A stretch of 61,455 nt of DNA, counting the filler. It is 2 parts of 2 records of this genome, joined end to end, with 100 filler letters (N's around TTAATTAATTAA, not from the genome) between each part and the next. Parts side by side here need not be neighbours in the genome. Positions count along the whole stretch, not along the records: positions 30,308 to 61,455 come from SRR16203515_2333; 1 more part is not named here. One strand, given 5' to 3'. The position numbers and the translations under genes are program-made. Shown here piece after piece: positions 1 to 61,455 of this stretch. Below the pieces are notes generated by a model. That model did not search any database. It was not told the origin of the DNA and was given only the letters and a program-made list of their open reading frames with translations. Numbering within the stretch: position 1 is the first letter of the stretch; the number at the start of each line of letters is the position of its first letter.

Positions 1-91
1 TTATTGGTGATATTCCATGTTTAAGAATCGAAAACGGAATTTTTGCTAGTAAGTTTCCTGAAACAGTAAAAGACTAAAATTAAACACTATA

Positions 92-129
92 AAAAGGCCA
101 CTTGTTATAACAATAACAAGTGGCCTTTT
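92..129. terminator. Intrinsic terminator, bidirectional shape, after the TonB receptor
   Basis: Perfect inverted repeat aaaaggccacttgttat-aaca-ataacaagtggcctttt. Confidence 0.85.
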
Positions 130-172
130 AACTTTTGAAAGCTGCTAATCACTCTATCAACAGCGTAGTAAA

Positions 173-2326
173 TTAGTAATTTATACTATACTCCAGCGCC
201 AAACGGCGACCATAACCTGAGAACTGGCTACGATAGCTTTCCCAAATAACTTCTTTATTCATCTGAGAAACTAATGGCTGATAATCTTCATTCAATAGAT
301 TATCAATACCAAAGGTGAATCGACCAAAATCCGTGTCAAAAGTCGATACCAGATCAACTAGCGTATAACCGTCATAAGGTGACTCATAGAAACTATAACC
401 GGCATCGCTTTCGCGATCATGCTTGTCTCTGTCACCCACATAATTTGCCTGTAGGCGCAATGATGCTATATCGTTAAATCGGTAATCGCCATATATTGAC
501 GCTTTAATTGGCGTGATCCGCGTACCATTCATCCAATAATTATCACCAGTTTCACTATTGGTGCGCTTACCTTCAGACATAGACACACTAGTACCAAATT
601 TAATCTCCTGGTTAACTTGGTAATCCAATGTTGCTTCAAATCCCCAGATCTCTTCATCCGCAACAATCACAGCGGCAACACGCTTATCCGCCTGTGAGTC
701 GACATTATAATCATAGGCATAACCGTCTTTAATGTCTGAATAGAAGAAAGATAAGCTACCTTGCAGACTATCGTCACTGTAACGCAGACCCATCTCATAA
801 TAGTTAGTTTGAGTCGCCGGAATATCATCGGCAAACTCAGCAACACTATCCACAGGCATGTCACGTAGCATACGCATATCGGCGTGAGAATAACCTTGGG
901 AGTAACTGGCAAAAATATCGGTACTTGCTGCAATATTATAAACTAGACCTAAGTTGACCAGAGGTTTGTCATACTTAAGCGTATCGCCTTGTTTAGCGCT
1001 CAGTACACCTCGGCTATAACGCATATAGTCTGGCACTTCGATTTCAAAGTTCTCGTAGCGTAAACCTGCTTGTAGCGTCAAATCATCTGTCACTTGATTC
1101 CAATATTGTGCAAATGGGCTTAATTTAGTTTCAGTTAAATCACATACCGAGCAAATATATTGAGATTGAGTAATTAGATTACCATCCGCATCAATACCTG
1201 TAATAACATCACGATCTCGGCCTTGTTCGGTATTATCTTTACCGTATTCGAAGCCATAAGCTAAACGGCTTCTATCATTAATCGTCCATTGCATAGCCGC
1301 TTTAAAACCACTGCGGGTAGATATAATCTCAGATGCGGATTCATAACCCACGTTTACTTTACTGTAATAGGCAGACAGGCTTAATTGTTGGCTGAAGAAG
1401 TCATCTTGATCGTAGGTTAACTGTACGGTACTTAATTTAGTCGATGGATTGGGACCAACATAGGGTTGAGTCTTATCAATTTGAATTAGGCCGTTTTCTT
1501 CATTAACAGTACGCTTATAGTGCAACTTATTTTCGATATAATAATGATGAGCTAGCATAGCTAAGCGGCTTGATTCAAACTCCTGCTCTAGCTTAAATAA
1601 CACATCATATTCATCGGCATCCCCCATTCCGCCTTGATTATTCGGTGCGCCGGGTAATTGCTCTCCGTTGGAATCATAAAGATTACCGCGATCTTTACCC
1701 GACAAATTAAGTAAGTAACCAAGATCTGAATCAGTAGTGCCAGAAAAACTCTGCGAAATACTATAACCGGCGTCCGAAAGCTCATCGGTAAATGCTTCAA
1801 CCCCCACTCGAGTTTGCATCTCAAAGTTCACACTTGGCTTTTTGGTGATCACGTTAATAATTGCGCCCGCTTCGCCATTGCCATACATAGCACTCGCACC
1901 TTTAATCACCTCGATACTTTCAATCACATCAACGGAGATTGATTGCAGATCACGGCCACCAGCTCGTAAGGTTGTCGAAATCAGTACACCATCAATCATC
2001 ACTATCGCTTTTCCACCACGAAAGTTTTGACCAAATGTCGACATAGTTTCGGTACTAGGTGAAAAGCCTGGCACTAAATTGGAGATCATCTCAGACAAAT
2101 TACGTGCAACCACACGCTGCAGATCTAAATCTTCTTCTGAAACAATAAAAACTGAATTAGGGGTATCGCTTAACTTTTGCGCAAACGGCGAGGCCGTAAC
2201 AATGATATGTTCAATATCATGTGATTGATTGGCGACCTGTTGATTTTGTTCTGCTGTAACTGATGTGCTGACCAAAGCACTCAATACTGCGGCTCCTACG
2301 GTACTTAACTTCACTTGTCTTTCCAT
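173..2326 (-). CDS. TonB-dependent siderophore receptor (IutA-like)
   Basis: Signal peptide, TonB-box-like EHIIVTAS, plug motifs (IDGV, IESIEVIKGASAMYG..GAIINVITKK), C-terminal beta strand ending in Tyr. Confidence 0.9.
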   Translation of the reverse strand: MERQVKLSTVGAAVLSALVSTSVTAEQNQQVANQSHDIEHIIVTASPFAQKLSDTPNSVFIVSEEDLDLQRVVARNLSEMISNLVPGFSPSTETMSTFGQNFRGGKAIVMIDGVLISTTLRAGGRDLQSISVDVIESIEVIKGASAMYGNGEAGAIINVITKKPSVNFEMQTRVGVEAFTDELSDAGYSISQSFSGTTDSDLGYLLNLSGKDRGNLYDSNGEQLPGAPNNQGGMGDADEYDVLFKLEQEFESSRLAMLAHHYYIENKLHYKRTVNEENGLIQIDKTQPYVGPNPSTKLSTVQLTYDQDDFFSQQLSLSAYYSKVNVGYESASEIISTRSGFKAAMQWTINDRSRLAYGFEYGKDNTEQGRDRDVITGIDADGNLITQSQYICSVCDLTETKLSPFAQYWNQVTDDLTLQAGLRYENFEIEVPDYMRYSRGVLSAKQGDTLKYDKPLVNLGLVYNIAASTDIFASYSQGYSHADMRMLRDMPVDSVAEFADDIPATQTNYYEMGLRYSDDSLQGSLSFFYSDIKDGYAYDYNVDSQADKRVAAVIVADEEIWGFEATLDYQVNQEIKFGTSVSMSEGKRTNSETGDNYWMNGTRITPIKASIYGDYRFNDIASLRLQANYVGDRDKHDRESDAGYSFYESPYDGYTLVDLVSTFDTDFGRFTFGIDNLLNEDYQPLVSQMNKEVIWESYRSQFSGYGRRLALEYSINY

Positions 2327-2331
2327 AAATA

Positions 2332-2350
2332 AATGAGAATGAACATTATT
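2332..2350 (-). promoter_or_regulatory. Putative Fur box
   Basis: AATGAGAAT-G-AACATTATT vs the 9-1-9 consensus AATGATAAT-N-ATTATCATT (8/9 and 6/9), just upstream of an iron receptor start. Confidence 0.65.
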
Positions 2351-2478
2351 TACATTTACTTATAAATCGCAACCGTACTGCAAAATATTTACAAACATTA
2401 CAATTAACTATTGAAAAGCAATAAGCCTGCTTCACAAAGAATAATCAACTGTAAGTACCTGCATTACCTAGCGCAAAA

Positions 2479-4443
2479 TCAACTCGCTCTATCAGCATGG
2501 TCAACTTGCTCTACTAGCACAACTTTATCTCGGCCTTGGGCTTTGGCACGGTAAAGCGCTTTATCTGCACCTTCTAACACTTCTTGCCAACAATCTTTGA
2601 GTAACGACGCATTGAGACGCTTACCCACGCCGATAGAAACAGTAAGGTTTAAACTCTGTTTGCCAGCAACAATAGGGGCATCAGCAATTGCTTGGCGTAC
2701 TCTTTCAAAACGATTTTGAAGCTCTGCTAAGCTGACTGGTGCAGCTGATGTTGACCAACTTAAGGAAAGAACGAACTCTTCACCGCCCCAGCGAACTAAC
2801 AAATCCTGCTCACGAATATTTTTCTGGATAATACTGCCGACTTGTACAAGCACCTCATCACCGATGTCGTGACCATAGTTATCATTTACCGCTTTAAAAT
2901 GATCGACATCGATAATGGCTAAGCACATTTGTGTACTTTGACCTGCAGATTGTTGCGCTAGGAAGTCGAGAAAATAACGACGATTATACAAACCCGTTAA
3001 CGTGTCGATATTAGATTGCTTATAGAGCTCCAAATTCGAGGATTGCAGGTTTTTATTGTCATTTTCTAGCCAATAACGCTTCTTGATCAATAGCGATATA
3101 GAGATGATTGCCACAAGAATAAAGAAACATAAAAACTTCTCTCTAATATCCTGCTCCGCCAGGCGCGCTTCATGGGCATCGTTCTCAGCCGTCAATAACG
3201 CCACCTCTTGTAAGCGATATTTTTCTTTGTAAGTTTCGCTTAGGTTAAGTAACATTTTTCCGCGCTTATCAAAAAGCAGATCTTTTTCAGCCTCATTCGC
3301 TTTACGCTGATAGCTGAGTGCTAACTGATAATCACCTAATGCCTCGTAAGCCAATGCATAATTATTATACATATCAGCATAAGAGGCTCGAGTTCCTATT
3401 TGCTCATAGATAGCCTTAGTATGATTCAGGGTCTTCAATCCACTCTCAATATTACCAGATTTAATCAATGCCTTAGCCAGCATTCGACTACAATCAGCTT
3501 CGTTCACTCGATAATCTAATTCTGACGAGCGAGCAATACACTCATTTGCCTTTAACGTAGCGCTCTCATATTGCTGAGTTGACAAATAGTAATGGAGCCA
3601 AGCTGTCATCACATTAAATTTAACTCTCAACTCACCGCTTTTATCAGCGCTTTTTTGCGCAGCAATAAGATAAGGCTTACTCTCATCAACTCGGCCAAGG
3701 CGCTCCAAAATAAAAGCAGCATTATTATTGAATGCACTCAATTGTTCATAATCACCGCCAAATTGCTCAACATGGACTAAAGCATTGGTATTAGACTCCC
3801 ACGCTTTGTCCCACTCTTCAATTTCAAGGTAAATAAGCGAAACATTAGACAGAACCTTACTGACATAAGGATCTTCAGGCTGTTTCATAAATATATCGAG
3901 GGCTTTAAGGTAATACTCTAATGCAAAGTAGTATTGGTCTTGGAAGAAATACAGTGCAGCTTTGGTGTTATATCCGCGTGCGGTCAAATGAACAAAGTTA
4001 ACTTTTTTCAATAACGCTATTGACTCATCAATTAAGGTTAATCCCTGTTGATATAGGCTTTCTCTGATAGCAAATGTCGCTAGCCACATTTTTGCCTCAG
4101 CAATTAACCAGTCCTGCTTATGTGATTCGCCTGCTTCTAACAGGTCCACTATCGCTTTTTCAGCCAATTGCGGCGCACCATCAGATAACTCGATATCATG
4201 TAAAATTCGATAATAAGCAAATGCATAAAAAGCTGAGGCTTCAACCTGCTCTGCTGAGATAAGTAGGTTCAACTTATTGCGTTTTAAGCTGGCAGCAAGA
4301 TTCTTGTCTTGAAATACTGCAATAATTTCTTCACCATTGGTCAGTTTTTCAATGGTGTTTAAAGGAGAGAACTCAACAGTGTTTGCAGCATGACAGTTAA
4401 TTGAAATCCCTAACAAAAAAATAAATACAATTATCTTATCCAT
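2479..4443 (-). CDS. Membrane diguanylate cyclase with periplasmic TPR-like region
   Basis: Signal peptide, TPR-like helices, one TM (FLCFFILVAIISISLLI), DTLTGLYNRR, DVDHFKAVND, RWGGEEF, I-site REQD. Confidence 0.9.
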   Translation of the reverse strand: MDKIIVFIFLLGISINCHAANTVEFSPLNTIEKLTNGEEIIAVFQDKNLAASLKRNKLNLLISAEQVEASAFYAFAYYRILHDIELSDGAPQLAEKAIVDLLEAGESHKQDWLIAEAKMWLATFAIRESLYQQGLTLIDESIALLKKVNFVHLTARGYNTKAALYFFQDQYYFALEYYLKALDIFMKQPEDPYVSKVLSNVSLIYLEIEEWDKAWESNTNALVHVEQFGGDYEQLSAFNNNAAFILERLGRVDESKPYLIAAQKSADKSGELRVKFNVMTAWLHYYLSTQQYESATLKANECIARSSELDYRVNEADCSRMLAKALIKSGNIESGLKTLNHTKAIYEQIGTRASYADMYNNYALAYEALGDYQLALSYQRKANEAEKDLLFDKRGKMLLNLSETYKEKYRLQEVALLTAENDAHEARLAEQDIREKFLCFFILVAIISISLLIKKRYWLENDNKNLQSSNLELYKQSNIDTLTGLYNRRYFLDFLAQQSAGQSTQMCLAIIDVDHFKAVNDNYGHDIGDEVLVQVGSIIQKNIREQDLLVRWGGEEFVLSLSWSTSAAPVSLAELQNRFERVRQAIADAPIVAGKQSLNLTVSIGVGKRLNASLLKDCWQEVLEGADKALYRAKAQGRDKVVLVEQVDHADRAS

Positions 4444-4772
4444 GACAATATCGCTAACTGAGAAGTAAGATTTAAGTCGTAGACGCTACGAAAGTCACAG
4501 CTAATAATGCAGCTAGAACATTCTATTAACGACTGTATCTTATTATTAATAAAGGAGTTAGCGACACAATATCTGAAAAATAATTAAGGTCAATACAAAT
4601 GTTACTATGCGAATATACACATGACTACAATTCAGCCGTATTGTCTTTAAAGAGCAGATAAACCAACCACTTTCTGTTCGATATTTAACTTAATAGCCAT
4701 TGTTTTTCTGCTCTATTTAGCATTAGATAAAGATTGACTAATCCACCAGCTAAAGTGAGCTAAGAGAGCCTA

Positions 4773-5519
4773 ATGAAAAATATTATTTGCGATATTGATG
4801 GTGTCCTGCTGCATAACAATCAGCTTATTCCTGGAAGCGACAAATTTATTCACCGCGTGCTTGAGCAAGGTAATCCTCTGGTTGTACTCACAAACTACCC
4901 AGTACAAACCGGAAAGGATCTACAAAACCGCCTCGGCGCAGCCGGGATAAATATTCCCGAAGAGTGCTTTTACACCTCAGCGATGGCGACTGCTGATTTT
5001 CTTAAACATCAACACGGCACCAAAGCCTTTGTGATTGGCGAAGGAGCATTAACCCACGAATTATATAAAGCAGGGTTTACCATCACTGATATCAACCCCG
5101 ACTTCGTGATCGTCGGTGAAACACGTTCCTATAATTGGGACATGATCCATAAAGCAGCCAAATTTGTTAGTGAAGGTGCACGCTTTATCGCAACGAATCC
5201 CGATAGCCATGGCCCAGCTTATAGCCCTGCTTGTGGTGCATTATGCGCCCCGATTGAACGCATTAGTGGAAAAAAGCCATTTTATGTGGGTAAACCAAGT
5301 TCATGGATCATTCGCTCGGCGCTAAATCATATTGGTGGCCACTCAGACAATACGGTGATCATTGGCGATAATATGCGAACCGACATACTTGCTGGTTTTC
5401 AATCTGGCTTAGAGACGATTTTAGTCACTAGTGGTGTTAGCTCATTAGCTGATATCGAAAAAGAGCCTTTTAGACCGAACCATATCTTTAATTGCGCAGG
5501 TGACATCGACGTTGTTTGA
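4773..5519 (+). CDS. nagD: HAD-IIA nucleotide monophosphatase NagD
   Basis: DIDGVL motif I, FIATNPD, VGKP, IGDNMRTDI; 248 aa. Confidence 0.9.
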   Translation: MKNIICDIDGVLLHNNQLIPGSDKFIHRVLEQGNPLVVLTNYPVQTGKDLQNRLGAAGINIPEECFYTSAMATADFLKHQHGTKAFVIGEGALTHELYKAGFTITDINPDFVIVGETRSYNWDMIHKAAKFVSEGARFIATNPDSHGPAYSPACGALCAPIERISGKKPFYVGKPSSWIIRSALNHIGGHSDNTVIIGDNMRTDILAGFQSGLETILVTSGVSSLADIEKEPFRPNHIFNCAGDIDVV

Positions 5520-5671
5520 TAAATATTGCTCTTTAATTTCAAAATATTAAATAGACGCAATATTACGTAACATATTCATCCCCCTAGCCCTCTTGCCATA
5601 GAGGGTTATTTTCCTCCATCATGAACTTAGTAAAAGCAGAAAGTCTAAAATAACAATAATAGGACCTTAAT

Positions 5672-7318
5672 ATGCGGACAACTTTGTCGGCTTGCGCATT
5701 AGTAATGTTAAGTGCTTGCAGCCAACACCCAAGCAACATTAATGACACCACAGATATAAATTTTGACGAAAGTCGCTTCCGACAAGACATCAAAATACTC
5801 TCATCTGACGAATTTGAAGGGCGAGCGCCAACCACCAAAGGCGAAGAACTCACCCTCGCCTATTTAAGTGAAGCGTTTGCAGCAATGGGCCTCGAAAAGC
5901 CTAACGGTAAAGACTATTTGCAAGCCGTACCTATGGTGACTTACACACCATCAGAGCAACAACAGATCCAACTAGGTGAGTTAGCCGTTAAATATCGTCA
6001 AGACATAGTGCTAAGCAGCCGTCATGATATCGCCAATATTGATATTAATAATGCACCGTTAGTGTTTGTTGGATACGGCATTAATGCTCCAGAATATCAA
6101 TGGAACGATTACCAAGACGTAGATATGGCAGGGAAAGTAGCGGTGATCTTAGTCAACGATCCAGGCTTTGCTCTGCCCGACTCAGGTAAGTTTAACGGCA
6201 AAGCAATGACTTATTACGGCCGCTGGAGCTACAAGTTTGAAGAAGCAAGTCGCCAAGGTGCATTAGGCGCGATTATTATTCACGATACTAAGCCTGCTTC
6301 TTACCCTTGGTCTGTTGTTGAAAATAGCTGGACCGGTGCTCAACAAGATCTAGCCAACACAGAGCAACAATCTAAGCGTGTTAAAGTTGAAGGTTGGATG
6401 ACTTACAGCACTGCTGAGCAACTATTTACTAAAGCTGGTCTATCTTTATCAACCGTTGTAGATCGCGCCGCCGCAAGCCCAATTAGTCTTGCATTAAATC
6501 AAAACGCGTCAATTGCATTTGCAAATAAAGCCCAGTATAGCAATAGCTATAATGTTGTCGCGACTCTACCTGGCAGTAGCCGCCCTGATGAGCAACTGCT
6601 ATTTACCGCGCACTGGGATCACATTGGCATAGACCCCAATAAACAAGGTGATCAAATTTATAATGGCGCACTCGATAACGCCTCTGGCACCGCAGGCATT
6701 TTAGAAATTGCACGCCAGTTTGCCGACCAAGCAAATAAGGGCAAGCCACTTGCTCGCTCACTCACCTTTATCGCCACAACCGGTGAGGAACAAGGTTTAC
6801 TTGGCTCACGCTATTATGCGGCAGATCCAATCTACCCGCTTGATAAAACAGTCGCTGTGTTTAACCTTGATAGCACTAACGTCTATGGCCGCACCTTAGA
6901 CTACACCATTATTGGTAAAGGTAAATCAGAGCTTGAAAACTATCTGATTGATGCACTGAAGAGCCAAAACCGTACAGCAAAAAGTGAAAAGTACCCCGAA
7001 GCTGGCGGCTTTTTCCGCTCAGATCATTTCAGCTTTGCCAAAAAAGGCGTCCCCGCGGTGTTTGCTGGCGGTGGCAGTGAGCCAGTAGATGAAGCAACAG
7101 CCCAATATAAAGCTGCAATGCAGATTAAAATGAAAGGTTGCTACCATAATGTGTGTGATGAATATCGTGAAGACTGGGATCTTTCTGGTGCGCTAGAAGA
7201 TCTCGCCATTTTTTATCAAGCAGCTGCTACACTTGGTAATAACAACGATTGGCCTGGATATTATAAAGGCACCGAATTTAACGCATTGCGTCCAGCTAAG
7301 GATGATGCGACACAATAA
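5672..7318 (+). CDS. M28 family metallopeptidase lipoprotein with PA domain
   Basis: Lipobox LSAC, AHWDH, GALDNASG, GEEQGLLGS, RSDHF, YHNVCD. Confidence 0.9.
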   Translation: MRTTLSACALVMLSACSQHPSNINDTTDINFDESRFRQDIKILSSDEFEGRAPTTKGEELTLAYLSEAFAAMGLEKPNGKDYLQAVPMVTYTPSEQQQIQLGELAVKYRQDIVLSSRHDIANIDINNAPLVFVGYGINAPEYQWNDYQDVDMAGKVAVILVNDPGFALPDSGKFNGKAMTYYGRWSYKFEEASRQGALGAIIIHDTKPASYPWSVVENSWTGAQQDLANTEQQSKRVKVEGWMTYSTAEQLFTKAGLSLSTVVDRAAASPISLALNQNASIAFANKAQYSNSYNVVATLPGSSRPDEQLLFTAHWDHIGIDPNKQGDQIYNGALDNASGTAGILEIARQFADQANKGKPLARSLTFIATTGEEQGLLGSRYYAADPIYPLDKTVAVFNLDSTNVYGRTLDYTIIGKGKSELENYLIDALKSQNRTAKSEKYPEAGGFFRSDHFSFAKKGVPAVFAGGGSEPVDEATAQYKAAMQIKMKGCYHNVCDEYREDWDLSGALEDLAIFYQAAATLGNNNDWPGYYKGTEFNALRPAKDDATQ

Positions 7319-7342
7319 AACGCCATTATCACGTTTCCAACT

Positions 7343-7377
7343 AGCCGGCTTGCTACCCACTTGTCGGCTTTTTTTTG
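7343..7377 (+). terminator. Intrinsic terminator
   Basis: agccggc...gtcggct stem followed by a T run. Confidence 0.7.
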
Positions 7378-7806
7378 GCTTTAATTCAGCCTTTAGCTCA
7401 GCCTAACTCTTAACCATTTATCTATTTTCATTGCCAACTTACTCTCGCGCAAGCTTTTGCAATAACGTGTAAATGTCCATACTTTATGCCGTAATACTTG
7501 CAATAGCTCACCGATTAATCTCTCAAAATAGACTTTTTCAGCTAAAAACTGAAAAAAGTGATTATTCGCATCTCGTTATAGATTATCCAGTCATTCCGCC
7601 CTATTCGATAGCACTACAAAACATTCCTCAACAAAACAACCAAAAACTTAAATAAACTTCATTTAAAAAAATAATTAGATGAATAAAACACTAAAAAAGC
7701 AACCTAAACACAGATAAATCATCATAAACCGATTTGTATTGTTAAATATTCAATGGCACAGTAATAGGCAATTAAAGATTAAAACAGAATTATTTTGGAG
7801 TGACCT

Positions 7807-9471
7807 ATGTGTTCAATTTTTGCAATTTTAGATATCCAGTCAGATGCAACGCCACTGCGTCAAGTCGCTCTTGAAATGTCCAAGTTACTGCGTCATCGCG
7901 GTCCAGATTGGTCAGGAATTTACAGCAGCGACAAAGCTATTCTAGCCCACGAACGTTTAGCTATCGTTGATATTGAACACGGTGCTCAGCCACTGCTAAG
8001 CGAAGATGGTTCAATCGTATTAGCTGTTAACGGCGAAATCTACAACCATAAAGAACTTAAAGCAGAGCTAGGTGAAAAGTACAGCTACCAAACTAACTCA
8101 GATTGTGAAGTCATTTTGGCGCTATACCAAGAATACGGCACCGAGTTCCTTGATAAGCTTAACGGCATTTTCGCATTCGTACTTTACGATAAAGCCAAAG
8201 ATGCTTATTTAGTTGGCCGAGATCACATGGGTATTATCCCGCTATATACTGGTCGTGATGCAGAAGGCAACTTCTATGTCGCGTCAGAAATGAAAGCGTT
8301 AATGCCAGTTTGTAAAACCGTTGAAACCTTTACTCCAGGTCATTACCTTTCAAGTGAACAAGGTGAGCTCACTCATTACTATCAACGTGATTGGCGCGAG
8401 TTTGCTGCAGTGCAAGATAACCCAGCAAATGCTGAAGATGTGCGTGACGCATTAGAAGCAGCGGTAAAACGCCAATTAATGTCTGATGTACCATATGGTG
8501 TGCTTTTGTCAGGCGGCCTTGACTCATCTGTTATCTCAGCGATCACGCAAACATTTGCTAAACGCCGTATCGAAGATGATGGTGAAAGCAATGCATGGTG
8601 GCCGCAGCTGCATTCATTTGCGGTGGGACTTGAAGGCGCACCGGACCTAATTGCCGCGCAAAAAGTAGCCGATGCAATAGGCACAATTCATCATGAAATA
8701 ACCTTTACCTTCCAAGATGGTATTGATGCGATTAAAGATGTGATCTATCACTTAGAAACATACGATGTCACCACCATTCGTGCAGCAACACCTATGTACT
8801 TAATGGCGAGAAAAATCAAAGCTATGGGCATTAAAATGGTGTTATCGGGCGAAGGCGCAGATGAGCTATTTGGTGGCTACTTATACTTCCATAAAGCGCC
8901 AAACGCACAAGCATTCCATGAAGAACTGGTACGTAAGCTAGATAAATTACACCTATTTGACTGTCTACGTGCCAACAAAGCCATGGCCGCTTGGGGACTG
9001 GAAGCACGCGTGCCATTTTTAGATAAAGAGTTTATGGACGTAGCCATGCGCACTAACCCAGAAGCTAAAATGTCTAAAAATGGTAAAATCGAGAAACACA
9101 TTTTACGTGAAGCCTTTGAGCATAAGTTGCCAAAAGAAGTGGCGTGGCGTCAAAAAGAGCAGTTCAGCGATGGTGTTGGTTACTCTTGGATTGATGGTCT
9201 AAAAGATCATGCAGCCGAACAGGTAGACGATTTAAAGCTGGCAAATGCTAAATTTAGATTCCCATACAACACACCTGAAACCAAAGAAGCTTACTTTTAC
9301 CGTACCTTCTTTGAAGAATTGTTCCCGCTACCAAGTGCAGCAGAAACAGTGCCAGGTGGTAAGTCAGTAGCCTGCTCAACACCAGAGGCATTAGCATGGG
9401 ATGAGAGCTTACAAGGGATCATCGACCCGTCAGGCCGTGCTGTGCAGTCAGTACACGACAGCGCATACTAA
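7807..9471 (+). CDS. asnB: Asparagine synthetase B
   Basis: N-terminal Cys2 (MCSIF), RHRGPD, NGEIYN, SGGLDSS, SGEGADE; 554 aa. Confidence 0.97.
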   Translation: MCSIFAILDIQSDATPLRQVALEMSKLLRHRGPDWSGIYSSDKAILAHERLAIVDIEHGAQPLLSEDGSIVLAVNGEIYNHKELKAELGEKYSYQTNSDCEVILALYQEYGTEFLDKLNGIFAFVLYDKAKDAYLVGRDHMGIIPLYTGRDAEGNFYVASEMKALMPVCKTVETFTPGHYLSSEQGELTHYYQRDWREFAAVQDNPANAEDVRDALEAAVKRQLMSDVPYGVLLSGGLDSSVISAITQTFAKRRIEDDGESNAWWPQLHSFAVGLEGAPDLIAAQKVADAIGTIHHEITFTFQDGIDAIKDVIYHLETYDVTTIRAATPMYLMARKIKAMGIKMVLSGEGADELFGGYLYFHKAPNAQAFHEELVRKLDKLHLFDCLRANKAMAAWGLEARVPFLDKEFMDVAMRTNPEAKMSKNGKIEKHILREAFEHKLPKEVAWRQKEQFSDGVGYSWIDGLKDHAAEQVDDLKLANAKFRFPYNTPETKEAYFYRTFFEELFPLPSAAETVPGGKSVACSTPEALAWDESLQGIIDPSGRAVQSVHDSAY

Positions 9472-9510
9472 CGCCTCAGAAAGTGCTTTAAGCACAAGTA
9501 CGACGAAACT

Positions 9511-9536
9511 AAAAGCCACTCTCCTGAGTGGCTTTT
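9511..9536. terminator. Bidirectional terminator between convergent genes
   Basis: aaaagccactc-tcct-gagtggctttt. Confidence 0.85.
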
Positions 9537-9560
9537 GTATATGTGAAACTAAACCCCAAA

Positions 9561-9905
9561 CTAGTTCAGAGCTTTAAAATAGTGTTGCTGTTTAATATCT
9601 ACTATTTCAATAGTAACACTAGAAACCGTAGCGGTAACTAGTGCGATAGCATCATAGACTCGCTCAAGCAATAACGCTTTTTGCTCATCCGTACGCCCGG
9701 GCATTATCGCAATATTTAAATGAATAAAGTGATTGTTTGCGTCTTCACCAATTTGGTAATAATCACAAGCGTGTGCTCGAGTTTTTATCGCTTTAGGCTC
9801 AAACAACTCTGACTCAATTAACCCTCTGTGGCTTGCCGTAACTAACGCTTCAATAGAAAGCAGATCAGCTAATGGTGCCGAATATTCAATGGTGCAATGT
9901 GGCAT
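9561..9905 (-). CDS. 5-carboxymethyl-2-hydroxymuconate isomerase / tautomerase family protein
   Basis: Catalytic N-terminal Pro (MPHCTIEYS), IKTRA, FIHL..IMPGRT. Confidence 0.8.
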   Translation of the reverse strand: MPHCTIEYSAPLADLLSIEALVTASHRGLIESELFEPKAIKTRAHACDYYQIGEDANNHFIHLNIAIMPGRTDEQKALLLERVYDAIALVTATVSSVTIEIVDIKQQHYFKALN

Positions 9906-10005
9906 AACTTGCCCTTGTTTTACATAACAGTGAAATGACTAAAATCTCGTGCGAGACTCTTATTCTCGCTACGGAGCAAAAAATGATAATTGCAGTCTAA
10001 ATCCT

Positions 10006-10368
10006 TTATTCTGACCAAACAGCGTATTCATTACCGTTAGGGTCAATAAAATGAAACCTTCGCCCACCGGGAAACGAGAAGATCTGTTGACTGATTCTGC
10101 CTCCAGCCTCTACTACCACAGTCTGAGTTTGTTCTAATTGAGCTGAATAGATAACAATCAGTGGACAGCCTTGTGCAGTTGCAAAGCTTTTATCGCTAAC
10201 AAAAAATCCACCGCTAATACCTACATCAATAAAACAGCTATATTCAGGACCATAATCGACAAATTGCCAATTAAATACATCGCTGAAGAACGCCTTGGTT
10301 TTAGCAATATCTTTAACCGGGATCTCAAGATAGTTAATGCTGTGGTGCTGTATTTTATCTTGCTGCAT
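10006..10368 (-). CDS. VOC/glyoxalase family protein
   Basis: INYLEIP, FFSDVFNW, FPGGRRFHFIDPNGNE. Confidence 0.85.
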   Translation of the reverse strand: MQQDKIQHHSINYLEIPVKDIAKTKAFFSDVFNWQFVDYGPEYSCFIDVGISGGFFVSDKSFATAQGCPLIVIYSAQLEQTQTVVVEAGGRISQQIFSFPGGRRFHFIDPNGNEYAVWSE

Positions 10369-10478
10369 CTATCACTCCTGTGAACGCCATTTTGCAAATA
10401 TGGCTAAACCATAACCCAGCGAGCATTAATCGTACAGCAATTGGAAATATTCCAGCTAGATAACAGCTTTAATGCAAT

Positions 10479-10505
10479 AAAAAAGGGAAGCCTTAGCTTC
10501 CCTTT
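10479..10505 (-). terminator. Intrinsic terminator after the DUF445 gene
   Basis: A-tract then gggaagc-ctta-gcttccc (U-tail on minus strand). Confidence 0.8.
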
Positions 10506-10528
10506 CAATCTAAATCAGTTTTAATCTA

Positions 10529-11236
10529 TCAAGCTTGAATAAGCGCAGCAGCTAAACCGATTAAGCCACCAAATACCCCGCCCCAAACCACAAGCCAGCC
10601 AAGGTGTTCACGGATCATCTCTTGTATGATCTCTTTTACAAGCTGCGGCGTTAGCTCATTAAGTCTCTGAGTAACAATCTCTTCCACTTTAGCGCGCATA
10701 TCGGCAATCATATTCGGCTGCTCAAGTTCGGCTTTAACCAGTGCATAAAAATCATCGCTTTGAGCAATTTCACTTAATGAGCTCTTCATTTTTTCAATAA
10801 AAGGCTCACGCAAGGGTGTAATCGCGTCACTGCCACCAAACATCGCTAACATTCCACCAAGTGAAGACTGCTCAACCGTTTTGACTAATGCATCGAAAGC
10901 TGGCGACAAATCAATTTTCTCAATCACAGGCTGTAGATTTAGTTGCTTCTCAACTCCGCCCTCACCCGATAGAAATCGATCGATATTTTCTTCGGTAAAA
11001 AACTGCTTCATCATCAAGTTGGCTATTGCCGCTTTAAACTCTTCAAAGCGTGAAGGAATGACACCAGAGCCATATAAACCTGGGACCTTTTCAAACAGCA
11101 TATGGATTGCCAGCCAATTGGTCACAGCACCAGATAGCGCAAACAAGCCAACAGTTAACACGATTGGCAAAGCAAACAAGTAACCAACAGCAACTAAAAT
11201 AGCTACGATCAGATTTGTAATAACACTTTTATTCAA
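10529..11236 (-). CDS. DUF445 family membrane protein (probable TTG start at 11236)
   Basis: GAVTNWLAIHMLF, GSGVIP, HLGWLVVWGGVFGGLIG; GGGGA SD before the TTG. Confidence 0.8.
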   Translation of the reverse strand: MNKSVITNLIVAILVAVGYLFALPIVLTVGLFALSGAVTNWLAIHMLFEKVPGLYGSGVIPSRFEEFKAAIANLMMKQFFTEENIDRFLSGEGGVEKQLNLQPVIEKIDLSPAFDALVKTVEQSSLGGMLAMFGGSDAITPLREPFIEKMKSSLSEIAQSDDFYALVKAELEQPNMIADMRAKVEEIVTQRLNELTPQLVKEIIQEMIREHLGWLVVWGGVFGGLIGLAAALIQA

Positions 11237-11669
11237 GCTAATTCCCCAAAGCAAGATTGAAACCGCGCTATGGTATCAACCAAGAAAGACACTAAGCAAT
11301 AGTCGATATTCGCTTAAGCCCTGATTCTGTGCGCTAGGCTTAATCATCCTGCTTTATCGCCTCTATCAATTGTCAGCAATAGTGACTTTATATTGCTTCT
11401 GAAATCTTCAAATAACCTAATCAATACATAAGAATCATTTTGTTTTGCAAACCAGCTGAACAATAAAACGCCTTTTGTAACAAGTATTTTCATTGGTTAA
11501 CGATTTCGGTCAATTTAGCAAAAAACATTATGATACCGGGCTCATTTACTTGATAATGACGCTAAAATAAGTAGTACGATGATCAGCTGTTAACAGAAGT
11601 TGTACTTAATTATGCTTCTACAACATAAAGATCTAGATACGGCTCGAATAAAATCGGCAAAGGTTTGGT

Positions 11670-14600
11670 ATGTCTTTTCACAAAAAATTACTTCAGCCAA
11701 TACTTAGTGGCTATCGTCAGCGTCCAAGATATCAGCGCTTAATCATTATTTTTTCCGCGCTCTATTTATGTTTCACTGCCTTTTTGGGGCTATTAGTACC
11801 TTATATTGCAGTTAAACAAGCTCCTCAGCAGTTATCAGAGCTTTTACAGCGACCTGTCACTTTACAAGATATAAAGATAAACCCATTCACTCTTGACGTT
11901 GCCATCGATAACTTTCAATTGCACGAAACCAATAACCAACCTTTTGTTGGCTTTAAGCAACTGACATTTGAATTACAATTTTGGGACTCTTTGTTTAATA
12001 GAGCTTATAGCGTTACCAATGTAACCCTTACTCAGCCTAACGTGAATATTGAGCGCATCAAAGCGCCGCAACCTTTACGCTTTAACTTTTCAGATATTAT
12101 TGACACCTTAGCCAAACGGCCAACGACTGACGAGAGCGAACCCGAACAGCCACCGTCTGCGCTGCCTCACTTTATTATCAGTAACTTGGCAATTGTTAAA
12201 GCTGACTTAAACTTTGAAGATTTGGTTAACGATGCTCAGCTGCATTACCCTGAGCTCAATTTGAATGTGAAGTATTTTGACTCAAAACACGCAATTCAAA
12301 CTGCGCTTAGCCAACAAGTTAACAATCAATCCATTAACTCAGATTTAAACCGCTATTCGGTACATATTGTTGGCCGTCAAGGCGGAGAAATTTCGGCACA
12401 AGGCCAAGTGCAATTATCACCGCTAAATGTCATTGGCGATCTGCAGCTTAGCAACATTCAGCTGCCACAATTTTGGTCGTTTATCTCTGAGCAATTTGCC
12501 CCAGTTTTAAGCTCTGGACGCTTAACACTTTCGAGTAATTATCAGCTAGAAATACAAGATGATAAGCTCGCCGTAAAAACTGATAGTGGCTTATTGCAAC
12601 TTGATGATATTAATTTTGATTACCAACAAAAATCAGTTATCCATCTCCCCAAAATCGCCCTGCAAGGCATAACCTTTGATCTACAAAAGCAAACCGTTAC
12701 GGCACAGTCTCTAGATACCAATGGTTTAGTACTAAACACTACACTTGATAAAAACGGTGTTGACCTTGCGAGAATATTTACACCGATTGCAAATAACAGC
12801 ACTGATGCAAACAAGCAAAAACCGGAAACTATTGAGACCCAAGCAGCTGACACACCTGAGCAACAAACAGTAGTCAACAATCTAGATAAATCAGCTAAGC
12901 CGAGCTGGAATGCTGTACTTCAAAAGGTAAATCTTGAAAATTATCAGCTGAACCTAACAGAGGCATTAGTGACTAAAGGTATGCAATGGCAAATTGCCGA
13001 TATTGCACTTACCACGGGAGCTATAAAAGCGAGCTTAGCTGAGCCGATAGACTATCAGCTGTCACTAAACATTAATCAACAAGGTCACGTTAGTTCTAGT
13101 GGCAGTATTGATGTCTTAGCGCAAACAGCAAATACACAGCTGTCTGTCACTGATTTTGCTTTAGCGCAGCTACAGCAGTATCTAAGCCCATACATCAATA
13201 TCGAGCTTAAACAAGGTAAGTTTAATACCCAAGGAGCTCTGGTGCTTAATGCTAAAGCAGAGCAATTAACCTATGCCGGTAATTTGCTCGTTAACGACTT
13301 ATTAATTAAAGATAAGGCCAAGCAAAAAGAGCTACTAAAATGGCAAGCGTTAGACATTAATAGCCTTGAGTTCAACAAACAGGATAATCGTCTTGATATT
13401 GACCAAGTAGCGCTAACCCAGCCCTATGGCCGAATTATTATTGCACAAGATAAGAGTACCAATATTGGCGATCTTATCGTTCAAGCTGCACCAGAGAAAA
13501 CCGAGCAAACTAAACAAGCTCAACCTGAAAAAGTAGTTACAGCAAAAGTATCGACTAAGACAGCTCAAAGTGCAGCCTCAGCTAAACCGTTAGCCCTATC
13601 GATTAATCAAATTAGCTTTAAAGATGGTTCAACCTTCTTTGCAGATAACTCATTAACGCCAAACTTTGCCGCCAGTATTGAGCATTTAGATGGCAATATC
13701 AGTAAATTATCTTCTGATAGCAAACAAACTGCATCGGTTGATATTAAGGGGAAAATCGATCGCTACGCACCTGTTACGCTAAAAGGCGATATCAACCCGC
13801 TTTTAGCCCAGCCCTACTTAGATTTAGCACTAAGCTTTAAACATGTAGAGCTAACATCGGTAAACCCTTATTCAGGCACCTACGCGGGCTATTACATAGA
13901 CAAAGGCTTATTGTCATTAGATTTAAACTATCAACTTGATAAAAATCAACTCGTTGGTGACAACCATTTGGTGGTTGACCAATTAAAACTAGGTAAGCCA
14001 AGTGATAGCTCGCTAGCAACCACCTTACCTGTAACACTTGCCATTGCACTGCTTCAAGACAGACATGGCGTCATCGATCTAGGACTGCAAATATCGGGCG
14101 ACGTTGATGACCCAAGCTTTAGCATTGGTGGTATTGTTATGACAGCCTTTACTAATGTAATCACTAAAGCAGTAACGGCGCCATTTACACTGCTAGCCGG
14201 ATTACTCGGTGATGATGCTGACGAACTAGACAAAATACAATATCTAGCTGGTGATGCCACATTAGCGCCCGAGCAACAACAAACCTTAGATAAGCTAGCC
14301 AAGGGTCTTGCTGATAGACCAATGCTCACTTTAACCGTCGAGGGTGGCGTTAATATGCAAGAGGATAACCAAGCCTTAAGCGAGCAACAACTGCGGGGGA
14401 AATTAGCGCAAGCAGCCAATATGACACTTGAGCAACTGCCTGCAGAATTATCGCCAAGTAATTATCCGATCACGGGTCCACTTTCAGATGCCTTAATCAG
14501 CCTGTATGAAACAGAGCTTGCAACTCCGGCGTCGCAAGTAAAAGATAAAATTGCTGCTGAGCATCAAGCAGATGCTGCTCTTAGTGAAGAGCAATTATTA

Positions 14601-14816
14601 AGGCGCTGGCATATTGCACTTTATAATTTCACCTTAGGCGCGCAGCGAATAAGTGAAGATGCACTGGGTAAACTAGCGCAAGCTCGAGCAGTTGCGGTAA
14701 AAACCTATCTTATTGAACAGCAAAAAGTTGATCCTAAAAGAGTCTTTTTGCTCGACAGCCGGGTTGAGCTTAACACTAAGGCCAGCCAAGCTCTGTTGAC
14801 ATTAGGCGCAAACTAG
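11670..14816 (+). CDS. DUF748 (AsmA-like) envelope protein with OmpA-like C-terminal segment
   Basis: N-terminal TM anchor, INPFTL, FNFSDII, repeated beta-rich units, LAIALLQDRHGVIDL..GDVDDPSFS, LAQARAVAVKTYL. Confidence 0.8.
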   Translation: MSFHKKLLQPILSGYRQRPRYQRLIIIFSALYLCFTAFLGLLVPYIAVKQAPQQLSELLQRPVTLQDIKINPFTLDVAIDNFQLHETNNQPFVGFKQLTFELQFWDSLFNRAYSVTNVTLTQPNVNIERIKAPQPLRFNFSDIIDTLAKRPTTDESEPEQPPSALPHFIISNLAIVKADLNFEDLVNDAQLHYPELNLNVKYFDSKHAIQTALSQQVNNQSINSDLNRYSVHIVGRQGGEISAQGQVQLSPLNVIGDLQLSNIQLPQFWSFISEQFAPVLSSGRLTLSSNYQLEIQDDKLAVKTDSGLLQLDDINFDYQQKSVIHLPKIALQGITFDLQKQTVTAQSLDTNGLVLNTTLDKNGVDLARIFTPIANNSTDANKQKPETIETQAADTPEQQTVVNNLDKSAKPSWNAVLQKVNLENYQLNLTEALVTKGMQWQIADIALTTGAIKASLAEPIDYQLSLNINQQGHVSSSGSIDVLAQTANTQLSVTDFALAQLQQYLSPYINIELKQGKFNTQGALVLNAKAEQLTYAGNLLVNDLLIKDKAKQKELLKWQALDINSLEFNKQDNRLDIDQVALTQPYGRIIIAQDKSTNIGDLIVQAAPEKTEQTKQAQPEKVVTAKVSTKTAQSAASAKPLALSINQISFKDGSTFFADNSLTPNFAASIEHLDGNISKLSSDSKQTASVDIKGKIDRYAPVTLKGDINPLLAQPYLDLALSFKHVELTSVNPYSGTYAGYYIDKGLLSLDLNYQLDKNQLVGDNHLVVDQLKLGKPSDSSLATTLPVTLAIALLQDRHGVIDLGLQISGDVDDPSFSIGGIVMTAFTNVITKAVTAPFTLLAGLLGDDADELDKIQYLAGDATLAPEQQQTLDKLAKGLADRPMLTLTVEGGVNMQEDNQALSEQQLRGKLAQAANMTLEQLPAELSPSNYPITGPLSDALISLYETELATPASQVKDKIAAEHQADAALSEEQLLRRWHIALYNFTLGAQRISEDALGKLAQARAVAVKTYLIEQQKVDPKRVFLLDSRVELNTKASQALLTLGAN

Positions 14817-14865
14817 CAAGTGTGTCGAGCACAAAAAAATTAGCTTATCCTAAATAGATTGAAAT

Positions 14866-14891
14866 AAAGGCATGCTACGGCATGCCTTTTT
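14866..14891 (+). terminator. Intrinsic terminator
   Basis: aaaggcatgc-tacg-gcatgccttttt. Confidence 0.85.
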
Positions 14892-15004
14892 GTTATTTAA
14901 ACTCCCACTCTGCCATAAAGTAATGCTTTTTATAATATTAGCGATAAGTTAGATTGTTAAAATAGACAGGAATTCGAATCAATATATTTATGTAAAGGAA
15001 TGCC

Positions 15005-15643
15005 ATGAATATCGCCCTACTCAGTAATCCAAGCAGTGATAATGCACAAACTGCTATCGCACTATTGCTTGACTCAGTTAAACAGCAAGCAGGCACCAAA
15101 TTGAACATTGGTTACATCGCGTCAGAGCCTGATCCACAACGGCAATATTACACACAAACTCAAGCTATGTATCAAGCGCATAACGCCGAAGTCTGTGTTT
15201 ATCTTGAATTAGAATCAGACTTTTGCGAAAGCAGCCTGAAATCATTATTAAGCTGCGATGTTATTCACCTTTCTGGTGGTGATACTTTTCGGTTTTTAAA
15301 AGCACTCAAACAGCAAAAGCTACTGCCTGTGCTGCGTCAATATAGCGTGGATGGCGGTGCAATCATTGGCGTGAGTGCTGGCGCCATGATAATAACCCCA
15401 TCAATTGCTAGCGCGCCACTTTGCGGTGATAACAATGATTGCCAACTCGATGATTTAACCGCGCTAAATCTAGTTGATTTCATGTTTGTCCCCCATGCAA
15501 CAGACAAACAACTCAAAGATGCACAGCAGCCATATCAGATAAAGCACCAGCACACAATATGCTTTTGTCCCGATGACTCAGCCCTACTTTCGCTATCGGG
15601 TCAACTCCAAGTTATTGGCCAGCCAGTATGGCAAAAGTCGTAA
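15005..15643 (+). CDS. Peptidase S51 (PepE/cyanophycinase-like) family protein
   Basis: LSGGDT, nucleophile elbow GVSAGA, FVPH. Confidence 0.8.
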   Translation: MNIALLSNPSSDNAQTAIALLLDSVKQQAGTKLNIGYIASEPDPQRQYYTQTQAMYQAHNAEVCVYLELESDFCESSLKSLLSCDVIHLSGGDTFRFLKALKQQKLLPVLRQYSVDGGAIIGVSAGAMIITPSIASAPLCGDNNDCQLDDLTALNLVDFMFVPHATDKQLKDAQQPYQIKHQHTICFCPDDSALLSLSGQLQVIGQPVWQKS

Positions 15644-15731
15644 AGATGAAAGCAGATCTTTAATCAATACTTTCAACCCTGTAACGCTTGAGTTAAAATC
15701 TGCGCGAGAATCAATACATCAGAGGTAGTTA

Positions 15732-16088
15732 ATGTTTATCATTCGTTGGGTATTAGGCCGTATCATTTTGCTTTTAAACTTTGTTTTTGCGCCTAAAAAA
15801 CTAAAGCGTCCAGCTGAAGAACAACAAAAAATCGATAATGCCACCAGCAATTTGACGATTTACGAATATAAAGCCTGCCCATTTTGCGTAAAGGTTCGTC
15901 GTTCTTTACGTCGCCAAGGTTTAAATATCGTTACTCTAGATGCCAAACAAGAGCCCCATAAAAGCACCCTATTAAATGGCGGCGGCAAACTACAAGTCCC
16001 ATGTATGAAGATTGAAGATAATGGTCAATCGACATGGATGTATGAATCGTCAGAAATCATTAACTTTTTAGATAAAAAGTTTGCTTAG
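15732..16088 (+). CDS. Glutaredoxin-like / GST N-terminal domain protein
   Basis: CPFC motif, GGKLQVPC, MYESSEII. Confidence 0.85.
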   Translation: MFIIRWVLGRIILLLNFVFAPKKLKRPAEEQQKIDNATSNLTIYEYKACPFCVKVRRSLRRQGLNIVTLDAKQEPHKSTLLNGGGKLQVPCMKIEDNGQSTWMYESSEIINFLDKKFA

Positions 16089-16110
16089 TTTTTCTAAATA
16101 CTAAGCTTAG

Positions 16111-16135
16111 AAGGCAGCGATTACGCTGCCTTTTT
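16111..16135 (+). terminator. Terminator between convergent genes
   Basis: aaggcagcg-atta-cgctgccttttt. Confidence 0.8.
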
Positions 16136-16147
16136 CATTTAATCACA

Positions 16148-17218
16148 TTAGCTTTTACATCTCGCATTCGTACTGACTTGGTTACAAATTTCCTCTATCA
16201 CTTTTTGCCCTGCTTGCTGGTAATTATTGGCCAGCAAATAGTCAGCAATTTCAAACATAGAATCAGTACCGCCCGCTGTTTGAGCAACAGCAAAAGCAAC
16301 ATGCTGGCTTAGTGCTATTTGTTGGTTTTCAGATGTTGCATAATGCGCAACTAATCTTTGTAAAGTTTGATTAGGTACATCAACCTGAAAACCAAATCGG
16401 TTTGATAGATCTTGATAATACTTTGCAAGTACATCTATGCCCGATACTTTTACTTCATAAGATGGCTGCCAGCCAGAAAAGGTCGTTTGCAGTGCAAACA
16501 GCATTGAGGCATGTTTAGTTGTACGATGAGATTGCTCGGGAAAAGATTTAAAAACATATCGAGAATCAGAAACCTTAGCCAAGGATTCATTCATTTCCGA
16601 AAATGGTGTCTGCATGTGTTCACCTTCATTGGCAATAGTAACGATTAACGGTGATGTTTGTTTTAGAGCACTCAAGCTCCGTTGTTTAACTTGCTTAACA
16701 ATATACTCATCATCTAATGACGGACTAAATGCAAAGTATTGTGAAAAGTCAGCATGGCCGTTTAACCAAGTATCGAGAACAAAACGACCTGAATTCGAGT
16801 GTCCCGATAAAATACTAAAAGAAGATGTACGATAATTTTTCTTAATAAAGGGTTTTAGCTCTTGGATTAAAAATTTGCCAAAGGCAGTCAAATCACCATT
16901 ATTTGGCTTCAGCTCGCTGCCCCGACTTTCTATTCCAACCACAATAAAATTAGGAACTTGTTCACTTAGAAGGTCTATTACAGATAAAGTTGGCAACATA
17001 TCCCACTGCCCATGTAATACATAAAGCACAGGGTAACTCTTACCACTATCCTTATACAGTTCAGGAAGCTTGATCAGCAAATCTCTATGTTGTTCTAATA
17101 CCTCAGACTCCAGCTTAACTTGCTCTGCTAACATCAAATCCGATGCAAATATTGGCATTGAGATAAATATGATACTCAACAACAACCCTTTAAATCGCCC
17201 TCGTTGCAACAATGTCAT
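16148..17218 (-). CDS. Exported alpha/beta hydrolase (putative esterase, IroE-like)
   Basis: Signal peptide, YPVLYVLHG, GHSNSG nucleophile motif, FSPSL; AAGGAG SD before ATG 17218. Confidence 0.8.
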   Translation of the reverse strand: MTLLQRGRFKGLLLSIIFISMPIFASDLMLAEQVKLESEVLEQHRDLLIKLPELYKDSGKSYPVLYVLHGQWDMLPTLSVIDLLSEQVPNFIVVGIESRGSELKPNNGDLTAFGKFLIQELKPFIKKNYRTSSFSILSGHSNSGRFVLDTWLNGHADFSQYFAFSPSLDDEYIVKQVKQRSLSALKQTSPLIVTIANEGEHMQTPFSEMNESLAKVSDSRYVFKSFPEQSHRTTKHASMLFALQTTFSGWQPSYEVKVSGIDVLAKYYQDLSNRFGFQVDVPNQTLQRLVAHYATSENQQIALSQHVAFAVAQTAGGTDSMFEIADYLLANNYQQAGQKVIEEICNQVSTNARCKS

Positions 17219-17703
17219 CAATCACTCTCCTTGTGGTTTTATCTTTAATTAATTTGCTGTCTATCTTATTCTTTAAAGCCACCCAAGCTCACGAATCTAA
17301 GCTCAATCTATTTTCGCTTTCTTGTGGTAGAGGCAGTAGCTCAAAATCTCTGCATGATAATTCATACAATCGCTCCTACTGCTATTAACTCAACAAGCAA
17401 CAATTAAGTTACATTACCAATTTTAAGACGGGCCAGCTCAAATACGCGCAAAGCACCATCGCGCTTAACATCACAAAAACCACCTGTAATTTCAACACCA
17501 CTAACTCTTTATCTAGTAATTTTTAAGCAGAATCTGATTAGCTTTTAAACATAGGTGATATCCAACCACTTACACCAATAACTTCACAATCGACTTTATT
17601 AGTGAATTTCACCAAAATAGAAAGAAAAAGTAAGATTTACAATCATCACGCGCACTCGCACCCATTTATTTGAAGAAGATCGGTTAAAAACAGAAATATT
17701 CAA

Positions 17704-17733
17704 TTGACAGGTTTGTCTCGTAAATGTTTTTAT
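17704..17733 (+). promoter_or_regulatory. Probable sigma70 promoter of the trp operon
   Basis: Perfect -35 TTGACA at 17704 and TG-n-TTTTAT extended -10-like element upstream of trpL. Confidence 0.5.
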
Positions 17734-17765
17734 ATAGCCACTGAAACAAACAAGATGAATTTTCA

Positions 17766-17822
17766 ATGACACAGTTTACAACTTTCCAAAACATTAATTG
17801 GTGGTGGCACTTCCCAACTTAG
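17766..17822 (+). CDS. trpL: trp operon leader peptide MTQFTTFQNINWWWHFPT
   Basis: 18-codon ORF with three tandem TGG codons upstream of the attenuator and trpE; absent from the ORF track. Confidence 0.92.
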   Translation: MTQFTTFQNINWWWHFPT

Positions 17823-17899
17823 CGGGTGGTGTGGAACTGTGTACTCAAAATATTGAGACAAGATTCAACAAGAAAGCCCGCATACTTGCGGGCTTTCTT
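17822..17899 (+). promoter_or_regulatory. trp transcription attenuator
   Basis: Terminator aagaaagcccgca-tact-tgcgggctttctt (17870-17899); GCGGG at 17822-17826 can pair with CCCGC at 17877-17881 as antiterminator. Confidence 0.9.
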
Positions 17900-18044
17900 G
17901 TATCTAACATTTAAATAGCGAGAAACGACAAGCCCAAGGCAGCGGGGAATGACCAATCAAATCTTCTAGTTAAGCCGATTGGTATAAGATAAAGTGAGAT
18001 AAAACAATGAATAATGCGTCACCCTACAAGGCAGGAGCATCAAA

Positions 18045-19628
18045 ATGACTACTGAGACTATCGCTAAAGTCGTCACTCAAAAACAGCAGTTGGCTTATCA
18101 CGATGATCCGCTACGCTTATATCAACATGTGACTCAAGATGCGCCTCATACTATGCTGCTGGAATCTGCTGAAATAGACAGCAAAGACCACTTAAAAAGC
18201 ATCGTCTTAACTCATGCGGCGATAAAGATCCGTTGTGATGGTTACCAGCTTACGTTTGACGCCTTAACAGATAACGGCCAAGCGTTGCTTTTACCTATAA
18301 AATCTTTCTTTGAAAATGATTTTCCAGCTACAGAAATAAATCAATTTGATAAAGCGAACTTAAGCCTTACGTTACAAAAAGATACTAGCCAGCTTGATGA
18401 AGATGCACGTTTAAAATCAACCTCACCACTCGATGGTTTAAGACTGTTAGTGAAGCATATCCGCTGTGATGAAAGCCCTGAGTTTGAAGATCTGTTTTTA
18501 GGCGGCGTATTGGCTTATGATCTTATCGATACAGTAGAGCCACTACCAAGCGTACCAGAGGGGGATAACACCTGCCCTGATTACCTATTTTATCTAGCAG
18601 AAACCCTTATTCTTGTCGATCATCAGCAGCAAAGTGCTGAAATTGTCACCCATCAGTTTGTACAACCAGCGCAAAACCCAATTGAGAGCGTTAGCGTGTC
18701 ACTGGCTCAGCGTATGGCTGAGCTTCAACAAGCTTGTCAGTCATTACCGCCGGTAGCAGAGCTCATCAGCATTGATGCCGACACCCAAGTAAATATCTCT
18801 GACAGCGACTTTAAAGAAACAGTCAAGGATCTCAAACAGCACATTATTGCTGGCGATATTTTCCAAGTCGTACCATCGCGCAGCTTTAGCCTACCTTGCC
18901 CAAACACGTTAGGTGCTTACCGCGCATTAAGACTGACAAATCCTAGCCCTTACATGTTTTACTTTCGCGGCGATGACTTCACCTTATTTGGTGCATCACC
19001 TGAAAGCGCGCTCAAATATGAAGCACAAACCAATCAAGTCGAGATCTACCCAATTGCCGGCACCCGCAAGCGCGGCAAAACTGCCAGCGGTGAAATTGAT
19101 TTCGATCTCGATAGCCGCAATGAGCTTGAACTGCGCCTTGATAAGAAAGAACTGTCAGAGCACATCATGCTGGTCGATCTTGCCCGTAACGATATCGCTC
19201 GAATTAGCCAAAGTGGTACCCGTAAAGTACCAGAGCTATTAAAAGTCGATAGATACAGCCATGTAATGCACCTTGTTAGCCGGGTTACCGGTCAGCTTCG
19301 CAACGATTTAGACGCTCTGCACGCCTACCAAGCTTGCATGAACATGGGCACCTTAACTGGCGCGCCAAAAGTTAGCGCAGCCCAGCTTATTCGCGGCGCG
19401 GAAAAAACACGTCGCGGCAGTTACGGCGGTGCGGTCGGTTACTTAAATGGCCTAGGCGATATGGATACCTGTATTGTTATCCGCTCCGCTTTTGTCAAAG
19501 AGGGAACCGCCTTTATTCAAGCGGGTGCAGGCGTGGTGTTCGACTCAGATCCGCAAGCAGAAGCAGACGAAACTCGTCAAAAGGCACAAGCGGTTATTTC
19601 AGCGATTAAAATGGGAGGTGGACGATGA
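18045..19628 (+). CDS. trpE: Anthranilate synthase component I
   Basis: LLESAE, AGDIFQVVPS, NPSPYMF, PIAGTR, EHIMLVDLARND, GTLTGAPK. Confidence 0.97.
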   Translation: MTTETIAKVVTQKQQLAYHDDPLRLYQHVTQDAPHTMLLESAEIDSKDHLKSIVLTHAAIKIRCDGYQLTFDALTDNGQALLLPIKSFFENDFPATEINQFDKANLSLTLQKDTSQLDEDARLKSTSPLDGLRLLVKHIRCDESPEFEDLFLGGVLAYDLIDTVEPLPSVPEGDNTCPDYLFYLAETLILVDHQQQSAEIVTHQFVQPAQNPIESVSVSLAQRMAELQQACQSLPPVAELISIDADTQVNISDSDFKETVKDLKQHIIAGDIFQVVPSRSFSLPCPNTLGAYRALRLTNPSPYMFYFRGDDFTLFGASPESALKYEAQTNQVEIYPIAGTRKRGKTASGEIDFDLDSRNELELRLDKKELSEHIMLVDLARNDIARISQSGTRKVPELLKVDRYSHVMHLVSRVTGQLRNDLDALHAYQACMNMGTLTGAPKVSAAQLIRGAEKTRRGSYGGAVGYLNGLGDMDTCIVIRSAFVKEGTAFIQAGAGVVFDSDPQAEADETRQKAQAVISAIKMGGGR

Positions 19629-20239
19629 AAATCTATCTACTGGATAACTTCGACTCATTCACCTACAACCTAGTGGATCAGTTCAGGAGCTTAGGCTATG
19701 AAGTGGTGATTTACCGTAACGATGTAGACGCCGACTTTATTGCCAGCATGCTATTAAACGAAACCGTACCTACAGCATTAGTATTATCTCCAGGACCTGG
19801 CGCGCCCCATGAAGCAGGTTCATTAATGGCCTTAATTGAATGTGTCGCCGGTAAAGTACCTATGCTAGGTATATGCCTTGGGCACCAAGCTTTAGTTGAG
19901 CATTATGGCGGTAAAGTTGAGCGTGCAGGCCAAGTGGTGCACGGTAAGGCTAGCCCGACTTACCACAACGGTGAGGATATCTTTAGCGGCTTGCCCTCAC
20001 CGCTGCCTGTAGCCCGTTATCACAGCTTAGTGGCAACCAAAGTGCCTGATTGTTTAGAAGTGATTGCCACCACAGAAGAGATGCCAATGGCGATTATTCA
20101 CCGCCAAGATAAAGCGGTTGGCTTTCAGTTTCATCCTGAGTCAATTTTAACGACTTTAGGAAGCCAACTATTAGTACAAAGCTTAGATTATTTAGCGCAC
20201 GCATTGAAGCAAAGCGGCCAGCATAACGATAAAGGATAA
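19625..20239 (+). CDS. trpG: Anthranilate synthase component II (glutamine amidotransferase)
   Basis: DNFDSFTYNL, SPGPG, GICLGHQ, RYHSL, QFHPES; ATGA overlap with trpE. Confidence 0.96.
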   Translation: MKIYLLDNFDSFTYNLVDQFRSLGYEVVIYRNDVDADFIASMLLNETVPTALVLSPGPGAPHEAGSLMALIECVAGKVPMLGICLGHQALVEHYGGKVERAGQVVHGKASPTYHNGEDIFSGLPSPLPVARYHSLVATKVPDCLEVIATTEEMPMAIIHRQDKAVGFQFHPESILTTLGSQLLVQSLDYLAHALKQSGQHNDKG

Positions 20240-20243
20240 GATA

Positions 20244-21302
20244 ATGACTCAAACAGAAATCAAACCGACTGCAGCCCTTATCGAAACACTTTATCTGGGT
20301 GAAAGTTTAACTCGAGCAGAAGCTAAAGCGCTATTTAGCCAAATTATTCAAGGTGAAATGAATGAAGTCACCATGGCAGGCATGCTGGTTGCGATGAAGA
20401 TGCGCGGTGAAACCATCGATGAAATATCCGGTGCAGCAGATGCACTACGCGCAGCAGCTAAAGCCTTCCCAACGCCGAGTGAAGCAACCGTCAAACAAGG
20501 TATTGTCGATATTGTTGGTACAGGTGGCGATGGTCACAACACCATCAATATCTCAACCACTGCAGCCTTTGTAGCTGCAGCAGCGGGGGCCAAAGTAGCT
20601 AAACACGGCAACCGCAGCGTATCGAGCAAATCTGGATCATCTGACTTATTAGCGCAATTTGGTATCGATTTGACCATGGCGCCAGAAACAGCCCGTGATT
20701 GCTTAGATGAGCTAGGTCTGTGTTTCTTGTTTGCACCTCACTATCACGGCGGCGTGGCTCATGCAGTACCCGTTCGCCAAGCACTAAAAACTCGTACTCT
20801 ATTTAATGTGTTGGGGCCGTTAATTAACCCATCACGCCCTGACTTTATGTTACTTGGTGTATATAGCCCTGAACTCGTTGCCCCAATTGCTGAAGTCGTA
20901 AAAGCCCTTGGCATTAAGCGCGCAATGGTGGTGCACGGTAGCGGCCTTGATGAAGTAGCGCTACATGGCGACACTTTAGTCAATGAGCTAAAAAATGGCG
21001 TTATCACCGAATATACCATTAACCCTGTCATGCTTGGCGTAGCAGAAGCAAAACTAACGGATTTAGAAGGCGGCGCACCGGATGAAAATGCCGCGTACAC
21101 CCGGGCAATTTTACAAGGCACAGGTCAAAGCGCTCACATGAACGCCGTTGCCATTAATGCAGGCTGCGCGCTTTATGTAGCAGGGGTTTGCGATGATATT
21201 AAATCAGGCACGGCGTTAGCACTCGAGACCATTAACAGCGGTAAAGCCTACCAATTATTGACCCAGCTTAGCGACGCTAGCCAAGCCGGTAAAGGAGCTT
21301 AA
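20244..21302 (+). CDS. trpD: Anthranilate phosphoribosyltransferase
   Basis: DIVGTGGDG..TINIST, AKHGNRSVSSKSGS, GLDE. Confidence 0.97.
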   Translation: MTQTEIKPTAALIETLYLGESLTRAEAKALFSQIIQGEMNEVTMAGMLVAMKMRGETIDEISGAADALRAAAKAFPTPSEATVKQGIVDIVGTGGDGHNTINISTTAAFVAAAAGAKVAKHGNRSVSSKSGSSDLLAQFGIDLTMAPETARDCLDELGLCFLFAPHYHGGVAHAVPVRQALKTRTLFNVLGPLINPSRPDFMLLGVYSPELVAPIAEVVKALGIKRAMVVHGSGLDEVALHGDTLVNELKNGVITEYTINPVMLGVAEAKLTDLEGGAPDENAAYTRAILQGTGQSAHMNAVAINAGCALYVAGVCDDIKSGTALALETINSGKAYQLLTQLSDASQAGKGA

Positions 21303-21303
21303 T

Positions 21304-22731
21304 GTGAGCACGGATTTAAGAGATGCACCCGCGGTAAAAGAAAGTAACGTATTAACAAAAATTGTTGATACCAAAGCGGCACATATTGATTCATTAAAAC
21401 AGCGCTTTCCAGAAGCCACATTAACACCTAAGGTCTCAGACAGAAGCTTATTTGATGCCCTTAAAGCGCCCAATGCCGGCTTTATTTTAGAGTGTAAAAA
21501 AGCCAGTCCATCAAAAGGGCTTATCCGTGATGTGTTTGATGTCGATGCCATTGCCAATGTTTATAACCACTACGCGGCGGGTATTTCAGTATTAACTGAT
21601 GAGCACTTCTTCCAAGGTGATATGGATTATATCCCGCGTGTACGTGCTCGCGTCACTCAGCCAATTTTGTGTAAAGACTTTTTCGTTGATGAATACCAAG
21701 TCAAGCTGGCCGCTCATCAAGGCGCCGATGCGATTTTATTAATGCTTTCAGTACTCGATGATAATCGCTACCAAGCACTAGCAACCGAAGCGGCTAAATA
21801 TCAACTCGATATTTTAACTGAAGTCAGTAATGAAGCTGAGCTGACTCGCGCCATTGCGCTTAATGCCAAGATTGTTGGGATTAATAATCGTAACCTGCGC
21901 GACCTTTCGACAGATCTTGCTACCACAGAGGAACTCGCGCCGCATATTCCAGCCGACAGAGTGGTGATTAGCGAATCAGGCATTTATAACCAAGCCCAAG
22001 TTCGCCGTTTAGCACCGTTAGTGGATGGCTTCTTAGTTGGCAGCTCGTTAATGGCAGAAGATGATTTAGACCTTGCTTGCCGTACATTAACCTTTGGTCA
22101 CAACAAGATCTGCGGCCTAACTCGCCTTGAAGATATGCAAGCCGCAGCCAAAGCCGGCGCAGTCTACGGCGGCCTTATCTTTGCTAAAAAATCACCGCGT
22201 GCGGTAACGCCAGAGCAAGCACTAGAGTTAGTCACAGAGCTTAATAACAGCGGCACTAAACTCAATTTAGTAGGCGTTTTTGTCAATGAAGCCGCCGATG
22301 TGATTGCCAAGTTAGCACTCGAGCTCAACCTTTATGCGGTGCAGTTGCACGGCAGTGAAACATCACTGGAAATAGAGGCGTTAAAAGACAAATTTGCTGA
22401 GCTAAATTGCCCGACTCAAATCTGGAAAGCCGTTGCTGTCAGCCTTGATAATAATGACTCAGTGGTAATCCCTGAGGGGACTGACCGCGTAGTATTTGAT
22501 AGCAAGTCTGCTGGCCAATTTGGCGGTACAGGCCAAGCTTTTGACTGGCAAACTGTACTACCGAATAAAGAGAGGGCATTACTTGCTGGAGGGTTAAGCC
22601 CAGACAATGCACTCGATGCTGCCGCCCAAGGATTTTATGGCTTAGATTTTAACTCAGGCCTTGAGCAAAGCCCTGGCATTAAAGATCCAAGTAAAATTAG
22701 CGCAGCGTTTAAGCTTTTGCGTCAGTACTAA
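21304..22731 (+). CDS. trpCF: Bifunctional IGP synthase / PRA isomerase
   Basis: ECKKASPSKG, SVLTDE, GINNRNL, ESGI then KICGLT, VQLHG, GGTG, LAGGL; GTG start with GGAG SD. Confidence 0.96.
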   Translation: MSTDLRDAPAVKESNVLTKIVDTKAAHIDSLKQRFPEATLTPKVSDRSLFDALKAPNAGFILECKKASPSKGLIRDVFDVDAIANVYNHYAAGISVLTDEHFFQGDMDYIPRVRARVTQPILCKDFFVDEYQVKLAAHQGADAILLMLSVLDDNRYQALATEAAKYQLDILTEVSNEAELTRAIALNAKIVGINNRNLRDLSTDLATTEELAPHIPADRVVISESGIYNQAQVRRLAPLVDGFLVGSSLMAEDDLDLACRTLTFGHNKICGLTRLEDMQAAAKAGAVYGGLIFAKKSPRAVTPEQALELVTELNNSGTKLNLVGVFVNEAADVIAKLALELNLYAVQLHGSETSLEIEALKDKFAELNCPTQIWKAVAVSLDNNDSVVIPEGTDRVVFDSKSAGQFGGTGQAFDWQTVLPNKERALLAGGLSPDNALDAAAQGFYGLDFNSGLEQSPGIKDPSKISAAFKLLRQY

Positions 22732-22850
22732 TCCGAGCCGGACCGTACTGAGCAGAACTGAAGCAAACAGAGCTAAAGTGAACGCAAACAGAATTATCAC
22801 CACAGGCAAAGCGCCTGTGGCCACAAATTGAAAAGAAATAGGACAAGAAT

Positions 22851-24062
22851 ATGAGCAAGTTAAACCCATACTTTGGGGAATACGGTGGTATGTACGTGCC
22901 ACAAATCTTAATGCCAGCACTTAAGCAGCTTGAAAGCGCTTTTATTGAGGCCCAACAAGATGAAAGCTTTCAACAGGAATTTACCGAGCTATTAAAGAAC
23001 TATGCTGGTCGTCCAACGGCGTTGACTTTAACCCGTAATTTAAGCCCTAACCCACTGGCTAAAATTTACCTAAAGCGTGAAGACTTGCTGCACGGCGGCG
23101 CTCACAAGACTAACCAGGTACTAGGTCAGGCATTACTCGCCAAGCGTATGGGTAAAAAAGAGATCATTGCCGAAACTGGTGCAGGTCAACATGGCGTAGC
23201 AACTGCCCTTGCCTGCGCATTACTTGGCCTTAAATGTAAAGTGTACATGGGCGCAAAAGATGTTGAGCGTCAATCACCAAACGTATTTAGAATGAAACTC
23301 ATGGGCGCAGAAGTTATTCCGGTCACTTCAGGCTCATCCACCCTAAAAGATGCCTGTAACGAAGCCATGCGTGACTGGTCTGGTAGCTATGATAAAGCCC
23401 ACTACCTACTTGGTACGGCTGCGGGCCCACACCCGTTCCCAACGATTGTGCGTGAATTCCAACGTATGATTGGTGAAGAAACCAAAGCGCAAATTCTTGA
23501 GCGTGAAGGTCGTCTTCCTGATGCGGTTATCGCTTGCGTGGGCGGTGGCTCTAACGCCATTGGTATGTTTGCCGACTTTATCGATGATGAAGAAGTGGCA
23601 TTGATCGGTGTAGAACCTGCAGGTAAAGGAATTGATACCCCAATGCACGGCGCGCCACTAAAGCATGGTAAAACCGGTATTTTCTTTGGTATGAAAGCGC
23701 CGCTAATGCAAGATGTTGAAGGGCAAATCGAGGAATCTTACTCAGTGTCAGCCGGTCTCGATTTCCCATCGGTTGGGCCGCAGCACGCGCACCTTGCCGC
23801 CACTGGCCGCGCGACTTACGAGTCAGCCACCGATGATGAAGCATTGGAAGCATTCCAGTTGCTGGCACGCTGTGAGGGGATTATTCCAGCGCTTGAGTCT
23901 GCTCACGCCTTAGCTTACGCAGTAAAACTTGCCAAAGAGGCAACCAAAGAAACCCTATTAGTGGTTAACCTGTCGGGCCGCGGCGACAAAGATATCTTCA
24001 CGGTTGCGGACATTCTTGAGCAACAAGAAGTTGAGCAACAAACTAACAAGCAAAACAACTAG
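22851..24062 (+). CDS. trpB: Tryptophan synthase beta chain
   Basis: [40 protein letters not shown]. Confidence 0.98.
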
Positions 24063-24072
24063 GAGAGTGGCA

Positions 24073-24882
24073 ATGAGTCAACGTTACCAGGCAGCCTTTG
24101 CCGCCCTAAATGAAAAAAACCAAGGCGCATTTGTGCCATTCGTGACCTTAGGTGATCCGTCACCAGAATTATCACTAAAAATCATCGACACCTTAGTCGA
24201 AAACGGCGCCGATGCCCTAGAGCTAGGCTTTCCATTTTCAGACCCTCTAGCCGATGGTCCCGTTATTCAAGGCGCTAACTTACGCTCTTTGGCCGCTGGT
24301 ACCACACCAAGTCAGTGTTTTGAAATGCTAGCGAGCATTCGTGCTAAGTACCCTGACTTGCCGATTGGCCTATTACTGTACGCTAATCTGGTGTTCGCGA
24401 ATGGTGTTGATGCATTTTACGCAAAATGCCAAGCCGCCGGTGTCGACTCTGTATTGATTGCCGATGTGCCAGTGGAAGAAGCAGCACCGTTTATCGAATC
24501 AGCTAAAGCCCATGGTGTATGCCCTATCTTTATTGCGCCGCCAAATGCCGACAGCGATACCTTAAAGTTAGTTAGCGAAAAAGGCGAAGGCTACACCTAC
24601 TTGTTATCGCGCGCAGGGGTAACTGGTACAGAGTCAAAAGCGGGTATGCCAATTGGTGATATTCTCAATCGCCTAAAAGAGTTTAATGGTGCGCCGCCAC
24701 TACTCGGTTTTGGTATTGCCGAGCCTAGTCAGGTTAAAGCGGCTATTGATGCAGGCGCTGCTGGCGCTATTTCAGGTTCTGCGGTAGTAAAAATCATTGA
24801 AGCCAATAAAGACAACGAGTCAGCGCTTTTAGGCGCGCTTGCTGAATTTACCCGTAATATGAAAGCGGCTACTGCTCGCTAG
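24073..24882 (+). CDS. trpA: Tryptophan synthase alpha chain (ATG 24073)
   Basis: [41 protein letters not shown] at 24061. Confidence 0.97.
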
Positions 24883-24904
24883 TTAATAGCCGAACGACAG
24901 ATAC

Positions 24905-24933
24905 AAAAATAGCGCCTTAATGGCGCTATTTTT
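24905..24933. terminator. Bidirectional terminator trpA/assT
   Basis: aaaaatagcgcc-ttaat-ggcgctattttt. Confidence 0.9.
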
Positions 24934-24994
24934 ATTGGTGAGCTCGATTCTGTAACCAATTAATTCAGCACTGAATCACTTTAGCATCTCACTG

Positions 24995-26800
24995 TTATTT
25001 CAACATTTCATTGACACGAATAACCTGAGCGCGGTAACCCGTCGCAAACATATCGTGGCTGTCGATATTGATGCGAACAGCAGGCTTAGTTTCGCCATAT
25101 CTGTGCTCAACTAAGATAGATTGCACCTTACCCGTAGTGTCATCCATCTTTAAGTTGCCGTAACCGCCACCTAAGCCGAATAGGCCGGCAGAAGCGAAGT
25201 AGCTCATCATACTGTCTTTATCCGCTTGGTATTTAACAATAGACGTCACAGGTGAGTAGCCTTCATAACCCAATTCGTCCTTACCGTATTCCCAAACTTG
25301 CTGCACAGTCATATTTTGCTCATCGATTTTATACTCAACTGAGCGAGAGTACTTTTCGTTGGCAAACATCGGCTGACCTAAGTCACGACCATCGCCGTTA
25401 TCAAACACGGTCAAGGTCCCCTTTTCAGGCACTAAATACGCTGTGTGTGATGTCCAGCTAAAGTCAAAGTCTTTATCCTGACATGCGCCTTTCTCGTTAC
25501 ACCAAATTGGTTCACCGTCAGCCGTGATAGGCTTAAGTAGCTTGTCTTGGAACTTGTCGCTCCAGCCCTTGCTGGCACTTAAAATCCATTTCACTTGCTT
25601 GTCGCGGCCAATCTTAAACACAGCAGACTGATGACGCGAACTCAAAATAATGCTGTCATCTTTTGGATCATATTCAATCGAGTTAACATGCGCCCAGTTA
25701 CGACCCGCAGCAACGCCATGAATATCGCCGTATGGTGCTTTCGCTAAATCTTCTTCAGTGGTTTGGTGGCCAGCATCGTCAAGGTTAATGTTCAAACACA
25801 CTGCGCCCGCATCGAGCGATAATAACGCGGCGTCACGCATAGGATCTAAGATGGTGTTTAAGTCCCAGTAATCAACTAACTTACCTGTGTTATCCACTTC
25901 AATAATTTGATCGCGTACAGTATTCACCAAGCGGCCATCAACAGTGCGGTAATCTTTAGCCGCTGCGCGAATAAATACGTTACCGTTAGCGCCTTCAATG
26001 CCCTCATGGGAGGCATCAATAAAGTTACCCGGCAGATTGTGCTCAGAGATCATCCGCCCCATGATCGACATTTTCTTCCAGCCTTGGCCCTGCACCCACA
26101 CCATGTTGCCGTCTTTAGTGACGTTCATCCCCATAGCGTAACCTGCATTGTCATAGGTTTTGGCGTCATGAGTGGTATAAGGATTCATATACCAACGAAT
26201 ATCACCCGCGGTATCGATAATGAAAAACCCTGGCTTACCGTCCCAAGAAAAGGCACCTGGTGCATCGGAGTTGTTGTGCATCAGTGGCGCAGCTTTACCG
26301 TCGGCATTGGTCCAGTTAACAAAGTACAGTCTGTCTTTAAAGTCAGCATCAACGTGTTCAACTTCAACAATAGGCGCCTTAGCCCACTGGCTTTCAGAAA
26401 AGCCCATGTCGATATCTGGTGTCAGCATTTGATAATCGTGCGACTTACGCTCTCCGTTCTCGGTCCACTTCACGGTAAACTTATTCATAAATGCTGGATA
26501 CAAGCCAAAAATTGGCACGCCGCCTTCATCCATCACCCGCATATCATCGACCTGATAAGTCAGGCTTACACCATCTGCATCATTAGCATGCACAGTGACT
26601 TCTACGCCCGAAATAGTATGACCCGCTAAAGTGACTAGAGCAGTAAGTGGTGCATTTTCATATGGGTTATGAATGATATAACCTAATGGAGCCCCTGCTA
26701 CAGGTTTAGGTTTCATGCCATCGATAGAAGCAAAGGTTTGTGCTGAGCACAAACTTAAAGACAAGGCTAACGCCGAAAGAAGCAAAGCTGGTTTAGACAT
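24995..26800 (-). CDS. assT: Periplasmic arylsulfate sulfotransferase
   Basis: Signal peptide, NPYENAPLTA, DASHE, RNWAHVNSI, LSSRHQ, CNEKGAC, WTSHTAY, FDNGDGR. Confidence 0.9.
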   Translation of the reverse strand: MSKPALLLSALALSLSLCSAQTFASIDGMKPKPVAGAPLGYIIHNPYENAPLTALVTLAGHTISGVEVTVHANDADGVSLTYQVDDMRVMDEGGVPIFGLYPAFMNKFTVKWTENGERKSHDYQMLTPDIDMGFSESQWAKAPIVEVEHVDADFKDRLYFVNWTNADGKAAPLMHNNSDAPGAFSWDGKPGFFIIDTAGDIRWYMNPYTTHDAKTYDNAGYAMGMNVTKDGNMVWVQGQGWKKMSIMGRMISEHNLPGNFIDASHEGIEGANGNVFIRAAAKDYRTVDGRLVNTVRDQIIEVDNTGKLVDYWDLNTILDPMRDAALLSLDAGAVCLNINLDDAGHQTTEEDLAKAPYGDIHGVAAGRNWAHVNSIEYDPKDDSIILSSRHQSAVFKIGRDKQVKWILSASKGWSDKFQDKLLKPITADGEPIWCNEKGACQDKDFDFSWTSHTAYLVPEKGTLTVFDNGDGRDLGQPMFANEKYSRSVEYKIDEQNMTVQQVWEYGKDELGYEGYSPVTSIVKYQADKDSMMSYFASAGLFGLGGGYGNLKMDDTTGKVQSILVEHRYGETKPAVRINIDSHDMFATGYRAQVIRVNEMLK

Positions 26801-26835
26801 TGAAAATTAACTCAACAGTACGGAAACTGAGGCGG

Positions 26836-26878
26836 ATTATAATCCGCAAAGTCGATAAAAAATGTCAGAGAATTAACA
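26836..26878 (-). promoter_or_regulatory. Class II CRP-type promoter for assT
   Basis: Perfect TATAAT on minus strand (26841-26836); TGTCA-N6-TAACA (26863-26878) centred about -41.5. Confidence 0.6.
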
Positions 26879-27117
26879 TTCTAGTGAGTATATTTTGAGT
26901 TTGATTAGCAGATCACGCTTTATCGATTTTATGCCTACTTATTGCAACTTTATATCTTCATGCTGGTCAGTTGCCTATTTGGTCGTATCTGTGATCCGTA
27001 CAAATCTATCGCTGATATCTATAGGCAGCAAACAACTGCGCAATCAAAACATAGAAAACTTAAATTAAAGATACATAAGAGATAACTAAAGATGTGTCAT
27101 CGTTCCGTGGTAGCTAC

Positions 27118-27150
27118 AGGTGCTAAGCTTACTTTCTTAGCTTAGCACCT
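27118..27150. terminator. 12-bp perfect hairpin, probable terminator of the minus-strand small membrane gene
   Basis: aggtgctaagct-N9-agcttagcacct, no clear U-tail. Confidence 0.5.
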
Positions 27151-27205
27151 TCAATTTTAGCCAACAATTTTACGTCTATAGCTAGCGCTTTACGGATACA
27201 GTAAT

Positions 27206-27523
27206 CTAGAGCTTATCTTCAAACAGAACTCCATGCTTTTTAACATACCAAATAGCTAATGGGATCTCGATTAATACGTAAATAAATAGCGTAAACCAAA
27301 ACCAGTTAGTGCTAAACAGTATCGCGTTAAACACATAGCCTGTTCCCCAAAATTTACTTCCCACCAAGACAAATACAAACAGTGAACAAGCAATATCACA
27401 AAGCGAAACTTTATTAATATTACTACCTGCAATTTTAGGATAAATAGACAGATATCCCATAGTTATTACCGCAGCCACTAGACCTACAATATAAAGTTCC
27501 GCCACAAAATTTATCTCTAACAA
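27206..27523 (-). CDS. Hypothetical small membrane protein
   Basis: Three hydrophobic segments, YLSIYPK and NWFWFTL..IEIP; start uncertain. Confidence 0.7.
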   Translation of the reverse strand: MLEINFVAELYIVGLVAAVITMGYLSIYPKIAGSNINKVSLCDIACSLFVFVLVGSKFWGTGYVFNAILFSTNWFWFTLFIYVLIEIPLAIWYVKKHGVLFEDKL

Positions 27524-27917
27524 TTCAGTAGTTGAATGTTAACTCAAAGTACCTGTACCAGCCAATGTTTAAGGCGTTATGAAAGTAATAGGCATGGCGG
27601 TATAAAGTTCAATAATATCGGCTTTACTACCCCGTTTGTATGAGTAGCGATAGATAACCACAAAAACTCAAGGTGAATATATCCATATAAAAAGTAGATG
27701 TTTAATTAATTTATAGGCAATAACACTAAATTTTAATATTTGATTGTTGACCTGAGTAGATTAACCCCGGTAAACCTTCACTTCTATATTTGCGAGACAC
27801 CGACCCAACAACACAGTAATGAGTGCTATATGGGATATAACTCTATTAATAACTTAATCCCAAATATATAACTCTATGAACGCCAAGTTCTTGGTTTTGT
27901 TAATCCACTCACGACTA

Positions 27918-28412
27918 CTATTTATTAGATGCAAAGTTATTAGCCTTAACCTCCAAACGAATAAATGAACGTTCTCGACCATTCATTCTTTGCTCTAGCG
28001 TTACAATACTATCATTATGATTTACGCCAACCCAAAGCATACCAACACACTCACCTTGAAATATACATTGATAGCTTGATAGTTCACTTTCTCTGAACTC
28101 TTTTGTTTGATAACCATCATTGATTAATAGGCCTTGCAACTCAACGTAGTCATCTTGAAAGCTATCGCCAAAGGCAGAGTATTCAAAGCTAGTCATCGAT
28201 ATTTTTACTAAACCGCTATCAGGCTGTTGAACCAGCTCATACTGTTTAGCTATAAGTAAATGCTCAGGGAGACTATTAGTCACAACTTTATAGTACTCGT
28301 CCCTCTTTGTTAGTTCGCCATATTTATCAATATTCTCTCCCCAGTCCACTCCAAATAAAGCGGCTGAACTATGAAAAGAAAATAAGACTAAAAATAGAGT
28401 AAATATTCTCAT
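27918..28412 (-). CDS. Hypothetical exported protein
   Basis: Sec signal MRIFTLFLVLFSFHSSA, Cys pair CIFQGEC. Confidence 0.7.
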   Translation of the reverse strand: MRIFTLFLVLFSFHSSAALFGVDWGENIDKYGELTKRDEYYKVVTNSLPEHLLIAKQYELVQQPDSGLVKISMTSFEYSAFGDSFQDDYVELQGLLINDGYQTKEFRESELSSYQCIFQGECVGMLWVGVNHNDSIVTLEQRMNGRERSFIRLEVKANNFASNK

Positions 28413-28947
28413 TAAAGATCCCAATAACATATATTTGAAAATCTATTATCCAATCCATTAGGTTTAGACAACACTAAAATACAATAGGAATAAATTTAAG
28501 GAAAACACCCAGGCTTAAACATTGAATACAATATAAAAAGCCTTGAGGTTCGATGACGGAAGACTCAGTTCAACACTTACATAGGATAAATAAGAATTCC
28601 ATTCTATTACATTCCTTTTTATGTCGTAGCAATTTGATATAAAAGCACGATATAACTGATATTATTCTAACACTTTCAACATTGCGAACTATTCAATTAT
28701 CTTTTATCTAATACTAAATGATTATGTCGCTTACATTTCGGCGTCATTAATTTAAGGTGTTAAAACCAAACAACGACACTTGATTTGCGCACTATAAAAC
28801 ATACAGACACAAAATGATACAGATGTATAAGACATGAACTATCACAGCGATAAAATCTAAATTCGATAATTGAAACAACCAGGATAAGTTAATCTAAATC
28901 TCTCATTAACTTTAGTAAGTCCTAATAATTTTGCTAGCAAAGTTAAT

Positions 28948-28975
28948 AAAGCACAATCTGATGACTGTGCTTTTT
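28948..28975 (-). terminator. Terminator after the porin gene
   Basis: Minus strand gcacagtc-atca-gattgtgc-tttatt. Confidence 0.6.
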
Positions 28976-29001
28976 CATGCAAAACTACTTATCAATACTA
29001 T

Positions 29002-29757
29002 TTAGAAACGGCCAACAATACCTAAACCTAAGCCCACGCCATCGTAGTCAGAGTCCAAAACTTTCGACACATTAAAATTAGCTGAAATGCCATCGGTAAT
29101 GCGTAACCAATATGCTGTACGCACATCAAATGCGTCATCATTGTCGCTATTGACGTAACCGACTCCAACAGACCATGCATTACTGATATACCAATCAGCA
29201 CCGACACTGAACACATCATCAAAATCGTTATGTCCCCATTGAGCATTAAGATCAATACCCGCTGTAGATTGCAACGCTAAATAGCTACGAAGCTTTAAAC
29301 CATAGGTTTCCACAAAATTATCGTCGCCATCTTGATAAAACGCAGAAACAGAGGAAGTGTCGTTGAAGTAATAACCGACTTCAGCTCCGTAAGTTTTGAA
29401 GTCGTAAAACCCAACATCAACCTTTTGATAGTTAGCACCAACGAACCAATTTGAATCGAATACAAATACGCCATCAACGCCATAGCTGTTGCTATCTGTT
29501 GGATCGAAGTTTTGGTAACTTGCCCCCACATTTGATTCTTGTGCTAAAACCCCATTAAGCGCATAAGGTGTTTTTCCTTGCTCAACACTTTTAAAGTAAT
29601 AGCGGTAATTTGCGTTCCACAAACCATCACCCACTTCTTCTGAGTTAGTGGTGTAACTTAAGCTTGCTTCATGTTGATAATTGTTATCTTGAACTGCGAC
29701 AGCACTTGCGCTTGAAAGACCTAACAAAATAGCGATAGCAGTAGTCGATTTTCTCAT
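29002..29757 (-). CDS. Putative outer-membrane porin / beta-barrel
   Basis: Signal peptide, alternating aromatic beta strands (YRYYF, GYYFN), C-terminal Phe (GIVGRF). Confidence 0.85.
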   Translation of the reverse strand: MRKSTTAIAILLGLSSASAVAVQDNNYQHEASLSYTTNSEEVGDGLWNANYRYYFKSVEQGKTPYALNGVLAQESNVGASYQNFDPTDSNSYGVDGVFVFDSNWFVGANYQKVDVGFYDFKTYGAEVGYYFNDTSSVSAFYQDGDDNFVETYGLKLRSYLALQSTAGIDLNAQWGHNDFDDVFSVGADWYISNAWSVGVGYVNSDNDDAFDVRTAYWLRITDGISANFNVSKVLDSDYDGVGLGLGIVGRF

Positions 29758-30207
29758 CAATTTATTCCCTTATATTGTAAGTAATGCTAAGAGATAAAGA
29801 TGTGCAGATATAATGATAAGCGTAAACTCAGCCATCCTTGATATAGTTCAGTGATTAATAGCGATAAACACTGCTGCTCTCCTAGCGCGGCAAACAATAA
29901 TCTAAACAGATAAAAAATGAAACACTAAACCATCAAGAAATCATTAAAACCAACAAATAATATCAAGATTTAACACGCGAGAAACTGCAATAGATCAACT
30001 TACTAACAACTCACATGTTTACCCTGTAATTAAGTCTTTAGGTTAGAAAGTAAATTTGCTAAAAAAATCAACCCCTTTAAAAATCGCCTCTCGGTGTCTA
30101 CAAGGTTTTAAGGTATGGCTAAAATCCCCTCTTAGACGGGTAAGATCTATTGCATTTCCGAGCATCATTTAAAACTAAGCCTAATGCCCCAAGGACAACC
30201 ACGGAAA

Positions 30208-30307
30208 NNNNNNNNNNNNNNNNNNNNNNNNNNNNNNNNNNNNNNNNNNNNTTAATTAATTAANNNNNNNNNNNNNNNNNNNNNNNNNNNNNNNNNNNNN
30301 NNNNNNN
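30208..30307. other. Artificial contig linker / assembly gap
   Basis: 44 N + palindromic TTAATTAATTAA (stops in all six frames) + 44 N = exactly 100 nt. Confidence 0.97.
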
Positions 30308-30720
30308 AGCTGCAATAATGGTTATTCCCTTATAAAGCGAATTAACGCAGAAGTAGGCCGCCAAAAAAGCTTCAGAATGGGGAATTTTTGCGATTTAGAT
30401 GCTGTGACTTTTTACAAACAAAGAGTCAGCTCAACCCTAGTTCAACTATGCTCTTCACTCGAAGCAAACCACATGGTCATGCATGTTCTAGAAATACATA
30501 AGTCATTTCCTCGATCCTTGGAGATCAGATGTAGTGAATGTCATTCAAGCACAACTATATGGATATAGGAGGTACGAGACCAAGGATGGTCGAGGGTAGA
30601 ATAATGCAGGAGCCATTATTCAGAGTAACGCAGAACTGTTACCGGGGAGCATTTAATGACCTTGCCGCAAAACCGCTAAACTCTTGCTGAGTGACTAAAT
30701 GTTTAAACTGATTGGTATAA
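30308..30720. repeat. Truncated MITE/ERIC-like interspersed repeat at contig start
   Basis: Ends in atgtttaaactgattggtat(aa), 19/20 identical to 42209-42228; hairpin-rich, abuts the gap; left boundary unknown. Confidence 0.55.
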
Positions 30721-30839
30721 GAAGGCGGATCGTTTTCGAGTTAGTTTGTATCGATTACAAAGGCGACTTATATTAATCTTGGCGTTATAGACTAAGTTTT
30801 GGTTGTGGAGATACAGGGAGTGAGGGAGATAAGTTTAAA

Positions 30840-31049
30840 ATGAACTTAATTAGCCGCTGTTGGCAAAAATATATAGTTTGGTGCGATAGTATGGGACTTA
30901 CGCCTGAAAATCGCCGTAGTTGCTTACCACGTTTGACAGAACCTGAGCTAATCGATAAATCGAAAAGACAGTCAGAGGCTTCGTTGCAAGAGGCTTTCAG
31001 AACAGAATCAAACGAATTAGTTAAACAGCGAAGCAAAAGCCATGAGTAA
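30840..31049 (+). CDS. Small conserved protein (DUF5363-like)
   Basis: WCDSMGLTPENRRSC motif, GGGAG SD, overlaps the tatD-like start; family recalled from memory. Confidence 0.6.
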   Translation: MNLISRCWQKYIVWCDSMGLTPENRRSCLPRLTEPELIDKSKRQSEASLQEAFRTESNELVKQRSKSHE

Positions 31050-31830
31050 CCCCCTACCAATTATAGACAGCCATGCTCACCTTGATTTCCCTGAGTTTGA
31101 TATTGATAGAGCTGAGTTATTTGCTCAAATGAAACTTGCCGGGATCGATGACGTTGTGCTGCCGGGCGTTTCAGCTTTGCATTGGCATAATCAGCTCAAA
31201 ATTGCTGAGCAATATCGATGTTTATATGCCCTAGGGATCCACCCTTGGTACTGCGGTCATGCTGCAAATATAGATAGTGAGCTTAAGTCTCTAAGAACTT
31301 TGTTACTGAAATATAAAGAAAAACCTCAATTAGTCGCGATAGGGGAATGTGGTTTAGATAAATTACATAAAAGTGATTTTGATACACAATTGAAAGTATT
31401 TACAGCTCAAATTGAGCTTGCAGTAGAGTTTGAACTACCTCTCATTATTCATTCTGTTAAGGCTCATGAAGAGGTTATTAAATTACTTAAAATACTGAAA
31501 CCAAGTAAAAAAGGCGTAATTCATGGTTTTTATGGTGGGCCAGAACTGGCATCACAATATGTTAATTTAGGCTATAAAGTCGGTGTGGGCGGGCTTTTAC
31601 TCAATGATAATGCACCTAAATTGCAACAAACGGTGGCGCAATTACCATTAGATTCTTTTGTCTTGGAAACAGATTCGCCTGCGATGACGCCTAAAAATAG
31701 TCAAAATCGTCGAAATACGCCGCTAATTTTGCCTGATATCCTCCAAAAAATGGCGAATTTACAAAAAAAATCTGCCGTTCTTATTTCAGAACAGATGTTT
31801 TATAACGTCACGCAACTCTTTGACCTTTAG
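31042..31830 (+). CDS. TatD family metal-dependent DNase (YjjV-like)
   Basis: IDSHAH, GIHPW, AIGECGLD, IIHS, IHGF, LETDSP. Confidence 0.9.
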   Translation: MSNPLPIIDSHAHLDFPEFDIDRAELFAQMKLAGIDDVVLPGVSALHWHNQLKIAEQYRCLYALGIHPWYCGHAANIDSELKSLRTLLLKYKEKPQLVAIGECGLDKLHKSDFDTQLKVFTAQIELAVEFELPLIIHSVKAHEEVIKLLKILKPSKKGVIHGFYGGPELASQYVNLGYKVGVGGLLLNDNAPKLQQTVAQLPLDSFVLETDSPAMTPKNSQNRRNTPLILPDILQKMANLQKKSAVLISEQMFYNVTQLFDL

Positions 31831-32009
31831 TTTTTTTCTTCTTAAACAGATGCTTGTCGCATCATTTTTTTCAACAAAATCATTGAAATAAAACCTCAAA
31901 AACTTGATCAATACGACGCTTTTAGGGAGCTGGTCGGGTATAATCGTGGTCGTGAAAAAAGGTTGGTTAACAACATAATTAAAAAGTATTAACAATAGGG
32001 TGATGGTTA

Positions 32010-33305
32010 ATGGATATTTTAATGAGTTTAGTAGGGGTGGTCACCTTGCTAGCGATAGCTTTCGGGTTATCGAACAATAGAAATGCAATTAACAAGCGTA
32101 CAGTTTTCGGTGCCTTGGCAATTCAAGCCGCGTTAGGTGGTTTTGTATTGGCAGTTCCGGTTGGTAAAGATATTCTTCAAGGTATGTCTGATGCCGTATC
32201 TAGCGTTATTGGATACGCGCAAAATGGTATTGGTTTCTTATTCGGTGATTTAGCTAACTTCAAGGTTGGCTTTATTTTTGCCGTAAACGTACTACCTGTT
32301 ATTGTTTTCTTCTCTTCTCTAATTGCAGTTCTTTACTACTTAGGCATTATGCAGTGGGTCATCCGTATTATCGGTGGTGGTCTACAAAAGGCACTTGGCA
32401 CAAGTCGTACAGAGTCTATGTCAGCTACTGCTAACATCTTCGTGGGTCAAACTGAAGCACCACTAGTTGTGCGTCCGTTTATCGCGACTATGACTAACTC
32501 AGAGCTATTCGCAATCATGGTGGGTGGTCTTGCATCTATCGCTGGTTCTGTTCTAGCTGGTTACGCGCAGATGGGTGTACCAATTGAATACTTAGTAGCG
32601 GCATCGTTCATGGCTGCACCAGGTGGTCTATTAATGGCTAAACTGATGCACCCTGAAACAGAAGAAGCTAAGAACGAAATGAGCGACTTACCAGAAGATC
32701 CTGATAAGCCTGCTAACGTTCTTGACGCAGCTGCTGCAGGTGCTTCGTCTGGTATGCACTTAGCACTAAACGTTGGTGCAATGCTTCTAGCATTCGTTGG
32801 TTTGATCGCTATGATCAACGGTATCATCGGTGGTATCGGTGGTTGGTTTGGTATGGAAGGCTTAACACTAGAACTGATTCTAGGTTATATCTTCATGCCA
32901 TTAGCATTCCTTATCGGTGTGCCTTGGAACGAAGCACTCGTTGCTGGTTCTTTCATCGGTCAAAAGATTGTAGTGAATGAATTCGTTGCTTACTTAAACT
33001 TCGCTCCATACATTCACGAAGCTGCTACGGCTTGTACCAGTGTTGTAGAAGAAGTCGCGCAAGGTCTACCTTTGTGTGTTGAAGGTACGCAAGCAGCTAT
33101 GAGTTTCAGAACACAAGCTATCGTCTCATTCGCTCTATGTGGTTTCGCTAACCTATCTTCAATCGCGATTCTGCTTGGCGGCCTGGGCTCTATGGCTCCT
33201 AATCGTCGTCACGATTTAGCTAAGCTTGGTATCCGAGCGGTTATCGCCGGTTCTCTAGCGAACTTAATGAGTGCAACATTAGCGGGTCTATTCCTAGCGT
33301 TGTAA
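32010..33305 (+). CDS. nupC: Concentrative nucleoside transporter (NupC/CNT family)
   Basis: [43 protein letters not shown] at 31939. Confidence 0.93.
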
Positions 33306-33312
33306 TCAAATT

Positions 33313-33340
33313 AAAAACTGAGCCTTAGGGCTCAGTTTTT
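33313..33340 (+). terminator. Intrinsic terminator
   Basis: aaaaactgagcc-ttag-ggctcagttttt. Confidence 0.9.
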
Positions 33341-33639
33341 GCTTTTGCTTACCTAAAAGCAAAAGAGAGTAAGACTGAAGTCTCCAAATGATATGTTTTT
33401 GAAATGATCAATAGCTCTGGTTAGGGATCGTTTCGGCTTGAAAATAACAAAAAAGATGATTAGACAGTCGATTCTGTCACAAAATCATAAAGTTGTTTTG
33501 ATGTTAAAACTTAGTGTTCGCATTTTTACATTAATCATGTTGAAGTTTGACGGAAATTAAGTAAAATGCGCGCCATAAAAAAGAAACGCTGACTCTTCAT
33601 AAAGAAGGGCGGCAAACCATAAAATAAATGGGGTTGATG

Positions 33640-34542
33640 ATGAAAAACGTTAAAACTTTCGCACTAGCAGCTACCGCTGTTGCTGCAACTATGTCTGCAC
33701 CTACATTCGCTGCTGACCGCACAGATTTACGTGCTGGCGATTACAGCTGGATGCAGTTCAACGCAATGTACGCTGTAAACGAACTTCCACGTGACGGTTC
33801 TACTGACAATGGTCATGATTACCTAGAAATGGAATTCGGCGGCCGTGCTGGTATCGTTGACCTATACGGTTATGTTGATGTTTTCAACGTAACTAACCGT
33901 GACTACGGTGATAAGAATAACGGTGCAAGCAAAATGTTCATGAAGCTTGCTCCTCGCTTCTCTATCGATGCGATGACTGGCTGGGACCTTTCAGTTGGTC
34001 CAATCCAAGAAGTTTACTTCTCTACTCTATTTAACTGGGGTGGTGGTGGAATCACTGGTACATACGAAACTAAAGATGTTAACGGTGATGTAGTAACTAT
34101 CAACACAGAAGGCGACGTAAACAACTCTTTCTGGGGTCTAGGTGCTGACGTTATGGTTCCATGGTTAGGTAAAACTGGCATGAACCTATACGCAACCTAC
34201 GACTTAAATAACAAAGAGTGGAACGGTTACCAATTCTCTATGAACTGGTTCAAGCCTATAATGAACTTTGATAACGGTTCATTCGTGTCTTTCCAAGGTT
34301 ATGTTGATTACCAGTTTGGTGCTGATGAAGTTTACTTCCCAGATAGTGAAGGTGTTGTACGTGAAGGTAAAAGCTCTCACGGTGGTGCAGCATACTTCGG
34401 TCTACACTGGCACTCAGACAACTACGCACTTGGTTACGGTCTAAAAGCATACAACGATGTATACCTGCTTAAAGACGATGGTGCTACAGGTCTAGAAACT
34501 ACTGGTTTCGCACACTACTTCACAGCTACTTACAAGTTCTAA
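33640..34542 (+). CDS. ompK: Nucleoside-specific outer-membrane channel, OmpK/Tsx family
   Basis: Signal peptide, HDYLEMEFGGR, DLYGYVD, FMKLAPRFSID, C-terminal YKF; between nupC and deo genes. Confidence 0.9.
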   Translation: MKNVKTFALAATAVAATMSAPTFAADRTDLRAGDYSWMQFNAMYAVNELPRDGSTDNGHDYLEMEFGGRAGIVDLYGYVDVFNVTNRDYGDKNNGASKMFMKLAPRFSIDAMTGWDLSVGPIQEVYFSTLFNWGGGGITGTYETKDVNGDVVTINTEGDVNNSFWGLGADVMVPWLGKTGMNLYATYDLNNKEWNGYQFSMNWFKPIMNFDNGSFVSFQGYVDYQFGADEVYFPDSEGVVREGKSSHGGAAYFGLHWHSDNYALGYGLKAYNDVYLLKDDGATGLETTGFAHYFTATYKF

Positions 34543-34585
34543 GCATCGCTTAAAGCATTGGCTTAAAACTGTGTAAATAGATGAC

Positions 34586-34608
34586 AGAGCCGCGATATTC
34601 GCGGCTCT
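34586..34608 (+). terminator. Terminator after ompK
   Basis: agagccgcga-tat-tcgcggctct. Confidence 0.7.
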
Positions 34609-35111
34609 ATCTTTAAGATAGCAATCGTCAATCAAACGCCAAACTATTAATTTTAACTTACACTAATATTGTTATATAAACAGGTTAATTTTTACCTAAG
34701 CATCAGCTATATTGAGTAGGCTCATATGAGTGAGTTACCAACATGCAGTTTGTTTATGTAAACATTAACAGCCAGCATAAAAACCTTGGTTGTCGCTAAA
34801 TTTTTAGATTAATTACGCGCTAAAACGGATTTTTCGCGGAAAGGCAGAAATAAGCAGTTTCAATTTCCCTTCCCGGTCTTCATGGATTCAAGTCGTGGCA
34901 CTAGTGTCAGGATGGTTGCGCTCATTGGAGTTAACAACGTTGGATACCTGAATAGTATTTTTGTGTTTAGAGCCCACAAGGCTTTAGGCATATATTCGGC
35001 AATGCCCGAAGGCCCGGCCCATAACTATAATCAAAATAGCCAGTTCAAGGCATCGCCGTGCAATATTTTCTGTTTTAAATTAATAATTTGAATCTTTCTC
35101 GGAGAGCTATT

Positions 35112-35885
35112 ATGAGCGACTTAAAAAAAGCAGCACAACAAGCCATTAACCTAATGGATCTGACCACTCTAAATGACGACGACACAGATCAAAAAGTGAT
35201 CGATCTTTGTCATAAAGCAAAGACGCCTGCTGGTGATACTGCTGCCATCTGTATTTATCCACGCTTCATTCCGATTGCACGTAAAACACTAAACGAAATT
35301 GATGGTGACGACATCAAAATTGCTACAGTGACTAACTTCCCACACGGTAACGACGATATCGCTATCGCAGTTTTAGAAACTCGTGCAGCAGTGGCTTATG
35401 GCGCTGATGAAGTTGACGTTGTATTCCCATACCGCGCGCTAATGGCTGGCAACGAAACTGTAGGTTTCGAACTTGTTAAAGCTTGTAAAGAAGCATGTGG
35501 TGACGATGCAATTCTTAAAGTTATCATCGAATTTGGCGTGTTAGCTGATCCTGCACTTATTCGTAAAGCATCTGAGCTATCTATTGATGCTGGCGCTGAC
35601 TTTATCAAGACTTCTACAGGTAAAGTTGCAGTGAACGCAACGCTTGAAGCTGCTGAAATCATGATGACAGTGATTAGCGAAAAGAACCCTAAAGTTGGCT
35701 TTAAGCCAGCTGGCGGCGTTAAAGACGCTGAAGCAGCTGCTGAATTCTTAGGTGTTGCAGCTCGCCTATTAGGTGATGACTGGGCAACTCCTGCGACATT
35801 CCGTTTTGGCGCATCAAGCCTATTGAATAACTTGCTTCATACATTAGAGCTAGGCGATGCACCACAAGGTGCACAAGGTTACTAA
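35112..35885 (+). CDS. deoC: Deoxyribose-phosphate aldolase (ATG 35112)
   Basis: [50 protein letters not shown]. Confidence 0.96.
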
Positions 35886-36047
35886 TCTTTACACCTTAAG
35901 CTTGTTATTAAGTGTGATCTAAATCTAATTAGGTGTATCAAAAGTCCGTTAGTATGTAACAATATTACGACTTTTGATTCCTATTAGTGGAATGCTAACT
36001 GAAACAGCTATTAATTAGAAATTCAGTTACACTCTTGGAGGTAGTAC

Positions 36048-37379
36048 ATGTTTTTAGCTCAAGAAATTATTCGTAAAAAACGTAATGCTGAAGTGCTGTC
36101 GACGGCAGAGATTCAATTCTTTGTTAACGGTATCACTAACAATACAGTTTCAGAAGGTCAGATCGCAGCCCTAGGTATGGCGGTCTATTTCAATGACATG
36201 AACATGGATGAACGTATTGCGCTTACGACTGCAATGCGTGACTCTGGCACAGTGCTCAACTGGCAATCACTTAACCTAAACGGTCCAATTATCGATAAAC
36301 ACTCAACCGGTGGTGTGGGAGATGTCATTAGTTTGATGTTAGGCCCAATGGCTGCAGCTTGCGGTGGTTATGTACCTATGATTTCAGGTAGAGGCCTTGG
36401 TCATACCGGTGGTACGCTCGATAAGTTTGACGCCATCCCAGGTTATAATACTGAGCCTGATAGCGCACTTTTCCGTAAAGTAGTAAAAGAAGCTGGCGTG
36501 GCGATTATTGGCCAAACAGGCGATCTTGTTCCTGCTGATAAGCGTTTCTACTCTATTCGAGATAATACCGCTACGGTTGAATCTATCTCACTAATTACCG
36601 CCTCAATTCTTTCTAAAAAACTTGCAGCAGGCCTTGATGCCTTAGCCATGGATGTCAAAGTAGGTACTGGGGCGTTTATGCCAACTTATGAGGCATCTGA
36701 AGAACTAGCACGCAGTATTACTGCGGTAGCAAATGGCGCTGGTACCAAGACAACTGCATTACTTACCGACATGAACCAAGTATTGGCATCATGTGCAGGT
36801 AACGCATTAGAAGTAAAAGAAGCTGTTGATTTTATGACAGGCGCTTACCGTAATCCTCGTTTATACGAAGTGACTATGGGTCTATGTGCTGAAATGCTAG
36901 TGCTAGGCGGACTTGCAAGTAATGAAGCTGACGCTCGCGTTAAACTTAATGCCGTGCTTGATAACGGTAAAGCGGCTGAAATATTTGGTCGTATGGTTGC
37001 AGGTTTGGGTGGTCCAGCTGATTTTGTAGAAAACTACAGCAAATACCTACCTGACTCACAAATTATTCGTCCTGTTTACGCAGATAAATCCGGCTTTGCA
37101 GCCGCGATGGATACTCGTGAGCTTGGACTTGCAGTAGTAACCTTGGGCGGTGGTCGTCGCAAACCTGGTGATGCGCTTGATTATAGCGTGGGGCTTTCGC
37201 AAGTTTGCGCATTAGGCGATGAGATTAATGCCGACAAGCCTATTGCATTTATTCATGCCCAATCTGAAAACGCCTTTGCTGAAGCTGAAGCTGCAGTGAA
37301 AAAAGCGATTCACATTGGCGATACCAAACCAGAGCAAACTCCGGAAATATATCGTTATATCCGTGAGTCAGATCTGTAA
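36048..37379 (+). CDS. deoA: Thymidine phosphorylase
   Basis: [32 protein letters not shown]. Confidence 0.97.
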
Positions 37380-37392
37380 CGGAGCACAGTTT

Positions 37393-38613
37393 ATGAAACG
37401 TACTATAATCATGATGCTAGACTCATTCGGCGTTGGTGCAGCGCACGATGCTGAGGCTTTTGGCGATGTGGGTTCAAACACTTTTGGTCACATTGCTAAG
37501 GCATGTGCTGAAGGCAAAGCAAACGATGGTCGTGAAGGCCCGTTAAAGCTGCCAAACTTGGCGCGTTTAGGTCTTGGTCATGCATCAAAAGAAAGTACTG
37601 GTGAGTTTCCACTTGGCTTTGCTGATGATGTTGAAGTTATTGGTGCTTATGGTTACGCAGACGAGCTAAGCTCGGGTAAAGATACACCAAGCGGACACTG
37701 GGAAATGGCTGGCGTACCTGTTTTATACGAATGGGGTTACTTCAGTGAGCTAACTAACTCTTTCCCACAAGAGCTAACTGATAAGATTTTAGCACGTGCA
37801 GGATTAACCGAGTTTTTAGGTAACTGCCATTCATCAGGTACGGTTATTTTAGAAGAACTTGGCGAAGAGCATATGCGCACAGGCAAGCCAATTTTTTATA
37901 CTTCTGCTGATTCTGTATTTCAGATCGCTTGTCATGAAGAATCTTTCGGGCTTGAGAAGTTATATGAGCTTTGCATTATCGCCCGTGAAGAGCTTGCCGA
38001 TTACAATATTGGTCGTGTGATTGCGCGTCCATTTGTTGGCACATGTGCCAGTGATTTCGAGCGTACCGGTAACCGTCGCGATTACGCGGTAGAGCCGCCT
38101 GCGCCAACCGTACTTGATAAGCTTAAGGCTGCCGGTGGTGAAGTTGTTAGTGTGGGTAAGATTGCAGATATTTATGCAAACTGCGGCATCACTAAGAAAG
38201 TTAAAGCAACGGGCTTAGAAGCGTTATTTGACGCGACGTTAGAGCAAGTTAAACAAGCTGGTGACAACACAATTGTTTTCACTAACTTTGTGGATTTTGA
38301 CTCACATTACGGCCACCGCCGTGATGTAGCTGGTTATGCTCGCAGCCTTGAGTACTTTGACTCACGTTTGCCAGAGATTTTAGCACTGCTAGGCGAAGAC
38401 GACTTCTTACTGCTGACTGCTGATCATGGTTGTGATCCAACATGGCCTGGTAGTGACCATACTCGTGAGCGTGTGCCTGTACTTGCGTACGGTGCAGGCC
38501 TAGAAGCTGGCTCCTTAGGGCTGCGCAATAGTTTTGCTGATATGGGCCAATCTATTGCTAGCTACTTTAAGCTTGAGCCAATGGAATATGGCGAATCATT
38601 TATTCGTTCATAA
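37393..38613 (+). CDS. deoB: Phosphopentomutase (ATG 37393)
   Basis: [47 protein letters not shown]. Confidence 0.97.
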
Positions 38614-38633
38614 TCTGAAGAAATTTGAATTTG

Positions 38634-38652
38634 GCGGCTCAAATTGAGCCGC
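38634..38652 (+). other. Intercistronic hairpin deoB/deoD
   Basis: gcggctcaa-a-ttgagccgc, no U-tail. Confidence 0.5.
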
Positions 38653-38711
38653 TAGCATACAAGACTTAAGTTGTTTACAACGGTCTATAAATATAAATAG
38701 GGGTTATTCTG

Positions 38712-39422
38712 ATGGCTACACCACACATTAATGCCGTAGACGGCGCATTTGCTGATACAGTTCTATTTCCAGGCGATCCACTACGCGCTAAGTACATCGC
38801 TGAAACGTTTCTAGAAAACGTTGAGCAAGTTACTGACGTTCGTAACATGCTTGGTTTCACTGGTACTTACAAAGGTGTTCGTATCTCTGTTATGGGTTCA
38901 GGCATGGGTATCCCATCTTGTTCAATCTACGCAACTGAATTGATCAAAGATTACGGCGTTAAGAACCTAATCCGTGTTGGTACTTGTGGTGCAATCAGCA
39001 CTGACGTTAAAGTACGTGACGTGATCATTGGTATGGGTGCTTGTACTGACTCACAAACTAACCGTCTACGTTTCCGTGGCCAAGACTTCGCTGCTATTTG
39101 TGATTACGGCCTATTAAGCGCTGTAGTTAAAGCTGCTGAAGCAAAAGGCACTAAGTACCGCGTAGGTAACGTTTTCTCTGCAGACCTATTCTACACTCCT
39201 GATCCAGTTATGTTTGACGTAATGGAAAAGATGGACGTATTAGGCGTTGAAATGGAAGCTGCTGGTCTATACGGCGTAGCAAAAGAGTTCGGTGCTAAAG
39301 CATTGTGTGTTGTTACAGTTTCGGATCATATCCGTACTGGTGAGAAGACAACTTCAGATGAGCGTCAAACTACGTTCAACGAAATGATCGAAATGACACT
39401 AGAAGCTGCAATTACTCTTTAA
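38712..39422 (+). CDS. deoD: Purine nucleoside phosphorylase
   Basis: MATPHI, PGDPLRA, GMGIPS, IRVGTCG, VEMEAA, TVSD. Confidence 0.97.
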
Positions 39423-39454
39423 TTGCTAATGCTTTAGTCGTTATCGACTGCAAT

Positions 39455-39484
39455 AAAAACGGACGCAAATGCGTCCGTTTTTTT
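39455..39484. terminator. Bidirectional terminator
   Basis: aaaaacggacgc-aaat-gcgtccgttttttt. Confidence 0.9.
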
Positions 39485-39518
39485 ATCTATTTTTTACCAC
39501 TGTTTATACCAAACAATT

Positions 39519-40922
39519 TTAGTCTTCAGCTTCTGAGTCATTATCTATTGGTTTCACTTTGGCCTTAGCTTTAGTGGCTGGTTTCTTAACGGGCGCTTTT
39601 TTCACTGCAGTTTTTCTAACGCTAGCTTTTTTTGCTGAAGCGGGCTTCACTTTTTCACTGGCTGACGACTCAGAGTCGGCTTCTGCACTAGCACTTTCTG
39701 GGATGTCGGCAACCTTTGTAGCCCTTTTAGCCTTTGTCGCTACAGCTGGTGTCTCTACTTTAGCTGCAGTCGATTTAGGCGCAGCCGTTTTGCCTGCAGT
39801 TGATTTAGTTGCTGTTGTTTTCGCTGCCGCTTTTGCTTTTGGGGCACGCTTGGCTTTAGGTGCTGATGGCTCTGGCTGCGATTTTGTGCCAGCTGCGTTA
39901 GCTTCAAAGGCCGGCTTTGGCTCTTGTTTAGGTGTTTGCTTTACCTCTGCTTCAATCTTTGGTTGAACCTCTGATTCAAGCTGAGAAATAGCACCTTGCT
40001 GAGCTTTATTCGCCGCTTCTGGCTCTGCATTAACTGTTGCTTTTACAGATGTTACTTTCGAAGCGGCTTCTGCCTTAGAAGCAGTTTTCATCTTTTCAGG
40101 GCTAGCTTTAACATCGTTGATAGTACTATTTAAGTTGTCATTAGCGTTTACCGAGTCACCAGAGTTAACAGCGTCGTTTACTTTATTATCTGCACTTGTT
40201 GTCTCATTAGGCTTTGCTTCATCTATTAGCGTTGCCGATGTTTGAGTTTTGCCTTTTGCAGCCAGTTTTTTTGCTTCTTTAGCTTCAGCTTTGGCTTTTT
40301 TCTTCGCTAATAATCTTCTCAGTTTTACTCTGGCTTTACGTCTATCAAAGTCCGCACGCTTAAATGAAAGTGCGCGCGATAGCAGCATGCCAATTAATCC
40401 AGCTATTAGCAGCATCATTTGTTGCTGCTCCATATTGATTTGATGCGCTTCTTTAATTTCATTGAAGAAGTACTTAGGTTCTAGACGTACTTCTACGTAA
40501 CCTAAGTTTTTACCGTCTTGAGAGACAGCTTCAACATAAGGAGGATATTGATCTAAAATCCTATTTAATTCTTCAGAGCCGGGCTCCAAATCTTCTTCCG
40601 TTACACTCTGGGCAAAAGAGAGTCTTACACCATCTTCGCTAAATATGCTGGCTGACATGACCTTAGGATCGAGCACAAGCGCTTGGGCAAGCCATTGCAA
40701 TTGCTCGTCATTTTCAAGTTGTAATGCTGGTGCTGCACCATAAGCGGTTTGCTGGACCAGTAATCTTGCCATCTTTTCAGTTTGGGACTTTAGAAGCTGC
40801 TGCCCTTGTAGTAGGCTAGTTTCCCACAACTGGTCAAGACCGATGAATAATGCGATAGCAATCATGATCTGTAATAATCGGCTTATTCGATGGCTCTTTC
40901 TTAGGCCTTTTAAATAGAACAC
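39519..40922 (-). CDS. AhpA/YtjB (Smp) family membrane protein with long low-complexity basic tail (probable GTG start 40922)
   Basis: TM-periplasmic-TM layout ending LGYVEVRL..MLLIAGLIGMLL, divergent from serB as ytjB is in enterobacteria. Confidence 0.8.
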   Translation of the reverse strand: MFYLKGLRKSHRISRLLQIMIAIALFIGLDQLWETSLLQGQQLLKSQTEKMARLLVQQTAYGAAPALQLENDEQLQWLAQALVLDPKVMSASIFSEDGVRLSFAQSVTEEDLEPGSEELNRILDQYPPYVEAVSQDGKNLGYVEVRLEPKYFFNEIKEAHQINMEQQQMMLLIAGLIGMLLSRALSFKRADFDRRKARVKLRRLLAKKKAKAEAKEAKKLAAKGKTQTSATLIDEAKPNETTSADNKVNDAVNSGDSVNANDNLNSTINDVKASPEKMKTASKAEAASKVTSVKATVNAEPEAANKAQQGAISQLESEVQPKIEAEVKQTPKQEPKPAFEANAAGTKSQPEPSAPKAKRAPKAKAAAKTTATKSTAGKTAAPKSTAAKVETPAVATKAKRATKVADIPESASAEADSESSASEKVKPASAKKASVRKTAVKKAPVKKPATKAKAKVKPIDNDSEAED

Positions 40923-41000
40923 TGAAACCCTTAATATGTTGTGTACTGACTTAATCATAATTGATTCTGTCTGTACTCGGTAGCTGGAGAGTCATAACTA

Positions 41001-42008
41001 ATGGAAAGTTCGAGTCAATCTGCTGTTTTTACTTGGTTAACCACCGAAAGTAGCATGTCTTTTATAGCAGGGAAACAAAGATTTTCTCGTCATAACGAAA
41101 CCGAGTACCCAGTCGGTTTCTCACGTTATCGAGTCGTATTTTTAGCGAAACAAGATTGTGATGAAAATCAACAAACCATCGAAATTCAAGCGGTTTGTAA
41201 CTGGCTAACGGCATTAAGTACTGACTTGAGTTTGGCAGCTATTGATCGTCATTGTGGTTTGAGCTGCATTGAGCTCTGCAGCGAGAGCGCATTATCTCAA
41301 GCGCAACTGTCTCAATTAGATAACCTAACAACTGTTGAGTTATTTGAAGTCGCTCCTAATGCACCGCTAATCAATACTCCAGGGTTATTAGTCATGGATA
41401 TGGATTCAACAGCGATTGAAATCGAGTGTATTGATGAGCTGGCTGTTATGGCGGGAGTTGGTGCCGCTGTTGCCGAAGTGACCGAGCTTGCGATGCAAGG
41501 CGAGCTCGATTTTGAGCAAAGTTTACGTGCGCGAGTTGCTAAGCTTGAAGGTGCAGATGCGCAAATCATCGAAACGCTATGTGCTAAGCTACCGTTAATG
41601 CCGGGCCTTAAAGAGATGATTGCTGAGCTTAAAAGCCATGGCTGGCGAACCGTCGTCGCTTCTGGTGGCTTTACGCCATTTGTGAATCATCTTAAACAGC
41701 TATTATCTCTTGATGCTGCATTTGCAAATGAGCTGGATATTGCTGATGGTAAGTTACTTGGCAGTGTTTCGGGCCAAGTGGTGGATGCGCAATTCAAAGC
41801 TGACACCGTAGTTAGCTGTGCAGAGCAGTGGCAAATAGCAGCAGGGCAAAGAGTGGCAATTGGTGATGGTGCTAATGATATTCCAATGATTAAAACAGCT
41901 GATTTTGGTATTGCATATCATGCAAAGCCTAAGCTTGCTAAGGCCGCAGATATTCAGATTGATAAGCTAAATTTAAAGGTGTTGCCTTATTTGTTTCAGC
42001 TTAAGTAA
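41001..42008 (+). CDS. serB: Phosphoserine phosphatase
   Basis: VMDMDST, ECIDELA, AMQGELDF, ASGGF, GDGANDIPM. Confidence 0.95.
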   Translation: MESSSQSAVFTWLTTESSMSFIAGKQRFSRHNETEYPVGFSRYRVVFLAKQDCDENQQTIEIQAVCNWLTALSTDLSLAAIDRHCGLSCIELCSESALSQAQLSQLDNLTTVELFEVAPNAPLINTPGLLVMDMDSTAIEIECIDELAVMAGVGAAVAEVTELAMQGELDFEQSLRARVAKLEGADAQIIETLCAKLPLMPGLKEMIAELKSHGWRTVVASGGFTPFVNHLKQLLSLDAAFANELDIADGKLLGSVSGQVVDAQFKADTVVSCAEQWQIAAGQRVAIGDGANDIPMIKTADFGIAYHAKPKLAKAADIQIDKLNLKVLPYLFQLK

Positions 42009-42085
42009 CGCAAATTGCTATTAGCTCGGGATAGGTTGGATTTCGTTAAGGCCGACTAAACCAAGCATCTTATACTGATTGTTAT

Positions 42086-42117
42086 AAAAGCTCAGCACCT
42101 ACTGTGTTGAGCTTTTT
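42086..42117 (+). terminator. Terminator after serB
   Basis: aaaagctcagcac-ctact-gtgttgagcttttt. Confidence 0.75.
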
Positions 42118-42438
42118 GCTGTAAATAGGGCGCTGATTTTTGGCGATTGAAATTTAAATGCACATTTCAATATCTGTCTAGCTCATCAATTTAACTATGT
42201 CTCTCCTGATGTTTATACTGATTGGTATTAATCAAGATAAAAGTCGTTATATTTTAATATTATAGATAATACTTATAATGAGCGTTTGTTCTAAAAGTTA
42301 ACTATCATTTTGATTAATTTAGCTATCCAAATTGGCCCGTGTTTTAATCGTATCTACTCCGCGCTTTCTTAGAGTGTTTGCTCTTGTTTTTGTATTTAGA
42401 GTTCAGTAGCGTAACTGAAAAAACAAGAGAGTTTAGCT

Positions 42439-43347
42439 TTGAATATCCAGCAAAAATCTTACCATGTACCTTATAAACATGGCCATTTGCACTTAAGGCA
42501 GATAGTGCCTGTGCAAGCAGATATGAGTAAGCCGCCAATTTTAATGTTACATGGCGCTATGTCTAATGGGCGGGTGTTTTATAGCGACTCAGGTAAAGGC
42601 TTAGGTTGTTATTTAGCTGATGCGGGATATGTTGTTTATGTGCTTGATACTCAAGGTCGTGGCTTAAGTGAGCCTAAGTTAGCCCGTGGTTTTGAGTCTG
42701 GCCAAGGTGAGGTGATCCGCGAACAATTGCCACTTATTCAGCAATACATACTGTCGTTGCACCCAAAAGTAACAACAGTACATTGGTGCGCACATTCTTG
42801 GGGGGGCGTATTGATGGCAAGCGCGTTAGCCCGCTATAAGGATTTACAGCAAAGCGTTGCTTCATTAGTCACCTTTGGCAGTAAACGCCGTATTCAAGTC
42901 AAATCACTGCAAAAATGGCTTACAGTGGATCTCGTGTGGAACAACATTGCGCCTTTTATCGCTTGGAAAAGTGGTTACCTGCCCGCAGACAAACTGAAAA
43001 TGGGCATGGATAATGAGTCTCGTTCATCGCTTAGGCAAACTATTGAGTGGGTGCGCGGCCAATGGGTAGATAGCGATGATGGTTTTGATTATGCCAGCGC
43101 CGCCAAACAAGCTAATTGGCCTAAGTCTTGGTTTATAGCCGGTAAGGGCGACAAGGTGCTTGGTAATCCTGCTGATGTTGAGCGCATGATAAAAGAGTGC
43201 CAGATTCAGCAGGTTGATTACACCTTATTATCTAAAAAGCAGGGCTTTATACACGACTACGATCATGGTGGCATGTTAACCCATAAAGATGCCGTTAAAG
43301 ATCATTTTCCAAAAGTTAGAGACTGGTATCGGAGCTTCAACGGCTAG
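42439..43347 (+). CDS. Alpha/beta fold hydrolase
   Basis: LMLHG, GRGLS, AHSWGG nucleophile, YDHG; TTG start. Confidence 0.85.
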   Translation: MNIQQKSYHVPYKHGHLHLRQIVPVQADMSKPPILMLHGAMSNGRVFYSDSGKGLGCYLADAGYVVYVLDTQGRGLSEPKLARGFESGQGEVIREQLPLIQQYILSLHPKVTTVHWCAHSWGGVLMASALARYKDLQQSVASLVTFGSKRRIQVKSLQKWLTVDLVWNNIAPFIAWKSGYLPADKLKMGMDNESRSSLRQTIEWVRGQWVDSDDGFDYASAAKQANWPKSWFIAGKGDKVLGNPADVERMIKECQIQQVDYTLLSKKQGFIHDYDHGGMLTHKDAVKDHFPKVRDWYRSFNG

Positions 43348-43500
43348 GTTTAGTTTATTGGTTATGGCGTTAATAACTTAGATGCCAACATGTAAGGCTG
43401 TACCTAGGCTGGTAACAAGCAGAAACATATAAAAGCTTAGTTTAGCTGTTAGACTTATAAGCTTTCTTTATTTAACAGTTACAAATACTTGCTGCTGGTA

Positions 43501-44112
43501 CTACTCATTGTGGTGAGCCAATAACGGCGCGAGTTTTACCAGTTCTGCAAGGTTACTGACGCCAAGTTTGGTCATCAGTTTTGAACGGTGTACTTCAATG
43601 GTGCGGATTGCTACGCATAGTTCATTCGCCATCTGCTTATTGGTGTTTCCAGCAATAACTAACTCAAAGATCTGCGTTTCTCGCTCAGACAAATTATTAA
43701 TCAAAGCTTGGTTAGTCAGCTTCCAATGTTGGCGGCAGCTGTACTCTAGCCCTTTAGCAATTGATTGCGATAAAAGTTTGCCTTGCACAGGCTTTTGAAA
43801 GAAATCAAACGCTCCATTTTTAAAAGCGTCTACAGCCATAGGCACATCACCATGGCCTGTTAAGAAAATAACTGATAATGGGCTTTTAGCTTGAGTGAGT
43901 AGTTGCTGCACTTGAGGGCCTGTTAGCCCCGGCATACGCGCATCTAAAATAACGCAACCAGCTTGGCTTAAATCAACGGATGCAAGAAAGCTGTCGCCAC
44001 TGTTGAAACAATTAAGTTGATAACCATAACCGTCCATTAAGAAGCTTATCGAATCGATAATTGCTTCATCATCATCGACTAAATACACCGGACCTTTAAT
44101 TAGCTGTTCCAC
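43501..44112 (-). CDS. thsR: FixJ/TtrR-type response regulator, ThsR-like
   Basis: LVDDD, LDARMPG, FLTGHGD, FQKP, LuxR HTH; divergent from its kinase, next to psrABC. Confidence 0.8.
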   Translation of the reverse strand: MEQLIKGPVYLVDDDEAIIDSISFLMDGYGYQLNCFNSGDSFLASVDLSQAGCVILDARMPGLTGPQVQQLLTQAKSPLSVIFLTGHGDVPMAVDAFKNGAFDFFQKPVQGKLLSQSIAKGLEYSCRQHWKLTNQALINNLSERETQIFELVIAGNTNKQMANELCVAIRTIEVHRSKLMTKLGVSNLAELVKLAPLLAHHNE

Positions 44113-44353
44113 AACACACCTTTATTTTAGCAATGCTTAAATGATTGATATCCCAGTTTGCAGCAATTAGCGAACTATTTTTCATAAAGCATGAATTGGG
44201 TCACGCAGCTAACTTAGCTGCCTAGCGTAAGCTATTGCTAATCAATCTGCTTTAAATTTATCACAGCGCTTTAGCGGTTTTTATATTTGATCAGGGCTGA
44301 TAAGACCTATGTTTCATCGTGATTTAGCAGGCTATTAATTGAGTGTTAAGGGA

Positions 44354-46141
44354 ATGAAATTGCCTAAAATTTTGTTTTGTATCTTAGTTTTATTGTTTTC
44401 TACCACTGCATGGTCTAAGCCAAAGCAGTTTTATGTGGGCGTGCTAGCAAACTGGGGGCACCAGCAAGCTGTCGAACGCTGGACTCCGATGATGCAATAC
44501 CTTAATGAGCAGGTTCCAGGTGCTGAGTTTCATGTCTATCCAGGCAATTTTGAAGCGCTAAATTTGGCGATGGAGCTCGGACAAATTCAGTTTATTATTA
44601 CCAACCCAGGCCAATACTTGTATTTGTCGAACCAATATCCACTTTCTTGGCTCGCAACAATGCGCTCAAAACGCCATAACGGCACGACATCAGCTATTGG
44701 CTCAGCGATTATCGTTAGTGCTAATAGTGATTACCGCACTTTATATGACTTAAAAGGCAAGATTGTTGCTGCGAGCGATCCACATGCGCTTGGTGGATAT
44801 CAAGCAACTGTTGGCCTCATGCATAGTTTGGGAATGGACCCTACAACGTTTTTTGGCCAAACCAAATTCTTAGGCTTTCCACTCGATCCGCTGCTGTACC
44901 AAGTGCGCGATGGTAATGTTGATGCCGCAATAACGCCTTTGTGTACGCTAGAGGACATGGTTGCCCGAGGGCTTATTCGCCGTGCAGATTATCGGGTGCT
45001 AAACCCGAGTCGACCAGAGGGAATAGAATGCCAGTGCAGCACTAATCTGTATCCAAACTGGTCATTTGCGGCCACAGAAAGTGTTGATACCAACTTAACC
45101 AAGGCAATTACCCAAGCGTTATTAGAGTTAACTGCAGACAACCCCGCAGCAATCACCGCACAGCTCAAGGGCTGGACTTCGCCAATTAGCCAGTTAGCTG
45201 TGATTAAACTGTTTAAAGAGTTACATGTGGCCTCGCCTGAGCATAGCCGTTGGGATTCGGTCAAACAGTGGCTTGAAGATAATCGTCACTGGGGAATTTT
45301 ATCGGTACTCATTTTTATTATTGCCACCCTTTACCATTTATGGATTGAATATCGATTTCATCAAAAAAGTAACTCACTTATTGAGTCTGAGCGCCAGTTA
45401 AAGCAGCAAGCAATTGCTTTAGAGAGGCTACAAAGCGCCTCTATTGTTGGTGAGATTGGTGCAGGGCTTGCCCATGAAATTAACCAGCCGATAGCGGCTA
45501 TTACCAGTTATAGCGAAGGCGGCATAATGCGCTTGCAAGGGCAAGAAAAAGCCGACGTACAAGCCTGTATTGAGCTGCTAGAGAAAATCCATAAGCAGTC
45601 CACTCGCGCAGGGGAAGTCGTACATCGAATTCGAGGATTATTAAAACGCCGTGAAGCGGTGATGGTCGATGTGAATATTCTCACCTTAGTAGAAGAGAGT
45701 ATCTCTTTACTGCGGCTTGAGCTGGCAAGACGAGACATTCAAATCAACACCCAAATTAAAGGTGAACCATTCTTTATTACTGCGGATAGAGTGGGCTTGT
45801 TGCAAGTGCTGATTAACCTAATTAAAAATAGTGTTGATGCCATTGCCGACTCAGACAATGTCCGCAGCGGAAAAATTAATATCGAACTCGACTTTAAAGA
45901 GCAGCAAGTCAACATTTTTATCGTCGACAATGGCCCCGGGCTTGCTATGGAGTCTGATACGTTAATGGCAACTTTTTACACCACTAAAGTTGATGGTTTA
46001 GGTTTAGGACTGGCGATTTGCAACGAAGTAATTAAAGAGCATGAAGGTCGATTCACGCTGGCTAATTGTAGTGGCGATACTACAGGCTGCGTGGCAACTC
46101 TGAGTCTTAAAAAGCGTGGTAGTGAGCAAGCCGTTGTTTAA
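44354..46141 (+). CDS. thsS: Sensor histidine kinase with periplasmic PhnD/SsuA-type domain, ThsS/TtrS-like
   Basis: ITNPGQY, ALGGY, STNLYPNW, one TM, LAHEINQP, QVLINLIKN, DNGPG, GLGLGL. Confidence 0.8.
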   Translation: MKLPKILFCILVLLFSTTAWSKPKQFYVGVLANWGHQQAVERWTPMMQYLNEQVPGAEFHVYPGNFEALNLAMELGQIQFIITNPGQYLYLSNQYPLSWLATMRSKRHNGTTSAIGSAIIVSANSDYRTLYDLKGKIVAASDPHALGGYQATVGLMHSLGMDPTTFFGQTKFLGFPLDPLLYQVRDGNVDAAITPLCTLEDMVARGLIRRADYRVLNPSRPEGIECQCSTNLYPNWSFAATESVDTNLTKAITQALLELTADNPAAITAQLKGWTSPISQLAVIKLFKELHVASPEHSRWDSVKQWLEDNRHWGILSVLIFIIATLYHLWIEYRFHQKSNSLIESERQLKQQAIALERLQSASIVGEIGAGLAHEINQPIAAITSYSEGGIMRLQGQEKADVQACIELLEKIHKQSTRAGEVVHRIRGLLKRREAVMVDVNILTLVEESISLLRLELARRDIQINTQIKGEPFFITADRVGLLQVLINLIKNSVDAIADSDNVRSGKINIELDFKEQQVNIFIVDNGPGLAMESDTLMATFYTTKVDGLGLGLAICNEVIKEHEGRFTLANCSGDTTGCVATLSLKKRGSEQAVV

Positions 46142-46197
46142 CTTATAACGTATTGTGCAATAGGGCTTAAAGGACAAAAAACATTAGCCCCCACCAG

Positions 46198-46239
46198 AAA
46201 ATGTGCGGTATTGACTGTTATTAGTCTGCCGCACATTTT
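46198..46239 (+). terminator. Hairpin/terminator after the kinase
   Basis: aaaatgtgcgg...ccgcacatttt. Confidence 0.65.
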
Positions 46240-46285
46240 GGCTTTTATTGGGGCGTAATCTACAAAAAAATTATCTTTTTTACGT

Positions 46286-46397
46286 TATGTGGTTTACCAC
46301 AATTTACAGTATTTACTTGCTGTGCTGGTGTAAAAATGAACTGTGAATTGCTTCACAAACAAGCTCACTGTTTAGCAAGTATGTGGTTTACCACAAT
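46286..46397 (+). promoter_or_regulatory. psrA promoter: two identical 18-bp operators flanking a CRP site
   Basis: TATGTGGTTTACCACAAT at 46286-46303 and 46380-46397; TGTGA-ATTGCT-TCACA at 46342-46357. Confidence 0.85.
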
Positions 46398-46521
46398 ATT
46401 CAAGTTTAGCCTCCTCAATAACAATGATGAAAACCTTAGCAGTAGGTTGATTGCCAATCGCAGTTAATCCAGTGCTTAACATATCGCTTTGCTAAGGATC
46501 ATTGTCATTGGGAGATTTAAC

Positions 46522-48798
46522 ATGAAACTAGATCGGCGAACCTTCATTAAAGGGGCCGGAGCGGGTACAGCGACTTGCGCATTAGCAACGCTTCCAGGCT
46601 CTTTGGCTGCCCTTGGACATTCTGAACTGCAAGGCAGTGCAGAGTCAGTCGCAAGTATTTGTGAAATGTGCTCAACCCGCTGTCCGATCTCAGCTCGAGT
46701 GGTGAATGGCAAAAACGTATCGATTTTAGGTAACGCAAACGCTAAATCTTTTGGCGGTGTTGTATGTGCTCGTGGCGGTGCTGGTCACAGCCAACTTTAC
46801 GATAAGCAACGCATTGTTAAGCCGCTAAAGCGTGTTGGTGAACGTGGTGAAGGTAACTGGCAAGAGATTGAGTGGGATGAAGCCTACCGCACGATTGCAG
46901 AAAACCTAAACAGAATTAAAACTCAGCACGGTGCAGAAACTGTAGCCTTTTCATCTAAGTCTGGCTCTTTGTCAGGTCACCTATTCCATTTAGCCAAAGC
47001 CTTTGGTAGCCCAAATACCTTTACTCACGCATCAACTTGCCCAGGTAGTTATGTGATTGCGGCTAAAGCGATGTTTGGCGGCAAAATTAAGCGCGATTTA
47101 AGTAACTCTAAATACATCATCAACTTCGGTCATAACTTGTACGAAGGCATTAACATGTCTGAGACTCGAGGCATGATGAATGCGCAAATGGAGAAGGGCG
47201 CTAAGCTAGTGGTATTTGAACCACGTTTTTCTATCGTCGCAGATAAAGCTGATGAGTGGTACGCGATTAAGCCGGGTACTGATGTAGCCGTTGCTCTGGC
47301 AATTTGCCATGTTTTGATTAAAGACGACTTATACGATAAAGACTTTGTAGCACAATACGTCACAGGTTTTGAAGACTTTGCTAAAGAAGTTAACGCTTAC
47401 ACGCCTGAATGGGCAGAGTCAGTTAGTGACGTACCAGCAGAAGATATCCGCCGTATTACTCATGAGTACGCCGCCGCTGCGCCACATGCATTAGTGGATT
47501 TTGGTCACCGTTCATCGTTTACCACTGAAGAGTTTGAAATGCGCCGCGCACTTTATGCTGCTAACGTGTTAGTGGGCAACATTGAACGTAAAGGTGGTTT
47601 GTACTTCGGCAAAAAAGCCTCTAGCTATAACAAGTTTGCTGGTGAAAAAGTTGCACCAACCTTAGCTAAGCCGGGCGTAGATGGCATGCCAAAAATTGAT
47701 GCCAAGCGTATCGATATGGTTGATGAACAATATGCCATGACTTGGTCGTCAGGCGGTATTTACCAGACTATTCTCGACGCGACTCTTGATGCTGTGCCTT
47801 ATCAGCTACGTGCATGGGTGATGAGCCGCACTAACCCAATGCAAACCATGACTGATAGAGCACGTATTGTTGAAACAATGCAAAAGCTCGACTTTATCGT
47901 GGCCTGCGATATTTATATCAGCGAATCAGCTGCTTATGCCGATATTTTCTTACCTGAGTCGACTTACCTTGAGCGTGATGAAGAGATCGCTGACAAGTCG
48001 AGTAAGAATCCTGCTTACTATGTACGTCAACGCGTAGTTGAAACCATTGGTGATACCAAGCCAAGCTGGCAGATCTGGAAAGAACTTGCTGTTGAGTTAG
48101 GTCAAGGCCAGTTCTTCCCATGGGAAAACATGGAAACATTGCAGCTATTCCAAGTGCAACGTGATGTAAACCTACTAAGAAAAATCAAAGACGAAGGCTT
48201 TGTTAGCTTTGGTAAGCCTTTGATGCTGCGTGAGCCTAGCATGGTGAGAGATTTTGCTGCTGCTTACCCAAGTGCTAAACCACTTGATGAAAATGGCACA
48301 TACGCTAGCCACGTAAGCTTCAAGACACCAAGCGGCAAGATTGAGCTTAGCTCAGACAAGGTCGAGAAAATGGCACCAGGTCGCGGGGTGATCCGTTACC
48401 GTGAAGTGAACATGAAAAAGGCCGACGAGCTGTTTTTCATTCAAGGCAAGGTAGCGGTACACACTAATGCTGCAACTCAAAACGTGCCAATGCTAGCGAA
48501 CTTGATGTCTGACAATGCCTTGTGGATCCACCCGATCACAGCAGGCCTGTTAAATATCTCTAGTGGCGACAAGATCCGCATCTATAACGATACTGGCAGC
48601 GAAGAAGGTCACGCATTAGTGACCCCAGGTATTCGCCCTGACACAGTATTTGCTTATATGGGCTGTGGCTCAAAGAATAAAGAACTTGCTCGTGCAACTG
48701 GTAAAGGTGTGCATTGCGGTAACTTACTTCCTCACGTGACTTCTCCGGTAACAGGTATGAACCTGCATACAACCGGCGTTAAAGTTGCCAAGATTTAA
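46522..48798 (+). CDS. psrA: Thiosulfate/polysulfide reductase molybdopterin subunit (PsrA/PhsA)
   Basis: Tat signal DRRTFIK, CEMCSTRC...C Fe-S motif, HASTC, LPESTYLER; GGAG SD before ATG 46522. Confidence 0.92.
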   Translation: MKLDRRTFIKGAGAGTATCALATLPGSLAALGHSELQGSAESVASICEMCSTRCPISARVVNGKNVSILGNANAKSFGGVVCARGGAGHSQLYDKQRIVKPLKRVGERGEGNWQEIEWDEAYRTIAENLNRIKTQHGAETVAFSSKSGSLSGHLFHLAKAFGSPNTFTHASTCPGSYVIAAKAMFGGKIKRDLSNSKYIINFGHNLYEGINMSETRGMMNAQMEKGAKLVVFEPRFSIVADKADEWYAIKPGTDVAVALAICHVLIKDDLYDKDFVAQYVTGFEDFAKEVNAYTPEWAESVSDVPAEDIRRITHEYAAAAPHALVDFGHRSSFTTEEFEMRRALYAANVLVGNIERKGGLYFGKKASSYNKFAGEKVAPTLAKPGVDGMPKIDAKRIDMVDEQYAMTWSSGGIYQTILDATLDAVPYQLRAWVMSRTNPMQTMTDRARIVETMQKLDFIVACDIYISESAAYADIFLPESTYLERDEEIADKSSKNPAYYVRQRVVETIGDTKPSWQIWKELAVELGQGQFFPWENMETLQLFQVQRDVNLLRKIKDEGFVSFGKPLMLREPSMVRDFAAAYPSAKPLDENGTYASHVSFKTPSGKIELSSDKVEKMAPGRGVIRYREVNMKKADELFFIQGKVAVHTNAATQNVPMLANLMSDNALWIHPITAGLLNISSGDKIRIYNDTGSEEGHALVTPGIRPDTVFAYMGCGSKNKELARATGKGVHCGNLLPHVTSPVTGMNLHTTGVKVAKI

Positions 48799-48810
48799 TC
48801 GGAGTTAATT

Positions 48811-49383
48811 ATGACTAAGCGTTATGTTCTAGTGCACGATGAAAACAAGTGCATTGGCTGCCAAGCGTGTAACGTGGCTTGCCGCAGTGAAAACAATGTG
48901 CCTGAGTCGGTAACTCGCATTCAAGTGAGAATCGAGGGGCCATACGGCAACTTCCCACATTTACATTTTAAATATAATCGCGTTTCGTGCGAGCAATGTG
49001 AAAACGCACCATGCGTTAAGGTGTGCCCAACAGGTGCAGCTTATGTTAACGCAGATGGCATTGTGTCTATCAACGAGAAAAAATGCGTAGGTTGTTTGTA
49101 CTGCGTTGCAGCTTGTCCTTACAAGGTGCGCTTTATTAACCCTGAGACTCGTGTGCCTGACAAGTGTGACTTCTGTAAAGATACTCGCTTAGCGCGTGGT
49201 GAAGAACCTGCTTGTGTTAGCGTTTGTCCAACTCAAGCACTGACCTTTGGTGACGCCAATGACCTGAACTCTGAAGTGCGCAAAGTATTAGATACCAAAA
49301 ATCATTACCAACAAAAGGTAAACCTTGGCACTGAACCAAGAGTCTACCGCATTCCTAGCCGTAAAGGAGGGATCAAAGCATGA
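48811..49383 (+). CDS. psrB: Four-cluster Fe-S subunit
   Basis: CIGCQACNVAC, CEQCENAPCVKVCP, CVGCLYCVAACP, CDFC..PACVSVCP. Confidence 0.92.
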   Translation: MTKRYVLVHDENKCIGCQACNVACRSENNVPESVTRIQVRIEGPYGNFPHLHFKYNRVSCEQCENAPCVKVCPTGAAYVNADGIVSINEKKCVGCLYCVAACPYKVRFINPETRVPDKCDFCKDTRLARGEEPACVSVCPTQALTFGDANDLNSEVRKVLDTKNHYQQKVNLGTEPRVYRIPSRKGGIKA

Positions 49384-50327
49384 ACAATATCTGGGGCTCA
49401 ATGGAGCAATACGATCCGGTAGTGTGGAACTGGATCATCGCAGTCTACTTGTTTATGGCGGGTTTATCAGCGGGTTCAATGCTGGTGGCTATTGGTCTTA
49501 AATGGTACAAGCAAAGCCGTGGTCAACCTACAGAAGGTTTACCGGTTATTAAGGCGGCAGCGATTATAGGACCTGTTGCAATCAGCTTAGGTATGGCGCT
49601 ATTGGTATTGGATTTAACCAAGCCATTTGAGTTTTACCATATTTTGCTTAACTACAACTTAACCTCGGTAATGGCGTGGGGTGTAATTGCGCTGCTGGTT
49701 TATATTCCGCTGGTATTTGTATTCGCTGCCTTAGTGTTTGAAAAGCTGGTACTACAGTATGCACCTTGGTTAGCTGGCATTCTTAAAGTGTGTCGCCAAG
49801 TTGAAAATAGCCTTAATAAACTGATTTTCGCCCTTGGTCTAGGCGTTGGGGTTTATACCGGCTTCTTACTATCGGCTTTGATTAGCTACCCAATTTTGAA
49901 CACTGCGGTATTACCAGCCTTGTTCTTGGCGTCTGCACTGTCTGTTGGCTCTGCGGGTAACATCTTGGTAGCAACCTTATTCTTTAGCAAAAAGGAATCG
50001 GATTGTATCGAGCAAGTTCACCGTATTGAATATCCAGTAGCCTTTAACGAAGCACTTTGTTTAGTCCTGTTGTTTGTTGGTCTTAACTTTTCAGGCCCAG
50101 CTGCTCAGGCGGCAACAGCAGCGATTACAACAGGCACTTGGGCAAGTGTATTTTGGATTGGTGTAGTTGGCTTAGGTTTGGTTGTGCCAGTACTTGCAAG
50201 CACGCTAGCACCTAAGGCGTGGCGCCATACTAAAGGCTTCTTAATTACAGTATCGTGCAGCACTATTATTGGTGTGTTAGCACTGAGACACTTTGTGGTG
50301 TACGCAGGTCAAAGTTACATTAGCTAA
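49380..50327 (+). CDS. psrC: NrfD/PsrC family membrane anchor
   Basis: WIIAVYLFMAG, LDLTKP, SVMAWG, YTGFLL; ATGA overlap with psrB. Confidence 0.9.
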   Translation: MNNIWGSMEQYDPVVWNWIIAVYLFMAGLSAGSMLVAIGLKWYKQSRGQPTEGLPVIKAAAIIGPVAISLGMALLVLDLTKPFEFYHILLNYNLTSVMAWGVIALLVYIPLVFVFAALVFEKLVLQYAPWLAGILKVCRQVENSLNKLIFALGLGVGVYTGFLLSALISYPILNTAVLPALFLASALSVGSAGNILVATLFFSKKESDCIEQVHRIEYPVAFNEALCLVLLFVGLNFSGPAAQAATAAITTGTWASVFWIGVVGLGLVVPVLASTLAPKAWRHTKGFLITVSCSTIIGVLALRHFVVYAGQSYIS

Positions 50328-50362
50328 CAGCTTATCGTTTGTCTTAACTCACCAATCAGCAT

Positions 50363-50387
50363 AAGCGGCCCATGTTAGGCCGCTTTT
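50363..50387 (+). terminator. Terminator after psrC
   Basis: aagcggcc-catgtta-ggccgctttt. Confidence 0.8.
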
Positions 50388-50475
50388 ATCTTTTAACGTG
50401 CTTACATCTATATCTGCTTATTAGAGCTACTCATACTAATAGCTCCAGTTGAGATCGGATATTAACGGATATAAA

Positions 50476-50518
50476 TGCGAGCTATCTCACTTATTTGTGG
50501 TCTATGAAGGAGTAGACT
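50476..50518 (+). promoter_or_regulatory. Class II CRP-type promoter for the YejM-like gene
   Basis: aaaTGCGA-gctatc-TCACTt (50476-50491) centred about -41.5 relative to -10 TAGACT (50513-50518). Confidence 0.6.
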
Positions 50519-50562
50519 TCGCGCCTTTTATGGTTTGCGTTATGCAGACAGGACTGGCTTGA

Positions 50563-52398
50563 ATGGTGAAAATGATACCCTTGCGCGCACGAGTGAAATC
50601 TCACTTTGTGTTTACACTAATCAATGCGTTGGTGTTTACTGTCATCGCAACTAATTACTTTGATTATCTTCCGCTAAACCTATCTACGTTTGACTGGTCC
50701 TATATTGCCGTTGCTACACTAGGTCAGATGGGCTTATTAGCGCTATTGGTAGGGATTATTAGCTTACCACTAAGTGTGATTAAATCCATTCGTGGCAGGG
50801 TGCTATTAACTTCAGTTATTTTCAGTGCAGCGTTAATGACCTTGTATGGCGACACGCAGATTTTCGCTCAATACCGTTTTCATATTCAGCCTGTACTGGT
50901 TGAGATGGTTTTCTCTGGTGGTATCGTTGAGTTCTCTTTAGCAAACTACTTATTTGCAGCATCATTTATATTACTAGCATTTTTGCTGCAATGTGGGATC
51001 TATTGGGTTGTTTTAAAAAGAGATGTTACCACTATTAAAAACTTAGGGCGACTGACTGCATTGTCTATCTTTTTAGCCATGTTAGCCACACATGTGATCC
51101 ACATATGGGCAAGTGCTAATGGGGCGAATTCGATAACCAACTTTAGTCGTTTTTTACCATTGTTTTACCCTGCAACAGCTAATAGGTTGATGCTGCAATA
51201 TGGTTTAGTTGATGAGGCGCAATTAGCTCAAAACAATAAGTTAAAAGTTGATAAAAACAGTAATCTCGCTTATCCATTATCGCCAGTGACTTATCAGCAG
51301 GTTAAACCGACAAATATTTTATTTATCGTTATCGACTCTTGGCGCCATGACAGTTTTAGTGAGAAGGTTACTCCCAATATTTGGCAGTTTGCGCAACATG
51401 GGCAAGTGTTTAATCAACATTATTCAACGGGTAATGCTACCCGAGCCGGTATCTTTGGTTTGTTTTATGGCTTACCAGCGACTTATTGGCATAGCTTTTA
51501 CCGTAATCGTCAATCGCCAATACTGATGGATAGAATACAACAGTTAGATTATCAGTTAGGGGTATTTTCTTCGGCGCACTTATTAAAACCTGAGTTTGAT
51601 GAAACGGTGTTTGTGCATGTACCCGACTTGAGGGTGCGCTCAAAGGCTGATTCTAAAGCCGGTCGCGATATTGAAATTACTCAAGAATGGCTTGAATGGG
51701 ACAAACATAAAGATCCTTCTCGCCCAGCATTTTCGTTCCTATTTTACGATTCACCTCATGGATATGACTTCCCTGCGGATTACCCGAATAAGTTTGAGCC
51801 ACAAGTCTCGAGAATGGATTATTTGAGTATTAATAATGATACTGACAGGCTGCCAATTCTGAATCGTTACAATACTAGTGTTAACTTTAACGACTCATTA
51901 ATCAGTAAGGTGCTGAATCAACTTGAGGAGTCTGGCGAGCTAGCCAACACCTTGGTAGTTATCACTGGCGATCATGGCCAAGAGATCAACGATAACAAGC
52001 AGAATTTTTGGGGGCATAATGGTAATTTTACTGACCCTCAAATAAAAGTACCTTTTATGATGTTTGGGGCGGGTTTAAAGCCTGCAACCAATCAGTATTA
52101 CACAGACCATATGGATCTTGTGCCTACGTTAATGCAGAACTACTTAGGTGCTAAAGGTTCTGTAGAAAATTATAGTGCTGGCTACAATTTGTTTGATAGC
52201 CATATTGATAGAAGAAAATGGCTTATTTTAGCAAGCTATAGTGATTACGCTTTGGTGAATGAAAGCAGTATTTTGCATGTTTCCGGCACTCAAGGTGGTT
52301 ATCAATACCTTGACCGACATAATCGGCCAAAAGCAAGTAAACCTGATTTTGTGCAGCTAAATGAAGCATATGCATTGATGCGTCGCTATTTAGAATAA
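50563..52398 (+). CDS. DUF3413 + sulfatase-fold inner membrane protein (YejM/PbgA-like)
   Basis: Five N-terminal TMs, LPLFYPATA, NILFIVIDSWR, HYSTGNATRAGIFGLFYG, ITGDHG, WGH. Confidence 0.85.
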   Translation: MVKMIPLRARVKSHFVFTLINALVFTVIATNYFDYLPLNLSTFDWSYIAVATLGQMGLLALLVGIISLPLSVIKSIRGRVLLTSVIFSAALMTLYGDTQIFAQYRFHIQPVLVEMVFSGGIVEFSLANYLFAASFILLAFLLQCGIYWVVLKRDVTTIKNLGRLTALSIFLAMLATHVIHIWASANGANSITNFSRFLPLFYPATANRLMLQYGLVDEAQLAQNNKLKVDKNSNLAYPLSPVTYQQVKPTNILFIVIDSWRHDSFSEKVTPNIWQFAQHGQVFNQHYSTGNATRAGIFGLFYGLPATYWHSFYRNRQSPILMDRIQQLDYQLGVFSSAHLLKPEFDETVFVHVPDLRVRSKADSKAGRDIEITQEWLEWDKHKDPSRPAFSFLFYDSPHGYDFPADYPNKFEPQVSRMDYLSINNDTDRLPILNRYNTSVNFNDSLISKVLNQLEESGELANTLVVITGDHGQEINDNKQNFWGHNGNFTDPQIKVPFMMFGAGLKPATNQYYTDHMDLVPTLMQNYLGAKGSVENYSAGYNLFDSHIDRRKWLILASYSDYALVNESSILHVSGTQGGYQYLDRHNRPKASKPDFVQLNEAYALMRRYLE

Positions 52399-52561
52399 TG
52401 GTCGCTTGTCTATAAACACTATAGTCAATAGCCGTGATTTGCTTGTTGCTTCTCGCGGCTTTTTATTAAAATTAGTTAGTCAAAAGCGTATTTGAAATCA
52501 GCTATTTAAGACACTGGAGAATATTCCATATTCGTTTAGTAGCGATACAGACGGGTACTAC

Positions 52562-52590
52562 AAAAAAGCCCTGTTATCAAACAGGGCTTT
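52562..52590 (-). terminator. Terminator after dedA
   Basis: aaaaaagccctgtt-atca-aacagggcttt. Confidence 0.8.
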
Positions 52591-52627
52591 ATAGAAAGGG
52601 TTAGTACATCACTGTAGCTTACGCTAT

Positions 52628-53359
52628 TTATTCAACAGGTTTTTTAATAATGTTTTGCGGTTTAACTAATACACTTTCTTGAATGATCTCAGCAACGATA
52701 GACTTTTTAGCGCGTCTTTTCTTGATGATAAAGCTGCTTAATATACTAATAATCGCAATGGCTAAGGTAACAAATGGTGCAATGATCAGTGCCATAGTCA
52801 CAAACTTTGCAATATTCTCTGGTAGATAGGATAAGGCGTAACCAAAGCCTAATAATAAGCCGCTCCAACTCGCTGCACTTAACCAAGCAAAGTAATGGAA
52901 ATGAGCCACATTTTTAACGTGTAATCCCATCATCAAAGGTAATAAAGGACGAACAACCGGAATAAAGCGAGCAATAAATAACGCTAATAATCCATGTTTG
53001 TTTAATAACTTATCTACGGTTTTCATGCGCTTTTCGGGCACAGCATCAATCCAGCGCTGAATTTTAGGTAAGCGGTGTAACCAGCGGCCTTGAATGAATG
53101 CCACCCAGCTACCCGTCGCACCCGCAACTAATAATGCAACAAAGGCTAAAGGTAAGCTAATAATCCCTGCGGCAGCTAAGCTGCCGGAGAGAATGACCAC
53201 GCTATCACAAGGCATTGGCGCTGCGGGAAGAAGCGCGCTTTCTAGCCAAATTAAGGTAAAAATACAAAGATAAATCATGGCGGCACTGCCAGGGCTTTGT
53301 AACAAAGCAAAATCTTGGTGCCAAAGTGCGGTAATAACTGAGACAAATGAATCTAGCAT
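52628..53359 (-). CDS. DedA family protein (YghB/YqjA-like)
   Basis: LESALLPAAPMPCDS (usual motif PGDS), QGRWL, ARFIPVVR. Confidence 0.88.
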   Translation of the reverse strand: MLDSFVSVITALWHQDFALLQSPGSAAMIYLCIFTLIWLESALLPAAPMPCDSVVILSGSLAAAGIISLPLAFVALLVAGATGSWVAFIQGRWLHRLPKIQRWIDAVPEKRMKTVDKLLNKHGLLALFIARFIPVVRPLLPLMMGLHVKNVAHFHYFAWLSAASWSGLLLGFGYALSYLPENIAKFVTMALIIAPFVTLAIAIISILSSFIIKKRRAKKSIVAEIIQESVLVKPQNIIKKPVE

Positions 53360-53803
53360 TGTCGGTGTTCCTAAATGGGCCTAAATCTCAAGCCGTGTGC
53401 CTAATGCTTTAGAGGTTTGAGATGAGTACTTAACTGTCGAGCCTGTTTTAGCATTTTAGCGACCAAAATGGGAGTTAGTTTCTCAGATTTATGCGCAAAT
53501 TGCTTGTGTCAGCACTATACATCAGGATTTGATGAGGCTAATTAACTATTCCCTTTCATTAATAAAAATACATCTTCAGTTCATCAGTCGTTAATCAATG
53601 ATTGTTGCTTGCTCAAATTTTGAATTGTTGGTGACCATTTAGGCGTCTGTCATGCTGGTTTTATAAGCAAAAACAGGTCTGCATTAAAGCTAATTAATAA
53701 GCCGCTGAATCTGTTTAAACTGGTTTAAAATAACTAGGCTCAACTTGAATTGGATTTAACGAGTATTTGATAAAGTTACTCTATAACTAAGCGTAAGAGA
53801 ATT

Positions 53804-54253
53804 ATGTCGTCAGTGAATAAAGGCCTAAAAGCGGTATCTATGCTGGAAGCAAGTAAAGGCTTATTATCCGTATTAGTGATTTTTGAATTACATAAGCTTG
53901 CTGGTGGTAATGTACAGCAAGTCATAGAAGCGTTAATTGCTCACTTGCATTTAAACCCGGCCAACCACTTGCTGCAAGATGTTGTGCTTGAAGCAGGCAA
54001 AGTGAGTGCGGCTAATATTTATTTGGTGATGGCTGGTGCCAGCCTTTATGCGCTGATTCGTTTTATAGAAGCATACGGACTCTGGCATAGCCTAGTTTGG
54101 ACCGAGTGGTTTGCACTATTAAGTGGGGCGATTTACTTACCATTTGAGATCTATGGCCTGTTGACCAAGCCGAGTTTATTAACTGCAGCAATATTATGCA
54201 TTAACCTGTTAGTGGTTGGCTTTATGTATCGAGTGATTAAGCATAAAGTTTGA
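53804..54253 (+). CDS. DUF2127 family membrane protein
   Basis: LEASKG, RFIEAYGLW, EWFAL..IYLPFEIY. Confidence 0.8.
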   Translation: MSSVNKGLKAVSMLEASKGLLSVLVIFELHKLAGGNVQQVIEALIAHLHLNPANHLLQDVVLEAGKVSAANIYLVMAGASLYALIRFIEAYGLWHSLVWTEWFALLSGAIYLPFEIYGLLTKPSLLTAAILCINLLVVGFMYRVIKHKV

Positions 54254-54336
54254 TAATGCTGCTAATAGCGATTGGTGACAAGAGACTGTGAGCTTAAGTT
54301 TTGCGTGAGTTTAATTTTTAAATAAATTGGCAAGAC

Positions 54337-56754
54337 TTAAGCTTTGAAGCCTAATTCTGGGAATCTCAACATCACTTCTGGGGTGATATCTAAAAACTCG
54401 CCGACACCTATAATGTTCCAAAGTTGCTCTTCAAGCTTTTTGGTTTTGTGAGAAGCATGCTTAGTTAAGTATTCACGTTCGCGGCGGATATAGCTTAAGT
54501 CAGGTTTACCCGCTGCGCCGCGATATACGCGTAAAGCGATGAATTCGCCAAGCTCTTGGCTGCGCTTAATAAAGCCTAATTGTTGATCCAGTTCAGGCAG
54601 TTCAGTATCGCTTATACAGCGTACTTTCATTTTGCCCTGTGACATACGTGATAGCTGCACATAAACTTCAAAGTAGGATAAAGGATCCTGTGGTTTCATG
54701 TTGCGGATAGGCGCAATGAAGTCACGTTTTAATTTGTCATCCATCAGCAACGGCGCCAAATCGTAGGCAAGGGTATCATCGCTCTTAGATGCAAAAATAT
54801 TGGCAATATGGTTTTGTTCGGTACTTATCCCCAGTGTTGATATGCGGGCAGATTTGACCGTGCGCTCGACAAAATAGGGAACTGATGCAAGTTTGCGCAT
54901 CACAAGGTTCTTCATGCCATCGGCCAGCTCTTGCACATCATGTTGACCTTCAGTCAGTTTTTGTAGCTTTTCGCGATTATGCCTAATTAAGCGATTTAAA
55001 AACTCTACTCCAGCATGTGGTGTATGGCCGACTTGGGCCGAAAGGTGCAAAGTCACGCCGTTTTTACGGGTACGTAATAGTTGGTAAGGCAGCATCTGTA
55101 GCGATGTTTTGCCTGCAAGAGTCTGCAGTTTTGGAAAACTAACAGCAATCGGCTCAGCTTGGTTAAATTCAACAGGCTCAGTTAAAGTGAGCTTCATACC
55201 TCGGGTAGATATGTCATCTGTCGACGCTATCGCACTGACTTTACCTTGAGTGAGCTGCACCGCGGTTTTAAATGCAAAGCGTGATTCATTGCGCCGCTCA
55301 CTAAATTGCAAAGAGATAAGTGTAATGGTGTGTTGGCTAACTTTGTTTTGGCCAAACACTTTTAACGAATTAACACTTGGTAGTTGCTCACTTGCTTGAT
55401 GGATTTGCTCCCAAGCTTGATACTGTTTTGCAGGATCTGAGCTTGTTGCATCAATTATTTGTAAAACATGGCTAAAGGCACCTAGTTGGGCTTCTGTTTG
55501 CGGTGAGTAACGTCCTTCATCCCCCGGTAATATACAGGCTTTGTATGACTGCTTATGATCTATGGTGTGCTTGGTTACTCTGAATATTTTGAAGCTTGGT
55601 TTTGCGGCGCTAAAACTTAAAAATAATGCCAATAAATTCTTACTTTTGAGTTCAGCTAAGCTTGCTGAGTAAAAGTATTTACAGCCTTGAACGTGAAATA
55701 TAAAGCTAAACAGTTGACAATGTTCGCTATTGTCATCAGATTCAATAATTAACTTTATCCGTTCAGGGGTTAAAAAACCACTGAGTTGACTAATATCATC
55801 TTCATCTTTGAAGTATTGACAGATCCCATGATTGTCACGGCTAAGCAGCTTATGGCTGAGTTTGTAGTGCTGCTGGTTATCGCTATCAATGATTTGCTCA
55901 ACAAATAATGGCATATGCGGCAAGCGCGGCAAATATTGGCGCTCAAAGCCAAGGCCTTTAGTGCTAACGAGTACATCGTTAACATTGACTTTATAGCGAT
56001 ATTTATAGCCTCTAATCAGGTTTCGTAAAATATCAGACAGTGCTTCAGAGCCTGATATACGCTTAAGTCTCAGCCAGCTGAACTCTTGATTCTGTTCAAC
56101 ATCAATAATCTGGTAATCAACCCCTTGTTGCAGATCTTTGTGATAATACTCATCACTTAGTTCTTCGAGTTTGACTCGAATAGGCTGACTTGTGCGTAAA
56201 TGATGTTTGGCTGGTAGGCGTATTCTTGCGCCGCCAACAGACAAATCAACAGTTATCCCGGTTAATGATTGTTGTCCTTGAATAACGCTGATGCGCATAC
56301 TGTAATTCATACGCTCTTCTGAGCGCGCAAAGTAGCTACCTAAAACTACGCCTTTAGCCACAAAAGGGGAGGTTTCGCTGATGATATTTTGTTGGCTTGC
56401 TTTACGTTGCTTTAGAATTCGTTGTTTATGACAATTAATAACTTGCTCATAAACACCTAAGGTATATTCGTCTCGATACAGAGCAAGGGCTTCTATAAAG
56501 CAGTCTTTGGCTGGTTGGTCTAAATAGTGGCGCTGGCCTGCAAACTGAAACTCTTCACAATTAAGTTCGGTTTTATGGCGTAGATCTATGTTGCGAGTAC
56601 AAATTGAAGCAATACGAGTGAGCTCCATTTTAAGCAAAAAGCGGGTTGAGTTTGTTTCATCAGCGGTTAGTTGATCGAATAACTCTTGAAAGTTAGGCTC
56701 CATCAATAAAGGTTTTAACTGTTCAACTAAAGCTTTGTGCAGATCTAACGTCAT
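54337..56754 (-). CDS. Large multi-PilZ domain protein (probable ATG 56754)
   Basis: RSEER..DLSVGG and RRNESR..DISTRG PilZ motifs; divergent from radA. Confidence 0.85.
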   Translation of the reverse strand: MTLDLHKALVEQLKPLLMEPNFQELFDQLTADETNSTRFLLKMELTRIASICTRNIDLRHKTELNCEEFQFAGQRHYLDQPAKDCFIEALALYRDEYTLGVYEQVINCHKQRILKQRKASQQNIISETSPFVAKGVVLGSYFARSEERMNYSMRISVIQGQQSLTGITVDLSVGGARIRLPAKHHLRTSQPIRVKLEELSDEYYHKDLQQGVDYQIIDVEQNQEFSWLRLKRISGSEALSDILRNLIRGYKYRYKVNVNDVLVSTKGLGFERQYLPRLPHMPLFVEQIIDSDNQQHYKLSHKLLSRDNHGICQYFKDEDDISQLSGFLTPERIKLIIESDDNSEHCQLFSFIFHVQGCKYFYSASLAELKSKNLLALFLSFSAAKPSFKIFRVTKHTIDHKQSYKACILPGDEGRYSPQTEAQLGAFSHVLQIIDATSSDPAKQYQAWEQIHQASEQLPSVNSLKVFGQNKVSQHTITLISLQFSERRNESRFAFKTAVQLTQGKVSAIASTDDISTRGMKLTLTEPVEFNQAEPIAVSFPKLQTLAGKTSLQMLPYQLLRTRKNGVTLHLSAQVGHTPHAGVEFLNRLIRHNREKLQKLTEGQHDVQELADGMKNLVMRKLASVPYFVERTVKSARISTLGISTEQNHIANIFASKSDDTLAYDLAPLLMDDKLKRDFIAPIRNMKPQDPLSYFEVYVQLSRMSQGKMKVRCISDTELPELDQQLGFIKRSQELGEFIALRVYRGAAGKPDLSYIRREREYLTKHASHKTKKLEEQLWNIIGVGEFLDITPEVMLRFPELGFKA

Positions 56755-56904
56755 TAAATACTTCTTTTTGGATGATAATAAGGCCAATGGCTGATAGGCT
56801 CAGTGGCAATAACTAAGGGGGATACTCGCTTATCCCTCGGATATTATATAAGTATCGGCCTATCTAGTCGTTACTTTACCGATTTATGCAATTTAGAAGC
56901 GGTT

Positions 56905-58278
56905 ATGGCAAAGAATAAAACAGCGTTTGTATGTAATGAATGTGGTCAAGATTTTCCTCGTTGGCAGGGGCAGTGCAGTGCGTGCCAAGAGTGGAACACC
57001 ATTAGTGAGTTAAAAATCTCATTAGCTAAGCCAACTAGAGCTACTGTAGCAGGTTATGCCGGTGCTGTGGGCGGTGGTTCAAAAAAGCTAAATGAAATAG
57101 AAGAGTTTGAAGCCGAGAAAATGCTAACCGGCATTGGCGAGCTTGACCGCGTACTTTGCGGTGGGCTTACAACAGGCTCGGTGAATATTATTTCTGGCGA
57201 TCCTGGTGCGGGTAAAACCACTATTCTGTCGGATTTAGTATCGCGTATGTCGCAGCTAATGCCATCGTTATACTGTACTGCCGAAGAATCATTATCACAG
57301 TTTAAAAATAGGGTTAATCGTCTTAAGTTAGATTGCAATGAAGACAATTTATACCTTATGGCTGAAACCAGTGTTGAAGCGATTATTGCAGAGCTTGAAG
57401 ATAAGCAGATTAAGTTTGCTGTTATCGACTCAATTCAAGCTGTTGTTACCGACTTAGCTAATGGTAGCCCCGGATCACCATCGCAAGTTAAGGGTAGTGC
57501 ACAAGCATTAACCCAGTATTGTAAGCAAAATAATGTGACCATGTTTTTAGTGGCTCATGTGAACAAGAATAATGAAACCGCGGGCCCGCAGACGTTAATC
57601 CATATTGTGGATTGCCTAACTCATATCGAGTGTAACGACGGTCAAGTGCGCACATTAAGAGCTAATAAGAACCGTTTTGGTGATGTCGATACCGTGGGTA
57701 TTTTTAAGATGACAGAGCGGGGAATGATAAGTGTTGATAACCCGAGCGAAATCTTCCTGTCTGGCTCAACCACTGAGTCACCTGGCGCTGCTATTACTTG
57801 TATCCGTAAAGGTAATCGTAATCTGCTGCTGGAGATCCAATGTTTAACCACTGAAACTGAAGCTGAATTTCCTCAGCGAGTGTGCGTGGGCTTGAACATG
57901 AACCGGATAAAAATGCTAACCGGAATTTTGCGTAAGCATACAAAAACCAAGATTTTCCATGATACCTACTTTAACTTGGTTGGCGGTCTTAAAATTGATG
58001 AGTCTGAAACCTGTATCGATTTAGCCTTGGTAACGGCATTATTGAGTAGTTTGAATGATTTTGTTGTGCCAAGAACCACTTGTATTATGGGGGAGTTGAG
58101 CCTTAATGGCGATGTGCGTCCTATTGACAGCGGCGTACCTCGAGTTCGAGAGGCGATCCAGCATGGTTTTACCGAGATCTTCATTCCTTTTCGCAACTAC
58201 CATAAGTCAATGGAAGGCGCTGGAGCAAAAATTATCCCGGTGAAGACGATTCACGAGTTGCTTGAATTGATTAATTAA
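56905..58278 (+). CDS. radA: DNA repair protein RadA/Sms (ATG 56905)
   Basis: C4 zinc finger CNECG..WQGQCSAC, Walker A GDPGAGKT, IDSIQ, KNRFG, GELSLNG. Confidence 0.95.
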   Translation: MAKNKTAFVCNECGQDFPRWQGQCSACQEWNTISELKISLAKPTRATVAGYAGAVGGGSKKLNEIEEFEAEKMLTGIGELDRVLCGGLTTGSVNIISGDPGAGKTTILSDLVSRMSQLMPSLYCTAEESLSQFKNRVNRLKLDCNEDNLYLMAETSVEAIIAELEDKQIKFAVIDSIQAVVTDLANGSPGSPSQVKGSAQALTQYCKQNNVTMFLVAHVNKNNETAGPQTLIHIVDCLTHIECNDGQVRTLRANKNRFGDVDTVGIFKMTERGMISVDNPSEIFLSGSTTESPGAAITCIRKGNRNLLLEIQCLTTETEAEFPQRVCVGLNMNRIKMLTGILRKHTKTKIFHDTYFNLVGGLKIDESETCIDLALVTALLSSLNDFVVPRTTCIMGELSLNGDVRPIDSGVPRVREAIQHGFTEIFIPFRNYHKSMEGAGAKIIPVKTIHELLELIN

Positions 58279-58294
58279 TCATGATTTAAACGAC

Positions 58295-58322
58295 AAACAC
58301 CGCAATTAATTGCGGTGTTTTT
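58295..58322. terminator. Terminator radA / small PilZ
   Basis: aaacaccgcaat-ta-attgcggtgttttt. Confidence 0.85.
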
Positions 58323-58363
58323 GTATAGATAACTGCTAGCTTTTATTCTTGATTTTGGAACTG

Positions 58364-58723
58364 TTAATTCAAACCAAAAAGCCTTTCTAATTCTCTATCT
58401 AATAGCGACGCATCACCCAAGTTTAGCTCGAGTAATCGGCGCAGATGACTAATACTTTCGACATCAATATGTAAACAGGCTAAACCGAGTTGCTGGTTCT
58501 TTTGGTGCACAATACGGACTTGCATTTGCACGCAAATGTCAGAATCGTGGATCATAAACTCCAGAGTTAGCGGCTGGCAAGCGAGTGTTAATTCCTGAGG
58601 CTGCTTGATAAGCGCGCCGTTGAGGCTGATATCTAACAGCTGAGTTTGCCATTGGTTTTCGCCACTAATCAGTTTTGCATCAGAGGTTAGATTTAACCTT
58701 GAAAACTGTCGTCTCTCATCCAT
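58364..58723 (-). CDS. Single-domain PilZ protein
   Basis: ERRQFSR and DISLNGA motifs, SHLRRLLELNLGD. Confidence 0.9.
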   Translation of the reverse strand: MDERRQFSRLNLTSDAKLISGENQWQTQLLDISLNGALIKQPQELTLACQPLTLEFMIHDSDICVQMQVRIVHQKNQQLGLACLHIDVESISHLRRLLELNLGDASLLDRELERLFGLN

Positions 58724-58873
58724 ATCAATCCTTGTGCGGGCAGTTTTTTCTACTGTCGCGTGTTCCTATTTATAATCTTTATATTGCCAATTGAGCGTAA
58801 TCATAAGCTAACTGCTTGTGTTTGTACAAATTTGTAGTGTAGACAAAAAAACTAAGTTGATTGTGAGTACAGC

Positions 58874-59419
58874 TTAAGCTGCAGGTTTTTCTGCATAGCC
58901 TGAGCTTTTTAATGGCAAAAGCGCATAGCTTAAAATCAAAATCGTCACCACTTGATAGGCAATCCCCGACCAAGACATCAAATAGATTGATAGCGCTAAA
59001 TTAAGTAGATTACTGATTAACATCGCGATGCGTAATTGCGCGCCTTTGGCATAAAATAGCGCAAAGCTCATTAGCACTGCACTTGCAACGGCGCACCACT
59101 CTGCCCAGTGATTAGCCCAAAGCAGTCCTTGTAAAAAGGCAAGGCTAGCAAACACTAATGGCAGGTAAATTGAACTGCGCTTAGCGCGAGTGGTGCGGCT
59201 ACGACAAATTGCAAAGCGCACCATATTGAGTAATTGGTTAAACAGGCCTAAGTTACTGCCGAGTAAACCAAGATGCATTGCGGTTAAACCGGAGGCGACG
59301 AGATTGCCACTAAGAAGGTGTTGATCATTTTTTTGTGCGTTGGCCCACCAACCTGCCGCCATCGACACAAAGCCTAACGCTTGTACCCATAATAAACTTT
59401 GATGTGATAACTCGAACAC
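58874..59419 (-). CDS. YgjV family inner membrane protein (start uncertain, GTG 59419)
   Basis: VQALGFVS, H..LLGS, hydrophobic throughout, LRIAML..N. Confidence 0.7.
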   Translation of the reverse strand: MFELSHQSLLWVQALGFVSMAAGWWANAQKNDQHLLSGNLVASGLTAMHLGLLGSNLGLFNQLLNMVRFAICRSRTTRAKRSSIYLPLVFASLAFLQGLLWANHWAEWCAVASAVLMSFALFYAKGAQLRIAMLISNLLNLALSIYLMSWSGIAYQVVTILILSYALLPLKSSGYAEKPAA

Positions 59420-59535
59420 TAAACCGCAAAACCTAATAGCCAATAAAAACGGAGCGCCATTGTCTACTTTTTAGCCCTTGATACTGTGATCGCTCGCGTG
59501 TTGCTGCTGTTTTATTGAGCGTTGACTTTCATGGT

Positions 59536-59551
59536 TGTGAGCTTCATCACA
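59536..59551. promoter_or_regulatory. Consensus CRP site between the ygjV-like and DEAD-box genes
   Basis: TGTGA-GCTTCA-TCACA. Confidence 0.65.
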
Positions 59552-59858
59552 AAGCTGGTGTGAAAATTAATCAGAGCCGTATGGATGCTGCCAAGAGTGT
59601 AGCGCCGATGTGCAAAGACCGAACGGGTTATAAAAGCTAAGCCAAACTCGGCTCACTAAGCAGGAATGTCCCTATTAGGACGGTCTTAAATCGAGTGTCT
59701 ATATTAGGAGCGATATTAATACGCTATCTGTAACGCAGAGCTTAATTTGAGTATTGTCTGCTTCTATTGAGTAGGTGCTAGATTGAATGCTGCAGGCTTT
59801 GTGGTTTTTTCTGGTAAACTCTGGGCTAATTAAACTGTTTTTATCAAGGACTGTCAGC

Positions 59859-61091
59859 GTGTCATTTTCATCACTTGCTTTAAGTGACAAACTTCTAAGT
59901 GTACTAACCGAAAAAGGTTATCAACAGCCAACGGCAATTCAAGCTGAGGCGATCCCTGCGATATTGTCAGGATACGATCTTATGGCAAGTGCGCAGACAG
60001 GAACCGGCAAAACAGCGGCATTTACCTTGCCTTTGCTGCAACTGTTACTTGATAAACCAGTTAACGACACAGCATTGAAACGAGCCTCTGTGTTGGTACT
60101 CACCCCAACTCGTGAACTTGCAGTGCAAGTTAATAGCAATGTTAGCCAATACGCGGTTAATACCGGCATTAGTAGCTTAGTGATTTATGGTGGCGTCAGT
60201 ATTGATGCTCAAGTCACTAAATTGGCCGCGGGTGTTGATGTTATTGTCGCAACACCGGGGCGGTTACTCGATCATGTACGCCGTGGTTCACTAAATCTTT
60301 CTAGCATTGAACACTTAGTGTTTGATGAAGCCGACCGTATGCTAGATATGGGTTTTATGGATGAGATCAGCGCGATTTTAAAGCAGTTGCCAGCAAAGCG
60401 TCAGACCTTGCTATTTTCTGCGACCTTTAGCTCAGCGATTTATGATTTAAGTAAAAAACTACTACAAAAGCCCATAAAAATCGAAGTCGATAAAGCTAAT
60501 AGCGCAGCCCACAACGTAGAGCAAATTGTTTATGCGGTTGATAGCGACCGTAAAACAGCATTAATTAGTCATTTGATTAGCAAGAATGATTGGCATCAAG
60601 TATTGATTTTTAGCCGTAAAAAGCAAACGGCCGATCAAATCTGTCAAAAAATGACAGCAGCCGGCATAGAAACAAAAGCGTTTCATGGGGATTTAGGCCA
60701 AGGCGCACGTGAGCAAGTGCTCAATGATTTTAAGCAAGGTAAGATCAAAGCATTAGTGGCAACCGATGTTGCTGCTCGCGGCCTTGATATTGTTGAGCTA
60801 AAAGTCGTGGTTAACTATGAAATCCCATTTGTGGCTGAAGATTACGTGCACCGCATCGGTCGCACAGGCCGCGCGGGCAACACAGGTAAGGCTATCACTC
60901 TTTATAGTGAAGATGATGCCTTGTTGCTTGAAGAAGTTGAAACAGTACTCGATAAGCGATTACCGCAGCAATGGTTACCTGGATTTGAGCCGGATCTTAC
61001 TAAGATGGAAGAACCAAGCCGTAAAAATAGTAAAGCAGCACAAAGGCAAAGAGCTAAAAAACGCGCTTTAGGTGGTAAGAAGCGCCGTTAA
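59859..61091 (+). CDS. DEAD-box RNA helicase, RhlE-like (GTG 59859)
   Basis: AQTGTGKT, PTRELA, TPGRL, DEAD, SAT, ARGLD, HRIGRTGRAG; AAGGA SD. Confidence 0.93.
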   Translation: MSFSSLALSDKLLSVLTEKGYQQPTAIQAEAIPAILSGYDLMASAQTGTGKTAAFTLPLLQLLLDKPVNDTALKRASVLVLTPTRELAVQVNSNVSQYAVNTGISSLVIYGGVSIDAQVTKLAAGVDVIVATPGRLLDHVRRGSLNLSSIEHLVFDEADRMLDMGFMDEISAILKQLPAKRQTLLFSATFSSAIYDLSKKLLQKPIKIEVDKANSAAHNVEQIVYAVDSDRKTALISHLISKNDWHQVLIFSRKKQTADQICQKMTAAGIETKAFHGDLGQGAREQVLNDFKQGKIKALVATDVAARGLDIVELKVVVNYEIPFVAEDYVHRIGRTGRAGNTGKAITLYSEDDALLLEEVETVLDKRLPQQWLPGFEPDLTKMEEPSRKNSKAAQRQRAKKRALGGKKRR

Positions 61092-61159
61092 TAACATATC
61101 GGCATTAAAGCCATTTGGCCCTTGTAGTGGTTATTTTGCCTGCATAGTGGTTGATATTG

Positions 61160-61191
61160 ATGCCCAGCGTTTACTCGTGTGGGCATTTTTT
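61160..61191 (+). terminator. Terminator after the helicase
   Basis: atgccca...tgggcat followed by a T run. Confidence 0.65.
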
Positions 61192-61265
61192 ATTGATACG
61201 AATCAAAAAAGCTTTTAGTTGGCTATTTCCCAACAGCTGATTGCTGTACACTCCGCGCCAACAAA

Positions 61266-61410
61266 GGCTGTGTTGGTAAGAGTAAATTTTACCAGGCATA
61301 TTGCTCGCAGGTCACTGCCGCTTTTATAAGCGTAAGTGGATCTCTCACCCAATCTATTGAATTGGGGCTCTACCTGCCATAGCCGAGTAACCGACTTACC
61401 TCAGTTGGTT
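61266..61410 (+). ncRNA. Candidate structured cis-regulatory RNA leader (unclassified)
   Basis: Six compatible helices plus a possible pseudoknot, between a TACACT-CCGCGCC -10/discriminator and the ATG at 61446. Confidence 0.55.
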
Positions 61411-61445
61411 TTACCCAATTTAAGAGATCAAAAGGTATAACAATT

Positions 61446-61455
61446 ATGAAGTCTG
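61446..61455 (+). CDS. Probable start of next gene (MKS...), truncated by window end
   Basis: ATG preceded by AAAGGT SD-like sequence at 61431-61436. Confidence 0.5.

Follow-up and report, generated by a model that had tools for sequence, protein, structure and literature searches.

The window, that is the whole stretch of 61,455 nucleotides analysed here, closes with a DEAD-box helicase gene, a leader region and the first bases of a permease gene. The segment from about 61260 to 61448 is best explained as the 5' leader of the mRNA of a GhxQ-type permease, a cis-acting, riboswitch-like RNA that is found in Shewanella only. A terminator-like hairpin belonging to the helicase gene would set the helicase transcript apart from the leader. 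Its loop is longer than 8 nt and it was not flagged by a simple terminator scan. The open reading frames 5' of the helicase gene include one (56803–58278, plus strand, 491 residues) that resembles RadA/Sms-type repair proteins, and the minus strand at 58364–58723 appears to encode a small PilZ-like protein of 119 residues; both were judged from the translation by eye. The preliminary description of the window had placed an unclassified multi-helix leader before the gene at 61446. All strings and coordinates that it listed (TACACT, CCGCGCC, helices P1–P5, the last hairpin and the ATG) are present as given, and the leader is indeed conserved in Shewanella, carries its own promoter-like −10 hexamer and is without a match in Rfam 15. 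The features of the region are compiled in Table 1.

Table 1. Features of the permease leader and its surroundings (positions in the window).
Feature	Position	Strand	Remarks
Terminator-like hairpin of the DEAD-box helicase gene (putative)	61160–61195	+	ATGCCCA / TGGGCAT, then T-run; from sequence inspection
−10 hexamer TACACT (61247–52) and G+C-rich discriminator CCGCGCC (61253–59)	61247–61259	+	
P1 5' strand GGCUGUG	61266–61272	+	Partner 61378–84
Variable P1–P3 insert	61273–61306	+	Here P2 (61274–79/61289–94) and short P2b (61295–98/61302–05)
P3 5' strand GCAGGU	61307–61312	+	Partner 61372–77
P4 hairpin, CAC(U)...(A)GUG base, top variable	61313–61338	+	Abuts P3, stacked on it; here 61313–16/61335–38, inner CGCUU/AAGCG
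J4/5 junction strand GAUCUCUCA	61339–61347	+	61339–45 (GAUCUCU) is the 5' strand of the proposed pseudoknot
P5 hairpin CCCAAU...AUUGGG	61348–61366	+	Strands 61348–53/61361–66
J5/3 junction strand GCUCU	61367–61371	+	0–1 extra nt in other species
Contiguous 3' strands of P3 (ACCUGC) and P1 (CAUAGCC)	61372–61384	+	P1 and P3 can stack coaxially
Linker with optional hairpin P6	61385–61422	+	P6 61389–96/61403–10
AGAGAUC, 3' strand of the proposed pseudoknot	61423–61429	+	Ends 16–22 nt 5' of AUG across species
Shine-Dalgarno AAGGU (61432–36) and ATG (61446–48) of the GhxQ-like permease	61432–61448	+	

The window ends at 61455, 10 bases into the permease gene. The full gene was read in a genome (G001) that is 99% identical over 556 bases. 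It encodes 452 amino acids with a Xan_ur_permease domain (Pfam PF00860, E 8.3e-72), and the protein is 74% identical (323 of 438 residues) to the RefSeq entry for E. coli GhxQ, annotated as a guanine/hypoxanthine transporter. This annotation of the E. coli protein has an experimental basis. On the DNA level, the gene matches ghxQ in all 5426 of 5426 E. coli genomes with about 66% identity. An NCBIfam search with the permease returned no family. Full-length similarity to a named member, together with the Pfam permease domain, places the protein in the GhxQ/GhxP group (NCS2, AzgA-like). By sequence, the downstream gene is a GhxQ-type permease, with predicted transport of guanine and hypoxanthine. 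The next genes in G001 are located on the opposite strand, so the permease gene is most likely monocistronic. In E. coli, ghxQ follows guaD, whereas the Shewanella permease gene of G001 stands alone behind its own leader.

Across the leaders, the hexamer at the position of TACACT reads TAnnnT (TACACT, TAAACT, TAGAAT, TATTAT and TATCAT). Its first, second and sixth bases (T1, A2 and T6) are fixed, a pattern of variation that fits a −10 element. The following 7–8 bases, the discriminator, are G+C-rich throughout and vary in both sequence and length; then comes CCAACAA. The leader is probably transcribed from the TACACT promoter, and the transcript would start at about 61259–61261. No convincing −35 element was seen, and a simple scan found no plus-strand promoter passing the −35/−10 rule. 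A G+C-rich discriminator in an E. coli promoter points to regulation by ppGpp/DksA. By analogy, it may be speculated that the leader promoter is ppGpp/DksA-sensitive as well.

Folding of 61255–61455 with RNAfold gives P1, P2, a small P2b, P3, P4, P5 and the last hairpin. The energy of this fold is −55.6 kcal/mol compared with −46.1 ± 4.5 kcal/mol for shuffled sequences (z = −2.12), and 5 of 200 shuffles fold equally well. The single-sequence fold is thus modestly unusual. The comparative evidence for the leader structure is much stronger.

A BLAST search with 61195–61455 against 121 genomes of the same genus gave matches in 72, and 70 loci were fetched. The most distant matches keep three blocks, namely the −10 hexamer with the P1 5' strand, the region from the 3' end of P4 to the P1 3' strand and the region preceding the start codon. 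Three loci in which the start codon was not placed (L034, L035 and L037) were dropped and one duplicate was removed, resulting in 67 distinct upstream sequences. Alignment A1 comprises 59 of these 67 sequences in 366 columns and was calculated with MAFFT from sequence only. It leaves out the near-duplicates L003, L004, L009, L040, L042 and L046, the locus L033, whose insert exceeds a 270-nt cut, and the degenerate locus L070. L033–L035 and L037 (genomes G071, G070, G014 and G079) have extra repeated residues at the permease N-terminus and a P1–P3 insert of up to ~190 nt.

In A1, all cells of P1 and P3 (100%) are paired. Both-sided changes occur at five of the seven P1 pairs, which comprise the types GC, GU, AU, UA, CG and UG, and at two of the six P3 pairs. 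In P3, GC is replaced by AU at one pair in 15 of 59 sequences, and GU is present at another pair in 8 of 59. The base of P4 is paired in 92% of cells, with both-sided changes at one of four pairs; its CAC/GUG pairs are kept in 59, 59 and 45 plus 14 (as GU) of the 59 sequences. P5 is paired in 84% of cells, a value that includes inner pairs partly misaligned by MAFFT, and shows both-sided changes at three of six pairs. Its CCC/GGG base is kept, while the loop and the inner pairs vary with compensation. RNAalifold, run on the alignment with no structure supplied, finds P1, P3, three pairs of P4 and three of P5, i.e. 20 pairs, eight of which have compensatory changes. The covariation score of the whole structure is 0.170 compared with 0.105 ± 0.004 in shuffled alignments (0 of 500 reach 0.170); all sequences of A1 are related members of one genus, so the shuffle controls overstate significance and independence. 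When the 3' partners are slid by 1–3 columns, the score is 0.047–0.085.

Homologues and covariation in Shewanella had been named in the preliminary description as a check. Homologues were found, and compensatory changes maintain P1, P3, P5 and the P4 base; P2 and the last hairpin turned out to be variable or optional. A pseudoknot between GCUC (61303–06) and GAGU (61385–88) had also been proposed. This pairing is present in only 50% of cells in A1 and both strands vary freely, and it was rejected. Accordingly, the continuous 3' strand that was thought to pair with three separate 5' segments pairs with two, those of P3 and P1. Two points had escaped the preliminary description, the GhxQ-like identity of the downstream gene and a second, longer complementarity (GAUCUCU with AGAGAUC) that is described below.

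Lengths of the individual elements were counted in the 78 of 82 distinct leaders (A1 plus A2) that are parsed by a strict pattern. The insert between P1 and P3 measures 28–188 nt and forms exactly two hairpins in 70 of the 78 leaders, with unrelated sequences. The insert of P4 has 8–55 nt, P5 has 13–22 nt and the linker following P1 has 10–48 nt. Hairpin P6 within this linker is replaced by a hairpin-free stretch of 10–12 nt in 21 of the 78 leaders, and one more leader has a 22-nt linker with a weak hairpin only. The effective length of the linker is roughly constant. The three strands of the inner junction of P3, P4 and P5 have 0, 9 (GAUCUCUCA) and 5–6 nt (GCUCU plus 0–1). J5/3 is nearly invariant as GCUCU in A1 and reads AUCCUCA in the divergent leader L171. 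Since the 3' strands of P3 and P1 directly adjoin each other, as do the 5' strands of P3 and P4, P1, P3 and P4 can form one stack. In the proposed architecture, this coaxial P1–P3–P4 stack would carry the two-hairpin insert (P2, P2b) on one side and the three-way junction of P3, P4 and P5 on the other. The combination of variable helices, swapped or resized hairpin tops and invariant junction strands is typical of ligand-binding RNAs.

A covariance model built from A1 (R1, 208 positions, 23 pairs) was used to determine the distribution of the leader. It gave one match per genome in five of five genomes and in 77 of 121 Shewanella genomes. In 151 genomes sampled across the order there were two matches, both in Shewanella, and there was none in 144 genomes representing 68 further genera of this order under strict filters with few candidates scored per genome. 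A scan of genome contigs with an anchor made of J5/3 and the 3' strands of P3 and P1 returned 72 stretches. R1 confirms 47 of these, 46 of them in records with Shewanella in the title; the other 25 are chance matches in unrelated taxa that R1 does not match. The remaining confirmed locus (L116) lies on a 671-nt contig (NZ_BMJI01000060.1) of a Tersicoccus solisilvae assembly and comprises the leader and the start of the permease gene. Its score of 112.2 bits equals that of a Shewanella carassii locus, and hence it is probably a contaminant contig in an actinobacterial assembly. Of 15 matches to the exact core pattern among 401 genomes of the order, 11 are real, all of them from Shewanella. The four matches outside Shewanella have no CCC...GGG hairpin and were taken as chance.

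Among metagenomes, 25 loci with relatives of the permease were considered. R1 was applied to 22 of them, three loci with only the C-terminal part of the permease being omitted. All 13 loci with an 87–91% identical permease have an R1 match, and the eight loci with a permease of at most 71% identity gave none. Twelve of the metagenomic leaders are complete, L201 is cut at its 5' end and L195 is a 29-nt remnant at a contig edge. The 13 copies examined, the L195 remnant excepted, all contain AGAGATC.

The leader and the permease gene occur together. In all 70 fetched loci, the permease N-terminus is encoded immediately 3' of the leader, and a permease follows the leader in every confirmed locus that reaches that far. 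Five genomes that lack the motif contain only a permease paralogue with 37–38% identity. Thus, the leader comes and goes with this permease gene. The helicase behaves differently. The preliminary description had considered a link to the helicase gene and a leader that senses helicase activity, but just 11 of the 47 confirmed loci have a helicase homologue directly 5' of the leader; it is 1–6 kb away in eight and absent from the fetched locus in 28, in part perhaps as an edge effect, since the leader is not at the centre of these loci. The link was rejected on the basis of this synteny. Moreover, the helicase gene has its own terminator-like hairpin.

Searches against known RNA families, a further check proposed earlier, gave no family match for the leader. 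With cmscan against Rfam 15 at E values up to 10, nothing was found in the leader of the window. Twelve diverse homologues yielded three unrelated weak matches only (E 2.4–4.8), two of which are outside the leader. The third, to Giardia U2 snRNA on the minus strand of L041 (E 3.2), covers the start codon and reaches no further into the leader than its final bases. The leader is therefore outside the families of Rfam 15, including RF00167 (purine), the ykkC subtypes, ZTP and NMT1. In open-access main text, the motif was not found either; a published Shewanella transcription start map or table of candidate motifs could still list it. A conserved structured RNA that is absent from Rfam 15 is well supported, with a narrow range of one genus and one gene.

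Only two long runs are invariant in A1. The first is GUGGAUCUCUCAC (61336–48; as DNA GTGGATCTCTCAC) in the junction of P3, P4 and P5, and the second is AGAGAUC in the tail. AGAGAUC is identical in 59 of 59 sequences of A1 and in 45 of the 47 confirmed contig loci; the other two are cut by the end of the locus. Of four low-scoring members of the genus that were read directly, G027, G019 and G072 keep both blocks, with a longer linker in G072. GAUCUCU of the junction and AGAGAUC of the tail are perfect Watson-Crick complements over 7 nt, and their duplex is calculated at −7.9 kcal/mol. When the 61-nt tail was subjected to dinucleotide shuffling, 270 of 20000 shuffles contained 7 nt complementary to the 13-nt block. 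This pairing crosses P1 and P3 and would therefore be either a true pseudoknot or an alternative to P1/P3. Both possibilities, a true pseudoknot and a pairing that is mutually exclusive with these helices, agree equally well with the complementarity. Both strands are invariant in all sequences except one, and this invariance speaks neither for nor against the pairing.

The exception is L171 (genome G054). Its blocks read GUGGUUCUCUAACCC and AAGAGAACA, so that GUUCUCU is opposed to AGAGAAC. At the second pair, U-A takes the place of A-U, and the remaining six pairs are as in the other leaders. This flip is compensatory and is the sole change in either block among the leaders that retain both strands. 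The matched duplexes have energies of −7.9 and −7.5 kcal/mol, compared with −4.7 kcal/mol for the mixed duplexes of canonical and L171 strands. Covariation support for the junction-tail pseudoknot thus comes from a single evolutionary event in one genome. A search for relatives of G054 gave no additional genomes, and the metagenome loci have only the canonical AGAGAUC.

Both GATC sites are lost in L171, which bears on the question whether the conserved blocks work at the DNA level, as transcription-factor operators or as an inverted pair of Dam sites. GATC is present in each of the two invariant runs, which together make up an inverted repeat (GATCTCT ... AGAGATC). However, their spacing varies by tens of bases across species on account of the linker and P5 (10–48 and 13–22 nt), and the blocks lie well 3' of the −10 element. 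Furthermore, RNA pairing is indicated by compensation in P1 and P3 and by the change in L171, which destroys GATC and preserves pairing. A role as DNA sites is highly improbable.

Two further loci deviate from the common pattern. In L070 (G033:C90), everything 5' of the P3 3' strand is deleted, i.e. the promoter, the P1 5' strand, P2–P5 and GAUCUCU. The stop codon of the helicase gene is found ~45 nt 5' of the remnant CCUGCCACAGCC, the tail reads AGAGACC instead of AGAGAUC, and G033 has no R1 match. The altered tail fits a relaxed constraint after loss of the partner, as a single case. In L060 (G017:C40), the unrelated CACCCGAUGUAUCGUUUACCUGCC takes the place of the P5 3' strand and of the GGGGCUC junction, and the tail is UCAGAGAUC; this locus may be a decaying copy.

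Across species, AGAGAUC ends 3–9 nt 5' of the GG of the Shine-Dalgarno sequence, which itself is outside every conserved pairing. The proposed pseudoknot would need to act by steric hindrance about 5 nt 5' of the Shine-Dalgarno sequence, less directly than in most translational riboswitches. An alternative is a structural element that senses no metabolite and instead sets mRNA stability, Rho access or basal translation, or responds to temperature or Mg2+, by means of the P1–P3–P4 stack and the tail pairing. In favour of this alternative, many Shewanella species are cold-adapted, the ligand of the leader is so far putative, and control may be exerted largely at the promoter, as suggested by its G+C-rich discriminator. 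Known RNA thermometers pair the Shine-Dalgarno sequence or the AUG in a simple hairpin. In the leader, by contrast, no conserved helix covers the Shine-Dalgarno sequence or the AUG (61432–48), unlike in ROSE or fourU thermometers, so that the thermosensor considered in the preliminary description is unlikely. The 13 plus 7 nucleotides that are invariant genus-wide in junction and tail are hard to explain by stability alone, and no terminator-like site was found. A simple scan for an intrinsic-terminator attenuator found 0 terminator-like sites in 60900–61455; P6 is optional and, where present, is followed by at most 2–4 U. Overall, an element of this kind is quite unlikely.

The invariant single strands could equally be the binding site of a protein or a small RNA. 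The factor acting in trans could be an RNA-binding protein, either purine-responsive or global, or else an sRNA that depends on Hfq and pairs with the A-rich UUAAGAGAUCAAAAGG beside the Shine-Dalgarno sequence; the internal GAUCUCU would then serve as a competing or mimicking site. This explanation accounts for the location of the invariant elements in single strands, one of which adjoins the ribosome-binding site, for the absence of a conserved helix that sequesters the Shine-Dalgarno sequence and for the invariance of both pseudoknot strands in all but one genome, which exceeds the need of pairing alone. On the other hand, a multi-helix design with covariation of P1, P3 and P5 and invariant junctions goes beyond the needs of a simple site for a protein or sRNA. 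One motif per genome implies a regulon of one, and the A-U to U-A flip of L171 is a prediction of intramolecular pairing. A factor acting in trans is therefore regarded as unlikely, less so than a purely structural role.

The RNA is a conserved structured 5' leader with conserved junction nucleotides and is associated with a single gene function. With its covarying helices, its exchangeable hairpin tops, its invariant junction strands and its strict linkage to one transporter gene, it has the properties of a riboswitch, and the complementarity of junction and tail would plausibly supply an expression platform. The inference of an orphan riboswitch made in the preliminary description thus stays the best reading. 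Whether the leader is a riboswitch for a ligand of any kind is judged an evenly balanced question. The same even chance is given to the fuller proposal, a new genus-restricted candidate for a translational riboswitch, probably purine-sensing, in which the junction-to-tail pseudoknot gates the entry of the ribosome. Somewhat short of even is the most specific version, in which a new riboswitch class born in Shewanella senses guanine, hypoxanthine or a signal of purine status (PRPP, ppGpp) by a fold unrelated to the classical purine riboswitch and controls GhxQ translation by a junction-tail pseudoknot that stops short of the Shine-Dalgarno sequence. A purine as the ligand is, taken by itself, slightly more tentative still. 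Given a riboswitch, control in the OFF direction is mildly favoured.

In such a riboswitch, the junction would bind a small molecule, most likely guanine, hypoxanthine or another purine metabolite close to them. The bound ligand would fix J4/5 so that it pairs with AGAGAUC. The resulting pseudoknot would draw the ribosome-binding region against the folded RNA and reduce loading of the 30S subunit, which would amount to feedback repression of purine uptake. Without ligand, the tail would be free and the permease would be translated.

Purine riboswitches control genes of hypoxanthine/guanine permeases in Firmicutes. The purine riboswitch RF00167 and its specificity variants share with the Shewanella leader the position in a 5' leader, the three-way junction and the location before a gene of a purine nucleobase permease. 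Since layout and gene are shared, the same ligand class and the same physiological logic are expected. However, the Shewanella leader has no match to RF00167 at E up to 10, and its junction strands (0, 9 and 5–6 nt) are unrelated. The lengths of P4 and P5 vary, which makes a fixed loop-loop contact unlikely. Additionally, the Shewanella leader has an outer junction (P1, P2 and P2b) and the pairing of the tail with the junction.

Other known systems resemble the leader in part. The NMT1 motif is a small motif of two stems and an internal loop. This former orphan with purine-linked genes is reported to be a xanthine or uric acid riboswitch, which shows that purine metabolites are sensed by more than one RNA fold (PMC7373994). 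The NMT1 motif is contained in Rfam, yet it does not match the Shewanella leader. The proposed pairing of tail and core is the point of likeness to a further group of riboswitches. In preQ1-II, SAM-II/V, guanidine-III and NAD+-II riboswitches, a tail beside the ribosome-binding site pairs into the ligand core, and the Shine-Dalgarno sequence usually is part of the pseudoknot. In contrast, the paired 7-mer of Shewanella ends before the Shine-Dalgarno GG, by the 3–9 nt given above. The Shewanella aptamer is also far larger (~120–280 nt, 5–6 helices) and has no sequence or Rfam similarity to these classes. In E. coli, purine transporter genes are repressed by PurR, a DNA-binding protein acting on operators. 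The common logic would be feedback on guanine/hypoxanthine uptake by purine availability. No palindrome resembling a PurR box was seen by eye in the promoter region of the window.

If ligand binding were confirmed, the leader would be a further, structurally independent way to sense purines. It would also be a clean case of a rare riboswitch class limited to a single genus and a single gene; such classes are predicted to be numerous but hard to find. Natural variants provide built-in tests, namely the double change in G054, the deletion of the aptamer in G033 and the clades that lack P6. In Shewanella, a workhorse of bioelectrochemistry, the leader could find use as a compact control part that responds to purines. 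Should no ligand bind, it would still be a well-defined conserved leader, and its invariant junction and tail would need a partner.

Two local features of the window and its relatives concern the variable parts of the leader. The P6 loop UACCU (61397–61401) is complementary to AGGUA of the Shine-Dalgarno region (61433–61437) in the window and its closest relatives only. A conserved anti-Shine-Dalgarno function of this loop was rejected, as the alignment, inspected by eye, shows no conservation in sister clades; a clade-specific anti-Shine-Dalgarno is possible. The P2 loop (61273–61294 in the window) reads UAAGAGUAAA in the clade of the window and is similar to UAAGAGAUCAAA of the tail (61420–61433). 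Other clades do not conserve this likeness, which may be a coincidence or a clade-specific decoy.
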